A DNA stretch of 64,000 bases from positions 544,001-608,000 of the forward strand of contig CAWHAE010000016.1 of the NCBI GenBank assembly GCA_963827235.1, in the 5' to 3' direction. The position numbers and the translations under genes were made by a program. The notes below the pieces were generated by a model. It saw only the letters and a program-made list of their open reading frames with translations, was not told where the DNA came from and made no database searches. How positions within the stretch are numbered: position 1 is the stretch's first letter; the number at the start of each line of letters is the position of its first letter. Below, piece after piece: positions 1 through 64,000 of this stretch. The stretch comes from an uncultured bacterium (GTDB taxonomy: Bacteria; Chloroflexota; UBA5177; JANWHV01).

Positions 1-74
1 ACGTTCTGCAGCTCTTCGCCAAAGCGAAGCAGTTCAAGCTGCCGCTGGATGCTATCTCCGTCGATCGGAGTTAG
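1..74 (+). CDS. 3' end of an unidentified CDS (partial; ...VLQLFAKAKQFKLPLDAISVDRS*)
   Basis: Open frame from base 3 with GC-rich third positions, ending TAG at 72-74; too short to assign. Confidence 0.5.
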   Translation, partial: VLQLFAKAKQFKLPLDAISVDRS

Positions 75-140
75 TGGGTATGCCACTCCTGCGCCTCGCT
101 CGCCTTCCTCATAATGAGACCACTATAGGCTCTCGCGACA

Positions 141-168
141 TTGTGAAGCAAGCAATCCACGTTACACT
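141..168 (+). promoter_or_regulatory. putative sigma70-type promoter TTGTGA-N16-TACACT
   Basis: Hexamers directly upstream of the structured region starting at ~170. Confidence 0.4.
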
Positions 169-169
169 C

Positions 170-359
170 TGCCGCGGGTCGCTGCTCCGCAGCGTCAGAA
201 GGTGCGAGTCGTACGGTCTGACGTTGTGCCCCTCCTAGCCGGCGAGATGGTTGGACTCGTGATATCGTGCGAGGTAACCTCAGCCTTGGGGCAACCCGCC
301 GGTCAAGTCGGTACGTCGGCTCCAAATATCGCATCAGTATAGGAGCGACTCGTGCGGCA
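170..359 (+). ncRNA. candidate structured RNA (rod-like 5' leader of MFS gene or 6S-like RNA)
   Basis: Nested helices 174-183/344-353, 201-207/329-335, 218-224/313-319, 238-244/297-303, 249-253/292-296, plus two terminal hairpins. Confidence 0.4.
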
Positions 360-1749
360 ACATGGCACCATCGGCTATGCTGCCCGCGCCATGCGCGGAT
401 ATTTCGCGACGAACTTGCCGGTCGGCCCGACGGTCCAGCATGACTTCCGCCTCGATCTGACGAGCGGTCTGCTGTACGGGGTGTTCAATGGCAGCGCGGT
501 CGGTTATATCTATGTCGTCGCGCGGACCATTGGGGTAAGCCAGACCGGGATCAGCCTGCTGATGGCCATGGCGGCGGTGGGCGCCATACTGTCGCTGCCA
601 GTGTCCATGATTCCCCGGGGCGGAAACGGCGGTCGGACACTCATGTTCGGCGCCTGGACCGCGGGACGCGCGTCGGTTCTCCTGCTGCTTCTCTTCAGCT
701 CACCCGGTCCATACATGATTATCGCTTCGCTGTTCCTGATCAGCAGCAGCATCGCGACGCCCTTCTACGCCGAGGTGCTGCAGGCCATCTATCCGCGCGA
801 GTTTCGAGGCAGGCTGATGAGCTTGGTGCGCATCGGCGGCGGCTCGGTGACCACGCTTGCCTCCCTGGGAACTGCCTGGCTGCTGGGTGTTCGGCATGCC
901 CCCTTCCAGACCGTGTTTGCAGGCGCCGCGGTAATGGCGCTCCTTTCCGTGTACGCCTTTGCCAGGGTGACGCCGGTCCGTCCGCCACCGCGTCCCAGGC
1001 CGCCGCTGCGCGATACGTTCGGCATTCTGCGACGAAACTCAGGATTTGCCGGCTACCAGCTCTGGGTGTTCTTCATGGGCTCGGGCAATATTATGAGTGC
1101 CACGCTCTACCCGCTGGTGATAGTCGACAAGATGCACGCCGGATATGGGCCCTTCGGCGTGCTCTCGGTGATTACGGCTCTTGGCTACCTGATGTCGTTC
1201 TTTGTCTGGGGTCGTGTGGTAGATCGCAAGGGGCCCCTGTTTACGATGCTCGTTGTCGGCATCTGCATCATCACCATGCCCGTAGGCCTGCTTGTGGCTC
1301 CAAGCGCCTACTGGTTGCTACCGTTCATGTTTGTAAACGGGATTGCCAATGCCGGCTTCGAGATTGGACCTTTCGCGGCAGTCATTCATTTCAGCGCGAG
1401 CGCGCCGCGTGACGTGCCGCGCTACATGGCACTGCACTCTATCCTGTCCGGCACTCGCGGCCTGATCTTCCCGTTTGTCGCCACGCTCGTGCTCGCGAGC
1501 CATCAATACTCGAGAACCCTGACCGTCGCCGTGGCAATCTCCGCGATCGGCACTTTCATGCTCTGGCGGCTCGCTCGACAAGAGGCGCGTGGTGGACCCA
1601 CTCAGATTGACCAGGCTTCAGCGGAGGTGCCGGCGGCGTACGCGACAACTTCCGCCGAGGCCGGAACGGCGGGCACCGCGTCGCCGGTCCAGCCGGCCTG
1701 CGCCAACGGTACCTCTGGTTCTACCGCTGTAAGCCGGAACGGAGTATGA
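352..1749 (+). CDS. MFS transporter
   Basis: ~12 hydrophobic segments, WGRVVDRKG loop motif, AGGAG RBS before GTG. Confidence 0.85.
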   Translation: MRQHGTIGYAARAMRGYFATNLPVGPTVQHDFRLDLTSGLLYGVFNGSAVGYIYVVARTIGVSQTGISLLMAMAAVGAILSLPVSMIPRGGNGGRTLMFGAWTAGRASVLLLLLFSSPGPYMIIASLFLISSSIATPFYAEVLQAIYPREFRGRLMSLVRIGGGSVTTLASLGTAWLLGVRHAPFQTVFAGAAVMALLSVYAFARVTPVRPPPRPRPPLRDTFGILRRNSGFAGYQLWVFFMGSGNIMSATLYPLVIVDKMHAGYGPFGVLSVITALGYLMSFFVWGRVVDRKGPLFTMLVVGICIITMPVGLLVAPSAYWLLPFMFVNGIANAGFEIGPFAAVIHFSASAPRDVPRYMALHSILSGTRGLIFPFVATLVLASHQYSRTLTVAVAISAIGTFMLWRLARQEARGGPTQIDQASAEVPAAYATTSAEAGTAGTASPVQPACANGTSGSTAVSRNGV

Positions 1750-1778
1750 TTGCATCGGTAGAATCCGCTAGCTATCAT
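1750..1778 (+). promoter_or_regulatory. putative sigma70 promoter TTGCAT-N17-TATCAT
   Basis: Near-consensus hexamers with 17-bp spacer upstream of the RDD gene. Confidence 0.5.
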
Positions 1779-1807
1779 GCTCGCGGCTACCGTCGGGCTG
1801 TCGAGCA

Positions 1808-2788
1808 GTGGAGCCTCTCGTGAAGACATTCTGTCCATTCTGCGGCATCGCCAACGTGTCGGAAGCCGCGGTTTGCCGTGCATGCGGAACCCCACTGCCC
1901 TTGGCGGCTGACGGCGAGGCGCCGGTTACACAGAGCAGCAGCTTCCGCGCGGACGGACAGACATTCGAGGTCGGCGTGCCATACCCGGCACCGCCGACGA
2001 ATGGTTATGTGCCGCAGTCTGCCTGGCCGAATGCAGCCTCACCACAGTTGCCGTCGCGACAGACGCGCGGGTCCGGCGGACGGCCGGCCTGGGATCCGTC
2101 GAGCCGTCAAGCGCCACCCGTGTACGGCGGCTCTGTGACCCCGACCGGACCGTACAACGGGGCGTATCCGGCCCAGTACGTGCCTGTCCAGCAACCCTCC
2201 GTGAATATGTATCTCCCGGGAGACCCACGAGCCAGTGCCCAGTTTTCGGCTGGTGGTGGGGTGCTGCCCTCCGATCCGCGCTTTCCCGCGACGCCGCTTG
2301 CCGGGCCATATGCAGTCGCTCCCTACGGCGCCGGCGCTCCGCCGATGCAGTTTGCCACGGTGCCTGCCTATCTCCAGACCGGACAACCCGAGCTCGCCGA
2401 CTTCGGCATGAGGCTCGGGGCATTTCTGCTCGATGCGACGGCCCTGTCGGTACCCTGGTTCATCTTGATGGGATTGGCGGCGGCAACCGCCTCTACCACG
2501 CTGGCTGGGTTGACGCTCATGCTCATGTTCCTGGGACCGGCGCTGTACTTTGTGACTGCATGGGCGAACGGGGGCCAGACCCTCGGCTACCGCGCGCTCG
2601 GGCTCCGGCTTGTGCGCACGGATGGCTCTCGCCCGGGTGTCGGTTCAGCGATCGCGCGTTGCTTGGGCATATTCATCTGCCTGAGCATGCTGATACCGGG
2701 CGTCCTCGGTTTCATGTGGATGCTCTGGGACGATCGAAAGCAGACCCTGCACGACAAGATGAGCGACACGCTGGTCGTGAAGTCTTGA
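1808..2788 (+). CDS. RDD family membrane protein with N-terminal zinc ribbon and Pro-rich linker
   Basis: CPFCG..CRACG; LADFGMRLGAFLLD, GQTLG and KQTLHDKMSDTLVV RDD motifs. Confidence 0.85.
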   Translation: MEPLVKTFCPFCGIANVSEAAVCRACGTPLPLAADGEAPVTQSSSFRADGQTFEVGVPYPAPPTNGYVPQSAWPNAASPQLPSRQTRGSGGRPAWDPSSRQAPPVYGGSVTPTGPYNGAYPAQYVPVQQPSVNMYLPGDPRASAQFSAGGGVLPSDPRFPATPLAGPYAVAPYGAGAPPMQFATVPAYLQTGQPELADFGMRLGAFLLDATALSVPWFILMGLAAATASTTLAGLTLMLMFLGPALYFVTAWANGGQTLGYRALGLRLVRTDGSRPGVGSAIARCLGIFICLSMLIPGVLGFMWMLWDDRKQTLHDKMSDTLVVKS

Positions 2789-2868
2789 GTGCAGCATAGT
2801 GCAGCGTGCGCCCGTGTCGGGTGGTTCCCCGCCATAGTGTTGTGCCTCCGAAAGCCAACCGCGGTCAT

Positions 2869-2898
2869 TTGACTGTCGACTTCGCCAAACCCTATGAT
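2869..2898 (+). promoter_or_regulatory. putative sigma70 promoter TTGACT-N18-TATGAT
   Basis: 5/6 + 5/6 consensus match upstream of the ANTAR regulator. Confidence 0.6.
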
Positions 2899-2921
2899 TC
2901 TGTTTAGGGAGGGAGGTGAGT

Positions 2922-3512
2922 ATGCCCAACTCGGCAACGCGCATCGTGATCGCGGATGACGAACCGCTCATTCGGATCGACTTGCGCGAGAACCTGGAAA
3001 GCCTTGGTTACGAGGTCGTGGGCGAGGCAGCCGACGGCAAACACGCCGTGGAAATGGCGCGGAAGCTGCGCCCAGACATCGTGATCATGGATATCAAAAT
3101 GCCGGAGATGACCGGTATCGAGGCATTACGCGTCCTCACGGAGGAGAACATCGCGCCCGTGCTGCTGTTGACGGCGTACGGCGAGGGCGATCTCGTCCAG
3201 CAAGCAAGTGACGCAGGCGCCGTTGCGTACCTGGTCAAACCCTACCGGCAGTCCGATCTGCAGCCGCATATCGAGGTCGCGCTGGCCCGATTTAGCGAGC
3301 TGAGAACGCTTAGAACCGAGTTGGATGACGTTCGGGAGGCGCTGAACGTGAGGAAGCTTGTCGAACGCGCCAAGGGCCTCCTCATGGAGACGCAGGGGCT
3401 AAAGGAAGCCGAAGCGTTTCGCCGTATTCAGAAGCTCAGCATGGACACGCGTAAGTCCATGAAGGAAGTGGCCGAGGCAATCTTGCTCGCCCACCAGGCC
3501 ACGAAGTCCTGA
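2922..3512 (+). CDS. response regulator, REC + ANTAR RNA-binding domain (PdtaR/NasT/EutV-like)
   Basis: IADDE..MDIKMP..LTA..KP receiver; RKLVERAKGLLM..EAEAFRRIQKLSM..MKEVAEAI ANTAR domain; alternative GTG start at 2916. Confidence 0.93.
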   Translation: MPNSATRIVIADDEPLIRIDLRENLESLGYEVVGEAADGKHAVEMARKLRPDIVIMDIKMPEMTGIEALRVLTEENIAPVLLLTAYGEGDLVQQASDAGAVAYLVKPYRQSDLQPHIEVALARFSELRTLRTELDDVREALNVRKLVERAKGLLMETQGLKEAEAFRRIQKLSMDTRKSMKEVAEAILLAHQATKS

Positions 3513-3556
3513 CATCTGCCCGGGCGGTCGGGCCTGCTGTAGACACGACTCCCTCG

Positions 3557-3712
3557 GGTTACCGCCAGCCGCATCCACACCGGGCACGCTGCCAAGGAAG
3601 GCGCGATGCCCGAATGCGAGTAACCGCGCATCGTAGCGCATCCTCCGCCGACGCAGGCACAGCCACGACGAGCAGCGCTGCCCTGTTTATTGCGCAGTTA
3701 CTTGGTGGAGGA
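3557..3712 (+). promoter_or_regulatory. structured glnA leader: dual AnnGnn-hexaloop hairpins and anti-SD helix (candidate ANTAR target)
   Basis: GCC-AAGGAA-GGC (3591-3602) atop a long stem, GCGC-ATCGTA-GCGC (3626-3639), anti-SD 3641-3651 complementary to 3702-3712. Confidence 0.55.
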
Positions 3713-3718
3713 GACTGA

Positions 3719-5149
3719 ATGACACCCAGCGAGGTGCTCAAATACGCCGAGGAGAACGGAGTACGGTTCGTCGATCTGAAGTTCACCGATCTTCCTGGTA
3801 CCTGGCAACACTTCACAACCCCGATTAGCGAGCTCGAGGAAGAGACCTTTACCGAGGGCCTCGGCTTCGACGGGTCCAGCATCCGCGGATTCCAGGAGAT
3901 CAACGAGAGCGATATGCTCGTGATTCCCGATCCGTTGAGTGCCCACCTCGATCCCTTCACCGCCGTCCCTACCCTGAGCCTGATCTGCGATATCGCCGAT
4001 CCGCTGACCAAGCAGCCCTATTCGCGTGACCCACGTTACATCGCGAAGAAGGCTGAGGCCGTGGTGAAGAAGCTGGGTTTCGCCGACGCGGCGTTCTTCG
4101 GCCCCGAAGCTGAGTTCTTCATCTTCGACGACGTCCGCTACTCGTCGGCCCCCGACTACACGTTCTTCGCGGTCGACGCGGAGGAGTCGCACTGGAACAC
4201 CTCGCGCGACGAAGGTCCCAACCTCTCCAACAAGATTCGCCCCAAGGAAGGCTACTTCCCCGTAGCGCCTCAGGATAAGCTCGGAGACGTGCGAGGCGAG
4301 ATGGTTCTCACCATGATCGACTCCTTCGGCATCGCCGTGGAAACCCACCACCACGAGGTGGCGGCGCCGGGCCAGGCCGAAATCGACATGCGCTTCGACA
4401 CGCTCGTCAAGATGGCCGACAACCTGATGACCTACAAATACGTGGTGAAGAACGTCGCCAAGCGACATGGCAAAGTTGCCACCTTCATGCCGAAGCCGCT
4501 CTACGGAGACAACGGTTCGGGCATGCACGTGCACCAGAGCCTCTGGAAGGAAGGCAAGCCGCTTTTTGCCGACCCTGCCGGTTACGCGGGACTGAGCAAG
4601 CTTGCCCTGCAGTATATCGGCGGTCTGCTCATGCACGCGCCGGCTATTCTCGCCTTCGCAGCTCCGACCACCAATTCGTACCGGCGGCTCGTGCCGGGCT
4701 TCGAAGCACCCGTGAATCTCGTGTACTCAGCGCGAAATCGCAGCGCCGCCGTACGCATTCCCATGTACTCGGCCAACCCCAAGGCGAAGCGCATCGAGTT
4801 CCGACCTCCGGACCCGGCAGCGAACCCGTACCTGACCTTCGCGGCCCTGCTGTGTGCCGGCCTCGACGGAATACGTAAGGGTATCGATCCGACAAAGGAG
4901 GGCTTCGGCCCGCTGGATCGCAACATCTACGAGCTCTCGGCCGAGGAATACGAGTCTATCCGCTCGGTGCCCGGCAGTCTCGACGAGGCGCTGGCAGCGC
5001 TGCAGGAGGATAACGAGTTCCTGGTTGCCGACGGCGTCTTCACGGAGGACGTGATCGACACCTGGATCAATTACAAGCGCACCACCGAGGCGGATGAGGT
5101 CAGGCTGCGGCCCACTCCCCACGAGTACTACTTGTATTTCGACGTCTGA
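3719..5149 (+). CDS. glnA: glutamine synthetase type I
   Basis: [45 protein letters not shown] motifs; adenylylation-loop-like RNIYEL. Confidence 0.98.
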
Positions 5150-5215
5150 GCCGCGGACCTTGCCGCCGGTCGGCACCACGGGTTGCCCGGTGGCTCGCGA
5201 CATGACGTAGAAGAA

Positions 5216-5252
5216 TATGCCCGCCGCCCAATGGGCGGCGGGCATACGTTTC
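5216..5252. terminator. bidirectional intrinsic terminator after glnA
   Basis: Perfect inverted repeat TATGCCCGCCGCCCA-A-TGGGCGGCGGGCATA between convergent genes. Confidence 0.8.
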
Positions 5253-5309
5253 TGCACCGGCTTCGGCGGGAACCAGCACGACCCTACCCGACCGGGCGCC
5301 GGGCTGCCG

Positions 5310-5900
5310 TCAATGGTCTGTCGCGCGAGCGTCCAGCTCCTCCTGCGAGGGTGCCGCCTCAGGCTCCGCTGGCTTGCCGGCAGACGCGGAAGCGTTCTGG
5401 TCCGGATGGGCAGGGCCGCTGCCAGACTCGTCGTGCTTCACTTCGATCCAGTTCTCCTCGCCAAAGTCTTCGTCGTCGTCGCCACCCCGTTGCGTGAAGT
5501 AGGCGATCACGGCGCCGACGATCAGCCCGAACACAAGGAAGCGGAAGAATCCACCACCCGACCGTTTCGCGGCGGGCTTCTCGCCGAGGGATTCGGCAAC
5601 CGTTTCGGCGGCCTCGGCCACGGCGGACTTCGCGGCAGCGATCGGCTCCCCAGCGCTCGCCGCGACCGACTTCGCCGCGGCCGCTATCTGATCTGCGGCG
5701 GCCTGCGCAACGACCACGGGCTCAGCGTGCTTGGCCCCCACGATAGCCTGCTCGGCCAGGGTCTTCGCGGTCTCGATCAACTGCAGCAAGGACTGTTGCA
5801 CCAATTGCTGCACCGCATCCTTCGTCGCATCGGAGATCTGCTGCGCGGCATCCTTTACCGTGTCCTTCACAGTCTCGCGAATCTCCTCTAGATCTGGCAC
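5310..5900 (-). CDS. hypothetical Ala-rich protein with one TM helix
   Basis: Amphipathic Ala-rich N-terminus, FFRFLVFGLIVGAVIAYF segment, GAGG RBS before GTG at 5900. Confidence 0.75.
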   Translation of the reverse strand: MPDLEEIRETVKDTVKDAAQQISDATKDAVQQLVQQSLLQLIETAKTLAEQAIVGAKHAEPVVVAQAAADQIAAAAKSVAASAGEPIAAAKSAVAEAAETVAESLGEKPAAKRSGGGFFRFLVFGLIVGAVIAYFTQRGGDDDEDFGEENWIEVKHDESGSGPAHPDQNASASAGKPAEPEAAPSQEELDARATDH

Positions 5901-6131
5901 TCGTTCATTCCTCTCTGCTACGGCAGCACCAGGCACGATACATGGTGACTGTAACGCATAATCGGGTTCTCAGGAACTTTCCTCTATTCTACTATGACAG
6001 AGGCGGCGGCTAGGGCACGCCCGCGATCGCGAATGTAGCAACCGCGACTTGCAGTGAAGCGGTAACCGCGCGATTATGAGCGTGGCAGGTGGTCGTTGAA
6101 AGACTGCCGGATCATCCGGCAGAGGGGTTAC

Positions 6132-6305
6132 GTGATGAACCGGTTCGTGATAGGCATCGTAGCCGTACTGGTCGCCGTCTGGCTGATCTTCGCCGTGTTC
6201 AACGCGGTCAAGGGCCTCATTCACCTGGCGCTCGTTATTGCCATTCTCCTGATCGCCTACAACCTTCTGATGAGTCTCAGGAGCCGCTGGAACGACCCCG
6301 ACTGA
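6132..6305 (+). CDS. small two-TM membrane protein
   Basis: Highly hydrophobic 57-aa ORF, AGAGGGG RBS. Confidence 0.75.
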   Translation: MMNRFVIGIVAVLVAVWLIFAVFNAVKGLIHLALVIAILLIAYNLLMSLRSRWNDPD

Positions 6306-6645
6306 ACGGCCGACCTGCGTGTGAGCGAGCTGACGAGATTCGCGGCGTACCGCTAGCGCGAGCCTCTCGCCCCATTCGCTATGGCGGACGCAGCGGGCAG
6401 GATGCGCACGGTCCTCTGATCGGGCACGTCGCCGTTCCTCCTCGCGATTGGCCGGCCGTATCGATCTCCGGATTCCGTTCTGCACGTTGGCGTACCTGCA
6501 ACGTGTGCTCCCGGTCATCGGCCCGCGATTCTTGACCCGCCGCCAGTGCCGGCACTGACATGCCTGACGCGGCCTCCCTCGATGTAGGAGAACAGGTCGC
6601 CGCCCGAACCCACCAGTCGGCGCAGTGCACCTGTGCACCGTGCCG

Positions 6646-6674
6646 ATGACGCGCTCGGGCCGGGCCGCTATACT
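6646..6674 (+). promoter_or_regulatory. putative pur operon promoter ATGACG-N17-TATACT
   Basis: Near-consensus hexamers ~80 bp upstream of purF. Confidence 0.5.
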
Positions 6675-6753
6675 CAGATGTGTCCCTCTGTTCGGCGCTG
6701 CATCTTGGGGCGTCGTGTGTCGCCGCAGGCCAGCGAAATGAACCGGAGTTGAG

Positions 6754-8256
6754 GTGCTTGGCTCGAGTTCAGCTAGTCAGCAACCTTCCCCGCCTGCCAG
6801 GTCAGACATTCCTTCAGTACCGGTGACCGCCATCGAGCACTCGACACCTGCCTCGGACAGTCCGCGCGAGGCGTGCGGCGTGTTCGGCATCATCGCTCCC
6901 GGCGCCGACGTGGCTCGCGCTGCATACTATGGCCTCTATACGCTGCAGCACCGGGGCCAGGAGAGTGCCGGGATCGCCGTGGCGGATGGCAGGTCGATTC
7001 GACTTCGGCGCGAGATGGGTTTGGTATCCCAGGTATTCAACGACGCTGAGCTCAATGACCTGCGAGGCGATCTTGCTGTTGGCCACTGCCGCTACTCGAC
7101 GACGGGAGCAAGCCAGCTGGCCAATGCGCAGCCGATCGTGGTAATTGACGCCCCGGGGTCGCCGCAGGCCGGAGAGCCGCTGGCAATCGCGCACAATGGC
7201 AACCTGGTCAACGTCGACACTATACAGGCCCAGCTCGCTGAGTCCGGCGTGCGGTTCCAATCTACGAGCGACAGCGAAGTGATCATCCAGCTCGTTAGAA
7301 TGACGAGCGGCCGTACGTGGCTCGAGCGCATTGCGCGCGCACTGTCCACGCTCTCCGGCGCATTCAGCCTGGTGTTCGCTTCGCGTACCGACCTCTATGC
7401 CGCGCGGGACCGATGGGGCATTCGCCCGCTCTGCCTCGGCAAGCTGGAAGGAGGCTGGGCTGTGGCATCGGAGTCCTGCGCGCTGGACGCCGTGGGCGCT
7501 GAGCTCGTGCGCGAGCTCCTGCCCGGCGAGGTGCTGAGAATAGGGCGAGACGGGCCGGAGTCGGTTCAGTATGCCGAATCGTCGCCCCACCTGTGCTCAT
7601 TCGAATTCATCTACTTCGCTCGTCCCGACAGCGTGATCGAGGGACGCAGCGTGCATAGCGCCCGCGTCGCTCTGGGACGGCAGCTGGCCATCGAGCATCC
7701 CGTGGATGGTGATATGGTCATGCCCGTCCCGGAGTCGGGAATCCCGATGGCGGTCGGCTACGCCAGGCAGTCGCGTATCCCCTACGGCGATGGGCTGGTG
7801 AAGAACCGCTACATCGGCCGCACCTTCATCTCTCCCACGCAGCTCGAGCGCAACCGCGGCATTCACCTCAAGTTCAACCCGTTGAGCGGCGAGCTCCGCG
7901 ACAAGCGGCTGATCGTGATCGAGGACTCGCTGATACGCGGCACCACCAGCCGCCCGTTGGTGGCCATGCTGCGCCGGGCGGGAGCCCGCGAGGTTCACCT
8001 ACGCATCGCGTCGCCGCCTTACCGTTATCCGTGTCACCTGGGCATGGACACGAGTCGCCGCTCGGAGCTGATCGCCGCCAACCACACGCACCAAGAGATT
8101 CTCGAGTACACGGGCGCCGACTCGCTGGAGTACCTGAGCATCGACGGGCTGATCGCGGCCGTGGGCCGTCACGAGGCGCATTCGTGCCGCGCGTGCATGG
8201 ACGGGCGGTATCCTATGCCCGTGCAACCTGAGCTCGAGGCCGCGGCGACATCGTAG
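6754..8256 (+). CDS. purF: amidophosphoribosyltransferase
   Basis: Propeptide then CGVFG, LQHRGQESAGI, HNGNL, CSFEFIYFARPDS, DSLIRGTT, Fe-S Cys (PCHLGMD, CRAC). Confidence 0.97.
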   Translation: MLGSSSASQQPSPPARSDIPSVPVTAIEHSTPASDSPREACGVFGIIAPGADVARAAYYGLYTLQHRGQESAGIAVADGRSIRLRREMGLVSQVFNDAELNDLRGDLAVGHCRYSTTGASQLANAQPIVVIDAPGSPQAGEPLAIAHNGNLVNVDTIQAQLAESGVRFQSTSDSEVIIQLVRMTSGRTWLERIARALSTLSGAFSLVFASRTDLYAARDRWGIRPLCLGKLEGGWAVASESCALDAVGAELVRELLPGEVLRIGRDGPESVQYAESSPHLCSFEFIYFARPDSVIEGRSVHSARVALGRQLAIEHPVDGDMVMPVPESGIPMAVGYARQSRIPYGDGLVKNRYIGRTFISPTQLERNRGIHLKFNPLSGELRDKRLIVIEDSLIRGTTSRPLVAMLRRAGAREVHLRIASPPYRYPCHLGMDTSRRSELIAANHTHQEILEYTGADSLEYLSIDGLIAAVGRHEAHSCRACMDGRYPMPVQPELEAAATS

Positions 8257-8287
8257 CGGCCAACACTCGAAGGCAGAAGGAGGATCC

Positions 8288-8647
8288 ATGGACCTCGCGG
8301 ATATTCTCGCAACTATGGTGGCCGACGAAGGCCTTTCGGTGGCACTCATCGTGGGCGGCGACGGAATCCTGGTCGAGGGAGAGTGCCGTGACGGCATCGA
8401 TCTGCCCTCGATCGCGGCCCTGGCCAGCAGATCTCTGAACGACCTCCACCATCTTGCCCGCACCTTGAATGCCGGCGCCACGCGCCGCATGCGACTGCGC
8501 TTCGACCGCTACGAGCTGCTGATCGAGACATTGACAGACACGGACATCCTGGTAGCGGGTGTGTCCAGCGCCTCGGCGGGAGAACGGCTGATGGAGGCCA
8601 CCGCCCGATTCCGCACAGATCTGCGCAAGATGCTGAGTGAGCTCTAG
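8288..8647 (+). CDS. roadblock/LC7 (MglB-like) domain protein
   Basis: ALIVGGDGILVE..IAALAS pattern, 119 aa, AAGGAGG RBS. Confidence 0.8.
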   Translation: MDLADILATMVADEGLSVALIVGGDGILVEGECRDGIDLPSIAALASRSLNDLHHLARTLNAGATRRMRLRFDRYELLIETLTDTDILVAGVSSASAGERLMEATARFRTDLRKMLSEL

Positions 8648-9712
8648 ATGCCCGACAACGTGGTGCACCCAAGCGGGGACCGGGAAGCACCCCGCTCGGC
8701 CGCCGTGCGATCCTATGCCGAGGCCGGCGTGGATATCGACGCGGGCGAGCGGGCCGTAGCCCTGATGCGCCCGTCGATCGTGGCGGCGCAGGGCCTCGTC
8801 AACGCCTTCGGCGCCTTCGGTGCCGCGGTGTCGTCGCCGGGAAGCTCGATGCTGCTCGTCTCCAGTGCGGATGGCGTAGGCACCAAGCTCTGTCTGGCGC
8901 GCGAGGACCCGGAGTTTGCCGGCCTCGGACGCGACCTGGTGCATCATTGTATCAACGACATCTTGACGTGCGGAGCCGCTCCCCTGTTCTTTCTGGACTA
9001 CCTGGCCTTCGGCAAACTGCATCCCGAGCGTGCCGCCGCCATTGTGAGCGGCATGGCACAGGCGTGTACCGCGCACGGCGCGGCGCTGGTAGGCGGGGAG
9101 ACGGCAGAGCTGCCGGACATCTACCGCGAGGATGCCTTCGACATCGCAGGCTTCATCGTGGGCTCGGTGGCCAGGGATATGCTGATCGACGGCTCGCGCA
9201 TTCGTGCCGGCCACACGCTCCTCGGCTTGCGCTCTACCGGCCTTCACACCAACGGCTACAGCCTTGCCAGGACTCTCTTGCAGGACAGGCTGGATGAGCA
9301 GATCTCGCCGCCTGCCGGAGGTGGGCAGTGTTCGACCATTCGCGAGGCGCTTCTGGCGGAACATCCGTGCTACCTGGAGAATCTCACTCCGTTGCTCGAC
9401 GGCGGCTTCGTGCTGGGTCTCGCGCACATTACCGGTGGCGGGCTTCCCGGCAACGTGCCGCGTATGCTGCCCCGCGGCCTCGTCGCGCACTTCGATCCTC
9501 AGTCATGGACAGCTCCACCGATCTTCGCCGTCCTGAGGGAGTACGACCTCGCGGCCGGCGAGCTGTACAGGACGTTCAACATGGGACTCGGCATGGTCAT
9601 CGCCTGCGACAGCGATCATGTGAACGACGTGCTTGCGATGCTGCCCACGGCGTCGATAGTGGGCAGCGTGCGGGAAGACAGCGGACTTGGCCGCGTGGTA
9701 GGGCTGTACTGA
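8648..9712 (+). CDS. purM: phosphoribosylformylglycinamidine cyclo-ligase
   Basis: SYAEAGVDIDAG, DGVGTK, GGETAE, GLHTNGYSL, HITGGG, TFNMG. Confidence 0.97.
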   Translation: MPDNVVHPSGDREAPRSAAVRSYAEAGVDIDAGERAVALMRPSIVAAQGLVNAFGAFGAAVSSPGSSMLLVSSADGVGTKLCLAREDPEFAGLGRDLVHHCINDILTCGAAPLFFLDYLAFGKLHPERAAAIVSGMAQACTAHGAALVGGETAELPDIYREDAFDIAGFIVGSVARDMLIDGSRIRAGHTLLGLRSTGLHTNGYSLARTLLQDRLDEQISPPAGGGQCSTIREALLAEHPCYLENLTPLLDGGFVLGLAHITGGGLPGNVPRMLPRGLVAHFDPQSWTAPPIFAVLREYDLAAGELYRTFNMGLGMVIACDSDHVNDVLAMLPTASIVGSVREDSGLGRVVGLY

Positions 9713-10353
9713 TGCGCATAGGCGTATTGATATCTGGTCGGGGAAGCAATCTCCAGGCGCTGCTTGTCGCCTTCCCCCCCGGGCACGAATGGGTACATAT
9801 CAGTTGCGTGGTCACGAACCGCCCGGAGTGCGCCGGACTGCAATACGCTCGCGCTGCCGGTGTCCCGGTGTACACGTGCCCTCGTGCTTCGTACACAAGC
9901 CGGCAGGCCCAGCAGACGGCAATGGCACAGGCGCTACACGCAGAAGGCGTGCAACTGGTGGTACTGGCAGGCTTCGACCAGATCGTGGCAGAGACGCTCC
10001 TGAGGCCGTTCGAGGGACGCATTATCAACATCCATCCTTCGCTGCTACCTGCCTTCGCCGGTACGCTGCATGCCCAGCGCGAGGCGCTTGCATACGGTGT
10101 GAAGGTGAGCGGCTGCACGGTACACTACGTCAACGAGGACATCGACGCAGGTCCGATTGTTGCCCAGGCTGTAGTACCGGTATTCGCCGCGGATACTGAG
10201 GAGAGCCTGGCAAGCCGCATTCTCGAGCAGGAGCATTGCTTGCTGCCGAATGTCGTGGGGTGGATCGCCGAAGGTCGCGTATGCGTCAAAGGTCGGCGGG
10301 TGCAAATTTCGGAGGGGAATGCCAATGAGAGCCTTGCTGAGCGTCTACGATAA
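9712..10353 (+). CDS. purN: phosphoribosylglycinamide formyltransferase
   Basis: VLISGRGSNLQA, INIHPSLLP, GCTVHYV..DAGPI; ATG overlaps purM stop. Confidence 0.96.
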   Translation: MRIGVLISGRGSNLQALLVAFPPGHEWVHISCVVTNRPECAGLQYARAAGVPVYTCPRASYTSRQAQQTAMAQALHAEGVQLVVLAGFDQIVAETLLRPFEGRIINIHPSLLPAFAGTLHAQREALAYGVKVSGCTVHYVNEDIDAGPIVAQAVVPVFAADTEESLASRILEQEHCLLPNVVGWIAEGRVCVKGRRVQISEGNANESLAERLR

Positions 10354-11923
10354 ATCGGGCCTTGTGGAATTCGCCAAGGAGCTTCATACTCTCGGCATCG
10401 AGCTGTTCTCAACCGGCAAGACGTATCAGACGCTGCACGACGAGGCGATTCCGGTATCCACGGTCGCCGAACTCACCGGCGCTGAAGAGATACTCGGCGG
10501 ACGTGTCAAGACGCTCCATCCCGTAGTGCATGCCGGCCTCCTGGCCGATCGAGAGAATCCCGAACACCTGGCGACCCTCACCGCGATGAACATCAGTCCG
10601 ATCGACCTCATCGTGGTCAACCTCTACCCATTCGTGCAGACCGTGATCGAAGGGCCTGTCGAGCTGCAGGCGGCAATGGAACAGGTGGACATCGGTGGTG
10701 TCACCCTGATCAGGGCTGCCGCCAAGAACCACAAGCACGTCCTGGTGGTGACCGATCCTGTCGACTACGACGCCGTGCTTACTGAGCTGAGACACAGGTT
10801 GTCCGGCGCGCCGGCGGACGACGCCGACGAGGAGCAGCCCATCGGCCTGCGGCTGGCAGCCAAAGCCTTCGGCTATACGGCGGCCTATGACGCCTACATC
10901 GCCGCGTACCTGGTCCATCGGCTGGGCGCCGACTTCCCCGAGCAGCTCAGCCTGCCGATGCGAAAGGTGCGGGACCTCCGTTATGGCGAGAACCCGCACC
11001 AGAACGCGGCCTTCTACACCACCGTTCCCACCACCAGCGAGCTGGGATTGCGGACACTGGCCACCGCCCGGCAGTTGCACGGGCGCGAACTGTCTTTCAA
11101 CAATCTGCTGGATCTTGATGCCGCCTGGACCGTAGCGCGCGACTTCCAGCAGGCGCCGTGCGTCGTGATCATCAAACACACCAATCCCTGCGGCCTCGCA
11201 TGCCACACCGACCTGACCGAGGCGTACCGCCGCGCCCATGCCGGCGATCCCCAGGCGGCCTACGGGGGCATAATCGGTATCAACAGGATCGTGGACGGTG
11301 CCACGGCGCAGGAGATTAGCGCCGTTTTCTACGAGGCCATCGTGGCCCCCGATTTCAGTCCCGAAGCCCTGGCGATCCTGGAGAAGAAGCGTGACCTTCG
11401 CCTGATCGCCATGGGCGAGCGTTCGGCGCCCCGCAAGGGTGAGTTCACATGGCTGCCCGACGATCGGCTGGACTTCAAACGGGTCACGGGGGGCTTTGTG
11501 GTCCAGGACCGCCAGCCGAGTACCGAGGACCCCGAGATCAAGCTCCATGTGGTAACCAAGCGGCAGCCGACGCTCGAAGAGATAACTGACCTCCGCTTCG
11601 CATGGCGCGCAGTCAAGCACGTGAAGTCCAACGCCATCGTGCTGGCGCATCACCTGACGGTGATCGGCGTCGGCGCCGGCCAGATGAAGCGCGTGGATAG
11701 CGTCGAGCTCGCCGTGCGCCATGCCAAGGAGCGCGCGCGGAACAGCGTGCTCGCCTCCGACGCCTACTTTCCTTTTTCCGATGGTGTACAGCGGGCGATC
11801 GAGGCAGGCATCACCGCGATCATCCAGCCTGGCGGATCGATCCGCGACGAGGAGTCAATCAAAGTCGCCGACAATCACGGCATCGCCATGGTGTTCACCA
11901 AGGTCCGGCACTTCCGGCACTGA
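10325..11923 (+). CDS. purH: bifunctional AICAR transformylase/IMP cyclohydrolase
   Basis: [52 protein letters not shown] end. Confidence 0.98.
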
Positions 11924-12034
11924 GGTCGTCGTGGCTTGCCGGCTTACCAGCGCCAGCGACTGGGCATACTCAGCTGGATGTATGCCGGGGACGCACATCC
12001 GAATGCGCGCCTGAAGCACAGAGAAGGGAACGAT

Positions 12035-12400
12035 ATGGCCTGCGCACATTTTCACCTTGGCACAGACGATCCCGTGTCCGGTATCACGCGGGGCCTCTGC
12101 CAGTGCGACAAGTACAACAACAATCCGCTGCGGCCGATTCCGCCGGGAGGCGAAGCGTACTGCCAGATGGAGGGCGCCAGCGGAGTGAACTGCTGGCTCG
12201 ACCTGCGCGCCTGCCGCAAGGCGCAGATAGCCAAACGCTTCTATGCCTACACGATTGGCGACCCATACGCGACCGGCCTTCCACAGATCGCCGAGGTCGA
12301 CAAGGACCGCTTCGGCAGGTCGTTTGTCTGCCTCAAGCAGGGGGGAGCATGGCTCCACGAGGGCGACCATGAGTTTCCCATGTCGATTGTCAAATCGTAG
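12035..12400 (+). CDS. hypothetical Cys/His-rich protein
   Basis: 121 aa, GAAGGG RBS, host-like GC-rich third positions, 7 Cys and 4 His. Confidence 0.7.
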   Translation: MACAHFHLGTDDPVSGITRGLCQCDKYNNNPLRPIPPGGEAYCQMEGASGVNCWLDLRACRKAQIAKRFYAYTIGDPYATGLPQIAEVDKDRFGRSFVCLKQGGAWLHEGDHEFPMSIVKS

Positions 12401-12413
12401 CTGCTTCAAGAGC

Positions 12414-12443
12414 TTGACGCGTGCGGAGGCGGGCCCCTATACT
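12414..12443 (+). promoter_or_regulatory. promoter of tRNA-tuf operon TTGACG-N18-TATACT
   Basis: Near-consensus hexamers ~45 bp upstream of tRNA-Thr. Confidence 0.7.
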
Positions 12444-12487
12444 TGTGTGCGCAAGGCAAAGGACCGGCATGTGTTCTTGCGCCCAAC

Positions 12488-12560
12488 GCCGACGTAGCTC
12501 AATTGGCAGAGCAACGGTTTTGTAAACCGTGGGTTGCGGGTTCGAGTCCCATCGTCGGCT
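12488..12560 (+). tRNA. tRNA-Thr(TGT)
   Basis: Acceptor GCCGACG/CGTCGGC, anticodon arm ACGGT-TTTGTAA-ACCGT, TTCGAGT loop. Confidence 0.95.
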
Positions 12561-12605
12561 CCGAGCGTGCGCGTTCCGGGCCAGGAACGCAGTCGTTCAT
12601 ATCGC

Positions 12606-12688
12606 GGGCAGATACCCAAGTGGCCAACGGGGGCTGACTGTAAATCAGCTGGCAGACGCCTTCGGGAGTTCGAATCTCTCTCTGCCCA
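12606..12688 (+). tRNA. tRNA-Tyr(GTA)
   Basis: Acceptor GGGCAGA/TCTGCCC, GCTGA-CTGTAAA-TCAGC, long variable arm. Confidence 0.96.
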
Positions 12689-12725
12689 CTCTGCGCCGGT
12701 CGGCGGCGCAGGACAACTGTAGAGC

Positions 12726-12797
12726 GCCCTAGTAGCTCAGTGGTAGAGCGCGCCCTTGGTAAGGGCGAGGTCGTGGGTCCGATTCCCACCTGGGGCT
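12726..12797 (+). tRNA. tRNA-Thr(GGT)
   Basis: Acceptor GCCCTAG/CTGGGGC, CGCCC-TTGGTAA-GGGCG; atypical T-loop TCCGATT. Confidence 0.92.
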
Positions 12798-12934
12798 CAT
12801 CAGACTCGGTCCGCTATTCGCGGTGAGCGGCGGCCCACCACAGACTGGGGCGGCGGCTCACCGCGATTCGTTGATCAACCGGACTCATTCGGAGTGCCAA
12901 CCGAGGGGCAGGGGGAAGGGGTAATTCGTTTACA

Positions 12935-14140
<1,206 letters not shown>

Positions 14141-14216
14141 GAGGCTTTGACCGCCGCGTAACGGAGACGGGCTGGCGCCCTGGCCGAGCGTGGCGGTTAT
14201 CTCCCAGGAGAGTACA

Positions 14217-14387
14217 ATGGCAAGCGCCAAGAAAGAGAACAGGATCTTCGTCGTTCTGGCCTGCACCGAGTGCAAGCGGCGGAACTACACTACAACTAAG
14301 AACCGCCGCAACGATCCTGACCGCATGGAGCTGAGCAAGTACTGCAGGTGGTGCAGGTGCCACCGTTCGCATCGGGAAACGAAATAG
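14217..14387 (+). CDS. rpmG: 50S ribosomal protein L33 (zinc-binding form)
   Basis: [22 protein letters not shown]; AGGAG RBS. Confidence 0.96.
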
Positions 14388-14618
14388 ATGGCAGGAACGA
14401 CCGTTAAGCCAGCGACCGGTACGCCGGCTACAGCACGCCGGGCCAGCCTGCTGCGCTACCTCCGCGAGTCGCGAAACGAGCTCCGCAAGGTCAGTTGGCC
14501 GACGCGCGAGCAGACGACGAACCTCACCGTTGTGGTGATGGTCGTCTGCGTGGCTCTCGCCTTCTTTATGTTCGGCTTTGATACGCTGTTCGCAAAGATC
14601 ATCACGTCGATAGACTAG
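14388..14618 (+). CDS. secE: preprotein translocase SecE
   Basis: ELRKVSWPTR followed by TM helix; position between rpmG and nusG. Confidence 0.95.
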   Translation: MAGTTVKPATGTPATARRASLLRYLRESRNELRKVSWPTREQTTNLTVVVMVVCVALAFFMFGFDTLFAKIITSID

Positions 14619-14740
14619 ATTCTCGTATGCTGGGATCCGTGGCGTGTGTGTCTCAACGTCGTGGCGGGAGCATGCTGCGGCGGGCATGAGTCGAGGTCTG
14701 GTAGTTCAGGCGAAGCAATCGCAGGGGAGAAAGGGCTGTC

Positions 14741-15286
14741 GTGACGACCGAAGCAGCGGTTGACGCCCGGCAGTGGTACGTGATCCACACCTACGCGGGC
14801 TATGAGAACAAGGTCAAGCAGAATCTCTTGCACCGCATCCAGTCCATGGGGGTGGAGGACCGCATTTTCCGCGTCGAGATTCCGGTCGAGGATGAGATCG
14901 AGATCAAGAACGGAAAGCGCAACACGGTGCAGCGTAAGCTGTACCCGGGTTACGTACTGGTCGAAATGCTCATGGACGACTATTCATGGTCGGTGGTGAG
15001 GAACACGCCCGGTGTAACCGGCTTCGTGAGCTCCGGCACTAAGGCCGTGCCCCTGCAGGACAATGAGGTCAAGCAGATTCTCAAGCAGATGGGTGAAGAA
15101 GCGCCGAAGGTCAAGGCGACCTTCACCAAGGGTCAGAGCGTCAAGATTATCGATGGACCGTTCCTCGAGTTCATCGGCGTCATCGACGAAGTGAGTCCCG
15201 ATCGCAACAAGCTCAAGGTGTTGGTCAGCATGTTCGGCCGAGAGACGCCGGTCGAGTTGGATTTCCTGCAAGTCGAGAAGCTGTAG
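14741..15286 (+). CDS. nusG: transcription factor NusG
   Basis: WYVIHTYAGYE, YPGYVLVEM, KOW GPF..F.G, MFGRETPVEL. Confidence 0.98.
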   Translation: MTTEAAVDARQWYVIHTYAGYENKVKQNLLHRIQSMGVEDRIFRVEIPVEDEIEIKNGKRNTVQRKLYPGYVLVEMLMDDYSWSVVRNTPGVTGFVSSGTKAVPLQDNEVKQILKQMGEEAPKVKATFTKGQSVKIIDGPFLEFIGVIDEVSPDRNKLKVLVSMFGRETPVELDFLQVEKL

Positions 15287-15344
15287 TAGAGGAGGATTGG
15301 GACGGCGAGTCCGGTGCAATACCGGGTCGCGTCGGCCGTAAGCC

Positions 15345-15770
15345 ATGGCAAAACGTGTACGCGCAATTGTGAAACTGCAACTCCCGGCCGGCAAAGCGAC
15401 CCCGGCGCCGCCTGTCGGTCCGGCGCTCGGTCAGCACGGCGTCAACATCATGGGCTTCGTCAAGGAGTACAACGAGCGGACGGCCTCCAAAGCCGGCAGC
15501 ATAGTGCCGGTCGAGATCACGGTCTTCGAAGACCGCTCGTTTACTTTCGTCACCAAGACGCCGCCGGCCTCCGAGCTCTTGAAGAAGGCCGCCGGTATCA
15601 CGTCGGGCGCCAAGAACCCACTCAAAGATCGCGCAGGATCGATTTCCCGCGAGAAGCTGCGTGAGATCGCCGAGACGAAAATGCCCGACCTGAACGCCAA
15701 CGACGTGGAGATGGCGATGCGCACCATCGCGGGCACGGCTCGCAGCATGGGCATAAAGGTCACAGAGTAG
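15345..15770 (+). CDS. rplK: 50S ribosomal protein L11
   Basis: [27 protein letters not shown]. Confidence 0.99.
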
Positions 15771-15802
15771 AGTCGCTGGCCTGCGCCGGCAGGCCCTATA
15801 GC

Positions 15803-15836
15803 GTGGGAGGACCGCCTGCGGTCCGATAGCTACCAC
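15803..15836 (+). promoter_or_regulatory. L1-binding autoregulatory RNA element upstream of rplA
   Basis: GTGGGAG-GACCGC..GCGGTC-CG..ACCAC pattern resembling known L1 mRNA sites, adjacent to the rplA RBS. Confidence 0.7.
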
Positions 15837-15849
15837 AGGAGTAACGCAC

Positions 15850-16557
15850 ATGCCGAAGCACGGTAAGAACTACGTCGCTGCCGCCAAGCTCGTCGATCCA
15901 GTCAGGCTCTATGAGCCGGCAGAAGCCGTCACGCTCCTCAAGCGGACGTCATTCGTAAAGTTCGACGCCACGATCGAGCTGCATTTCAGGCTCGGCGTCG
16001 ACCCCCGCCACGCCGATCAGATGGTACGCGGCACCGCCGTACTGCCGAACGGTACCGGCAAAGTGGTCCGCATCCTCGTGTTCGCCCAGGGCGACAAAGC
16101 TCGCGAGGCAGAGCAGGCAGGAGCGGACTTCGTGGGCGCAGCCGACCTCGTGAAACAGATCACCGACGGCTGGATCGGCTTCGATGTGGCCATCGCCACC
16201 CCGGACATGATGCAGTCGGTCGGCCGGCTCGGTAAGATCCTGGGCCGTCGTGGCTTGATGCCGAACCCCAAGGCGGGCACGGTCACCTTCGATATCGAGC
16301 GCACCATTCGAGAAGTGCGCAGCGGGCGCGTCGAGTTCCGCGTCGACCGATCGGCTCTCGTGCACGTGCCGGTCGGCAAGCTGTCCTTCGAGGAGCCGGC
16401 CATCCTGTCCAACGTCGCGGCGATGATCGACGCGCTGGTCGCAGCCAAGCCCAGCGGAGCCAAGGGCCAGTACATCAGGACGATCACGCTGACGTCCACC
16501 ATGGGCCCCGGCATCCATCTGGATTTGAGCGCCTCTCAGTCGCTCAAGGCCGGCTGA
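15850..16557 (+). CDS. rplA: 50S ribosomal protein L1
   Basis: [39 protein letters not shown]. Confidence 0.99.
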
Positions 16558-16590
16558 CCCTCGATACTACGTCAGCGGCCCAACTACCAC

Positions 16591-16630
16591 AGGGGTAGCG
16601 GTGAGGCACACCACCGCTACCCCTCTTTTG
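16591..16630 (+). terminator. intrinsic terminator after rplA
   Basis: 13-bp stem AGGGGTAGCGGTG/CACCGCTACCCCT followed by CTTTT. Confidence 0.75.
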
Positions 16631-16749
16631 TGAGTCGATAGTGCTCCTCTGAGTCGCGTACTGCCCCCTACCGCTGCCCGGCGTGGCGTCCATCGTCGCG
16701 AGACGTCTGAGAGCCGCATCGCAATCTCCAAGTGTTCGTCCGGGCCAAG

Positions 16750-16778
16750 TTGACGTTCCCGCGCAGCGCCGTTACCAT
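16750..16778 (+). promoter_or_regulatory. rplJL promoter TTGACG-N17-TACCAT
   Basis: Near-consensus hexamers upstream of the L10 leader. Confidence 0.6.
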
Positions 16779-16804
16779 GAAGCCTGGCATTCACGCCAGC
16801 ACAC

Positions 16805-16944
16805 TCGCTGTAGACCGCGGGCGCGCCGATGTGGCGCTCAAACCACCAGCCTGCCGAGGCGACGGACGTGCCGGGCAACGCCTTGTGGCGCTTGTCTCCT
16901 CGTCCCTCATACTCGACCTCAGCGATACGCTGGGGTCATTTTTT
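16805..16944 (+). promoter_or_regulatory. L10 leader with attenuator terminator
   Basis: TAGACCGCGGG...CCTGCCGAGG core typical of L10 leaders; stem GACCTCAGCG/CGCTGGGGTC + ATTTTTT at 16915-16944. Confidence 0.8.
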
Positions 16945-16981
16945 GTGCCTTACGATCTCGAGGGAAAGGAGGATTGAGAGC

Positions 16982-17512
16982 GTGCCGACAGCGAAGAAGA
17001 TAAGCGAAGTCGCCGAGCTAACCAGCCGATTCCAACGCGCGAACGCCGCCGTACTGCTGCATTACCGAGAGCTCAAAGTGAGCGAGCTTTCCGACCTGCG
17101 GCGGAAGCTTCGACCGAGCAATATCGAAGTCAGGATCTCGAAGAATACCCTGCTGCGCATCGCCACGAAGAACGCCGGCAAGCAGGGGCTCGACGAGCTC
17201 CTCACCGGTCCCACGGCCGTCGCCTTCATCTACGGCAGCGAGCCGCAAGGTGCCAAGGCGGTCAGCGATGCCGTGCGGGCCCTACGCAAGGACAACGTCA
17301 AGGTCACGGGAGGCGTGCTTGGCGACTCCGGTCTCGACGCGGCCAGTGTCGAGCGGCTGACCACCATGAAGCCGCGCGAGGAACAAATCGCCACCCTGCT
17401 TGGAGCCCTCCAGGCATCGGCCGGCCAGCTTGCCGCCACCCTGAACGGCGGCATTCAGAATCTGCTCTATGCCCTAGCCGCGTACGAAGACAAGCTCAAA
17501 GAACAGCAGTAA
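16982..17512 (+). CDS. rplJ: 50S ribosomal protein L10
   Basis: MPTAKK..YRELKV..LRRKLR..KNTLLRIA..LTGPTAVAF; AGGAGG RBS before GTG. Confidence 0.96.
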   Translation: MPTAKKISEVAELTSRFQRANAAVLLHYRELKVSELSDLRRKLRPSNIEVRISKNTLLRIATKNAGKQGLDELLTGPTAVAFIYGSEPQGAKAVSDAVRALRKDNVKVTGGVLGDSGLDAASVERLTTMKPREEQIATLLGALQASAGQLAATLNGGIQNLLYALAAYEDKLKEQQ

Positions 17513-17539
17513 TCAGCCAACAAGAAAGGGGTCATACCA

Positions 17540-17947
17540 ATGGCCAAGATGACCACGCCGGAACTGGTCGACGCCATCGCCGGCCTTACCCTTCTGGAAG
17601 TATCCGAGCTCGTGAAGGCGATCGAGGATAAGTTCGGCGTCAAGGCGGCCGCGCCCGTTGCCGCCTACGGTGCCGCGCCGGCTGCAGCCGCGCCCACCGC
17701 CGCTGCCGAGCCCGAGGCCGAACCCACCGAGTTCACCGCAAATCTCACCGTCGTAGGCCCGAACAAGATCAACGTGATCAAGGCCGTCCGCGAGCTGGTG
17801 CCGAGCCTCGGCCTCAAGGAGGCTAAGGACCTGGTCGACAACGCTCCGAAGCCGATCAAGGAGAACGTGAGCAAGGACGAGGCGGAAGCCGTGAAGACCA
17901 AGCTGACCGAGGTGGGCGCCACGGTCACCATAGTCGCCGTAGCATAG
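17540..17947 (+). CDS. rplL: 50S ribosomal protein L7/L12
   Basis: [40 protein letters not shown]. Confidence 0.98.
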
Positions 17948-17980
17948 GCGGAGCTGATAGGGCCCCAGATGGCCGCTACT

Positions 17981-18023
17981 GGGAGGGAGGCCGGGCGTCG
18001 TCGTGACGCCCGGCCTCCCTCCC
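17981..18023 (+). terminator. 19-bp perfect hairpin after rplL
   Basis: GGGAGGGAGGCCGGGCGTC-gtcgt-GACGCCCGGCCTCCCTCCC; weak U tail. Confidence 0.65.
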
Positions 18024-18081
18024 TCAGTTCATAGGATATGCTGGAAGACACATGCCAGATGCGAACAGGAGCGGGAGTAGT

Positions 18082-19197
18082 ATGTCCACGGAGATCCCGG
18101 CCGGCCGCACCGCCGTCGAGCTGGCGCGCCCGGCCGTCCTGGCCATCGAGCCGTATGTCTGGGAGATGTCAAATCAGGAGATAGCCGCGCGCTACGGTGT
18201 CGACGCCGCGCGGGTGGTGCGCTTCGATACCAATACGTCGCCGCTGCCGCCGCCCTCGCTTCCGCGTGCGCTGCGCGAGATCGAGGCCGCGCCGGCGGTC
18301 AATGAGTACTACGATAGCACGTACGCCGCGCTCACGACCGCGATCGGAGAGTACGCCGGTCTGCCGCGCGAACACCTCGTGGTGGGGGCGGGCGCAGACG
18401 AAATACTCGACATCATCAGCAAGACCTTCGTCGACCCCGGCGATATCGTGGTGCTTCCGCAGCCGACCTACGCCATGTACAGAATCGCCGTGCAGGCCAT
18501 GGACGCGAGCGTGCGCGTCGTGCCCATGAACGCGGACTTCACCTTCGACGTGGAGGCGATCATCTCGAGCTGCGAGGGCGCCAAGCTGGTTTTCCTGTGC
18601 AATCCGAACAATCCCACAGGAATTGCACTGCCGGCCGGTCAGGTCGAGCGCATTGCCAGCCGGGTGGATTGTATTCTGGTCGTCGATGAGGCGTACGCGG
18701 AGTACTCGGGGGAGTGTGCGCTACCCATGCTGCAGCGCTACCCGCGCATGATCGTGGTGCGCACCCTGTCCAAGGCGTTTAGCCTTGCGGGAGCGCGCGT
18801 GGGCTACGCCGCTTGCGCGCCCGAAGCGGTCGACCTGCTGAACCGGGTAAGACCGCCACAGAGTGTCAGCTACATGAGCGTCGTCCTGGCCGAGAAGGCG
18901 GTGCGCGACACGAGCGCCATGCGAGCGAATGTGGAGCAGTTGCTTCAGGAGCGCGTATGGCTCGCCACGGCGCTGAACGAGATCGGCCTGAGTGTTTACC
19001 CGTCCTGCGCCAATTTCGTGCTTGCACGGGCATCCTCGGCGCAAATCGTGGCCCGCATGCATGCGGCCTGCTTGCAGGCGGGGCTGGTTATGCGCACGTT
19101 CGCCGCCGGCTCGCCGCTGGAGAGCTGCGTCCGCGTGACGGCACGCGTTCGAGATGACAACGAGCGACTGGTCGAGACGCTGCGGGCCGCCCTGTAG
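18082..19197 (+). CDS. hisC: histidinol-phosphate aminotransferase
   Basis: GAGADE, CNPNNPTG, VDEAY, RTLSKAFSLAGARVGY PLP-Lys motif; alternative start 18052. Confidence 0.92.
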   Translation: MSTEIPAGRTAVELARPAVLAIEPYVWEMSNQEIAARYGVDAARVVRFDTNTSPLPPPSLPRALREIEAAPAVNEYYDSTYAALTTAIGEYAGLPREHLVVGAGADEILDIISKTFVDPGDIVVLPQPTYAMYRIAVQAMDASVRVVPMNADFTFDVEAIISSCEGAKLVFLCNPNNPTGIALPAGQVERIASRVDCILVVDEAYAEYSGECALPMLQRYPRMIVVRTLSKAFSLAGARVGYAACAPEAVDLLNRVRPPQSVSYMSVVLAEKAVRDTSAMRANVEQLLQERVWLATALNEIGLSVYPSCANFVLARASSAQIVARMHAACLQAGLVMRTFAAGSPLESCVRVTARVRDDNERLVETLRAAL

Positions 19198-19545
19198 CGG
19201 CTCGCAGGATAATCGCGAGCCGTGCCCGAGCCGTACCTCCTGCGAGAGGCGCGGTCCATGCGTCGGATCGCGCGGTGTAGGTACCGCGCACTATACCTAC
19301 CGACGACCAGTTTGCTCCGACAGTTCGAGCGCGAGCTGCCCGTGCCCAAGGAGCGTGTCGCCCACCAGCGCAGTCGCCGGCCGCTGCCGTGCCCGATCCA
19401 CGGTGGCGCCTCCCCTGTCGCAGGGTGCTACGAGGCTCCTGCGAACCGCAGCCGTCAAGCCAAGATCCGGGCATGACGATACCACGCGGTTCCGGGCTAC
19501 GACGCCTCCGCCCCGCGCTGGGCATAGCCGTCCGTGGACGGGCCG

Positions 19546-20814
19546 TCAGGGCGCGATGACTTCCATGCCAAGATAGGGCTGCAGGGCCTTCGGCACACGT
19601 ATGGATCCATCGGCCTGCTGGTGGTTCTCCAGCAGCGGCACCATAATGCGTGGCGAGGCGAGGGCTGTATTGTTCAGCGTGTGCACGTGGCGTACCCTGC
19701 CCGCGTCGTCGCGGTAGCGAAGATTGGCGCGCCGTGCCTGCCAATCGAACAGCGCCGAGTCGGAATGCGTCTCGCGGTATCGGTTCTCTGTCGGCACCCA
19801 GCACTCGATGTCGTAGCTCTTGACCTTGCCGTCACCCATATCTCCCGTGCAGACGAGCATCACGCGGTACGGCAGCTCGAGCGCCTGCACGATCTCTTCG
19901 GCATTGCGGAGCAATTGCTCGAGCCAATCCAGCGAGGTAGCCGGATCGTTCTCGCAAATGACGTACTGCTCGACCTTTGTGAATTGATGCACGCGAAAGA
20001 CGCCGCGCACGTCCCGCCCGAAACTCCCGGCTTCCCGTCGGAAGCAAGGCGAGAATGCGACCATCTTGATTGGGAGGTCTGCCTGGTTGAGAATCTCGCC
20101 GGCGTACATGCCGGTCATGCTCACCTCGGCGGTGCCCACCAGGAAGAGATCGTCCTTTGGCAGCTCGTAAATCTGTTCGCGGCCGCCCGGAAACTGCCCG
20201 GTGCCCACGAGCGGCGCCTCACGAGTGAGAGCAGGCACGACCAGCGGGGTAAAGCCCTTTGCCGTTACCTTGTCGAGGGCAAAACGAATCAGCGCGAATT
20301 CCAGCAGCGCCCCGGCGTTGCGCAGGATATAGCTGCGACTACCCGCTATACGAGCTCCGCGCGCCACATCCAGCATGTCCAGGCGCTCCATCAACGCGAC
20401 GTGATCCTTGGGCTCGAAGTCAAAGTGCGGCGGCTCGCCCCAGTGGCGGATGGCGACGTTCTCGTCCTCGCCGCTGCCTTCGGGCACAGACTCATCGGGA
20501 ATGTTCGGCACCCGAAGCATCAATGCCACCAGCCTGTCGTCCACCACCTTCAGCTCGTTCTCGCGGCGGGAGATCTCGTCGCCGAGCGCCCGGCCCTGCG
20601 CGATCAGCTCCTGCTTCGCCGCCGGGGTGCCTGCATCGCGCACGCTCTTCGAGACGCGATTCTGCTGCTCGCGCAGATCCTGAATGGCCTGCCGCTCCTT
20701 CATTACCTGGCGGTCCAGGTCCAGCAGCTCGTCGAGCGGCAGATCGCTCCGCTTCTTTCGAGCGGCTTCGCGCACTAGATCAGGGTTCTCACGAATAAAC
20801 TTCAGGTCGAGCAT
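19546..20814 (-). CDS. serS: serine--tRNA ligase
   Basis: MLDLKFIRENPD, GTAEV, CFRREAGS.GRD.RG.FRVHQF.KVE, HTLNNT. Confidence 0.98.
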   Translation of the reverse strand: MLDLKFIRENPDLVREAARKKRSDLPLDELLDLDRQVMKERQAIQDLREQQNRVSKSVRDAGTPAAKQELIAQGRALGDEISRRENELKVVDDRLVALMLRVPNIPDESVPEGSGEDENVAIRHWGEPPHFDFEPKDHVALMERLDMLDVARGARIAGSRSYILRNAGALLEFALIRFALDKVTAKGFTPLVVPALTREAPLVGTGQFPGGREQIYELPKDDLFLVGTAEVSMTGMYAGEILNQADLPIKMVAFSPCFRREAGSFGRDVRGVFRVHQFTKVEQYVICENDPATSLDWLEQLLRNAEEIVQALELPYRVMLVCTGDMGDGKVKSYDIECWVPTENRYRETHSDSALFDWQARRANLRYRDDAGRVRHVHTLNNTALASPRIMVPLLENHQQADGSIRVPKALQPYLGMEVIAP

Positions 20815-21066
20815 GTCTCTCTCTTCCTGGTTCTTCCAGCGCGCCACGCCGGCGGGCGCGCTACTCGTCAACTCCTCTTGGTCCCGTCCGTCCAGTGCCG
20901 CCAGCGCCGCCCAACCGGCAGCGGCTTTCGGTGTGGTTAAGTATAGCGGAAGCTGCCGCCGCTCCCGCTATTTCGGGCGATACATCCTGTCAAGAGATGT
21001 GTCCCGATATCTCGGTATCTCGACCTCCTGCGATCCGAGCCCGGGCATTCGTGCCGCCGGCCGCTC

Positions 21067-21519
21067 TCAACTCTTGAAAAGCCGCCGAACGCGCATCTCG
21101 AAGCCGATACTCTGCCAGAACAGCAGGGCCGAGGGATTCTCTTCGAGCACTGAAGCCGTCCAGATCTCGATGCCCCGTCGCCTAAACCACTGTTCACCCA
21201 GAGCTACCAGGGCACGCCCCGCACCCCGGCGGCGGTGTTCGGCGCGCACGTACAGCTCCTCGAAGGTGCCCAATCGCAGTCCAGGGCGGTACCAGAGCAG
21301 CTCTACGCGCAGCATGGCAAAGCCGAACAAGCCGGCGTCGTCCTCGGCAAACAGCACCGCCAGCATGCCCGTGGCAGCTTCCTGCTGACACGCAACGTAG
21401 TAGAGATCGTCCCACGTCTGCGCCGGATCGCCGTGCGGATCGAAGTCCAGGAGGTATTCCGCCATGAGCAGTCGCAAGACCGGCAAGTCATCGGGAAAGA
21501 GCGCTTCTCTGAGTCTCAC
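21067..21519 (-). CDS. GNAT family N-acetyltransferase
   Basis: LYVRAEHRRRGAGRAL acetyl-CoA motif, N..A..FWQSIGF; start uncertain. Confidence 0.85.
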   Translation of the reverse strand: MRLREALFPDDLPVLRLLMAEYLLDFDPHGDPAQTWDDLYYVACQQEAATGMLAVLFAEDDAGLFGFAMLRVELLWYRPGLRLGTFEELYVRAEHRRRGAGRALVALGEQWFRRRGIEIWTASVLEENPSALLFWQSIGFEMRVRRLFKS

Positions 21520-21596
21520 AACGACTCTGAACCCTCGAATCTGCCGCTGCGCATCGACTTCGGTGCCGCCTGCGCCATGACCGTCTCGGCAACGAA

Positions 21597-21625
21597 TTGA
21601 CACGGCGCCGGGTCGTCTTTATAAT
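21597..21625 (+). promoter_or_regulatory. perfect sigma70 promoter TTGACA-N17-TATAAT for tRNA-Thr(CGT)
   Basis: Exact consensus ~35 bp upstream of the tRNA. Confidence 0.88.
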
Positions 21626-21659
21626 TCCTTGCGCGGGACAGTGTACCGCACGAACCCAA

Positions 21660-21732
21660 GCCGACGTAGCTCAGTTGGTAGAGCAGCTGTTTCGTAAACC
21701 GCAGGTCGTCGGTTCGAGTCCGACCGTCGGCT
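21660..21732 (+). tRNA. tRNA-Thr(CGT)
   Basis: Acceptor GCCGACG/CGTCGGC, loop TTCGTAA, GTCGG-TTCGAGT-CCGAC T-arm; one T.C mismatch in anticodon stem. Confidence 0.93.
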
Positions 21733-21739
21733 CGTCTAG

Positions 21740-21779
21740 GCGAGGCCGGAACAGCGTCTACACGCCATTCCGGCCTCGC
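21740..21779 (+). terminator. hairpin downstream of tRNA-Thr(CGT)
   Basis: GCGAGGCCGGAA/TTCCGGCCTCGC 12-bp stem followed by TCATTT. Confidence 0.6.
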
Positions 21780-22042
21780 TCATTTACCGATTGCCTGCAC
21801 CCCGCTGGATCTGCTTCCGCGGTGCTCCCACGCCTATTCTGTGAGCGTGCCTCGCGTGATAACCGGATCTGCAAGCGAGAAGAGGCCGGCCCCGCGGGGG
21901 CCGTTCATCGATGGTGCCGCGGCAGCCCCTGCGCATTATTGTGTATGCTCCATGCTGGGTCCGCACAACGAGCGCAAGGCGTGCGGCGACCGCTTCTCGC
22001 CTGTTGGTCGCGGTTGACGACTCCCGCAGCGGAGATGAGGGC

Positions 22043-24484
22043 ATGCGATTCGGACACTTTGACGATCTGCGTCGCGAGTATGTGATCACCCAACCCGACA
22101 CGCCGCTCCCCTGGATGAACTACCTCGGGTGCGAGTCCTATTTCGGCCTGATCACCAATACTGCCGGCGGCTACTCGTTCTATCGCGACGCACGGCTCCG
22201 TCGGCTCACACGCTACCGCTACAACAACGTGCCCCTCGACGTGGGTGGAAGGTATATCTACCTGCGTGATGACGGCTCCGGCCAATTCTGGTCGCCTTCG
22301 TGGCAGCCCACGCGCACGCCATTGCTCGAGTACACCTGCAGACATGGGATGGGCTACACGGTCATCGCGTCGACTCGCGGCGGCGTGCGCGCCGAGACCA
22401 CCTACTTCGTCCCCATGGGCGAGGCACTCGAGGTGTGGCAGCTTCGCCTGACCAATCTGCGCCGGGAGGCGGCATCGCTGTCGGTGTTCTCCCTGGTGGA
22501 GTTCTGCTTGTGGGATGCCAACGACGACTCGACCAACTTCCAGCGCAACTTCAGCACCGGCGAGGTCGAGGTCGACCACGGGGTGATCTATCACAAGACC
22601 GAGTACCGGGAGCGGCGCAATCACTTCGCGTTCTTCGCTTGCTCGGAGCCGCTCGCCGGCTTCGACACACAGCGTGACACCTTCCTGGGCCCGTATCGTG
22701 GATGGGACAACCCCCTCGCGGTCGAGCGCGGCGAGGCATTCCGCTCAGAAGCACACGGCTGGGCTCCGATCGGCTCCCACCACATCAAGCTCGTGCTACA
22801 GCCCGGCGAAAGCAGGCAGGTGCAGTTCGTGCTGGGCTACCACGAGAACTCCAAGGACGCCAAGTTCGACCCACCGGGTTCGCAGGTGATTGACAAGCGG
22901 ACCGTGCGGCCTCGCGTCGCCCGGTTCCTCCAACCGGAAGCGGTCGCTGAGGCGCTTGCAACTCTGCGCCGGTACTGGCACGGCCTGTTGGCAAATCTGC
23001 AGGTCGAAACGCCGGACGTACACACCAATCGCATGGTCAACGTGTGGAACGCGTACCAATGCATGGCGACGTTCAACATGTCGCGCTCGGCTTCGTTCTT
23101 CGAATCGGGCATTGGCCGCGGTCTCGGCTTCCGTGATTCGAACCAGGACCTGCTCGGCTTCGTTCACATGGACCCGGTAAGGGCACGCCAGCGCATCCTG
23201 GATCTGGCGGCAACGCAGCTCGAGTCCGGCGGCGCATTTCACCAGTATCAGCCGCTGACCAAGCGCGGAAACCACGACGTCGGCACGAATTTCAATGACG
23301 ACCCCTTGTGGCTGATCGCCGGCGTGTGCGCGTACATCAAGGAGACGGGCGACTGGCCGATAACCGACGAGCCGGTCCAGTACGAGAATCGGCCGTCGAC
23401 TGAACAGCCGCTCTACGAGCACCTGCAGCGAAGCCTGAGATATACGCTCGACCGTCTGGGGCCGCACGGCCTGCCCTTGATCGGTCACGCGGACTGGAAC
23501 GATTGCCTGAACCTGAACTGCTTCTCGGAAACTCCAGGTGAGTCGTTCCAGTCCACCATGAGCCAGGACGGCGACGTCGCCGAGTCCGTATTCATCGCGG
23601 CCCTATTCGTCATGACCGCCCGCGACCTGGCCGATCTGGCGGAGCGCCGAGGAGAAACGCGACTGGCCGAAGTCTATCGCGACCAGGCGGCGCGCATGGA
23701 CCGTGCCGTGCACGAGCACGGCTGGGACGGCAAGTGGTTCTTGCGCGCTTATGATGCATTCGGCCGCAAGGTGGGATCCCAGGAGTGCGAGGAAGGCAAG
23801 ATCTACGTAGAGACGCAGGGGTTCTGCGCGCTGGCCGGCATCGGCCTCGACGACGGACTGGCTCAGACCGCCCTCGAGTCAGTCAACACCTTGCTCGCCA
23901 CCGAGCACGGCATCGTCCTGCTGCAGCCTGCCTATTCACGCTACTACCCGCACCTGGGCGAGATCTCCAGCTATCCTCCCGGCTATAAAGAGAACGCCGG
24001 CGTCTTCTGCCACAACAATCCCTGGGTGATGATTGCCGAGTCGAGAGTCGGAAACGGCGACCGTGCCCACGACTACTACCTGCGCATCAATCCGTCGGCG
24101 CGCGAGGAGATCGGGGACCTGCACAGGTGCGAGCCCTACGTCTATGCCCAGATGATCGCCGGACGCGACGCACCGACATTCGGCGAGGCGAAGAACTCGT
24201 GGCTTACCGGCACCGCGGCCTGGAACTACGCGGCAATCACCCAGTGGATCCTGGGCATCCGCCCTACGTTCGACGGCCTCTGCATTGCGCCGGTCATTCC
24301 GACCGCCTGGCCGGGCTTCACGGCCACCCGACTGTACCGGGGTGCCACGTATCGCATCTCCGTCAGACGAGAGGGAGTTGGCAACTGCCCGCAGATCACC
24401 GTGGACGGACGGGCAATCCAGGGCAACGTCGTGCCGCCGCCTCCGGAACCGCGCGAGGTCGACGTGCGAGTTACGCTGACGTAG
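22043..24484 (+). CDS. GH94 glycoside phosphorylase, probably cellobiose phosphorylase
   Basis: MRFGHFDD..EYVIT..TP.PW.NYLG, GRGLGFRDSNQD, ADWNDCLNL, GYKENAG.FCHNN, KNSWLTGTAAW. Confidence 0.92.
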   Translation: MRFGHFDDLRREYVITQPDTPLPWMNYLGCESYFGLITNTAGGYSFYRDARLRRLTRYRYNNVPLDVGGRYIYLRDDGSGQFWSPSWQPTRTPLLEYTCRHGMGYTVIASTRGGVRAETTYFVPMGEALEVWQLRLTNLRREAASLSVFSLVEFCLWDANDDSTNFQRNFSTGEVEVDHGVIYHKTEYRERRNHFAFFACSEPLAGFDTQRDTFLGPYRGWDNPLAVERGEAFRSEAHGWAPIGSHHIKLVLQPGESRQVQFVLGYHENSKDAKFDPPGSQVIDKRTVRPRVARFLQPEAVAEALATLRRYWHGLLANLQVETPDVHTNRMVNVWNAYQCMATFNMSRSASFFESGIGRGLGFRDSNQDLLGFVHMDPVRARQRILDLAATQLESGGAFHQYQPLTKRGNHDVGTNFNDDPLWLIAGVCAYIKETGDWPITDEPVQYENRPSTEQPLYEHLQRSLRYTLDRLGPHGLPLIGHADWNDCLNLNCFSETPGESFQSTMSQDGDVAESVFIAALFVMTARDLADLAERRGETRLAEVYRDQAARMDRAVHEHGWDGKWFLRAYDAFGRKVGSQECEEGKIYVETQGFCALAGIGLDDGLAQTALESVNTLLATEHGIVLLQPAYSRYYPHLGEISSYPPGYKENAGVFCHNNPWVMIAESRVGNGDRAHDYYLRINPSAREEIGDLHRCEPYVYAQMIAGRDAPTFGEAKNSWLTGTAAWNYAAITQWILGIRPTFDGLCIAPVIPTAWPGFTATRLYRGATYRISVRREGVGNCPQITVDGRAIQGNVVPPPPEPREVDVRVTLT

Positions 24485-24630
24485 GCCAATTATCCGAGTA
24501 GCCGGCAGCGCGGAGGGCGCCTGCGCGACCCGGGCGTCCCGCGGACCAAGCCGGAAACGGTGAGGCGCCCGACGCGGTGCAGCGCAGGATGGCGGTGTCC
24601 AGCTCGAGAAGCACATCGTGGAGACCTGTG

Positions 24631-26850
24631 GTGTTTGATCGCCTCGGCCGCACCATGTTCAGAGCACGCAGGCTCGTCGTCGTCGCGTGGCTGCTCGTCC
24701 TCCTATGCAGTATCCCGTTTGCCCCGCGCGCCAGCAGCGCGCTCAAGGGCGGCGGCTTTGCCAACGGCACAAGCGAGACCGACCAGGCGACTGCGCTGCT
24801 GGTGTCCGATCTGGGCTACTACCCGAGCAACCTGACAGTGGTCTTCTCCAGTCCCACGCTTCGAGCCGAAGATCCGCGCTTCCGCCGGGCCATGGAAGCG
24901 GCGCTCGCGCCTGTCGCCAGGCTGCCCAAGATCGCGCGCATCGACACCTACTACCACCGGCCGGCAGGTCTGGACTTCCAGCGGATGGTGTCAGTCGACG
25001 ATCATGCCGCGTTGGCGACCCTGCAGTACTCGGTGAGCTTCGACCAGGTGCAGACGCTCGTCCCTCAAGTGCGGACAGCCCTGCAGGGCTCTGCTCTTCA
25101 GACCTACGTTACCGGCGACGGCGCGGTGTTCGGGGACTTGCAGACGCTGTCCGGACAGGACCTTCAGCAGGTAGAGAAGATCACCCTGCCCGTCGCATTG
25201 CTCCTGCTGATCCTTGTGTTCGGCACGCTGGTAGCCGCTGCCGTTCCCATGGTGATGGGGCTGTTCTCGGTCGCACCCACCCTGGCCTTGCTGTTCGCCC
25301 TCGGGCACGTGACGGACCTCTCGATCTTCAGCCTGAATGTGACCACGATGATCGGCTTAGGCGTAGGCATCGACTACGCCCTATTCGTGACCAGCCGGTT
25401 CCGGGAAGAGGTGTACCGGCGGCCGCTGGAGGATGCCGTGGCCATCGCCATGGCCACCGCCGGCCGCGCCGTGATGTTCTCGGGACTCACGGTCATGATC
25501 GGCCTCTCAGGCCTGCTTCTGTTTCATTCCATGGCCCTGAGATCGATCGGACTGGGCGGCAGCCTGGTCGTCCTGGTGTCGGTGACGGCCGCGCTCACCC
25601 TCCTGCCCGCGGTCCTGGGCCTGCTGGGCACCAGAGTCGATACCCTGGCGATCGTTCCCTGGCGACAAGGCGGGGAGAGCCGGTTCTGGCACGGGCTTGC
25701 CACCCGAGTTATGCGCCGGCCATGGTGGGTGATCGTCGCAGTCACAATAGTCGTTGCCGTGATCGCCTCGCCTTTCCGCTTGCTGCATCTGAACGTGCCG
25801 GATGCCACCATGCTGCCCAAGAACGTCTCATCACGCGTGGGCTTCGATATGCTCGATCAGCGCTTCGAGCAGCGCCAGAACAACCCCATAGTGATCGTCG
25901 TGCAGGCCCACGACGATCTGCTCGCTCCGGCAGCCATGGGCGCCCTCTACGACTACGTGCACGCGCTCTTCCGACTGCCCAACGTCGTCGCGGCCCAATC
26001 CAGGAGCCTGGTGACGATCGAGCCCTTCAGCCGGTCCCAGTACCAGCAGATTGAACGCTTCCGGTCGTACCCGCAGGTTGCCCGCGCGATCCGAGAGTAC
26101 GTTGGCAACAACTGCACGGCGATCTCACTCCAACCGCGCAAGGGCCTCACCACGAGCCAGATCGATCAGGTCATAACCGGCGCCCGCGCACTGCCGATCA
26201 GCACCGGGCTGAAGCACTACGTGGGCGGATTCGACGCCGGCGTGATGGACTACCTGGACAATCTCTACGGCCAGTTCCCCGTGTGTATCCTGTTTGTCGT
26301 CGCCATCACCTATGTCGTGCTGCTCATTCTGCTCCGCTCAGCCATTCTACCGCTGAAGGCCGTGCTCATGAACGCGCTGAGCCTGCTCGGAGCGTACGGC
26401 GCGGTGGTCTGGATCTTTCAGCAGGGCCATCTCAGCACGTTCTTCAACTTCAGCGCTACGGGCTACGTCGACGAGATCACGCCGATCATCACCTTCTGCA
26501 CCCTGTTCGGACTGTCGATGGACTACGAAGTGTTCCTGCTCAGTCGCATCCGCGAACAGTACCTGCGCTCCGGAGACAACACGGCTGCAGTGGCAGCCGG
26601 CCTGGAGCGCACCGGGCGAATCATCACCAGCGCGGCGCTCGTGCTCGTCACTGTGGCCGGGAGCTTCGCGTTCACTGACATCGTGCTCATCAAGGCAATC
26701 GGATTGGGCCTGGCGATCGCCATCCTGCTCGACGCCACGCTCATTCGCTGTCTGCTCGTGCCTGCTACCATGCGCGTTCTCGGCCAGTGGAATTGGTGGC
26801 TGCCGCGATGGCTCCGTCCGCTGCTCGGAGGTACCATTCCTATCCGATAG
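24631..26850 (+). CDS. MMPL family (RND) transporter
   Basis: IGLGVGIDYALF..RFREE, FGLSMDYEVFLLSRIRE, TGRIITSAA, WNWWLP. Confidence 0.95.
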   Translation: MFDRLGRTMFRARRLVVVAWLLVLLCSIPFAPRASSALKGGGFANGTSETDQATALLVSDLGYYPSNLTVVFSSPTLRAEDPRFRRAMEAALAPVARLPKIARIDTYYHRPAGLDFQRMVSVDDHAALATLQYSVSFDQVQTLVPQVRTALQGSALQTYVTGDGAVFGDLQTLSGQDLQQVEKITLPVALLLLILVFGTLVAAAVPMVMGLFSVAPTLALLFALGHVTDLSIFSLNVTTMIGLGVGIDYALFVTSRFREEVYRRPLEDAVAIAMATAGRAVMFSGLTVMIGLSGLLLFHSMALRSIGLGGSLVVLVSVTAALTLLPAVLGLLGTRVDTLAIVPWRQGGESRFWHGLATRVMRRPWWVIVAVTIVVAVIASPFRLLHLNVPDATMLPKNVSSRVGFDMLDQRFEQRQNNPIVIVVQAHDDLLAPAAMGALYDYVHALFRLPNVVAAQSRSLVTIEPFSRSQYQQIERFRSYPQVARAIREYVGNNCTAISLQPRKGLTTSQIDQVITGARALPISTGLKHYVGGFDAGVMDYLDNLYGQFPVCILFVVAITYVVLLILLRSAILPLKAVLMNALSLLGAYGAVVWIFQQGHLSTFFNFSATGYVDEITPIITFCTLFGLSMDYEVFLLSRIREQYLRSGDNTAAVAAGLERTGRIITSAALVLVTVAGSFAFTDIVLIKAIGLGLAIAILLDATLIRCLLVPATMRVLGQWNWWLPRWLRPLLGGTIPIR

Positions 26851-27001
26851 CATGTCAGCGCTCGGGTGCCTGGCCCGGCCCTGATTGCGGCGCGCACAGG
26901 AGCCGGCTCCATGCCATGGCCGCGCCGGGAACATGGGCCATCCGCCGGCATAACCAACAGCGCCTGCACTGCCACCGTAGATATACAAGGGGGAGATCGC
27001 C

Positions 27002-27292
27002 ATGTACGTAGTTATGAACCATCTCGCCTGCTCCGCAGCCTATGCCGAGCACCTCGAGCGAGCGTTCCGGCAGGCCGGGAACATGCAAGGCGTGCCGGGT
27101 TTCGTCAGCTTCATGTTTCTGCGCCGCGACGAAGACGAGCCCGAGCGACGGCACTATGCGGCACACACCACCTGGGAGAGCAAGCAGTCGTACGAGGCCT
27201 GGTGCAAGAGCGAGGCTTTCACAGGCGCGCACGCCGGCGCGAAAGGCAGCCCAGTCGAGTCAAGCCTGGAGTGCTTTGAGTCGCTGCAGTGA
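27002..27292 (+). CDS. ABM-domain monooxygenase, IsdG/MhuD/HmoA-like
   Basis: VPGF..., WES..YEAW..SEAF..AH; Asn6/Trp67/His77 match the IsdG triad. Confidence 0.85.
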   Translation: MYVVMNHLACSAAYAEHLERAFRQAGNMQGVPGFVSFMFLRRDEDEPERRHYAAHTTWESKQSYEAWCKSEAFTGAHAGAKGSPVESSLECFESLQ

Positions 27293-27329
27293 GGCCGACC
27301 GCCTGGCCGAACTCGTGTCTTCTGCGATG

Positions 27330-28781
27330 CTACTGCCAGGGGATGGTGTAGAGCTTCGTGAACGTCATTGCGCGCATGGACTCGATCACACCCTCTTTCA
27401 CGCCCAGGCCGCTGTCCTTCGTGCCGCCGAAAGGCGTCAGCTCTGTCCTGTAGCCCGGCACCTCGCGGATGTTCACCGTGCCGCAGCGCAGCCCGCGAAT
27501 GCACCGATTAATCGACCGCAGGTCGTTGGTTACTACGCCGCAGGACAGGCCAAACGGCGTCGAATTGGCCATGGCGATGGCCTCGTCCAGTCCACGCACG
27601 CGGATGATGGGTGCGTACGGTCCGAACGTCTCGCATGCCACAAGCTCGCTCGACGGGGCAACTCTGTCGAGCACGGCCGGCACGATCTGCGCGCCCCGGC
27701 GCTCGCCGCCGCACAGCAGCACCGCCCCCTCTCGTACCGCAGCGTGCATGCGGTCCTCGAAGGTCTGGGCGTCGCGCTCGCTGATCACGGTACCCACGTC
27801 GGTAGCCGGGTCCATCGGGTCGCCGGCCACAAGCCGGCCGGCCGCCTCGACGAGCTTGCCGGCGAACAGGTCCGCCACCGCGGCGGTCACGATGATGCGT
27901 TTGACGGCCGTACAGCGCTGACCCGAGTTCTTGAAGGCACCGGTCGTGGCGAGCCGGACCGCCTCGTCCACGTCCGCGTCGTCCAGCACGATGAGCGGAT
28001 CGTTGCCGCCAAGCTCCAGGATCGCCCGCTTGTAGCCCATCTCCGCAGCGATGCGCTTGCCTACGTGGGTGCTGCCGGTGAAGCTGACCAGCTCCACGTC
28101 AGGGTGCCGCCACAGGAGTGGTCCCACCTCTTCCGTGGCTGTAGGAGCGAGCGTGACGAAAGTGACCATGCCGTCCGGCAGACCTGCTTCTCTCATGATC
28201 TGGGCCAGTGCGAGCGCGGCCAGAGGTGTCCGCCAAGAAGGCTTGAGCACCATGGTGTTGTTGGTGGCGATCGACGGCGCCACCTTGTGTGCCACCTGGT
28301 TGAGCGGATGGTTGAATGGCGTGATGGCCGAGACGAGGCGCAAGGGCTCACGGATGGTATAGGCGCGTCGCTGCTTGCCGTTGGCCGACGTGTCGCAGGC
28401 AAACACCTGCCCGTCGTCGCGTAGCGCTTCCATGGCAGCGAATCGGAACACGTCTTGCGCCCGGCGAAGCTCGTACTGAGTGTCCTTGAGGCAGAGTCCC
28501 GACTCCCAGGTGATCAGCCGTGCAAAGGCCACTTCATTGTCTTGCAGCCCGTCGGCGATCCGGTCGAGGATCTGTGCTCGCTCATGCCGCGACAACTCGA
28601 CGACTGTGTCGCGTGCGTGCTCGAGAGCTGCCAGCACGTCGTTTCGACTCAGTTCAGGCGCCGAGCCGATGACCTCGCCGGTATATGGGTAGCGCACCTC
28701 CACGGCGCCTGAGCCCCACGTCTCTTTGCCGGCAACCGAGGTTGGGAATCGAAAGACAGGACCGGACTCGATGACGCTCAT
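27330..28781 (-). CDS. phnY: phosphonoacetaldehyde dehydrogenase
   Basis: ALDH motifs ITPFNHPLNQVAHK, FTGS, LELGGNDP, NSGQRC, ETFGP; adjacent to phnA. Confidence 0.92.
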   Translation of the reverse strand: MSVIESGPVFRFPTSVAGKETWGSGAVEVRYPYTGEVIGSAPELSRNDVLAALEHARDTVVELSRHERAQILDRIADGLQDNEVAFARLITWESGLCLKDTQYELRRAQDVFRFAAMEALRDDGQVFACDTSANGKQRRAYTIREPLRLVSAITPFNHPLNQVAHKVAPSIATNNTMVLKPSWRTPLAALALAQIMREAGLPDGMVTFVTLAPTATEEVGPLLWRHPDVELVSFTGSTHVGKRIAAEMGYKRAILELGGNDPLIVLDDADVDEAVRLATTGAFKNSGQRCTAVKRIIVTAAVADLFAGKLVEAAGRLVAGDPMDPATDVGTVISERDAQTFEDRMHAAVREGAVLLCGGERRGAQIVPAVLDRVAPSSELVACETFGPYAPIIRVRGLDEAIAMANSTPFGLSCGVVTNDLRSINRCIRGLRCGTVNIREVPGYRTELTPFGGTKDSGLGVKEGVIESMRAMTFTKLYTIPWQ

Positions 28782-30013
28782 CTGTCGAGTACTCCATTCA
28801 GCAGGAGATCGTGAATGTCCGAATTACTGACGCCCGTGGCGTGCCTTGCCGCGTAGAGCGGCTCCAGCGCGCGACTGACGATCACGGGAATGATCTGCTC
28901 GTGACGGCCTCCATGCGAGCGCAGTCCACCCGCGATGGCCGCGAGGTCGTGCTTGCCGGCCGATTTGCCCAACGCGGTTCTCCTGTCGGCGGCGACCGAC
29001 AGGTCACCGATGCGGTCCGCGGGGTGCTTGTAGATCACAGCGGCCTCTTCCCGAGTCAGCACCTCCTCCACGCCTTGGAGACCGGCCAGTATCTCGCGAG
29101 CGCGCTCTCGTTGCGCTGCCGGCACGTGCACCCACGCGAAGGACCCCAGCGCGCCGTGGTGCACGACGTAGGGATCGGTAATCGGTAGCACCACGTGATA
29201 GTCCGCCAGACCGGCGGCATCGAACACGTCTTCCAGATAGTGCACACGAGGCGAGCCATCCGCATGCTGCTTGGCGTTCATGCCGTGGTCGGCCACCACG
29301 CCGACCAGGTAGCCAAGGTCCAGAAACTCACCCAGCAGCTCGTCGAAGCGCTTGTAGAACCTGTCCGCCATGTCCTCGCCCGGCGCCTGCTTGTGCTGCA
29401 CGAAGTCGGTCAGCGACACGTAAAGCAGATCGATCGGCCCGCTCCGGCGCGAGACCGCCAGGGCTATCTCCATGGCATAGTGGCTCATGTCCCATTCGTA
29501 CGGCCCGGGGTTCTTCCGACCGACGAGCGCCACCACGTCGTCCACGCCGAATTCCGGCAGCGAGTGCTCGTGTGCCTTCTCCGCGCTTGTCGCGGGCACG
29601 TCTCCCGCTGCCAGCAAGAGCCTCAGCTTATCCTTGGCCGTGACGCAGAGCACGCGCCGGCCGGCGCGGCGCATCTCGGCGTGGATTGACGGCGCGCGCA
29701 GGAACCGTGGATCGGTGAGCTGAACTTCCTCTCCGGACGGATCCAGGTAGTGGTTGCCAGCGATCCCGTGCACGCTGGGCGGAGCCCCTGTGACGATCGA
29801 GAGATTGTTGGGATTGGTAAAGGACGGCATCTGGCTCAGTCCGAGGTGGTAAGCGCCGCCCTCGCGAAGCATCGCTTGCAGGCGCGGCATGAGACCGCGC
29901 CTTATGCCGTCGTCGATGTACTCCGGCGAGCAGCCGTCGATTGTGATCACGGCCGTGGGCCGCGTTGGGAGCCGGTATGCCCGGCCGTTCACCGTGATGC
30001 TCTCAGCCGGCAT
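28778..30013 (-). CDS. phnA: phosphonoacetate hydrolase
   Basis: IDGC, MPSFTNPNNLSIVTG, TAKDKLR, TDFVQHK, ADHGMNAK, PITDPYVVHHGALGS, LRSHGG. Confidence 0.95.
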   Translation of the reverse strand: MPAESITVNGRAYRLPTRPTAVITIDGCSPEYIDDGIRRGLMPRLQAMLREGGAYHLGLSQMPSFTNPNNLSIVTGAPPSVHGIAGNHYLDPSGEEVQLTDPRFLRAPSIHAEMRRAGRRVLCVTAKDKLRLLLAAGDVPATSAEKAHEHSLPEFGVDDVVALVGRKNPGPYEWDMSHYAMEIALAVSRRSGPIDLLYVSLTDFVQHKQAPGEDMADRFYKRFDELLGEFLDLGYLVGVVADHGMNAKQHADGSPRVHYLEDVFDAAGLADYHVVLPITDPYVVHHGALGSFAWVHVPAAQRERAREILAGLQGVEEVLTREEAAVIYKHPADRIGDLSVAADRRTALGKSAGKHDLAAIAGGLRSHGGRHEQIIPVIVSRALEPLYAARHATGVSNSDIHDLLLNGVLDR

Positions 30014-31610
30014 TGTGAACTACTCCCGCGGTCTCCCTGTCCGGTCGGCCGGCCAGAGCACGCTCAAGCGCTGTTACGAAGCCCTGCAAAGCTTCGATCT
30101 TCAGCGCTCCGAGTGCGCAGACTCGGAAACTCGTCCGGGCAGCCTCGCCGAGCCCACCATAAATCACATACCCCTCTTGTTTGACGGCATCGTGCAGGGC
30201 GTCGTATTCGATACCCGGCGGCAGCGGCAGACTGCGCACCGAGCGCGACCGGTGCTCGCGCGCCACGCGTGGAGCCAGCCCGAGCCGGCCAAGCTCGCGA
30301 TCGAGATACTCGATACGCTCCTTGTAGTAGGCCTGGCGCGTGGACAGCCCCTCGTCCATCAGCTCGTCCAGCGCTGCCTCCAGACCGTAGATGGCCGGGA
30401 TGGCAGGTGTGTACGGCACCGATCCCTTCTCCTGCGCTCGCAGATAGGCGCCGAGATCGAAGTAAAGCGAGCGCGGAGGCACCGCATTGATGCGCTCCTG
30501 GCCCAGTGGCGACACCAGCACGAACGCGGCTCCCGGCAATCCGTGCAGGCACTTGTTGGATGTGCAGGCCAGGAAGTCGATGCCCGAATCCGCCAACTGC
30601 AGCTCTTCGGCTCCGAACGAGCTGATGGCATCCACGAGCGCGCGCACGCCGCGCTTGCGCGCCGCGGCGGCGATCTCGTGCACCGGATTGACAAGGCCGG
30701 TCGTCGTCTCATGATGAATGACGGCAACGGCGTCAATCGTATTGTCAGCGTCGAGCGCCAAGACGACCCTGCCGGCGTCTATGGGCTCGAGGTCGGGTGC
30801 GTCAACGACCACCACCTCAATGCCTGAGCGACGGGCGATCGTCTCGATGCGCTCGCCGTAGATGCCGTTGCGGCAGACGAGTAGCTTGCGACCGGGCCGG
30901 GTGGAAGCGCTCGTCATGGCTTCCATGGCCGAGGTGCCGCTGCCGGCGAGCATGACCATCGCCCAGTCGTTGCCCACTCCGGCCAGGGCGAGCAGCTTGG
31001 CGCGGACGCGTCCGAGCATCTGCGAATACTCCGGCTCCCGGTGGCAGAGGTCGGGCCCACCCACCGCCCTGTGCACTCGGTCGCTAACTACCGCCGGACC
31101 CGGATTCAGCAGCACTCGCTGCCGGTGCGACCTGCGGCTGGAGAACCGGTCGGCGTCCAGCGAGCCGAAGGCCGACGGCTCCACGATGCAATCCGGCTGC
31201 GCCTCCAGCAGCCGGGCCCTGGCCGCAGGCCCAGGCGCCGAGAGGGCGACGATGGCCCCGGCGCCTGCCCGATGCCCGGCCTGGATGGCGGCGCTGCTGC
31301 ACCCGACCACGCCGACACGGCGAACATCGTCCACATGCGCGGCGCGAAGCGCGTCGAATACGCCGAATGGAGAGGGAGCCGGAGGCCCAGCGACGAGCAG
31401 GTCGGCCGGGCATAGGCCCATGGCTGCCGCTGAGTCACCGCTCGAGTCCACGACGGCAATGCGGCAGCCGTCGGCGCGGACTCCAGCCAGCGACCTGCCG
31501 AGCTCCTCGGCGGCAGGGCGGGGCAGATCGGAAGCATAGACGACCCACAATGAGATCGACCGCTCGGTCGCCCATTCGTGGGCGGTGGCGGCCGTGAGAG
31601 CGAACGGCAT
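30003..31610 (-). CDS. phnW: 2-aminoethylphosphonate aminotransferase with N-terminal degenerate HAD (PhnX-like) domain
   Basis: LLNPGP, GSGTSAME, NGIYGERI, HHETTTG, DAISSFG, SNKCLHGLPG class V PLP motifs; context with phnA/phnY. Confidence 0.88.
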   Translation of the reverse strand: MPFALTAATAHEWATERSISLWVVYASDLPRPAAEELGRSLAGVRADGCRIAVVDSSGDSAAAMGLCPADLLVAGPPAPSPFGVFDALRAAHVDDVRRVGVVGCSSAAIQAGHRAGAGAIVALSAPGPAARARLLEAQPDCIVEPSAFGSLDADRFSSRRSHRQRVLLNPGPAVVSDRVHRAVGGPDLCHREPEYSQMLGRVRAKLLALAGVGNDWAMVMLAGSGTSAMEAMTSASTRPGRKLLVCRNGIYGERIETIARRSGIEVVVVDAPDLEPIDAGRVVLALDADNTIDAVAVIHHETTTGLVNPVHEIAAAARKRGVRALVDAISSFGAEELQLADSGIDFLACTSNKCLHGLPGAAFVLVSPLGQERINAVPPRSLYFDLGAYLRAQEKGSVPYTPAIPAIYGLEAALDELMDEGLSTRQAYYKERIEYLDRELGRLGLAPRVAREHRSRSVRSLPLPPGIEYDALHDAVKQEGYVIYGGLGEAARTSFRVCALGALKIEALQGFVTALERALAGRPDRETAGVVHNAG

Positions 31611-31624
31611 GCTATGGTCCCCTT

Positions 31625-32378
31625 TCAGGCCATGTGGCGTGATACGCCCGGTATCGAGGCACTATTCTCCACCGCGAAGTCGACCTGGTCTGCCAGGTAA
31701 TGGTCTTCCGACCACTCGAGCGCGACTCCACTCTGAGAGAACGCGTGGCGCCGGATGCGGAGAAGCGGCGTGCGGATTGGCACGGCGAGCAGGTCGGCAT
31801 CGACCTTCGACGCCGCCACGGCGCCGATGACGTGTCGTGCCGAGGCGAAGATGATGCCCTGTCGGGCGAGCTCGGCGTAGATCGAGGCATTGTCGAGGTC
31901 GATGCTGGCGACGAGCAAGCCGACGTAGGGCGGGAACGTCGAGCGCTCCACCATCAGCGGCTTGCCATCCACCAGGCGCAGGCGCAGCAAGCGGTACACG
32001 GCACCGCCGGGGACAAGGCCGAGCGCGGTGGCTTCATCGTCTTCCGCTCCGCCTTCTACAAACTCCACCAGACGAGCCGAGGGCCGCTTTCCCTGCGCCT
32101 CGACCCAGGCCGAGAAGCTCGATCAGCTCGCTCAGCGGCTGGGTCATATGGCGGCCACGCACGGCGAGTGGCTTCCCGCGGGACCCGGAGATGGTGCCAT
32201 CCGCGCGCAAGGCGGCCAATGCCTGGCGAACCGTGCCTCGAGCTACACCATACCGGCGGACCAGATCGTGCTCAGATGGCAGAAGCTGCCCCGGCACCAG
32301 ATCGCCGCACGCTATCTCCTGCCGGATGTCGTCGGCGATGCGGCGATAGAGCGGCTTCGACGGCGCTTCGCCCGGCAT
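31625..32378 (-). pseudogene. GntR/HutC-family (UTRA) regulator, frameshifted by one extra base at ~32120
   Basis: wHTH PLYRRIADDIR..LPSEHDL..YGVARGTVRQAL in one frame and UTRA domain in another; removing base 32120 restores ..LISFSAWVEAQG..; may be a sequencing error. Confidence 0.8.
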
Positions 32379-32428
32379 CGTCTCCTTCTCCGGCCGCCAG
32401 GTGTCCGGCACGCACCCAACCCTCTCGA

Positions 32429-32474
32429 CTTGTCTATACAAGCAATTGTGCCGGTGCCCTGGTTGGGCTGTCAA
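32429..32474 (-). promoter_or_regulatory. phn promoter (TTGACA-N18-CACAAT) with HutC-type operator CTTGTATAGACAAG
   Basis: Palindrome CTTGT-CTAT-ACAAG at 32429-32442 fits the GT-N-TA-N-AC HutC consensus, just downstream of the -10. Confidence 0.7.
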
Positions 32475-32550
32475 GGGCCGGCGTGAGGCGCCAGGGTGAT
32501 TGCGGGCGGCCTGTAACAGGCGTAGACTAGGCCCACGGTGCGGGAACAGA

Positions 32551-34134
32551 ATGATGGCGATGAACGACGAAGAGCTATCCGCCGGCCTAGCCGATAACGT
32601 GCTGCAGGTGGTGGCGACCCTCGTGCCCGGCTGCTCGGCGGCTGCCGGCGTCATGTTGGCCGGCACGCACGCGATGCAGACGGTTGGAGCGATCGGCTCG
32701 CGAGCGCGTCTCTTGCTCGAGGGCGGCGCCCTGGTGTCAGCGCGCCGTGCCATGAGCGAGCACGCCGCGCTGACCACGCAGTTCAGCGCGCCGGACGCCG
32801 CGGGCGCTACGCTCATCTCGGTTCCGGTATTGGGTAGAAACCGCATTCCGCTCGGCGTGCTCCAGGTGTTGTGCGAAGCCGGGGGCGGCGAGCTCCGCCT
32901 GCGGGGCACACTGGAAGCGCTTGCCGAGCTGATTGCCGACACCGTACACGATCACAAGCTCAACCTTGACCTGCAGCATAGCCTCAATCAACTCTTCCTC
33001 GTCTACGAGGTTGGGCGACTCTTCAATCTCTCCAGCAGCATGAACGAGGTGCTGCACGAGGTTCGCGTGCGGCTCTCCGGCACGATGAGCTTCCACCACT
33101 GCTGCATCCTGTTGCTCAACAATGAACAGTGCCTGGTGCCGGAAGCAGGAATCGGCATCGACGCGCAGTGGCTGGCGGAGGCCAAGCCAAGAGTGAGCCG
33201 AAGTGTCGCGGCGCTGGTGCTCGAATCCGGAGTAGCCGAACAGGTGACCGACCCCATCGAGCTGGCCGGGCTGGATACCCCGACGCTCGACACGGGATTG
33301 CCGCCGGGCAGTGTGCTCTGCGCTCCCATGACTACCAGGCTGGGGGTGATAGGCGTGTTCGAGCTGTACACGCCCGAACCCTACGCGTTCAGCAGGGACG
33401 AGAAGTTCCTGCTCTCGGTTCTCGCCTCCGAGCTCGCTACCGCCCTGGAGAATTCGCAACTCTACGTCAGTCTGCGCGAGAAGGAAGGAAGGCTGACCGT
33501 TCTGGCACACAAGCTCATTCATTCGCAAGAGGAAGAGCGAAAGCGCATCGCGCGCGACATGCACGACGGGCTGGCCCAGATGCTGGTCAGTGCCTACCAA
33601 TACCTGCAGGCGCATGCATACAGCGTGCCTGCCGGAGACGGAAGGGGATCGCTCGACGAGGGCCTGACCGCGCTGGCGGAGTGCATCGACGAATCTAGAA
33701 ACGTTATCTTCGATCTCAGGCCCTCTACGCTCGACGATTTTGGGCTCGTGCTCGCCTTGCGGCAGTTCCTGCAGAAGACGGAAGCCGAGACAGGTTGGTG
33801 CACCAAGCTGGATATCGAGGGTGCCATCGGGCCTATGCCGCCCGCCACGGAGACAGCCATCTACAGGCTAGTCAAGGAAGCGGTGACCAACGCGCGCAAG
33901 CACGCGGAGTCACCGTGCGTGCACGTCCGACTTACAGGACGCGCAGGGAACATCGTCATTCTCGTGCGGGACAAAGGCAAAGGCTTCGACGAGAAGGCGG
34001 TGCCGGCATTCAGCATCGGGCAGTTCGGCATCATGGGCATGCGCGAGCGCGCGTCATTGCTAAGCGGATCCTTCCACCTGAGAAGCAGGCCAGGCGCAGG
34101 CACAGTCATCCGGATCGTCTTACCATTGGAGTAG
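32551..34134 (+). CDS. GAF-domain sensor histidine kinase (HisKA_3, NarX-like)
   Basis: QEEERKRIARDMHDGLAQ, LRPSTLDD.GL, EAVTNARKHA, D.GKGF, GIMGMRERA; no TM segments seen. Confidence 0.93.
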   Translation: MMAMNDEELSAGLADNVLQVVATLVPGCSAAAGVMLAGTHAMQTVGAIGSRARLLLEGGALVSARRAMSEHAALTTQFSAPDAAGATLISVPVLGRNRIPLGVLQVLCEAGGGELRLRGTLEALAELIADTVHDHKLNLDLQHSLNQLFLVYEVGRLFNLSSSMNEVLHEVRVRLSGTMSFHHCCILLLNNEQCLVPEAGIGIDAQWLAEAKPRVSRSVAALVLESGVAEQVTDPIELAGLDTPTLDTGLPPGSVLCAPMTTRLGVIGVFELYTPEPYAFSRDEKFLLSVLASELATALENSQLYVSLREKEGRLTVLAHKLIHSQEEERKRIARDMHDGLAQMLVSAYQYLQAHAYSVPAGDGRGSLDEGLTALAECIDESRNVIFDLRPSTLDDFGLVLALRQFLQKTEAETGWCTKLDIEGAIGPMPPATETAIYRLVKEAVTNARKHAESPCVHVRLTGRAGNIVILVRDKGKGFDEKAVPAFSIGQFGIMGMRERASLLSGSFHLRSRPGAGTVIRIVLPLE

Positions 34135-34159
34135 CGACGAGCTCAGAAGGAGATCAATA

Positions 34160-34594
34160 ATGCAGCCACCACAGCCTGATGCGCCGCTGATCCTGGTGAC
34201 AGAGGACAACCCTCTGCATATGAAGATCTTCGTGCTCAACCTCACCTTCAAGGGGTATCGCGTGCTCGAAGCGGAAAACGGGCTGAAAGGTCTCGAGCTG
34301 GCGAAACGGGAGATACCGGACCTGATGTTGGTCGACCTCACCCTTCCCAAGATGGAAGGATGGGAGATGGTGCGCAGGATCAAGGCCGAGCCGGAGACCG
34401 AGAACATTCCCGTGATTGTGGTCTCGGCGCGCCGGCCCCAGGATGAAGAGCACGAGGCGCGAGAGCTCCGGATCAGTCACTACGTCTCCAAGCCATTCAA
34501 TCCCGAACACCTGATGGACCTGGTCGATCAAACGGTGGAGAAATCGCGGCGGACCGGAGAACCCGGTGTCGCCAAGCACACGGCAGAGTACTGA
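34160..34594 (+). CDS. single-domain response regulator receiver
   Basis: VTEDN, LMLVDLTLP, VVSA, SKPF; no output domain. Confidence 0.9.
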   Translation: MQPPQPDAPLILVTEDNPLHMKIFVLNLTFKGYRVLEAENGLKGLELAKREIPDLMLVDLTLPKMEGWEMVRRIKAEPETENIPVIVVSARRPQDEEHEARELRISHYVSKPFNPEHLMDLVDQTVEKSRRTGEPGVAKHTAEY

Positions 34595-34693
34595 CCGCTG
34601 TCGGAACACCAGCCTGCGTCCCCGCGACACCTCCCGGACCGCGCTATGCTCACTCGGCAGTGTCACCCGCCGCTCCGGGCGGGACGACGCTGC

Positions 34694-35452
34694 TCAGGTG
34701 GTGCCGCTGATCCGGCGCCGCACCTTCTGTAACGGGTTCACCACCAGCGCCTTGGCGCTCTGCCTGACGTAGTCGGGCAATGATATGCGAGGATGCGGCA
34801 GCGGCAGCTCGCCGGCCGTGGTCCTCTTGGCGGCAAGGCTCGAGCGAAAATCAGCGGCAGTGGAGCCATCGTATTCGGTGTAGGCCGTGCCGATGCGGCA
34901 CAGGAAGTGCGCGTCGCTGCCGCCTACCTCGGCCAGACCCCAGCCAGCGTTGAGGCGGGCCAGTTTCGCGCGGGTGATGCGCCCTGCCGGCGAGGGGTTA
35001 AGCGTCTCTACCGCTGCGAGGGGAAAGCCCGTGGCCAACAATCGCTCGATCTGCCGGCGACCCATGCTGGGCGTCAAGGGGCTCAAGGGATGGGGCGCAA
35101 TCACTACCCCTCCCTGGCGCAGAATTGCCTCGCAGGTATGCTCGAGCGATCGAAGGGCGGGAAGGCGCTCCTCGACAAAGAGAGCGAGCACGTGCACACC
35201 CCTGGCAGTCGTCACTTCCGTGCCCACGATCAGGTCGAAGTCGTAGTGGCCGCGGGCGTGCAGCTCTCGCGCAAGGAGGGCCCCGGCGACGCTGTCGTGA
35301 TCGGTGATCGCGATCAGGTCGAGTCCCTGCTGCTGAGCCATATCGAGCACCTGCTGGGGCGAGGAAAGACCATCGCTGAACGTGGTGTGCACGTGAATGT
35401 CGCCGCGACCTCGTTTCACGGGGACGGCTGGACGAACCTCGGTCTGGCTCAC
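34694..35452 (-). CDS. PHP-domain phosphoesterase
   Basis: DIHVHTTFSDG, AITDHD, GTEVTT..HVL, PHP, GGSDAH. Confidence 0.9.
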   Translation of the reverse strand: MSQTEVRPAVPVKRGRGDIHVHTTFSDGLSSPQQVLDMAQQQGLDLIAITDHDSVAGALLARELHARGHYDFDLIVGTEVTTARGVHVLALFVEERLPALRSLEHTCEAILRQGGVVIAPHPLSPLTPSMGRRQIERLLATGFPLAAVETLNPSPAGRITRAKLARLNAGWGLAEVGGSDAHFLCRIGTAYTEYDGSTAADFRSSLAAKRTTAGELPLPHPRISLPDYVRQSAKALVVNPLQKVRRRISGTT

Positions 35453-35509
35453 GCGGCTACGCCTCTCCGGCCGCCGGTAACCGCCGTTGATTGCCGGCGG
35501 TTTGGATGC

Positions 35510-36847
35510 TCAGCCTTCCAGCAACAGCGACAGCGGATCTTCAAGCAACTCCTTGACTCGAACCAGGAATCGCACGGCCTCGTTTCCGTCCACGATCCTG
35601 TGATCGTAGGAAAGCGCCAGGTACATCATAGGGCGCACGACCACCTGTCCGCCAACCACGACGGGCCGCTCCTCGATCTTGTGCATGCCGAGAATGCCGA
35701 CCTGAGGCGTGTTCAGGATGGGGGTCGAGAGCAGCGACCCAAAGACCCCGCCGTTCGTGATCGTGAACGTGCCACCCACCAGATCCGACAGACTCAGCGC
35801 ATTGCCGCGGGCGCGCGTCGCCAGATCGATGATCTCACGCTCGATATCGGCGAAGCTCTTCAGGTCGGCATCGCGCAGAACAGGCACGACCAAGCCTTCC
35901 GCAACCCCGACGGCTATGCCGATGTCGTAGTACGACTTCAACACGACGTCGTCGCCCTGTATCTCGGCGTTCAAATTGGGAAATGACCTCAGCGCGGCGA
36001 CCACCGCCTTGGTAAAGAAGCTCATGAACCCGAGGTTGACGCCGTGCACGGCCTTGAATGTCTCCTTGCGCCTGGCGCGGGCCTCCATGACGGCAGACAT
36101 GTCGACCTCGTTGAACGTGGTCAGCATGGCGGCCGTGTGCTGGGCTTCGAGCAGGCGCCTGGCGATGGTCTGCCGGCGCCGCGACATGCGCACTCGTTTC
36201 TCGCGCGCGGCGCGATCCGTGCTCGCCGCCGCCGGCTGCTGTGCCGCAACTGCCGGCTGCGCGATGCGCTCTTCCGGCGTCCTCGGCTGGACAGGCGGCA
36301 CTGGAGTCGCCAGGTTGGACGCATCCGCGGCGGGAGACACCGTCTCTGCGTGCCGGCCGCCGTTCATGGCGGCAGCCACGTCGTTCTTGGTGACCCGGCC
36401 GGCTATGCCGGTGCCGCGCACCGCGGCCAGGTCTACATTGCCCTCCTGAGCGATGCGGCGCGCCAGCGGCGTGGCCGGAACGCGGGCATCTGCCGCGCCG
36501 GATGGAGTCGCATCCGCGCCGGCACCCGGCGTCGCGACCGCGGCCTCGGGCGCGGCGTTCGTAGCTGCTACCGTGCCGCCGCCTGCCGGCAAAGACTGCG
36601 GGGACGATGCGGCCTCCGCCAGCGTGCCCAGCACGGTCCCGACGCCGACAGTCTCGCCCGCGGACTTCTGGATCTGTTCCAGCACTCCCGCGTGCTCCGC
36701 CGGCACTTCCAGGTTGACCTTCTCAGTCTCGAGCTCGACAATCGGCTCGCCGGGAACGATCGTATCTCCGACGCTCTTCAGCCATTTGCCGACCACCGCC
36801 TCCATGACGGACTCGCCCAGAACCGGCACCACGATCTCAACAGCCAT
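35510..36847 (-). CDS. sucB: 2-oxoglutarate dehydrogenase E2
   Basis: Lipoyl LGESV..ETEKV, E3-binding [31 protein letters not shown]. Confidence 0.96.
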
Positions 36848-36860
36848 GTTGCAACGCTCC

Positions 36861-39689
36861 CTACGGCACGCTCAATTGGGACGCCGGGTCCTGCAATCCG
36901 CTGAAGGCTTCGGCCACGATCCTCGCTTGTTCGAGCTGGTGCACGATAGGCGAGCCTTCGGCAGGGCTGGCTCGCTCGGATCTTCCGACATAGTCCACGT
37001 GCACGTCGCGCTTCACAATCTCGCGCAACTGCGGCTGCATGTAGCCCCAGGCGCCCATGTTGCGCGGCTCCTCTTGCAGCCAGGTCACCTCGCGCGCCCG
37101 AGGATAGCTCGCCAGCACGTGGCTCAGCTCGGCCCGCGGGAAGGGATAGAGCAGCTCGACCCGCACCACCGCTGCGCGCTCAGCATCCGCCCTGGCCTGG
37201 CTCCCGGCCAGGTCCGCGTAGACCTTGCCGGTACACAGGATCACGCGCGTGACCTCCGCGGCCCGCGACCTGGCTCTCTCGTCGTCGATCACCGGCTGGA
37301 ACGAGCCGTCCGCCAGCTCTCTCAGCGTGCTGGACGCGATCGGATGCCGCAGCAAGCTCTTGGGAGCCATCAACACTAGTGGGCGGGGATCGACCTCGCG
37401 CAGCGCGACGTGCAGGCGCAGCAGGTGGAAGTATTGCGCGGCGGTCGTACAGTTGGCTACGCGAAGGTTATCGCTGGCGGATAGCTGCAGAAACCGCTCC
37501 AGGCGCCCGCTGGAATGCTCCGGTCCCATGCCCTCGTAGCCGTGCGGCAACAGCATGACCATCCATGGGTACTGGCGCCATTTTGCCCGAGCAGCGCTGA
37601 TGAACTGGTCGATGATCACCTGCGCGGCATTGGCGAAGTCACCGTATTGCGCTTCCCAGAGCAGCAATGCCCGCGAAGCCTGCCCGACGTATCCGTACTC
37701 GAATCCGAGTGCGGCGGACTCGGAGAGCGGGCTGTTATAGATGGCAAAGGATGCCTTTGCCTCCTTGAGCGAGTGCATGGGTATGTACCGCGCTCCGGTC
37801 ACCACGTCATGCCACACCATGTGCCGCTGGCTGAACGTTCCGCGCTCCGAATCCTGCCCAACCAAGCGAATCGGCGTGCCGTCCGCCAGTAGCGAAGCAA
37901 AAGCTAGAGACTCGGCGTGCGCCCAATCGATGCCTGCGCCGCCGGTGATCGCGTCGCGCCGTGTCTGCAGCATGCGCTCGAGCCGTGGATGCACCATGAA
38001 CCCCAACGGTCGAGCGAGCAGCTGGGTGTTGAACTCCGCCAACTGCTCCGCCGCGACCGGCAGGACGGTGACTTCGGCCCTCACGCGTACCGTCGGCTCT
38101 TCGCGCACCACGGGATCCTCGGCCACCGCGAGCAAGGACTGCAGCTCGGACAGCGCCGCCTGGAACAGCTCCTCCGCCTCGTCGGTGGACACGATGCCAT
38201 CGCGAACGAGCGCTCGGGCCCAGAGCTGCCGTACGCTTGGATGTTGCCGGATCCGCTCGTACATCAGGGGCTGCGTGAACGCCGGCTCGTCACCTTCGTT
38301 GTGTCCCCACCGCCGATAGCCGACCAGGTCGATCAGAAAGTCCTTCTTGAAGCGTCGCCTGTAGGCGCACGCGAGACCGGCGGCGGCCAGGCACGCTTCG
38401 ACGTCGTCGGCGTTGACGTGCACGATCGGTATCTCAAATCCCTTGGCCAGATCGCTGGCATAGAGGGTCGATCGAGCGTCCTGAGAGCCTGTCGTGAAGC
38501 CGAGCTGGTTATTGGCGATGATATGCACCGTGCCGCCCGTCCGGTAGCCGGCAAGTCGCGAGAGATTGAGTGTCTCAGCCACTATTCCTTCACCGGGAAA
38601 GGCAGCGTCACCATGAATGACGATCGAGAGCGCAGCGTCAAAGTCCTGGACCGGGAAACCGGGAGCATTTCGCCGTTCCTGCAGGGCCCGCGTCATGCCC
38701 TGGATGACGGGGTTGACGAATTCAAGGTGGCTCGGGTTCGGTGCCAGGGTCACGCGCACGTGCACCGACTCGCCTTCCGTCACCGTCGTCTGGTGGCCGA
38801 GGTGATAGCGCACGTCCCCGGTCCAACCGTAGTGGGCGAAGTGCTCGGTTGGGGAGGTCGTGGCGCTGCTCGTCACGCGGTGGAACTCGGACAAGATACG
38901 GGCGTACGGCTTGCCGAGCACATGCGCAAGCACGTTCAGGCGACCGCGGTGGGCCATGCCCATCACGACCTCGGTCGTGCCGTCCGCGGCCGCGTTGCGG
39001 ATGATCGTATCGAGCATCGGCACAAGCATGTCGATGCCTTCAATCGAGAAGCGTTTCTGACCCGGTAGAGCTCTGTGCAAGAAGGCTTCGAAGGCATCGA
39101 TCTCGGTCAACCTGTGCAGCAGCTCGAGGCGTGCCTGCGCGGCCAGCGGCTGCCTGAACCGCCCGGACTCGATGGCATCGCGAATCCAGCTCCGCTCGGT
39201 GTGATCCTGAATATGTGCGATATCATAGCCGGTCGTGCCGCAATACACCTCGCGCAGAGCGGCGATCACGTCGCCGGCATTGCGCGCGTTGGTCGAGACC
39301 GGACCTTTGATCACCGACGCCGGCATTTCGACCAGATCGGCAGGCTCGACGCCGGAGCCCTCCAGATCCATGGTGGGATCGCCGGGCGGCTCGCTCCCGA
39401 GTGGATCGAGATGGGCAGCCAGATGGCCGCGGCTGCGAATGGTACGCGCGACGTGGGAGAGGAGCGTGATGCGCGCGATATCGCGAGGGTCGGCGACGGA
39501 GAGCGTATGCCCGTTCGCTACAGCGTGCCCGTTGCCGCTGCCCGATTCCGCGGGCGCATCGAGCGGGCTCCAGTGCGCGAACAAGCTGCGATCGGCGCTG
39601 TCGACCGACGCCGGATCCGCCAGGTATCGCTCGTACAGCTCGAGCACGTAGCCCGCGTTTGGACCATGAAAAGACTCGAGTTTGTCCAC
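36861..39689 (-). CDS. sucA: 2-oxoglutarate dehydrogenase E1
   Basis: [55 protein letters not shown]; GGAG RBS before GTG. Confidence 0.97.
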
Positions 39690-39948
39690 GTTGTCTCCAC
39701 CGTTCTCGCGGGCGAGCCGATCGGCATACCGACGCCTGCGCAGGCCGTGATGCAACAACTATTCTAACAAGCATCATGCCACACAACCCGGATGTTTGGA
39801 GCCAGAGTTGCCGAGCGCCAGGTAAATGCTGCATCATGTCGTGTGGAGCCGGGGAGTCCGCCCATGCTCACTCATACGCGGAGCTCCCGGAAACCGGCTG
39901 GGTAGGCACGCGGCACCTGCATACCGCACGCCCTCCGATAACTGTTAA

Positions 39949-41001
<1,053 letters not shown>

Positions 41002-41043
41002 GCTCGGCCCTTCGTGTGCCACGAGTTCTGAAGGGAGTCTGTA

Positions 41044-42231
41044 ATGGCAAAGAAGAGCGTTCGCGACATCGAAGTCAGCGGTAAGCGCGTGCTCGTTCGT
41101 GCCGACCTCAACGCGCCTCAGCGCGAGGACGGCTCGGTCTCGGACGACACCCGCTTGCGGGCGTCGCGTCCTACGCTGCAATACCTTCGCACGCACGGCG
41201 CAAGCGTCGTCCTCATGTCCCACCTCGGCCGCCCAAAGGGCAAAGTCGACGAGCGGTATCGCATGGCACCGATCGCCGCCAAGCTCTCTGAGATCCTCGG
41301 CCAGGACGTGATCATGGCACCCGACTGCGTGGGACCGGAAGTGGAGGCTCTCGCCGCGAAGCTGGAGCCCGGCCAGATTCTCCTCCTGGAGAACCTGCGC
41401 TTCCATAAGGAGGAAGAGGCCAACGATCCGGTCTTCGCCCAGGCGCTGGCGAAGCTCGGTGACATTTATGTCAACGATGCGTTCGGCACTGCGCACCGCG
41501 CCCACGCGTCGACCGAAGGCGTGACCCACTATCTGCCGTCGGTGGCCGGCTTGCTCATGCAGAAGGAGCTCGACGCGCTGGGCAACCTGGTCGAGAATCC
41601 TGCGCGGCCGTTCGCTGCCATCATCGGCGGGGCCAAGGTCTCGTCGAAGCTGGCAGTGCTGAAGAACCTCCTGCAGAAGGTCGACGTCCTGGTAATTGGC
41701 GGCGGCATGGCGGGCACGTTCCTCAAGGCCAAGGGCCAGGAGATCGGCGAGTCGCTGCTCGAGGCCGACCTGATCGACGACGCCAGAGCAATCGAGTCAG
41801 CCGCCGCGGAACGGGGCGTGAAGTTCCTCCTGCCGGTGGACACGGTAATCGGCAACAAGTTTGCCGCCGATGCCGAGCGGAAAGTCGTGGCGGCCGGTCA
41901 GATACCGGCGGGCTGGCAGCAGCTTGACATCGGGCCACAGACGATCCAGCTCTTTGAAGAAGCCCTCGCTACGTGCAAGACCATCCTTTGGAACGGTCCT
42001 ATGGGCGTCTTCGAATTCGAGCCGTTTGCGGTCGGCACCAACGCCATCGCGTCGTTCCTGGCGCGCAGCAGCGCCGTGACCGTCGTCGGCGGTGGAGATT
42101 CGGTGGCTGCCCTCGAAGGCCAGGGCCTTGCCTCGAAGATGACTCACGTCTCGACGGGCGGCGGAGCCAGCCTGGAATTCCTTGAAGGCCGGGTCTTGCC
42201 CGGCGTGGCCGCCCTGGAGGATCACGCATGA
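41044..42231 (+). CDS. pgk: phosphoglycerate kinase
   Basis: SHLGRPKG, LENLRF, NDAFGTAHR, WNGPMGVFE, STGGGASLE. Confidence 0.99.
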   Translation: MAKKSVRDIEVSGKRVLVRADLNAPQREDGSVSDDTRLRASRPTLQYLRTHGASVVLMSHLGRPKGKVDERYRMAPIAAKLSEILGQDVIMAPDCVGPEVEALAAKLEPGQILLLENLRFHKEEEANDPVFAQALAKLGDIYVNDAFGTAHRAHASTEGVTHYLPSVAGLLMQKELDALGNLVENPARPFAAIIGGAKVSSKLAVLKNLLQKVDVLVIGGGMAGTFLKAKGQEIGESLLEADLIDDARAIESAAAERGVKFLLPVDTVIGNKFAADAERKVVAAGQIPAGWQQLDIGPQTIQLFEEALATCKTILWNGPMGVFEFEPFAVGTNAIASFLARSSAVTVVGGGDSVAALEGQGLASKMTHVSTGGGASLEFLEGRVLPGVAALEDHA

Positions 42232-42992
42232 GCGCATCTGCTCGGCGGCCAATCGTGGCTGCCAACTGGAAGATGAATACGACGCCGGCCGATGCCGGTA
42301 GCCTGGCAAAGAGCATCGTGGAGGCTACCGCGGCGACTCGTCAGGTGGAAGTGGTGATCTGCCCGCCCGCGATCTCGCTCATCGCCGTCCGCGACGCGGT
42401 CGGCGGCGTAGTCGGCGTGGGCGCGCAGAACATCCACTGGAAGGACTCCGGGGCGTTTACCGGTGAGGTGTCGGCGCCGATGCTCAAGGGCATCGCCACC
42501 CACACCATTATCGGCCACTCGGAGCGCCGGCAATACTTCGGCGAGACGGACGAGACCGTGCACGACAAGGTTCGTGCCGCGCTCTCGCACGGTATCACGC
42601 CGATCGTGTGCGTCGGCGAGACGCTCAAGCAGCGCGAGGCCGGTATCACCGCCGACCTGGTCGCTCTGCAGGTACGCGCCGCGCTGCACGGCATCACCTC
42701 CGAGGAGCTCTCCGGCATCGTCGTCGCCTATGAGCCCGTGTGGGCAATCGGCACCGGCCTCGCGGCCACCAGTGCCGACGCCAACGCGGTGGCGATCGAG
42801 ATACGAAATGTGCTTGCCGATCTGGGAGGCAGCGCCGCGGCCGAAGCCGTCCGGATTCAGTACGGCGGCAGCGTCACCGCGTCGAATGGCCCGGATTACC
42901 TGCAGCAGTCCGACATCGACGGCGCCCTCGTCGGCGGTGCCAGCCTCAAGCCTTTCGACTTCGCGGGTATTGTGAAGGCCGCTGCTCGATAG
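42228..42992 (+). CDS. tpiA: triosephosphate isomerase
   Basis: ANWKMN, GAFTGE, GHSERR, AYEPVWAIGTG, LVGGASL. Confidence 0.98.
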   Translation: MSASARRPIVAANWKMNTTPADAGSLAKSIVEATAATRQVEVVICPPAISLIAVRDAVGGVVGVGAQNIHWKDSGAFTGEVSAPMLKGIATHTIIGHSERRQYFGETDETVHDKVRAALSHGITPIVCVGETLKQREAGITADLVALQVRAALHGITSEELSGIVVAYEPVWAIGTGLAATSADANAVAIEIRNVLADLGGSAAAEAVRIQYGGSVTASNGPDYLQQSDIDGALVGGASLKPFDFAGIVKAAAR

Positions 42993-43001
42993 GATCAACC
43001 A

Positions 43002-43041
43002 CGGTCACCGGCGTGGGGCATCAGCCCCACGCCGGTGACCG
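43002..43041 (+). terminator. 18-bp perfect hairpin after tpiA (terminator or stabiliser)
   Basis: CGGTCACCGGCGTGGGGC-ATCA-GCCCCACGCCGGTGACCG; no U tract. Confidence 0.6.
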
Positions 43042-43060
43042 CCATCCACAGGTGAGGTAC

Positions 43061-43885
43061 ATGACACCCGACTCCGCCCATGCGTCCGGCAGACGCGGCG
43101 ACGCAGCACCTCCCACACCTCGCGTGTCCGATGCCGCCGTGACGAGCGTAGCGATAGGTGCCGGCCTCCCGGCGCGGGACGGTGAGAACCGAGTGCTCGT
43201 CGGCGTGATCTGGGATCTGGACGGTACGCTGGCAGACACCGAGGAGGCGCATTTCCGGGCGTGGCAGGCCCTGTTCGCCAGACTTGAGCGCACGTTGAGT
43301 TGGGAAGAGTTCAAGCCAACCTTCGGCCTAGGCAACCCGGACATCCTGCGCCTGTTGATCGATGCCAACCTTGCCGACGACGACGTGCAACGTCTCAGCG
43401 ATGAAAAGGAAGCGCTGTTCCGCCAGTTCTCCGAGGACATCAAACCGATGCCGGGAGCGATCGAGCTCGCGCGGCACCTCCATCGCCTGGGTATCCCGCA
43501 GGCTATCGGCTCCTCGGCACCGCCGGAAAACATCCCGCACGTGCTGAACACGCTCGCCGTGTCCGACCTATTCGAGGCCACGGTCTCGCGCTGGGAGGTC
43601 GAGCAAGGCAAGCCGGCTCCCGATATCTTTCTCGTCGCCGCGCGCAAGATCGGCGTGCCGCCCGTCCAGTGCTTGGTCCTGGAGGACGCTCCTCCGGGCA
43701 TAGCCGCCGCACGCGCCGGTGGAATGCGGTGCGTGGCCCTGGTGGGCACATGGCCCGCGGACACCCTCACCAACGCCGACTACATGGTGCGCACGTTCGC
43801 CGACCTCGTCTGGGATCGCGAGACGTACGCGCGCTTTGCGTCGGGAAACTGGAATCCTCCCGACGACGTGCCGACCCAGTCCTGA
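43061..43885 (+). CDS. HAD-superfamily phosphatase (beta-PGM/CbbY-like)
   Basis: WDLDGTLADT, GSS, GKPAPDIF, LEDA..GI.AA..GGM; start uncertain (43061 or ~43195). Confidence 0.88.
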   Translation: MTPDSAHASGRRGDAAPPTPRVSDAAVTSVAIGAGLPARDGENRVLVGVIWDLDGTLADTEEAHFRAWQALFARLERTLSWEEFKPTFGLGNPDILRLLIDANLADDDVQRLSDEKEALFRQFSEDIKPMPGAIELARHLHRLGIPQAIGSSAPPENIPHVLNTLAVSDLFEATVSRWEVEQGKPAPDIFLVAARKIGVPPVQCLVLEDAPPGIAAARAGGMRCVALVGTWPADTLTNADYMVRTFADLVWDRETYARFASGNWNPPDDVPTQS

Positions 43886-44067
43886 TCAGAGTCGCCGCGC
43901 AGCGCGCCTGCTCCCGCGGATCCGACGACTGATTCCGACCACCACGCACGGCGCTTTGCAGGAGCGATGCCGTCGCCAACACACGTTCACGCTCAGGGCA
44001 AGCGACCAAGCCCACACCCACGCTCGTAAGTGCGCGACTCTGTAGTGATGACGGACGCCCTGACCGC

Positions 44068-45084
44068 TCAGGCGGGCGGCAGGGTGAAGCGGCCCTGGTC
44101 CATGATTGGGCGTCCATCCACCCAGATGCTGGTGCGCAGGGGAATCACGTCCACGTGGGTCCCGCTGGACCAGTCGGCGCCGGTGCGGTCCGGGTATGGG
44201 TTGCCGAAGGCGACGTGCAGGCCCGGAAATTTCTCGTCTTGCAAGAGATTGCCGGTAAGTTCGGTGAGCAGGTCATTGGTGCCGATAGCGAACTCTCCGG
44301 CACGGCGACCGTTGGGCGAGGCGCTCAGATAGTCCCAGATCTCGGTTGATAGGGCCCGGTCCGGATGGTCCACCGATACAACGTGGCTCTGTTCGACGTG
44401 GAACACCACCGGAGCGTCGAGGAGCCCATACTTCTCGCTGAAGTAATCCCCGATCAGGCGCGCAGTAAGCGTGCCCTCGAGGCCGGCGGGCGAGGTATAG
44501 GTCTCCCCCTCGGGCAGGTTCCCCCAGTCTCCCTGCTGGCGGTACAGGCCGTGACAGGGCACCCAGCGCAGCCGATCCGGATCGAAGCTGGCGGTGAGGC
44601 TGGTGCCCTCGTCGTTCTGCACGCGGATCGTGCGACAGGACGCGACCAGTGCATTCACTCGCGTGGTCAGGTCGGCGACGTGCTCATAGTCGACCCGCAT
44701 GCCGGTGCGCATCAGCTGTGGCGTGATGCCGATCATGTGGCCATGGCGCACATGAAGCTCGGTGCGGAGGAACGGTCCGAGAGGTATGCGGAAACCGATC
44801 TCGCCGGGGCGTCCCTGGGCAGCGAAGAAGCTCGCGGTCGGCCCGAAGGCGCGCATATCCGTAACCAACGTATCCGGGAGGCGAAGCAACGGGCGCGGTC
44901 CCAGTTCCTCGAGACGCATGAGCCGGCAGGTAGCGCCCCGCTCGTCCGCCGCAATGCGCAGCGCCTCGCCGATTGGGAGAGTCTCGTCGTCGGTAATGAT
45001 ATAGACGCGGTCCGCACGCGTGATGGCCAGGCACTGCACGACAGCGGTGCGAGCGCCGGGAAGCAGGTCGTCGAGCATTGTCAT
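44068..45084 (-). CDS. aminopeptidase (M29-like metallopeptidase)
   Basis: NLPEGETYTSP, GEFAIGTN, LQDEK.PGLHVAFG, H.D motifs. Confidence 0.88.
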   Translation of the reverse strand: MTMLDDLLPGARTAVVQCLAITRADRVYIITDDETLPIGEALRIAADERGATCRLMRLEELGPRPLLRLPDTLVTDMRAFGPTASFFAAQGRPGEIGFRIPLGPFLRTELHVRHGHMIGITPQLMRTGMRVDYEHVADLTTRVNALVASCRTIRVQNDEGTSLTASFDPDRLRWVPCHGLYRQQGDWGNLPEGETYTSPAGLEGTLTARLIGDYFSEKYGLLDAPVVFHVEQSHVVSVDHPDRALSTEIWDYLSASPNGRRAGEFAIGTNDLLTELTGNLLQDEKFPGLHVAFGNPYPDRTGADWSSGTHVDVIPLRTSIWVDGRPIMDQGRFTLPPA

Positions 45085-45336
45085 GAGGGGCGGCTCCTGG
45101 CACTGAGCGATGTGGGGCCGCGACGGCGGCTCCTTCTGGTAGCCCCAGTGTACCGCGGCCATACCGGAGGCGGCTTGCTCGGCACGGTGACGGTTATGCC
45201 GTCTTTGGCCAGCGTGGCCGGTCTTGGCTCCGCGGGGTAGCCATCCGATATGATGAGGTCGGGCGCTTAGCGAGCATGGCGGGCCGCAATGAGTCGGCGA
45301 CCTCGCGGAACTGCCCTCCCGTGAAGGCGGTGCACG

Positions 45337-46401
45337 ATGGACGACGAATACGAGCTGCTCGCGGCAGCGCTTGACGCGCTGCCCAACGGCTTTGCGCGCA
45401 CCACCGCCGGCCTTGAGCTGCGCATCCTGCGCAAGATCTTCTCACCGGACGAGGCTGAGCTGGCATGCCGCCTAACAGGCACTGCTGCTAGCGCAGTGGA
45501 GATTGCCGCCCGCGTCCGGCTGCCGGCTGCAGAGGTCGCTCGACGCTTGCCCGCGCTCGTCGCCCGAGGTCTGGTGCGCCAGGAGTCCGAAGGTGATGTC
45601 CCTTTGTTCCGGCTGGCGCCGTTCATGGTAGGTATCTTCGAGTCACAATCGGATGTCCTTGATCACGAGCTGGCGCACCTGGTTGAGGGCTACATGGCGG
45701 CCGGCGGCGCGGCAGGCATCATGCAGCCGGAACCAGCCCTCCATCGCGTCCTGCCAGCGCAGGGCACGGTGAAATCTGAATGGATTCTTCCCTACGAAGA
45801 CGTGCGCGCACTGCTGTTGGCTGCTACTACTTACAACGCGGGAACTTGTATCTGCCGTGCGGAGCGCGAGCTGGTCGGTCAGAAGTGCGCGTATCCGCGG
45901 GACATGTGTCTGAGCTTCTCCACCGCGGTGCGGGAATGGCAGCCCGGTGACCTCACGCGCGACGAAGCGCTCGCACTGCTCGACCGGACGGAGGAGCTTG
46001 GTCTGGTGCACACAGTCTCCAACGTCATGCAGGGCGTGGACTATGTTTGCAATTGCTGTGGCTGTTGCTGCGCCATCCTGCGCGGGATCACGGAGTGGGG
46101 CATAAAGCAGTCGGTCGCGGCGGCGAGCTACTACGCCGTCATCGATGAGGACCTCTGCGCGGCATGCGGGACGTGTGTGGGGCGCTGCCAGGTCCACGCC
46201 ATTGCCGAACGCGATGGCGTTCCGGTCGTGAGCCGCGAGCAATGCATCGGCTGCGGATTGTGTGCCAGCGGCTGCCCCAACAGAGCGGCCAGGCTGGAAC
46301 GCAAGGCCGAGGCTGAGCACCTACCTACGCCCGTCGATCGCTTCGCCTGGGAAGACGAGCGCGCGCGCAACCGAGCGATGGCCGGCGCCGCTGGTCGCTA
46401 G
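45337..46401 (+). CDS. Cys-rich iron-sulfur protein with C-terminal 2x[4Fe-4S] ferredoxin domain
   Basis: CICR, CNCCGCCC, CAACGTCVGRC and CIGCGLCASGCP motifs. Confidence 0.88.
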   Translation: MDDEYELLAAALDALPNGFARTTAGLELRILRKIFSPDEAELACRLTGTAASAVEIAARVRLPAAEVARRLPALVARGLVRQESEGDVPLFRLAPFMVGIFESQSDVLDHELAHLVEGYMAAGGAAGIMQPEPALHRVLPAQGTVKSEWILPYEDVRALLLAATTYNAGTCICRAERELVGQKCAYPRDMCLSFSTAVREWQPGDLTRDEALALLDRTEELGLVHTVSNVMQGVDYVCNCCGCCCAILRGITEWGIKQSVAAASYYAVIDEDLCAACGTCVGRCQVHAIAERDGVPVVSREQCIGCGLCASGCPNRAARLERKAEAEHLPTPVDRFAWEDERARNRAMAGAAGR

Positions 46402-46527
46402 CCCCGGTCCAGGCCGCCGTCCCGAATGACCGCGCGCTCTGTGCATTCGTACCTGTCGGCTGCCCCTCGGCGCTCAGTGTCAATCAGGGTCGTGCCATGT
46501 GCAGGCTTAGCTCGCGACCTCATTTTG

Positions 46528-47079
46528 CTAGTGGGCAGCCGGACCGGCAATCGTGATACTGGCAAAGATGCGGGCAAGAGCACGACCTTGCGCCGCCGCC
46601 GGGCCGCGCGGGGTGCCGCCCACCGTGGTCACCAGAGCTGAGCCGAACACGTACATGACATGTGCACGGTAGGCAACCAGCCCGGTGAACGTGACCGCCT
46701 GGCCCGAGTCTCGATTGACTTTCGCCACGCCTCGCGTGAGCTGCATGCCGTGGATCAGCACGCGAGAGTAGCTTACTTTCGCTGAAGCCGGCACGCCGGC
46801 GGAGCCGAGGATGTCCAGCACCAGCTTGCGCAGATCGGCGGCAGTCGGTGCGGCCATACCGCCCTCAGCGCCCGCGTCAAAGGCCGCACCGGTGTCCGCA
46901 GTGCGAACCGCCAGGTCGGTGCCGGATGCAGCGAAGTGCTGCCAGTCGCCGGGATAGGAGACGCTATAGCCAAGCTTCGCGTTGTGATAGACGCGCCAGC
47001 CCGCGGCGGACGCCTGGGGAGCGATACCAAGATTGACGAGCGTCGTCGCAAGTGCAAGTACTATCGCCAGGTATCGCAT
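46528..47079 (-). CDS. secreted hypothetical protein (PsbP-like N-terminal motif)
   Basis: Signal peptide MRYLAIVLAL..ASA, W..Y....GYSVSYP.DW; AAGGA RBS. Confidence 0.75.
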   Translation of the reverse strand: MRYLAIVLALATTLVNLGIAPQASAAGWRVYHNAKLGYSVSYPGDWQHFAASGTDLAVRTADTGAAFDAGAEGGMAAPTAADLRKLVLDILGSAGVPASAKVSYSRVLIHGMQLTRGVAKVNRDSGQAVTFTGLVAYRAHVMYVFGSALVTTVGGTPRGPAAAQGRALARIFASITIAGPAAH

Positions 47080-47603
47080 TGCTCTATTCCTTTCACGCAA
47101 AGCAAATTCGTCGACGTCCCAGGCCGCCTCAAACATAGGGCTCCGCAGGCTACGTCCGTCCCGCTGAACGAGGCCGGCAGTGGAGGCCTCCTTTTCATGC
47201 TACCTAACGCAGAGCCCGGATCCGGATCCGCGAGCTGCGTGGCACCAGGCGATGGCGTCCATGCGCTTGAGACCGCCAATCCAACTCTTGTTTGACCCGT
47301 CCTCGACGGCCCAAGAATAGCCATCTCGAACGCCATAGACCCTCCTGGCGGTCCTGGAAAGGCCCCACTAACTCGGCCGCGGCGCTGCCAACAGACAGCG
47401 CTCGCCAGGGTGCAGAGAGTGCTGATCAGAGGACACCGTGGCCGTCTCGTCCATGAGCTTGCGAAGCGAAAACGCGGCAGCATGATTGGGCCGCGAGCGT
47501 GACTCCAAGGTGCTACCGGCTACAGAGGCGACGCACAGCGCCATCGCCCTTGGCTCGGCACGCTAGCCGCCGACGCAGGAAGTAAGCGCCGCTCGCCCGA
47601 ACT

Positions 47604-48644
47604 CTACGCTCGGGCCGGAACGCCGGTGGAGCGGCGGACGACCAGCGTGGTCGGGAGCCAGAGCTGTCCGGTCGGCTCGACGGCGGGGCCGACACCCACC
47701 GCGCTGAGCGCCTGCTTCGCGGCTGCCATGCCGATGGCGACCCTGGGCAGTGCGACGGTGGTAAGCGGCGGGTTGACGAGCGATGCCGGGATGATGTCGC
47801 CGATGCCGATCACCGACAGAAAGCGCGGAATACGCAATCCCTGCTCCTCCGCGCTCTGGATGAGGCCGATTGCCGCCATGTCGCTCACGGCAATGAGCGC
47901 CGTGGGCCGCGGTCTGAGCGCGAGCACGGCTTCCAGTGCAAGGCGCCCGCCGTCCAGGCGTGCGTTGCCCGGCACCGTGCAGAGCGACTGCCGGTTCCCA
48001 CCGCTCTGTTCCCACGCGGCAACGGCGATGGCCTCCAGCGACGAGCCTTCCGCCAGGTCGTCGGTCATCAGGGCGATTCGCTCGTGACCCAGCTCCCGCA
48101 GGTGGTCGGCCGCGGCCCGCAGCCCGGTCATGAGGTCCGGCGTCACGTGGACGCCGGCGTCGATGGCGCCCGGACCGCTGTTCACGAGCACCGTTGGCAG
48201 ACGCGCGGTCGCCATGCGCTCCAGGATCTCCGGTGAGAGACCGTCCGTCACGACGATCACGACGTCGACGCGCCTGCTGGCCAATGAATCGAGGAAGGCC
48301 GCCACGCGCTCTCCGTTGCCGGCCGCGCTGCAGACGAGAAGGTCGTAGCGCGCTCCGGCAAGGACCGACTCCACACCGCTCACTATGTCGGGAAAATGCG
48401 GATCCAGCATATCTGCCACGAGTATGCCCATGGTCATAGTGCGGCCGCTCAGCAGGCTGCGTGCGGCAGCACTTGGCCGATAGTTGAGCTCGCGCGCGAT
48501 GCGCAGTATACGCTCCCGTACCTCCGTGCTGATCGGCGCCGTGCCGTTGAGCGCATGCGAGACCGTGGAAGGCACGACGTTGGCCATGCGCGCCACGTCG
48601 GCAATGGTCGTCGGTCGTGGCCGCTTGCGGGCGTCTACTGACAT
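47604..48644 (-). CDS. LacI-family transcriptional regulator
   Basis: TIADVARMANV..STVSHALNG, YRPSAAARSL, SD.AAIG, PPLTTV. Confidence 0.95.
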   Translation of the reverse strand: MSVDARKRPRPTTIADVARMANVVPSTVSHALNGTAPISTEVRERILRIARELNYRPSAAARSLLSGRTMTMGILVADMLDPHFPDIVSGVESVLAGARYDLLVCSAAGNGERVAAFLDSLASRRVDVVIVVTDGLSPEILERMATARLPTVLVNSGPGAIDAGVHVTPDLMTGLRAAADHLRELGHERIALMTDDLAEGSSLEAIAVAAWEQSGGNRQSLCTVPGNARLDGGRLALEAVLALRPRPTALIAVSDMAAIGLIQSAEEQGLRIPRFLSVIGIGDIIPASLVNPPLTTVALPRVAIGMAAAKQALSAVGVGPAVEPTGQLWLPTTLVVRRSTGVPARA

Positions 48645-50353
48645 GGCTGCAGCCCCATCCCCGGGAGGTCGGCCTCGTCCGCGGGCCAGGCGGGACGCCG
48701 TGGCGTGCTCTGCACCACCATGTGGTCGGCGCCCTGGGCAGCGCGTCCCGCCGTGCCCAGGGCATGTTGGAACACGAGCTCCTGGGTCGCCGTTGACCGG
48801 CTGAACTCGGCCACGATGCGGCCCTTGCGGACCACACCGACGCGGTCAGCGACGTTTAGAAGCTCAGGCAGCTCGGAACAGATGACCAGCAGTCCGATGC
48901 CCTGCGCGGCAAGGTAGCGAATAAGCGAGCAGATCTCCATCTTTGCCGTGACATCCACGCCTCGCATGGGCTCATCAAGGATCAGAACCTTGGGCAGCGT
49001 AGCAAACCACTTGGCAAGGACGACCTTCTGTTGATTCCCCCCCGACAGCCCTTGCACCGCGCACGACTGTACAGGCGTGCAGACGCCAAGCTGCGCGATA
49101 AGCCGCGCGGCCATGCGCAGGCCGATCCCCGGCGTCACCAGCCCGGCATGGGCGATGCGGTCCCAGATGGGCAGTGCCACGTTTGCACTGGCCGGCTGAC
49201 GCAAAATGAGTCCGTCCACTTCTCGATCCTCGGTCAGCATGCCGATCCCTGCCTTGATAGCGTCGCGCGGCGAGCGGATACGCAGCGACCGGCCATACAC
49301 GCGGATCAACCCGCCGTCGAGCGGATCAACGCCGAAGATGGCACGTGCGATTCTTGTCCGGCCGGAGCCTGTCAATCCTGCCAGGCCGTAGATCTCGCCC
49401 GCCGTGATCTCGAAGCTTACGTCCTCGAAGATATTCCGCCGGCTCAGATGCTCCACCTGTAGTGCCACGGATCGTCCGGGCCGGTTGAGCACGCCAACTC
49501 CGGCTTGCTCACCCGCCCCGACCCGCATGACGAACTGACTGATCAAGGACTCGCGCGTGACCTCGGCTACTCTGATCGCCTCCGTGGTTGTGCCGCTACG
49601 CATGATGGTAACACGGTCGGCGATGGTCAAGACCTCGTCCAGCTTATGGCTGATATAGATCACCCCGGCTCCGCGATCCCGCAGATGGCGCAACACCTCG
49701 AACAGGCGGGCGGTCTCCACGGATCCGAGGGCAGCAGTCGGTTCGTCGAGGATACACAGCCGCACGTTGCGGATGAGCGCCCTGGCAATGGCCACGATCT
49801 GGCGCTCAGCCAGGCCCAATTTGGCCACGGGCGTGGCCGCGTCGAAGGAGGCGCCCAGCTCGCGCAGCAAATCGGTGGCGCGGTCGCGCATCTGGTGCCG
49901 ATGCATGAGAGGGATGCGCTCGAACACCAGCTCGGCGCCCAGGAAGATATTGTCGGCGACCGTCAAGCCGGGCACGAACTGCGGTTCCTGGTGGATGGTC
50001 ACGATACCGTACCGCTGAGCGTCTCGGGGTGAGGCAAACCGCACCTTTCGGCCGGCAATACGCATCTCACCGGCGTCCGGGGCATAGATGCCGGCCACGA
50101 TGTTGGCCAGCGTCGTCTTGCCGCTGCCGTTGGCGCCGACTATGGCGTGGATCTCCCCCGGACGCACCTCCAGGTCGGCCGAAACGATGCCGGAACCCTG
50201 GATGAAGCTTTTCCGTATGCCGCGCAGCTCGACAAGGGGCTCCTCCGCGGCCCCAAGGCCCTGCGGAGCGATCGATGCTCTTGTCGTGCCTTGCAACGCC
50301 GCGCCGGCGCCACGATCGTCGTGCCTGCGCCGCTCGAAAGGTAGGATGTTCAT
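48635..50353 (-). CDS. second sugar ABC transporter ATP-binding protein (RbsA-like, tandem NBDs)
   Basis: GANGSGKTT, ILDEPTAAL, YISHKL, LSGGNQQKV, LILDEP. Confidence 0.92.
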   Translation of the reverse strand: MNILPFERRRHDDRGAGAALQGTTRASIAPQGLGAAEEPLVELRGIRKSFIQGSGIVSADLEVRPGEIHAIVGANGSGKTTLANIVAGIYAPDAGEMRIAGRKVRFASPRDAQRYGIVTIHQEPQFVPGLTVADNIFLGAELVFERIPLMHRHQMRDRATDLLRELGASFDAATPVAKLGLAERQIVAIARALIRNVRLCILDEPTAALGSVETARLFEVLRHLRDRGAGVIYISHKLDEVLTIADRVTIMRSGTTTEAIRVAEVTRESLISQFVMRVGAGEQAGVGVLNRPGRSVALQVEHLSRRNIFEDVSFEITAGEIYGLAGLTGSGRTRIARAIFGVDPLDGGLIRVYGRSLRIRSPRDAIKAGIGMLTEDREVDGLILRQPASANVALPIWDRIAHAGLVTPGIGLRMAARLIAQLGVCTPVQSCAVQGLSGGNQQKVVLAKWFATLPKVLILDEPMRGVDVTAKMEICSLIRYLAAQGIGLLVICSELPELLNVADRVGVVRKGRIVAEFSRSTATQELVFQHALGTAGRAAQGADHMVVQSTPRRPAWPADEADLPGMGLQPCQ

Positions 50354-50390
50354 GGCCACCTCGCCACGTACAGAACTGCACCTTTCACGC

Positions 50391-50418
50391 ATCGTACCAC
50401 ATCATGCAAGCGTTTCAA
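50391..50418 (-). promoter_or_regulatory. promoter TTGAAA-N16-TACGAT overlapped by LacI-type operator TTGAAACGCTTGCA
   Basis: AANCGNTT core at 50405-50418 overlapping the -35, upstream of the ATPase-LacI pair. Confidence 0.5.
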
Positions 50419-50698
50419 TGAGCTCCCGACCAGACTCGCGTAGGCTAGCATACGCCACCGGCGAGCCCAAGGTGCGGGCGGCCTGCGTTCCAGTGTGCAC
50501 TCGCGTCACACGCCGGCCGTCGGGACGACACCACGCATCGATCGCCTGGCGGGGACCGCGCTCCGCCGGTCGCCTCCGCCGGCTGCAAGGATCATCCCGT
50601 GCCGCTGCACTCTGGCTCCACGAGGGGCCGTGCTCCGTGCTAGGAAACGCATGCCGCCGTTCGATCAACGTGCTATCCGCAGGCGGCGATGTGATGCG

Positions 50699-51811
50699 TC
50701 AGGTAGGCTGGGCTGACGGCGCGCCGGGCGCTGGGCCGATTGCTTGCGGCGGCCTGCGCAGCGGAATACCGCCCACGCTCATGGCCGGCAAAATCACCAT
50801 TTGTACAAGCACAACGGCCAGCAGCACGACGCCGCGCGCCACCTGCTGCCAGTTGGACCCCAACCCGAGCAGATTGAAGATGTTGGGCAGGATCTGGATG
50901 ATCATCAGGCCGACGAAGGTGCCCCTCACCGTGCCCACGCCGCCAGTCAGCAGCGTGCCGCCGACCACGACGGCCGCGATAGCGTCGAGCTCGTAGGTCA
51001 CGCCCGCTGTGGGCGGTGCCGACACCTGGCGAGAAGCGTAGAGTATGCCGGCCAGTCCCGCCAACATGCCGCTGCAGGTATAGACGGCGATCTTGACTCG
51101 CTTCACGCGCACGCCCAGCAGCAGCGCCGCGGCTTCGTTGCCGCCGACGGCAAAGACGTGCCGGCCGAAGGGCGTATAGCGAAGCAGGGCGGCTAGGGCG
51201 ATGAAGGCCAGCACGGCGATGAGCGCTCCGGAGGGTATGTTCCAGGGGATGAATGGCAGTGGGGTCTCGGCCACGTTCTGGAAGCCGCTTCCCGGGGCCA
51301 CGCTGACCGCCGATGCCCCGGCCCCGGAGGTGGAGGCATTGTTGGCCATGGAGGCGAACTGCAGCGATAGGCCGCGGGCTATGGAGAGCATCGCCAGGGT
51401 GATGATGAACGGCGGCACCCGCGTGTAGGCGATACCGATGCCGTTGACCAGACCCACCAGCCCCGTCGCCGCGAGGGCGACGACTATGGCCACGAAGATA
51501 CCGTGCGAGGACATAGCGGCGGCGAAGAAGGCACCCAGCGCCAGCACGGAGCCCACCGAAAGGTCGATGCCGCCGCTCAGGATAGCCAGCATCTGAGCGC
51601 AGGCAAGCACGCCGAAGACCGCCATCTGGTCCGAGAGATTGCCAATGTTATTGCCGGTCAGGAAGTGCGGCGAGAGGACCGAGCAGACGATCACGAGCAA
51701 TACCAGCACGACCAGCGACGTTTCGCGCTGCAGCAGCGCCAGGATCTGCGCCGCGATAGGCACCGATGGGCGTCGCTCACGCTGCACTGGATTCGCCTCT
51801 TTCTCACTCAT
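50699..51811 (-). CDS. sugar ABC transporter permease
   Basis: GGIDLSVG, PPFIITLA, GRHVFAVGGNE, YELDAIAAVVVGGT. Confidence 0.95.
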   Translation of the reverse strand: MSEKEANPVQRERRPSVPIAAQILALLQRETSLVVLVLLVIVCSVLSPHFLTGNNIGNLSDQMAVFGVLACAQMLAILSGGIDLSVGSVLALGAFFAAAMSSHGIFVAIVVALAATGLVGLVNGIGIAYTRVPPFIITLAMLSIARGLSLQFASMANNASTSGAGASAVSVAPGSGFQNVAETPLPFIPWNIPSGALIAVLAFIALAALLRYTPFGRHVFAVGGNEAAALLLGVRVKRVKIAVYTCSGMLAGLAGILYASRQVSAPPTAGVTYELDAIAAVVVGGTLLTGGVGTVRGTFVGLMIIQILPNIFNLLGLGSNWQQVARGVVLLAVVLVQMVILPAMSVGGIPLRRPPQAIGPAPGAPSAQPT

Positions 51812-51834
51812 TGCACGTCACACGTCTCCGGCGG

Positions 51835-52935
51835 CTACTGCCGCGCCAGCCCGCCCTGCAAGATCACGGCGCCCGCCACGATCACACCATTGGCGATAAG
51901 CTGCGTCTGCGTCGGCCAGCCGGCCTGGATGAACAGCGCGTAGAGCACGGTCAGGATCAGGCCGCCGATCATTGTCCTGCCGATTCCGCCACTGCCGCCG
52001 AGCAGCGACGTGCCTCCCACCACGACCATGGCAATGCTCTGCAGTTCGAAGTTCAAGCCGTCGTTGAATGGATCGGCCGTGGAGTTGTGCGAGGCGTAGA
52101 GCACGCCCGCCAGACCGGCCAGAAGGCCGCTCACCGTGTAGACGAGGATTTTCACCCGGTCGACCGGGATGCCGGCCAATCGAGTCGCGCGCTCGTTGCC
52201 GCCCACAGCAAAGATGTAGCGACCGACGACAGTGCGTGCCAGGAAGAATCCCGCCGCCAGGTAGACGACGATGGTCAGAATGACGCTCATCGGTACCAGG
52301 CCCAGCCCCGGCACGGGGCCATAGTTGGTAGTCGCATAGGTCACGAAGTTCGGGTCTTGAATGTAGGTGACGCCGGCGCTGGCAATTGTCTCCGCCACGC
52401 CGCGCGCCGCGATCATCACCGCCAGCGTGACCACGATCGGCTGGATGCCTGTCTTGGCAATCACCGTGCCGGAGAAGCCGCCCAGCACCGCGCACAGCAG
52501 CATGGGTAGCGCGAACGCCGCTATCGTGCCGTACCCGTTGTTCATCAGCACAGCGGCCGAACAGGATCCCACAGCGAGCACGGCGCCGACGGACAGGTCG
52601 ATGCCGCCGGTGAGAATCACCAGCGCTTGGCCCACGCCGATCAGCGCGTATGACAGGCAGAAAGTCTGCAACTGCAGCCGGATATTGAGCTCGGTGAGGA
52701 AGTTGGGGCTTATGACGGAGGTAATGATGACCAGAACGATGAGCGCAACAAACGATCCGTACTGCTGCAGGAACGGCAGCACCCGCGTGGTGTAAAACGC
52801 GCCGCGACCGATGATGACGCGCCCCAGCATAGATCTCTTGATCGCCAGACCGGCGGCCGACTGGACCGGCGGAGCAGACGACTCGGCGCCGGTCGGCGGT
52901 GGCAGCTCTGCGCTCTCGGGCTTCACCAGGCTCAC
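51835..52935 (-). CDS. sugar ABC transporter permease
   Basis: GGIDLSVG, IQPIVVTL, GRYIFAVGGNE, FELQSIAMVVVGGT. Confidence 0.95.
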   Translation of the reverse strand: MSLVKPESAELPPPTGAESSAPPVQSAAGLAIKRSMLGRVIIGRGAFYTTRVLPFLQQYGSFVALIVLVIITSVISPNFLTELNIRLQLQTFCLSYALIGVGQALVILTGGIDLSVGAVLAVGSCSAAVLMNNGYGTIAAFALPMLLCAVLGGFSGTVIAKTGIQPIVVTLAVMIAARGVAETIASAGVTYIQDPNFVTYATTNYGPVPGLGLVPMSVILTIVVYLAAGFFLARTVVGRYIFAVGGNERATRLAGIPVDRVKILVYTVSGLLAGLAGVLYASHNSTADPFNDGLNFELQSIAMVVVGGTSLLGGSGGIGRTMIGGLILTVLYALFIQAGWPTQTQLIANGVIVAGAVILQGGLARQ

Positions 52936-54446
52936 CCCTCTGAGATGACTTTCATCACGCGGTCCTCGCTCGCCTCGGCGCGAGGGAATTCGCCGACCTT
53001 TCTTCCGTCCTTGATCACCACGACCCTATCGCTTCCCTCTACCACCTCCTCGAGCTCGGACGAGATCATGAGCAGGCTCATGCCCTGCTCTCGCGCCAGC
53101 TCCTGGATCAGCCGCTGGATCTCAAGCTTGGCGCCGACGTCGATGCCCCGCGTGGGCTCGTCCAGAATCAGGAAGCGGGGACGCCGGCACAGCCAGCGCG
53201 CCAGGATCACCTTCTGCTGATTGCCGCCCGACAAGCGCCCGACCGGCGTGCCGGCGCTCGGCGCGCGGATGTCGAGCCGGCGGATCATCTCGTCAACCAC
53301 GGCACGCTGCCGCCGCGGGCTGATAACGCCCATACGCGAGAAGAGCGGCAGCGCCGCCAGCAGGATGTTGTCTCGCACGCTCAGCTCCGGTACGATGCCT
53401 TCGACCTTGCGGTCCTCGGTGACATAGCCCATACCGGCGCGTACGGCCGCCCACGGCGAGCGGATGCGCTGTCGCCGCCCCTCCATGCGGATTGTGCCCG
53501 ACTCCGCGCGATTGAGTCCGAAGATAACGCGCGCCAACTCCGTGCGGCCCGACCCGAGCAGTCCGGCAAGGCCGACCACCTCACCCCTATGCGTGCGGAA
53601 GCTCACGTCTCTGGGGGACCTGCCACCGGTGAGATGCTCGACCTCGAGCACCGGCTCGCCCGCCTCCGCGGCCGTTTCGCTGAATGCCGTCGTGCCCAGA
53701 GCGCGCACCTGCTCCGGATCCCGACCGAGCATCAGCGCGACCAGACTGAGCACGTCGATGCTCTTCACGTCGGTGGTAATCACAAGCCGTCCATCACGCA
53801 GCACCGTCACTCTGTCGGCCAGTGTGAAGACCTCCTCGAGCCGGTGGCTGACGTAGATAATGCCCACGCCACGCGCCTTCAGCTGCCGGATCACGGCAAA
53901 GAGCACCTGTACCTCGGCGGCATCCAGCGAGGACGTCGGCTCGTCCATGACCACCAGGCTGGCGTCCAGCGAGACGGCACGGGCGATGCTCACCATCTGC
54001 TGCAGGGCGACGCTGATCTGCGATACGGGCACGGCGAGGTCCACGTGGATATCGAAGCTCTGCAGCAGCTTGCCGGCTTCGCTGCGCATCCTCGCCCAGT
54101 CGATAGTGCCCAGTCGGGTGCGAGGCTCGCGACCAAGGAAGATGTTCTCGGGCGCTGTCAGATAAGGCACCAGGTTGACTTCCTGGTAGATTGTCGCGAT
54201 GCCCGCCGCCTGCGACGCGGCCGGGGTGGCGAACGAGACCTCTTTTGCGCGGAGCACAACGCGACCGCCGTCCTTGGCGTAGGCTCCTGTCAAGATCTTG
54301 ATCAGTGTCGACTTACCTGCGCCGTTGTGCCCGACCAGAGCGTGCACCTCGCCGCGCTGCACGTCGAAATCGATGGCGGAGAGCGCCTGGACGCCCGGGA
54401 AGCTCTTGCTGACGCCACGCATTTGCAGTAGTGATTCGGCGGCCAT
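52932..54446 (-). CDS. sugar ABC transporter ATP-binding protein (YtfR/RbsA-like)
   Basis: GHNGAGKST, MDEPTSSL, LSGGNQQK, LDEPTRGIDVGAK. Confidence 0.95.
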   Translation of the reverse strand: MAAESLLQMRGVSKSFPGVQALSAIDFDVQRGEVHALVGHNGAGKSTLIKILTGAYAKDGGRVVLRAKEVSFATPAASQAAGIATIYQEVNLVPYLTAPENIFLGREPRTRLGTIDWARMRSEAGKLLQSFDIHVDLAVPVSQISVALQQMVSIARAVSLDASLVVMDEPTSSLDAAEVQVLFAVIRQLKARGVGIIYVSHRLEEVFTLADRVTVLRDGRLVITTDVKSIDVLSLVALMLGRDPEQVRALGTTAFSETAAEAGEPVLEVEHLTGGRSPRDVSFRTHRGEVVGLAGLLGSGRTELARVIFGLNRAESGTIRMEGRRQRIRSPWAAVRAGMGYVTEDRKVEGIVPELSVRDNILLAALPLFSRMGVISPRRQRAVVDEMIRRLDIRAPSAGTPVGRLSGGNQQKVILARWLCRRPRFLILDEPTRGIDVGAKLEIQRLIQELAREQGMSLLMISSELEEVVEGSDRVVVIKDGRKVGEFPRAEASEDRVMKVISEG

Positions 54447-54461
54447 GACACTCCTACTTGA

Positions 54462-54501
54462 CCGGCAAGGCGCCTGCACCGTTGTGCCGGCGCCTTGCCG
54501 G
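54462..54501 (-). terminator. stem-loop downstream of the SBP gene (mRNA stabiliser or partial terminator)
   Basis: CCGGCAAGGCGCC/GGCGCCTTGCCGG 13-bp stem. Confidence 0.6.
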
Positions 54502-54534
54502 GGCGGAATAGCGGGATAGCCTTCAGACGCTGTG

Positions 54535-55602
54535 CTAGAAGCCCTTACCCTCCATGGCCTTGGCGTTGGCCTTGGTCACCGTGGTGTCGACGGGGACGAT
54601 GTTCGCCGGAACCTTTTGCGCCGTGAAGTAAGCGTTGACCCACTTCCAGGTGAGCGGTCCATACATGGGACTGTTCGTGACGCAAACATCCCAGTTGCCC
54701 TGTGCAATGCGCAGGAAGATGTCATTCTGGCCGTCGATTGAGCCCCAGCGCAGCTTCTTGTTGAAGCCGGCTTCCTGCACGGCCTGCCACGCGCCATCGC
54801 CCATGCCGTCGTTGTGGGCATAGACCATGTCGATCTTGGTGCCGAATTTGGTGATCCAATTGGTCATGATCTTCTTGGCGGTTGCCAGGGTGAAGTCGCC
54901 GTCCTGGGAATCGAGCATATTGAATCGCTTGACGGGATCGATCACGTGATGGAATCCGCCGCCGCGCAGGATTGCCGGTCCGGCGCCGGTGCTGCCTCGC
55001 AGCTCCAGGTAGTTGATTGTACCCGTAGTATTCTGGATGAAGTAGTTGCCGACCTTGACGCCCTGCGAGTACTGATCGTTGTTGATCAGACACAGGTAGT
55101 CCTTGCCGGGCGTACCTGCGCTGTTCCTGTCGATCTCGATCACCGGTACGCCGGCCGCGAGAGCGCGGACAGTCGCCGCCTTAAGTGGATCGACCTCGCG
55201 AGGAGTCAGTACGACGAGGTCGCAACCTCGGGCGATCAGGTCGCCGACGTCACTCACCTGCTTGGCGGTGTCGCCATTGGCGACGGTGCTGATGTAGTCG
55301 TACTTCGCCGTCCAGTGCGCCGTCCACTCGTCCTTCATGCTCTTTGTCTCGGCAAAGCGCCAGGTGTTGTTCAGCTCGCTCTGCGAGAATCCGATGAGAT
55401 ACTTCGCCTTCTTCGGCGGGTGCGCGGGCGTGACTAGCGGGTTGCCCTTCGAGGCGGCCATCACCTCCATGGCATTGAAGGGATCTAGGGCGCTGGCAGC
55501 AGCGGCAGCGCTGAGGCCCAGCGCCGCAGCGCCGCGAAGAAAATCAAACCTGTTGATCTTGCCGGAACGAAGCTCGCCAGCCAGTTTGTCCATGTCGCGC
55601 AT
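54535..55602 (-). CDS. sugar ABC transporter substrate-binding protein (YtfQ-like)
   Basis: IGFSQ....WR.AET.S, IDR, R..GF, AHNDGM..GA, IDG periplasmic binding protein type 1 motifs; Tat-like leader. Confidence 0.92.
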   Translation of the reverse strand: MRDMDKLAGELRSGKINRFDFLRGAAALGLSAAAAASALDPFNAMEVMAASKGNPLVTPAHPPKKAKYLIGFSQSELNNTWRFAETKSMKDEWTAHWTAKYDYISTVANGDTAKQVSDVGDLIARGCDLVVLTPREVDPLKAATVRALAAGVPVIEIDRNSAGTPGKDYLCLINNDQYSQGVKVGNYFIQNTTGTINYLELRGSTGAGPAILRGGGFHHVIDPVKRFNMLDSQDGDFTLATAKKIMTNWITKFGTKIDMVYAHNDGMGDGAWQAVQEAGFNKKLRWGSIDGQNDIFLRIAQGNWDVCVTNSPMYGPLTWKWVNAYFTAQKVPANIVPVDTTVTKANAKAMEGKGF

Positions 55603-56029
55603 GAGCTCATCCTTCCTGCGGATAACGACGAGTCGACAACGATGTTGATCCATGAAGCGCGCGGTCTCTCGGGATCCCCTAATCCCCAGATGGCAAGGTC
55701 GTGCGAGACCTCCGGACCGCTTGGGCCGTGCTCCGGCATGCTGCGCAACAGCCAGGCCACGCAGGCCGCGGTCCGGCATACACGCCGGTGAAGAGCTCCT
55801 CGAGATGGTCAGCCGAGCGCGCTCGCCTGGCCAGGGAAGCGCGGCAGAATGCTCGTGTCTTGCGGGCCGAGAACCCACCCGAGTCCAGCGTGAACGTGGT
55901 CCACAGGAACACCCCGCCTCTGCAGAGGCCTGGTGCCTCGCGCGGATCGCAGTACCCCACCCCGACCGGGCCGCGAAGGCAAGTTACATAATTCGCTGGA
56001 CAAATCAATCAGTACGTACTTCGCCCCCT

Positions 56030-56058
56030 ATTATTGTCGGGCCGAGGCAGAATGTCAA
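56030..56058 (-). promoter_or_regulatory. ABC operon promoter TTGACA-N17-AATAAT
   Basis: 6/6 + 5/6 consensus in an AT-rich island. Confidence 0.7.
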
Positions 56059-56364
56059 GTATTTCATGCAATGGTTTTTATAGCATCATCTGCCGACCGT
56101 TCGCCCAGGATACCGAGCTCGCGGACGTCCGCCCAGGACCGCCTGCGCCCGCAGCGGGCGCGCACGCCGGGAAGAGCGTTGCCCCGGCCCATGGATAGCA
56201 GCCCGCCAGAGCGATCCTCTCCGCCACCAGCTGTGCTCGCCTGGCACAGGCGCCGGCCATGCACGCGCGGGCGACCAGGCGTCACTGGCAAGGTGATTCG
56301 GAGCGAGCTCGAACCGAGCGCGGACGCTACCTTCCGAAGACGACTGTCAGGATAGAACTGTCAC

Positions 56365-57723
56365 ATGCAAGCCCGGGCGCGATACGCTGATACTCAGCGG
56401 AGTATCGTAGAGCATAGTTTGGCACCTGTGACCGAGCGACCTGGAACCGGACCTCGCCCGACTGCAATGGGCAGCGCGCGCTACGCCTTGCGAGCGGCGC
56501 GGGGATTCTTCGGGCTGAACCTGCCCATTACGTCAGCGGTCCGGCGTGACTTCAGGCTGGATCTGCTGGGTGCGGTTCTTTACGGCGTGTTCAACGGCGC
56601 CGTGGCAGGGTATCTACTGGTAGTCGCACGGACTATCGGCGTCAGCCAGTTCGGCATCGGATTCTTGGTCGCGGCACCGGCGCTTGGCGCGATCGTGTCC
56701 TTGCCGGTGTCGCTCTCGATCACCGGCGCGCGTTCACGCCTTTTTCTGATGCTCACGTTCTACCTGGGACGCGCGCCCTTGCTGCTACTGTTGTTCTGGG
56801 CTTCGCCAGCGCCGTACCTCGTGATGGCGTCGGCATTCTACATCTTCGGCAGTCTTGCTTCGCCCTTCTACGCACAGGTGATGCAGCACGTCTATCCACG
56901 CGAATTCCGTGGCCAGCTCATGAGCCTGGTACGGGTAGGCACGGGCGTGGCAACCACCCTCTCCTCATTGGCAGCGGCATACCTACTGGGCTCGGGCAAG
57001 GTCTCGTACCAGGATCTGTTCGGCGTCGGTGCCGTGCTGGCCCTCGCCGCCACCGCCGTGTTTTCCCGCATCACGCCGGTTAGGCCGGCGGCGCGGCCAC
57101 GGCAATCCCTGCGCGAGACGTTCGGTATCCTGCGGCGGGATAAGCCGTTCGCGGATTTTCAACTGGCGCTCTACTTCATGGGCATCGGCAATATCATGGC
57201 CGGCACCCTCTATCCGCTGGTCATTGTCGACAAGCTGCACGCGGGATACGGACCGTTCGGAGTGCTCTCCGTGGTCTCGGCGCTCGGCTACCTCTCGTCC
57301 TGGATCGGGTGGGGCCGCGTCGTCGACCGCGCCGGTCCGGTGGTGACAATCCTGCTGGCAGAGGTATTCAACCTGGCCTTCATCGCCGGCCTGTTGCTTG
57401 CACCCGGTGTCTATTGGCTGGCCCCGGCCCTGTTCATGAACGGCGTGTCGAATGCAGGGTTCGAGATCGGTCCCGTGGCCTCGTCGATCCATTTCTGCGC
57501 GGCTACTCCCCAGGACGTGCCGCGGTACATGGCGCTTCACTCCCTGATCTACGGCACCCGGGGTCTGGCCTGTCCGTTCATCGCCACGCTCCTTCTTGCC
57601 GGTAACCGCTTCACGATGTCCAGCGGTGCCTCGCTCGCGATGGCACTGGTCGGTACCGCGCTCATGGTACGTCTACTTGAACCGGTGAGAGACAAACGGC
57701 CGACCGGTCCGCTTGCGACGTGA
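56365..57723 (+). CDS. MFS transporter, paralog of 352-1749
   Basis: Shared blocks DFRLDL..LYGVFNG, YPREFRG.LMSLVR, LYPLVIVDK.HAGYGPFGVLSV, DVPRYMALHS; true start may be 56428 or 56467. Confidence 0.88.
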   Translation: MQARARYADTQRSIVEHSLAPVTERPGTGPRPTAMGSARYALRAARGFFGLNLPITSAVRRDFRLDLLGAVLYGVFNGAVAGYLLVVARTIGVSQFGIGFLVAAPALGAIVSLPVSLSITGARSRLFLMLTFYLGRAPLLLLLFWASPAPYLVMASAFYIFGSLASPFYAQVMQHVYPREFRGQLMSLVRVGTGVATTLSSLAAAYLLGSGKVSYQDLFGVGAVLALAATAVFSRITPVRPAARPRQSLRETFGILRRDKPFADFQLALYFMGIGNIMAGTLYPLVIVDKLHAGYGPFGVLSVVSALGYLSSWIGWGRVVDRAGPVVTILLAEVFNLAFIAGLLLAPGVYWLAPALFMNGVSNAGFEIGPVASSIHFCAATPQDVPRYMALHSLIYGTRGLACPFIATLLLAGNRFTMSSGASLAMALVGTALMVRLLEPVRDKRPTGPLAT

Positions 57724-57995
57724 CGGGCGGCATTCAGCCCGGAACAAGGCCCTGCTCAGCTTTCCGCGTGACTGACAGTGCCGCCACAAACTCCCCGTCT
57801 ATCGCAATCGACAGCATGAGGTGCAGATGACGCGGTCCCGCGATGCCTGTCTCGCGGTGGAACTGGCCGGAGGGCCACGCCGAGCGGCCGGTGCCTGAAC
57901 AGGTCGCGGCAATCACTTCCGCATGCCTCGCGTGCGGGCCGTCAATGTGTCGTAGGTGTGCTGCCGCCTCATTCGAGTCCGGACGGCCTGCCGCC

Positions 57996-58592
57996 TCACT
58001 TCAGCCCGGCGTACCCCGGCTGATGCACGATCGTGACATCCGGCGGAGGCCAATAGGAGAGCATGGCCCGGCCGATGACGTTCTTGATCGGCAGCAATCC
58101 CCACACATGCGAGTCACTGGAGTTGTTGCGGTTGTCGCCCATCACGAAGAGATCGCCCTTGGGTACTTTGACATCGCAATAGGTGCACCCCGATGCCGCG
58201 TAATCAGGCTCGGCAGCAACGTACGGCTCGCTCAGCTGCACATTGTTCACGTACACCTGACCGCGCGCGATAACGACGTGGTCACCGGCGACCCCTATCA
58301 CGCGCTTGATGTAGTCGAGACTGGGATCTACCGGATACTCGAACACTATCACGTCGCCGCGCTCCGGAGAATGGAAGCGGTAGGTCAGCTTGTCGACCAG
58401 GATATACTCGCCGTTGTGAAACGTCGGCTCCATGCTCTGCCCCTGCACTGTAAATGGCTGCAGTGAGAAGCGTGCGGCGAGAAAGAGCGCTACGGTGATG
58501 AAAATCGTCTCGATAAGCTCGACCGCGAGTCTGCGTCGCGGCGCGCGCGGCGGTGGCGCGGCAGCCGCCTGGCCCGGGTAAGCGGGTGGCAC
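57996..58592 (-). CDS. lepB: signal peptidase I
   Basis: GQSMEPT (Ser), DYIKRVIG (Lys), GDNRNNSSDS; N-terminal TM. Confidence 0.95.
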   Translation of the reverse strand: MPPAYPGQAAAAPPPRAPRRRLAVELIETIFITVALFLAARFSLQPFTVQGQSMEPTFHNGEYILVDKLTYRFHSPERGDVIVFEYPVDPSLDYIKRVIGVAGDHVVIARGQVYVNNVQLSEPYVAAEPDYAASGCTYCDVKVPKGDLFVMGDNRNNSSDSHVWGLLPIKNVIGRAMLSYWPPPDVTIVHQPGYAGLK

Positions 58593-58732
58593 GGGTTCGA
58601 TCGTCTATCTCCTCACTGTGTCAATCGCGCCGGTCCATGCACTGCGACACCTGCCTCTCCAGAAGGGATGCAGTCGGAGCTCCTGCGGCGTGCCGTCTCT
58701 GGCACCGCCCGGTAGCATGAAGTGTCGCGTCG

Positions 58733-58806
58733 TGCTCCGGGCAGGATTCGAACCCGCGACACCTGGTTCCGAAGACCAGTGCTCTAATCCACTGAGCTAC
58801 CGGAGC
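58733..58806 (-). tRNA. tRNA-Arg(TCG)
   Basis: Acceptor GCTCCGG/CCGGAGC, CTGGT-CTTCGGA-ACCAG, GCGGG-TTCGAAT-CCTGC. Confidence 0.95.
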
Positions 58807-58814
58807 ATGATGGA

Positions 58815-58843
58815 AGTATACTTGGCCGGCCGGGCAAGGTCCA
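58815..58843 (-). promoter_or_regulatory. putative tRNA-Arg promoter TGGACC-N17-TATACT
   Basis: -10 element 8 nt upstream of the tRNA 5' end. Confidence 0.5.
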
Positions 58844-58879
58844 CCACGCCCGACAAGCGAGGCAGCCCGCACGGACGCT

Positions 58880-59407
58880 TCAATGCAGCATCGTGATGTC
58901 GGGCATCGGCCAGTAGGCGAACATCGCTCTTCCTTCGACGTTGCTCAGCGGCACGAATCCCCATATGTGAGAGTCACTCGAGTTGTCGCGGTTGTCGCCG
59001 AGCACGTAGAGATAGCCCTTGGGAACATGTACGTCGCAGTACGCGCACTGCGATTGCGAATAGTCCGGCGGATCCGCGATATAGGCCTCAGATAGCTGGA
59101 GCCCGTTGACGTAGACATGCCCGTTCGCTACCACGACGTGGTCGCCCGCCACTCCGATCACGCGTTTGATGTAGTCCTGGGTCGGATCCTTGGGATACTT
59201 GAAGACGATGATGTCTCCGCGCTGGGGACTGTGCAGCATGTAGCTGACCTTATCCAGCATGACCCATTCGTCGTTGTGCAGGGTCGGCTCCATGCTCTGC
59301 CCGTCCACGATGCGAGGCGTTATCGTGGCGTGAATCCCCAGGTAGATCAGCGCGGTCACTAGCGCAATCTGCACAAGCTCCTTGACCGCTTTCCCCGATG
59401 CTCGCAT
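58880..59407 (-). CDS. lepB: signal peptidase I (second paralog)
   Basis: GQSMEPT, DYIKRVIG, GDNRDNSSDS. Confidence 0.95.
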   Translation of the reverse strand: MRASGKAVKELVQIALVTALIYLGIHATITPRIVDGQSMEPTLHNDEWVMLDKVSYMLHSPQRGDIIVFKYPKDPTQDYIKRVIGVAGDHVVVANGHVYVNGLQLSEAYIADPPDYSQSQCAYCDVHVPKGYLYVLGDNRDNSSDSHIWGFVPLSNVEGRAMFAYWPMPDITMLH

Positions 59408-59861
59408 CAGTCTGCGTCCTCGTTTCGCTCATGTCTCAGCCTCAGGCGCGATCGTACCGCGCCGCCGCCTATCAGACCGTAGCCCATTCGTCAGTGTCGC
59501 GCAAGCTATCCCCGGTTACGGTCGAATTAAGATTCGGCAATCTCCTGCGCCCGGCACTCGACGCGACCGGTGGTTGCCGCCGTCCCGTAAACGCTTTACC
59601 TGCGCCCTGACCCTCGGGTGGCCGGCACAGTCCGCGGTGTCGAGGCGCCGAGGCGCGCGCCGTTTCTATTCGCTCAGGAACCGTGCTATACTGTGGGCTG
59701 ACTGGCAGACGGCCATGATCTCCGCGCCCGAAGCGGACCGACCAGCCTGGTCTCCCGGCTCTGCCAGAGCGAATCCGACCGGCAACGATCCTGTCCTGCG
59801 CGTCCCGTCGCGTTCGAGGTGCATCGGCTCCTTAGCTGGCGGTGTCGTGGCTGCCTGGAAG

Positions 59862-62667
59862 ATGATTCACGTCGTTGAGTACCCCGGTCGATCTCGTGGC
59901 GCGAGGATCGCGAGCGCACTGCTGCTCACGGTCCTGTTGATGCATTTTGCCTCCGACGGCGGGACAGCCCAGATTGCCTTCGCCGGGACCGTGTCTCGCA
60001 CGCCGGTACCGGCTTCCGGCCCGCCAGGAACTCAGGTGCTATTGCAGGATGGCGCCGGCGACCTCGCAATCGGATCTGTCGTGACCGTCTGGATGGCCGG
60101 CACCATCCTCGAAGATAATGTTCCGGTCGGCGATGGCGGAAGCTTCTCCATCACCGTGACCGTGCCGCAGCTGGAGGCGGGCGGCTACTACATCGACGTC
60201 GAGGCGAATAGCGGCTCCGTCGAGTTCCCCTTTGCAGTCACCGGCGCGACCGCCAGCGCGACCGCGACGATCACCGCGCCGGTGCCGTCCGCCACCGCAA
60301 CGGCAACGCAGCCGGTAGCAGCGACGGCGACGCCGCTCCAGCCGACAACGCCAAGTTCAACGGCGACACTCTCGCTGGCGACCGCGGCACCCACCGACAC
60401 GCCCGCCACGGCCTGGTCACCTACTTGTACCGCGACAGAGACGCCCTATGCGACCCAGGTCCTCGGTGTCTCGCCGGCCTCGGGCCCACCCGGAAGCACC
60501 AACGTGATCGTCACCGCCAATCCAGGCGCATTTGCCGGCGCCGCTGGCGTGGACCTGAGCTTCGTCGATTCGGGAGGCACGTCGACCGATTCTGCCGCTG
60601 GTAGTCGCTCGGGCCGACGGTTCGTTTTCCGCGAGCGTGCAGCTCCCGGTCATGGCTACCTACGGCGTTGCGACACTCATCGCCCATGTGGATGCGTCGG
60701 GCCAGCTGGCGAGAGGCACGTACTTCGTCACACCTGAGGTTCGGACTCTTCCATCCCTTGCCAGTCCCGGCCAGACCGTGGAGATCATCGCGGACGGGTT
60801 CCCGCCCACCGCTACTGTCTCCTTTCAGCTTGCAGGCGTTGTTCTTCCTTTCGATCCGCCGGTAGCCACCGATGAGCGGGGCCACCTCGACGTGAAGGTT
60901 GTCGTCCCCCCGGCGATCGGCAGCCAGCCCTCGGCGTCACTCAGCGTTACCAGCCTCGCCGGCGGGTGCACGGCGGCGGTGTCCCTGCCCATTGCCGAGC
61001 CATCGCCGACCATGACTCGCACTCCCAGCCAGACGCGCACCCCGAGCACGACCCGGACCCCGAGCACGACCCGGACCGAGTCCGCCACGCCCACACCGAG
61101 CTGCACGCGCACTCCCAAGGCTAGCCGCACGGCGAGCGATACGCGTACCGCGTCGCCCAGCGGCACGCCGGCGAAGACGGCGACGACACGCGCCGTACGG
61201 TCCGGCGCAGCGGCGATTCCCAGCGCGAAAGTGACCGCCCGGCCGGTAGCCTCGCCGAGCACTGCGGGGACCGCGTCCAGCGCGAGCGTTGGCTCTCAGG
61301 CTACGAAGCTACTGTTCGCCGAGGGCTCCACTGCACAGGCGACGAAGAGCGGTGGAGTGTCATTTGCCGAGACAATCAACGTGGTCAATCCGACCAGCTA
61401 TACCGTCCCGCTCACCTTCACGTATTATGTCGTGGGCCGCGGAATGGCTGTCGTCGTGCGCCGTGTGCTCGGGCCGTCGTCTGCGCTTCGGGAGAACGTC
61501 AATGGCGATGTCGGAGCGAACAGGATCGTGTCGGCGGTGCTGTCGTCGCCCGTGCGCGTTGCTTCCTCACGTACTATTTCCCGGCGCGAGGCGGGCGGCG
61601 AGCGCCTCGACGGCAGTACTACCCCCGGAGCCCGGGCTCCGGCCACGAAGTGGTACTTCGCCGGTAGCCCCGGCGGCAGCAGAGTCCGCGACTATCTGAC
61701 GCTGTTCAACCCCACCGGAGCGACGGCCGCCGTGACCATTACGCTGGCGACCACTACTTCCGGCGGGCGCGGGGCTGGCAAGATCACCGCACGCATACCG
61801 CCTCTTGGGCGGACGACCCTCGAGGTGGGTGGGCCGCAGGGCAGCAGACAGTTGGCAGGGGCGGGACTCATCATCGCCAGCTCGGCGGCGGTCGTGGCCG
61901 AGCGCGTCGAGTACTTCGGCACCGGCTCCGGACCGGCTCAGCGAGGCTTCACGGTGACGCTCGGCTCGTCCAGGCCGTCGATTGTTGCCCGCTTCGCGCT
62001 CGGCCCCTCGGTCAACCGCTCCGGAGCAGGCGGCGACCAGACGGTTGTGACAGTGCTGAATCCGGCTGGCTCGGCCGGGAGAATCGCGGTGACGGCGCGC
62101 TTTACGGATGCGGTCGGGCATGCGATCGGCCGGCCGCGCGTGTTGATCGTGCCTGCCGGCACTCATAGCTCGATAGCCGTGGAGCCGCTGCTCGGTGCCG
62201 CGCAGACGGGAGTCGGCATCGAGTTGCACGGAAGCGGTCCGCTCGTGGCTGAGGCCACCCGTTACCTCGGTGGACCGCCGGACGGGGCAGCTCGCGCGGG
62301 CATCGACCTGCCGGGCGCGGATACGCCGTCCGGCGACATGTACTTCTCGGATCTGGCGACCTCGTTGGCAGACGGAACACAGGCTGTGCGCCGCCTTTAC
62401 GTCTTCGATCCGGGAACGGCGCCCCTTCGCGTCGTGACTCGATACTTTACTACGCACGGCGCCAGGCAGGCGGCGCCGCGCCTGGTACCTGGCCACGGCA
62501 TCGCCATCATCGACGTAGCGGCTGACCTGAGAGCCGCCAAGATCGTGGGGCCGGTGGGCGGCGAGCTTACACTCGCACCCGGCACGCACGGAGCGTTCAT
62601 TGCCTGCTCCGTCGGCACGAGCGTCGATGGACAAGAGGCGGTCGAGGAGCCCGGGGATCCGCGCTGA
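59862..62667 (+). pseudogene. large secreted/surface protein (Ig-like repeats, Thr/Pro linkers, C-terminal F.EG/L.NP beta repeats), split by a +1 frameshift at ~60590
   Basis: Signal-peptide-like start; frames 59382-60737 and 60637-62667 join if one T in GATTCTG is removed (..STDLPLVVARADGSFSASVQLP..); may be a sequencing error. Confidence 0.72.
61015..61158 (+). repeat. 8 degenerate 18-bp tandem units encoding TRT(P/A)Sx linker
   Basis: e.g. ACGCGCACCCCGAGCACG / ACCCGGACCCCGAGCACG; in-frame coding repeat. Confidence 0.7.
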
Positions 62668-62690
62668 TCCCGGATGCACACCGGCGCCGC

Positions 62691-63395
62691 TCAGCTATGC
62701 CGGGACTCTGTATTCGTGCCGCCGGCTTCAGGCGCCTCCCGGTGGCGACGCGGCGCGCCTTCACGCTCGCGAAGCACATCGCCCACGGAGTCCAGCGACA
62801 CGCCTTTCGCACTGAGCATCACCAGCGCGTGGTAGAGGAGATCCGCGATCTCCGCCGCTAGGTCGTCGGGCGAATCGTTTTTGGCCGCGATTATCACTTC
62901 GGCCGTCTCCTCACCCAGCTTTCGTGCGATTCTGTCCACACCCTGCGCCAGTAGGTGATTGGTGTAGGATCCGGCTTCCGGCTGCCGGCGGCGACCCTCG
63001 ATCGTCTGGTACAGCCGAGCCAGCACCGCGCCGCCCGCGCGACCCTCGGCCGCATGCGGGTCGTCTGCGCGCGAGGACTCGGAGAAGCACGAGCGAGCAC
63101 CGGTATGGCAAGTCGGTCCCTCGGGGGCGGCGCGCACCAATAGCGTGTCGCCGTCGCAGTCGGGCCTGACCTCAACGACACGCAGGTAATTGCCCGACGT
63201 CAGGCCTTTGTGCCACATCTCGCTCCTGCTCCGGCTCCAGAACCAGACATCGCCGCTCGAGAGCGTCCGCTGGACGGCCTCTGCGTTCATGTAGCCGAGC
63301 ATGAGCACAGTGCCATCGTGCACGTCCTGCACGATGGCGGGAATCAATCCGCGGTCGTCGAAGCGCAGACTGTCGAGCGTACGGCGTTCACTCAC
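62691..63395 (-). CDS. hisIE: bifunctional phosphoribosyl-AMP cyclohydrolase/phosphoribosyl-ATP pyrophosphatase
   Basis: [48 protein letters not shown]. Confidence 0.96.
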
Positions 63396-64000
63396 AGAGA
63401 CACGCTCCCGCTGGGCAAGCGCACCGGTATGCCGCGCCTGCGCATCTCAAGCTTGACGTCGCCGACCGTGAGCTCGGCGTAGTGGAAGATGCTCGCGGCC
63501 AGCACGGCATCTGCTTTCCCGATCGAGACCGCCTCGGCCATGTGGACCGCGTTGCCGGCGCCGCCCGACGCAATGACCGGCACGGGCACCGCGTCCGCGA
63601 CTGCCGCGGTGAGAGTCAGCTCGAAACCGTCTTTCGTGCCGTCCGCGTCCATCGACGTGAGCAATATCTCGCCGGCGCCACGGCGAACGACTTCGCGTGC
63701 CCATTCTATCGCGTCGAGACCGGTGGCTCGCCTGCCGCCATGGGAATAAACCTCGTAGGTTCCAGATTGACGGCGACGCGCGTCAATGGCCACCACGATA
63801 CACTGACTGCCAAACGCGTAGGCACCCTCAGCAACCAAATCGGGACGGGCGATCGCCGCCGTATTCACGGCGATCTTGTCCGCGCCGGCGCGCAGCATGC
63901 GCCGCATGTCGTCGACGGATCGAATGCCTCCGCCTACCGTGAGCGGAATGAATACCTGATCGGCGGTTCGCGCCACCACCTCCACCATTGTGTCACGTTC
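63392..64000 (-). CDS. hisF: imidazole glycerol phosphate synthase cyclase subunit (5' truncated by window edge)
   Basis: [54 protein letters not shown]. Confidence 0.97.

Follow-up and report, generated by a model that had tools for sequence, protein, structure and literature searches.

A conserved glnA leader with ANTAR-type hexaloops beside the only ANTAR regulator gene of an uncultured Chloroflexota genome: a candidate translational switch

What does an ANTAR regulator control when its gene lies directly in front of glnA, and could the RNA between the two genes be its target? ANTAR regulators antiterminate nitrogen genes, and in actinobacteria they cover the ribosome-binding site and repress translation. 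The question was raised by a 64,000-nucleotide stretch of DNA (the window) from an uncultured Chloroflexota genus of soil and digester origin; its source genome (G000) is about 8 Mb in size. An earlier sequence-only reading had pointed to a REC-ANTAR gene directly before glnA, and Pfam confirmed the domains on both sides. The PdtaR-like response regulator gene (2922..3512, + strand) matched Response_reg (E = 1.2e-28) and ANTAR (E = 5.8e-22), and glnA (3719..5149, + strand), encoding a type I glutamine synthetase (GS), matched Gln-synt_C (E = 8e-131) and Gln-synt_N (E = 1.1e-31). A spacer of 206 nt (3513-3718) separates the two, and the glnA ATG stands 7 nt 3' of GGAGGAG.

Upstream of the regulator gene is a sigma-70-like promoter, TTGACT-18-TATGAT (2869..2898, + strand; 10/12 matches), the sole promoter-like site that our promoter scan returned within 2700-5400. 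Its blocks TTTGAC and CCTATG(A/C)T are retained in 7/7 genus leaders, with flanks that diverge. That no obvious promoter lies between the two genes had been claimed before, and the scan likewise gave no promoter-like site in the spacer; a sigma-54 candidate picked out by eye (GGCAC...GC within 3656-3675) was rejected for its wrong spacing. These features predict a single operon comprising the regulator gene and glnA, transcribed from the conserved promoter at 2869-2898. Among the sequencing runs listed for the locus none was of RNA, and three DNA sequencing runs gave identical low-depth contigs with no usable new leader variant.

The best solved relative of the regulator is 1s8n ("putative antiterminator"; E = 1.2e-55 over residues 6-188), which we take to be Rv1626/PdtaR of M. 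tuberculosis. The protein is of the PdtaR type, having an N-terminal receiver, a C-terminal ANTAR domain, a length of about 200 aa, and close similarity to 1s8n. An alignment by eye with Rv1626 matches its acidic pocket (DDE) as well as the D in MDIKMP and the K in LVKP. The regulator is the sole ANTAR match in the 8 Mb genome. No cognate kinase had been evident in the window, and our candidate indeed sits outside it: the single HisKA_2 kinase of the genome (C16:475758-477641), with two generic GAF domains, is encoded upstream at a distance of about 67 kb, on the contig that also carries the window. A PdtaS-type kinase has the architecture GAF_PdtaS-PAS-HisKA_2-HATPase; no GAF_PdtaS match was found in G000, and the control genomes gave none either. 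A P-II protein was not found in the genus, and its absence was discarded as a correlate of the ANTAR-GS link, because P-II went undetected in 35 of 41 Chloroflexota genomes, link or no link.

We compared the seven distinct leaders available, all from this one genus (G000, G001, G002, G003, G004, L112, and L113). The comparison matters because the pairs and loops described in the sequence-only reading are not above chance on the single sequence and draw their support from the genus. The minimum free energy (MFE) of 3513-3730 was -82.6 kcal/mol, against -81.4 +/- 4.6 for shuffled sequences (z = -0.25), with 72/200 shuffles folding as well. Hexaloop hairpins whose loop has A as its first and G as its fourth base (A1/G4) appear in the genome at a rate of about one per 800 nt on each strand. 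They make up 5.5% of all hexaloop hairpins of at least 4 bp genome-wide (19,904/364,050), compared with 22 of 60 in the genus leaders. Conservation of the loops and of the anti-Shine-Dalgarno (anti-SD) element in relatives had been proposed as the test, and both were found: over four hairpins in seven leaders, G4 occurs in 27/27 hexaloops and A1 in 23/27, and the anti-SD is invariant. Positions 1 and 4 were invariant in 6 of 8 cases versus 2 of 16 for the other loop positions (p = 0.0047). The hairpin stems, like the anti-SD, are invariant in a spacer with a mean column identity of 61%, and no leader is free of imperfect hairpins. Three of the hairpins (P2, P2b, and P3) yield no covariation because their stems never vary. 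On this comparison, the spacer is a predicted conserved structured RNA with ANTAR-type hexaloops beside the only ANTAR gene of the genome, and a predicted cis-regulatory RNA that occurs, among the genomes and contigs searched, only in this genus.

All four hairpins lie on the + strand. The first two had already been described as carrying A1/G4 hexaloops, and both such loops are present in G000. P1 (3557..3625) is a long interrupted hairpin whose segments proved to pair as proposed (6/6, 5/5, and 6/6 pairs), with an apical hairpin (3587-3605) of 3+3 bp, a bulged T and a bulged A under the loop AAGGAA (3594-3599). An A1/G4 hexaloop occupies this place in 6/7 leaders, G001 being the exception, and the long lower stem is not conserved among the seven. 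P2 (3626..3639) reads GCGC-ATCGTA-GCGC, exactly as reported; its stem is invariant in 7/7 and its loop has G4 in 7/7 and A1 in 4/7, with G1 in G003, G004, and L113. Two further hairpins had been missed. P2b (3647..3658; GCC-GACGCA-GGC) has three invariant pairs, a fourth pair in 5/7 leaders, and a loop with G4 in 7/7 and A1 in 6/7, G000 having G1. Its computed probability in nascent transcripts is at least 0.82 in 5/7 leaders, 0.16 in G000, and 0.00 in L112. P3 (3664..3687) comprises GAGC-AGCGCU-GCCC (3670-3683) on a lower stem (3664-3667/3684-3687). Its pairs are invariant save for A-U to A.C in G000 and G001, giving 3/4 pairs in G000 and 4/4 in 5/7 leaders; in the lower stem, both sides have changed in one pair and one side in three. 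The P3 loop keeps A1 and G4 in 7/7 leaders while its remaining four positions are all variable. A C-G pair closes the loop in all four hairpins.

ANTAR-target RNAs were defined following Ramesh 2012 and Mehta 2021 as at least two tandem stem-loops of at least 3 bp with A1/G4 hexaloops and a linker of 2-25 nt. P1, P2, and P2b have 3-6 contiguous pairs in G000, where the loops of P1, P2, and P3 are A1/G4 and that of P2b is G1. The linkers measure 7-9 nt (P2-P2b) and 11-12 nt (P2b-P3), inside the 2-25 nt range given for ANTAR targets in the available text of PMC8164766 and near the 5-12 nt spacing of eut leaders described in PMC3369931. Between P1 and P2 the linker spans 6-8 nt in three leaders (G003, G004, and L113); in G000 it is 20 nt when only the P1 top is counted. 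The minimal ANTAR site, according to PMC8934654, is one hexaloop. The leader falls outside the antitermination class: the terminator scan gave no terminator-like site in 3513-3718, and the competing structure is a sequestor of the Shine-Dalgarno (SD) sequence.

This sequestor contains the anti-SD (3641..3651, + strand), whose invariant core, CCUCCGCC at 3642-3649, is identical in all seven leaders and forms the 7-9-nt linker between P2 and P2b. As had been proposed, the anti-SD pairs with 3702-3712 (11/11 pairs, two of them G-U), within a sequestor 3' strand (3691..3712, + strand) that includes the invariant SD, GGAGG at 3707-3711. The duplex was beaten by at most 6/300 shuffles in 5/7 leaders, by 56/300 in G002, and by 105/300 in L112. 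Folded alone, the sequestor domain reaches -27 to -51 kcal/mol in the seven leaders with the SD paired in each, and in the computed fold of 5/7 leaders the SD is at most 0.1% unpaired when protein is absent. The hairpin array stops 24 nt short of the SD, and its link to the SD would run through the anti-SD in the P2-P2b linker. P3 is the apex of the sequestering hairpin, and P2b draws its 5' strand and loop from the 3' portion of the anti-SD and its extension. In 4/7 leaders, a 3-bp hairpin, UGG-AGGAGA-CUG, holds the SD inside an A1/G4 loop. Our observations concern the gene order and the sequences, including how conserved they are and how they can pair; on this basis the glnA SD is predicted to be sequestered by the conserved anti-SD, and P2b is predicted to compete with the sequestering helix.

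Because the spacer hides the ribosome-binding site and carries ANTAR-type hairpins, it is probably a protein-operated switch on GS translation. We tentatively favor the reading that the leader is an ANTAR target controlling glnA translation, with ON likelier than OFF; protein binding, its dependence on phosphorylation, the sign of control, and a nitrogen signal are what we infer. By default, the spacer would form the long hairpin, with P3 at its apex and the SD region (3702-3712) paired to the anti-SD (3641-3651), so that glnA translation would be off or low. P1, P2, P2b, and P3, with their C-G-closed hexaloops, would be candidate ANTAR sites. The phosphorylated PdtaR-like regulator would capture P2 and P2b during transcription; since the P2b 5' strand and loop make up the rest of the sequestor 5' half beyond the anti-SD core, this capture would prevent the full sequestor and turn glnA translation on. 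The switch may thus be regarded, by analogy, as a translational counterpart of ANTAR antitermination. Forcing P2 and P2b in silico did not free the SD, as pairing of UCCUCC with GGAGGA persisted: under this constraint a fraction of 0.04-0.37 of the SD was unpaired, and in G000 the value dropped from 0.27 to 0.10.

The preference for activation draws on related loci. In L007 and L012, from two other Chloroflexota families, pdtaS-pdtaR-GS operons are found in which a true GAF_PdtaS kinase adjoins the regulator. The Geobacter GnfR site CAGGCAANGGCGCC stands between regulator and GS gene in L007 (14/14) and L009 (12/14), both of one family, where it folds as GGC-AAAGGC-GCC and overlaps a 12-bp terminator. 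Phosphorylated GnfR binds this site and antiterminates in Geobacter sulfurreducens, as described in PMC2995071. The same regulator family in front of a GnfR-type antiterminator and a GS gene in two related loci points to activation. The GnfR 12-mer itself was set aside for G000, where its 31 matches are about the number estimated from base composition and none has a convincing context.

The strongest competitor, which we still consider rather unlikely, is that the leader is a conserved intercistronic RNA not operated by the ANTAR protein: an SD sequestor that acts constitutively and keeps glnA translation below that of the regulator, an element for RNA processing or stability, or a sensor RNA of undescribed type that responds to a metabolite or to temperature, with A1/G4 loops owed to shared ancestry and chance. 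One lineage has been sampled, and its small stems show no covariation. Adjacency of the regulator family to GS is exceptional, with orthologues beside a GS gene in 13 of 177 loci (10 distinct places) and elsewhere in the other 164. Tandem A1/G4 hairpins downstream of 165 distinct orthologous regulator loci showed no enrichment outside the genus; they were present in 19 loci (seven of them this genus) against 21 for the C/C and G/G loop classes. Against this reading, A1/G4 is kept in four separate hairpins while adjoining loop positions change, the C-G closing pair recurs in all four, and GS genes stand together with pdtaS-pdtaR in two more families. The metabolite-sensing riboswitch that had been offered as an alternative also finds no support: no Rfam family, including the glutamine riboswitches, matched the spacer at E <= 10, the five matches over 2500-4200 (E 1.4-8.2) were none of them credible or at gathering score, and conserved unpaired junctions resembling ligand pockets are not evident.

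Searches for other copies of the element singled out the glnA leader. A covariance model spanning P2 to P3 (R1) matched the leader in 5/5 genus genomes (E <= 7.5e-11), its only match in G000, and its best match outside glnA leaders in 41 genomes had E = 0.004, inside a long ORF and without A1/G4 loops. A conserved-core pattern scan of genome contigs gave at least 118 matches, mostly chance, and among the 80 listed R1 scored only two known genus records. No tandem A1/G4 array was found within 330 nt upstream of four further GS-domain genes and three amt genes in G000. A contig from a digester sequencing run did show a diverged version of the segment 3642-3680.

Unlikely, in our estimate, is the model first proposed, in which the phosphorylated regulator binds P1 and P2, locks the anti-SD/SD fold, and represses glnA translation, and in which, without protein, a second fold (fold B) opens P2 and releases the SD. 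Fold B pairs 3617..3630 (+ strand) with 3691-3704, and its 13/14 pairs hold in G000, where it reaches -19.8 kcal/mol, is matched by 0/300 shuffles, and is part of an MFE structure 3.7 kcal/mol better than the best structure with the proposed closed fold of P1, P2, and the anti-SD helix (-82.6 vs -78.9). In G000, P1 and P2 carry A1/G4 hexaloops, and in G003, G004, and L113 their stems (6 bp and 4 bp) and linker (6-8 nt) are those of a textbook pair. Activated PdtaR-type proteins also repress translation in mycobacteria and other actinobacteria, going by the text available for PMC8164766. Fold B is, however, strong only in G000: in the other six leaders 26-141 of 300 shuffles match it, including 88/300 in G001, whose regulator is 97% identical. 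The SD is freed only in part, since 3/5 of its bases pair with UCC of 3573-3579 in the fold-B MFE, and a two-state switch built on this helix is not borne out. Repression fares no better. Even with no protein, the SD is >99.9% paired in 5/7 leaders, so a repressor locking the closed fold would add little. G001 lacks the P1 hexaloop, P2 has G1 in three leaders, and the related GnfR-type arrangement points the other way.

Very unlikely is transcription attenuation, in which P3, its lower stem, and the U-rich stretch at 3684-3691, or alternatively Rho engaging the untranslated spacer, would halt transcription before glnA until ANTAR binding permits read-through: U-rich runs follow P3 in G000 (UGUUUAUU) and G001 (GUGUUUUGAUUU), L007 and L009 use a clear terminator, and terminators are hard to predict in high-GC bacteria (as stated in the available part of PMC8164766), but the terminator scan was empty, the U-run is absent from G002 and L112, within the sequestor the U-rich stretch lies opposite A-rich sequence, and, since P3 belongs to the A1/G4 hairpins, ANTAR binding would strengthen the putative terminator instead of competing with it.

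If activation of translation through the ANTAR hairpins is correct, this leader would be the first natural case of an ANTAR protein switching expression on at the level of ribosome binding; pitting an ANTAR hairpin against an anti-SD helix would show the same protein-RNA module wired to activate translation. The physiological output of mycobacterial PdtaS/PdtaR is still debated, and a testable single-target system, comprising a lone regulator, leader, and candidate kinase, could help to reveal which signal PdtaS/PdtaR-type systems respond to. It also suggests how a genus without detected P-II controls its main ammonium-assimilating enzyme. More broadly, and with considerable doubt, PdtaS/PdtaR-type systems could be nitrogen regulators of GS in Chloroflexota with two read-outs in one phylum, a GnfR-type antiterminator (two loci, one family) and a translational "anti-sequestor" turning glnA on (this genus).

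Among known systems, the glutamine riboswitch, by which we mean the glnA RNA motif and the Downstream-peptide motif, is likewise a cis-acting RNA before a nitrogen gene and able to act on the SD, and differs in that the present leader has no Rfam match. ANTAR control of GS genes has been published for other phyla (PMC3369936, in the text available), and the target tables of Ramesh 2012 and Mehta 2021 may already include glnA leaders of other phyla. As far as the available sections of PMC3369931 and PMC8934654 describe them, the leaders of EutV/eutP (Enterococcus faecalis), NasR/nasF, and AmiR/amiE share with ours the tandem short A1/G4 hexaloop hairpins, linkers of a few to a dozen nt, a regulator encoded beside its target, and one hairpin overlapping the 5' half of an expression-blocking structure. 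The glnA leader differs in having no intrinsic terminator and an SD-sequestering helix as competitor, four hairpins instead of two, the anti-SD core in a linker, and a target that shares one transcript with the regulator gene on its 5' side and glnA on its 3' side.

GnfK/GnfR of Geobacter sulfurreducens (Ueki and Lovley 2010, PMC2995071) is, in the parts of that paper available, also a two-component system with a REC-ANTAR regulator and a kinase gene that is not adjacent, and GnfR turns nitrogen genes on. Unlike its targets, the genus leaders have neither the CAGGCAANGGCGCC-type 12-mer nor a terminator, share loops with the GnfR site only as AANG (P1) or A..G, and would be controlled at translation. 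PdtaS/PdtaR of mycobacteria and the actinobacterial ANTAR targets (PMC8164766; bioRxiv 10.1101/660928, from their available text) resemble our system in that no kinase is encoded beside the regulator gene and a HisKA_2 kinase is the likely partner. Control at translation initiation, predicted for the glnA leader, is a further common trait, whereas the targets there are lipid, sugar, and transport genes rather than glnA. There, the hairpins themselves contain the ribosome-binding site or AUG and binding represses, whereas the glnA leader is predicted to sequester its SD through a separate anti-SD, so that binding would more likely relieve repression than impose it.

The source contig of the window, C16, belongs to an 8.0 Mb Chloroflexota MAG that is 95.9% complete with 9% contamination. 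Domain searches identify the product of the ORF at 2922-3512 as a receiver plus ANTAR protein and that of the ORF at 3719-5149 as a type I glutamine synthetase (GS; glnA). The closest solved relative of the regulator is 1s8n (E = 1.2e-55), which we take to be M. tuberculosis Rv1626/PdtaR, followed by 6wsh, presumably EutV. A promoter 5' of the regulator gene (TTGAC-N18-TATGAT) is kept in all seven sequences of the genus while its flanks have diverged, and no conserved promoter-like element was found in the spacer of the genus loci, which is only 152 nt long in genome G003. The two genes are likely to be co-transcribed. Convergent with glnA is a 208-aa ORF (5310-5936, minus strand) with no match in Pfam, beyond which lie a purF-like (6754-8256) and then a purM-like gene (8648-9712).

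The regulator is the sole ANTAR protein of this genome, and the one HisKA_2 kinase (GAF-GAF-HisKA_2-HATPase; C16:475758-477641, L224:232-2115) is encoded outside the window, 67 kb upstream. Among the solved structures related to its GAF region is the phosphoenolpyruvate-protein phosphotransferase GAF domain (3ci6, 3trc), which senses glutamine and 2-oxoglutarate in PTS-Ntr. A search for P-II (PF00543) that matched 13 of 14 reference genomes gave no match in 35 of the 41 Chloroflexota genomes, all five of the genus among them; tallies over these 41 take in one unpublished genome (G018), on which no specific claim depends. One of the three ammonium-transporter loci (C8:406600-408505) is markedly A+T-richer than the remaining genome and, given the estimated contamination, contig C8 may come from another organism.

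All helices and loops that a sequence-only reading had placed in the 206-nt leader of glnA were recovered exactly: the P1 segments (3557-3625) with their AAGGAA loop, P2 (GCGC-AUCGUA-GCGC, 3626-3639), an 11-bp anti-SD helix (3641-3651 with 3702-3712, two pairs being G-U) covering the GGAGG Shine-Dalgarno sequence (SD, 3707-3711), and a helix of 13 of 14 possible pairs, fold B, between 3617-3630 and 3691-3704. The leader folds no better than its dinucleotide shuffles (z = -0.25), and hexaloops with A at position 1 and G at position 4 (A1/G4) account for 19,904 of the 364,050 hexaloop hairpins of at least 4 bp in this genome (65% G+C), a density of roughly one every 800 nt on each strand. Structure beyond chance is not present in this sequence alone, and the case therefore rests on relatives.

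Full-length orthologues of the regulator occur in Chloroflexota, Armatimonadota, and Negativicutes. A GS gene lies directly downstream at 13 of 177 loci, which represent 10 distinct places, seven in the genus of the window and three in other Chloroflexota (L007, L009, L012). The seven genus leaders, from the window's genome (G000), four further genomes (G001-G004), and two metagenome contigs (L112, L113), are 152-250 nt long with a mean column identity of 61%. A core covariance model had a single match per genome in the five genomes of the genus; neither the remaining 36 relatives nor 80 listed loci from a pattern scan across all GTDB species gave a credible one. Invariant across them are the P2 stem, CCUCCGCC (anti-SD), GCC...GGC, GAGC...GC.C, and GUGGAGGA (SD). 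Two further hexaloop hairpins accompany P1 and P2, namely P2b (GCC-GACGCA-GGC, 3647-3658) and P3 (GAGC-AGCGCU-GCCC, 3670-3683), the latter on a lower stem formed by 3664-3667 and 3684-3687.

Over the four hairpins in seven leaders, all 27 loops have G4 and 23 of them A1, with G in its place in the other four; invariant hairpin-positions number 6 of 8 at loop positions 1 and 4 versus 2 of 16 elsewhere (hypergeometric p = 0.0047), the A1/G4 share of hexaloop hairpins is 22 of 60 versus 5.5% genome-wide, and a C-G pair closes all four hairpins, although these statistics overstate independence because the sequences are related. The small stems never vary and are therefore without covariation, which was seen only in the P3 lower stem, where both partners have changed in one pair and a single partner in three. 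In four leaders (G000, G001, G002, L112; absent from G003, G004, and L113) a 3-bp hairpin, UGG-AGGAGA-CUG (3706-3717), holds the SD itself inside an A1/G4 hexaloop. The G001 leader (L003:2197-2222), which is without the P1 hexaloop, carries a direct duplication of CGCAGAGU; two A1/G4 hexaloop hairpins result, CGC-AGAGUC-GCG and CGCGC-AGAGUA-GCGCG, which overlap and cannot form together.

In every genus leader the stretch from anti-SD to SD, taken by itself, is predicted to fold into a long irregular hairpin, the sequestor (-27 to -51 kcal/mol), with P3 at its tip and the paired SD at its base. The anti-SD duplex is bettered by at most 6 of 300 shuffles in five of the seven leaders, and in whole-leader ensembles the SD is unpaired at 0.1% or less in five of seven (27% in G000, 33% in G002). 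The state proposed earlier to free the SD, fold B, is strong in G000 (-19.8 kcal/mol, matched by 0 of 300 shuffles) and forms part of the minimum free energy structure, with a gain of 3.7 kcal/mol over the best structure containing fold A, that is, P1, P2, and the anti-SD helix (-82.6 vs. -78.9). Three of the five SD bases nevertheless stay paired there, with UCC at 3573-3579, and in the other six leaders, the closest relative G001 included, 26-141 of 300 shuffles pair as well as the fold B equivalents. Fold B is accordingly a lineage-specific feature and not the conserved switch. Only in G000 can GUAACC (3620-3625) pair with either GGUUAC at the P1 base (3557-3562) or AGUUAC in fold B (3696-3701).

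What is conserved is a different topology. P2 and P2b are joined by a 7-9-nt linker that is itself the anti-SD core, (U/C)CCUCC. The leftover anti-SD bases (GCC), together with bases extending the sequestor, make up the loop and 5' strand of P2b, so P2b and the full sequestor are mutually exclusive, in the same arrangement as the classical ANTAR antiterminator and terminator as outlined in PMC3369931 and PMC3369936. In nascent RNA, P2b is the predicted state in five of seven leaders (P 0.82-1.00; G000 0.16, L112 0.00). When P2 and P2b were forced in silico, UCCUCC was still paired with GGAGGA (SD 4-37% unpaired) and SD accessibility in G000 dropped from 0.27 to 0.10, a modelled outcome that counts against a simple thermodynamic switch. 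Because this pairing persists, relief of the SD would require that bound protein occlude the linker or, alternatively, that the ribosome out-compete the 6-bp helix closing a large loop.

Loci outside the genus bear on the sign of control. In family f15, L012 has a closely packed pdtaS-pdtaR-GS operon (15-3429; kinase domains GAF_PdtaS, PAS, HisKA_2, HATPase) with only about 24 nt between regulator and GS genes, and L007 (family f5) has a complete pdtaS-pdtaR-GS set (28-3565; kinase GAF_PdtaS-HisKA_2-HATPase). Between its regulator and GS genes L007 carries CAGGCAAAGGCGCC, identical at 14 of 14 positions to the Geobacter GnfR RNA site; that site, CAGGCAANGGCGCC, is matched within L007:2131-2175 (14/14) and, likewise between ANTAR and GS genes, within L009:1068-1107 (12/14). 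Phosphorylated GnfR is described as binding this RNA and antiterminating nitrogen-fixation genes (PMC2995071). At L007 and L009 the site forms an A1/G4 hexaloop hairpin, GGC-AAAGGC-GCC, and has bases in common with the 5' half of a terminator of 12 bp, after which comes a U-run. The regulator of that lineage would thus most simply be an activator of GS expression, and by analogy activation is favored for the genus leader as well. The glnA orthologues of other Chloroflexota have no hexaloop array; about 90-130 nt upstream of most of them (L204, L205, L210-L215, L217, L218, L222) is a palindrome like TTGTGCA-N4-TGCACAA, probably an operator for a DNA-binding nitrogen regulator, which was not found near the genus operon (three chance-level matches in the window at two mismatches, none near glnA).

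We lean towards reading the leader as a cis-acting target of the ANTAR regulator encoded next to it. If it is, control probably acts through the anti-SD, on translation; given both, activation is the reasonably likely sign, and the specific ON-switch statement as a whole is put forward tentatively, at a little short of an even chance. Three rival readings are given less weight. The sequence-only reading had the phosphorylated regulator repress glnA translation by locking fold A; its opposing state, fold B, is confined to one lineage and the GnfR-type loci point to activation. A structured spacer acting independently of the protein has to be weighed against the invariance concentrated at loop positions 1 and 4. 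Attenuation, for which the terminators of L007 and L009 offer a parallel, is the least favored for the genus leader.

ANTAR leaders preceding glutamine synthetase and other nitrogen genes are in print (PMC3369936), as is GnfR (PMC2995071); PdtaR-type proteins are described as repressing translation in actinobacteria (PMC8164766), and possible ANTAR targets of translational type were remarked on in 2012 (PMC3369931). Our literature search, with supplementary target lists outside its scope, found no paper on such an arrangement in Chloroflexota. Relative to published ANTAR targets, the features that would set the present case apart are an anti-SD helix as the competing structure, an array of four hairpins, the placement of the element inside the regulator's own transcript, and the linkage of PdtaS/PdtaR-type systems with GS in Chloroflexota.
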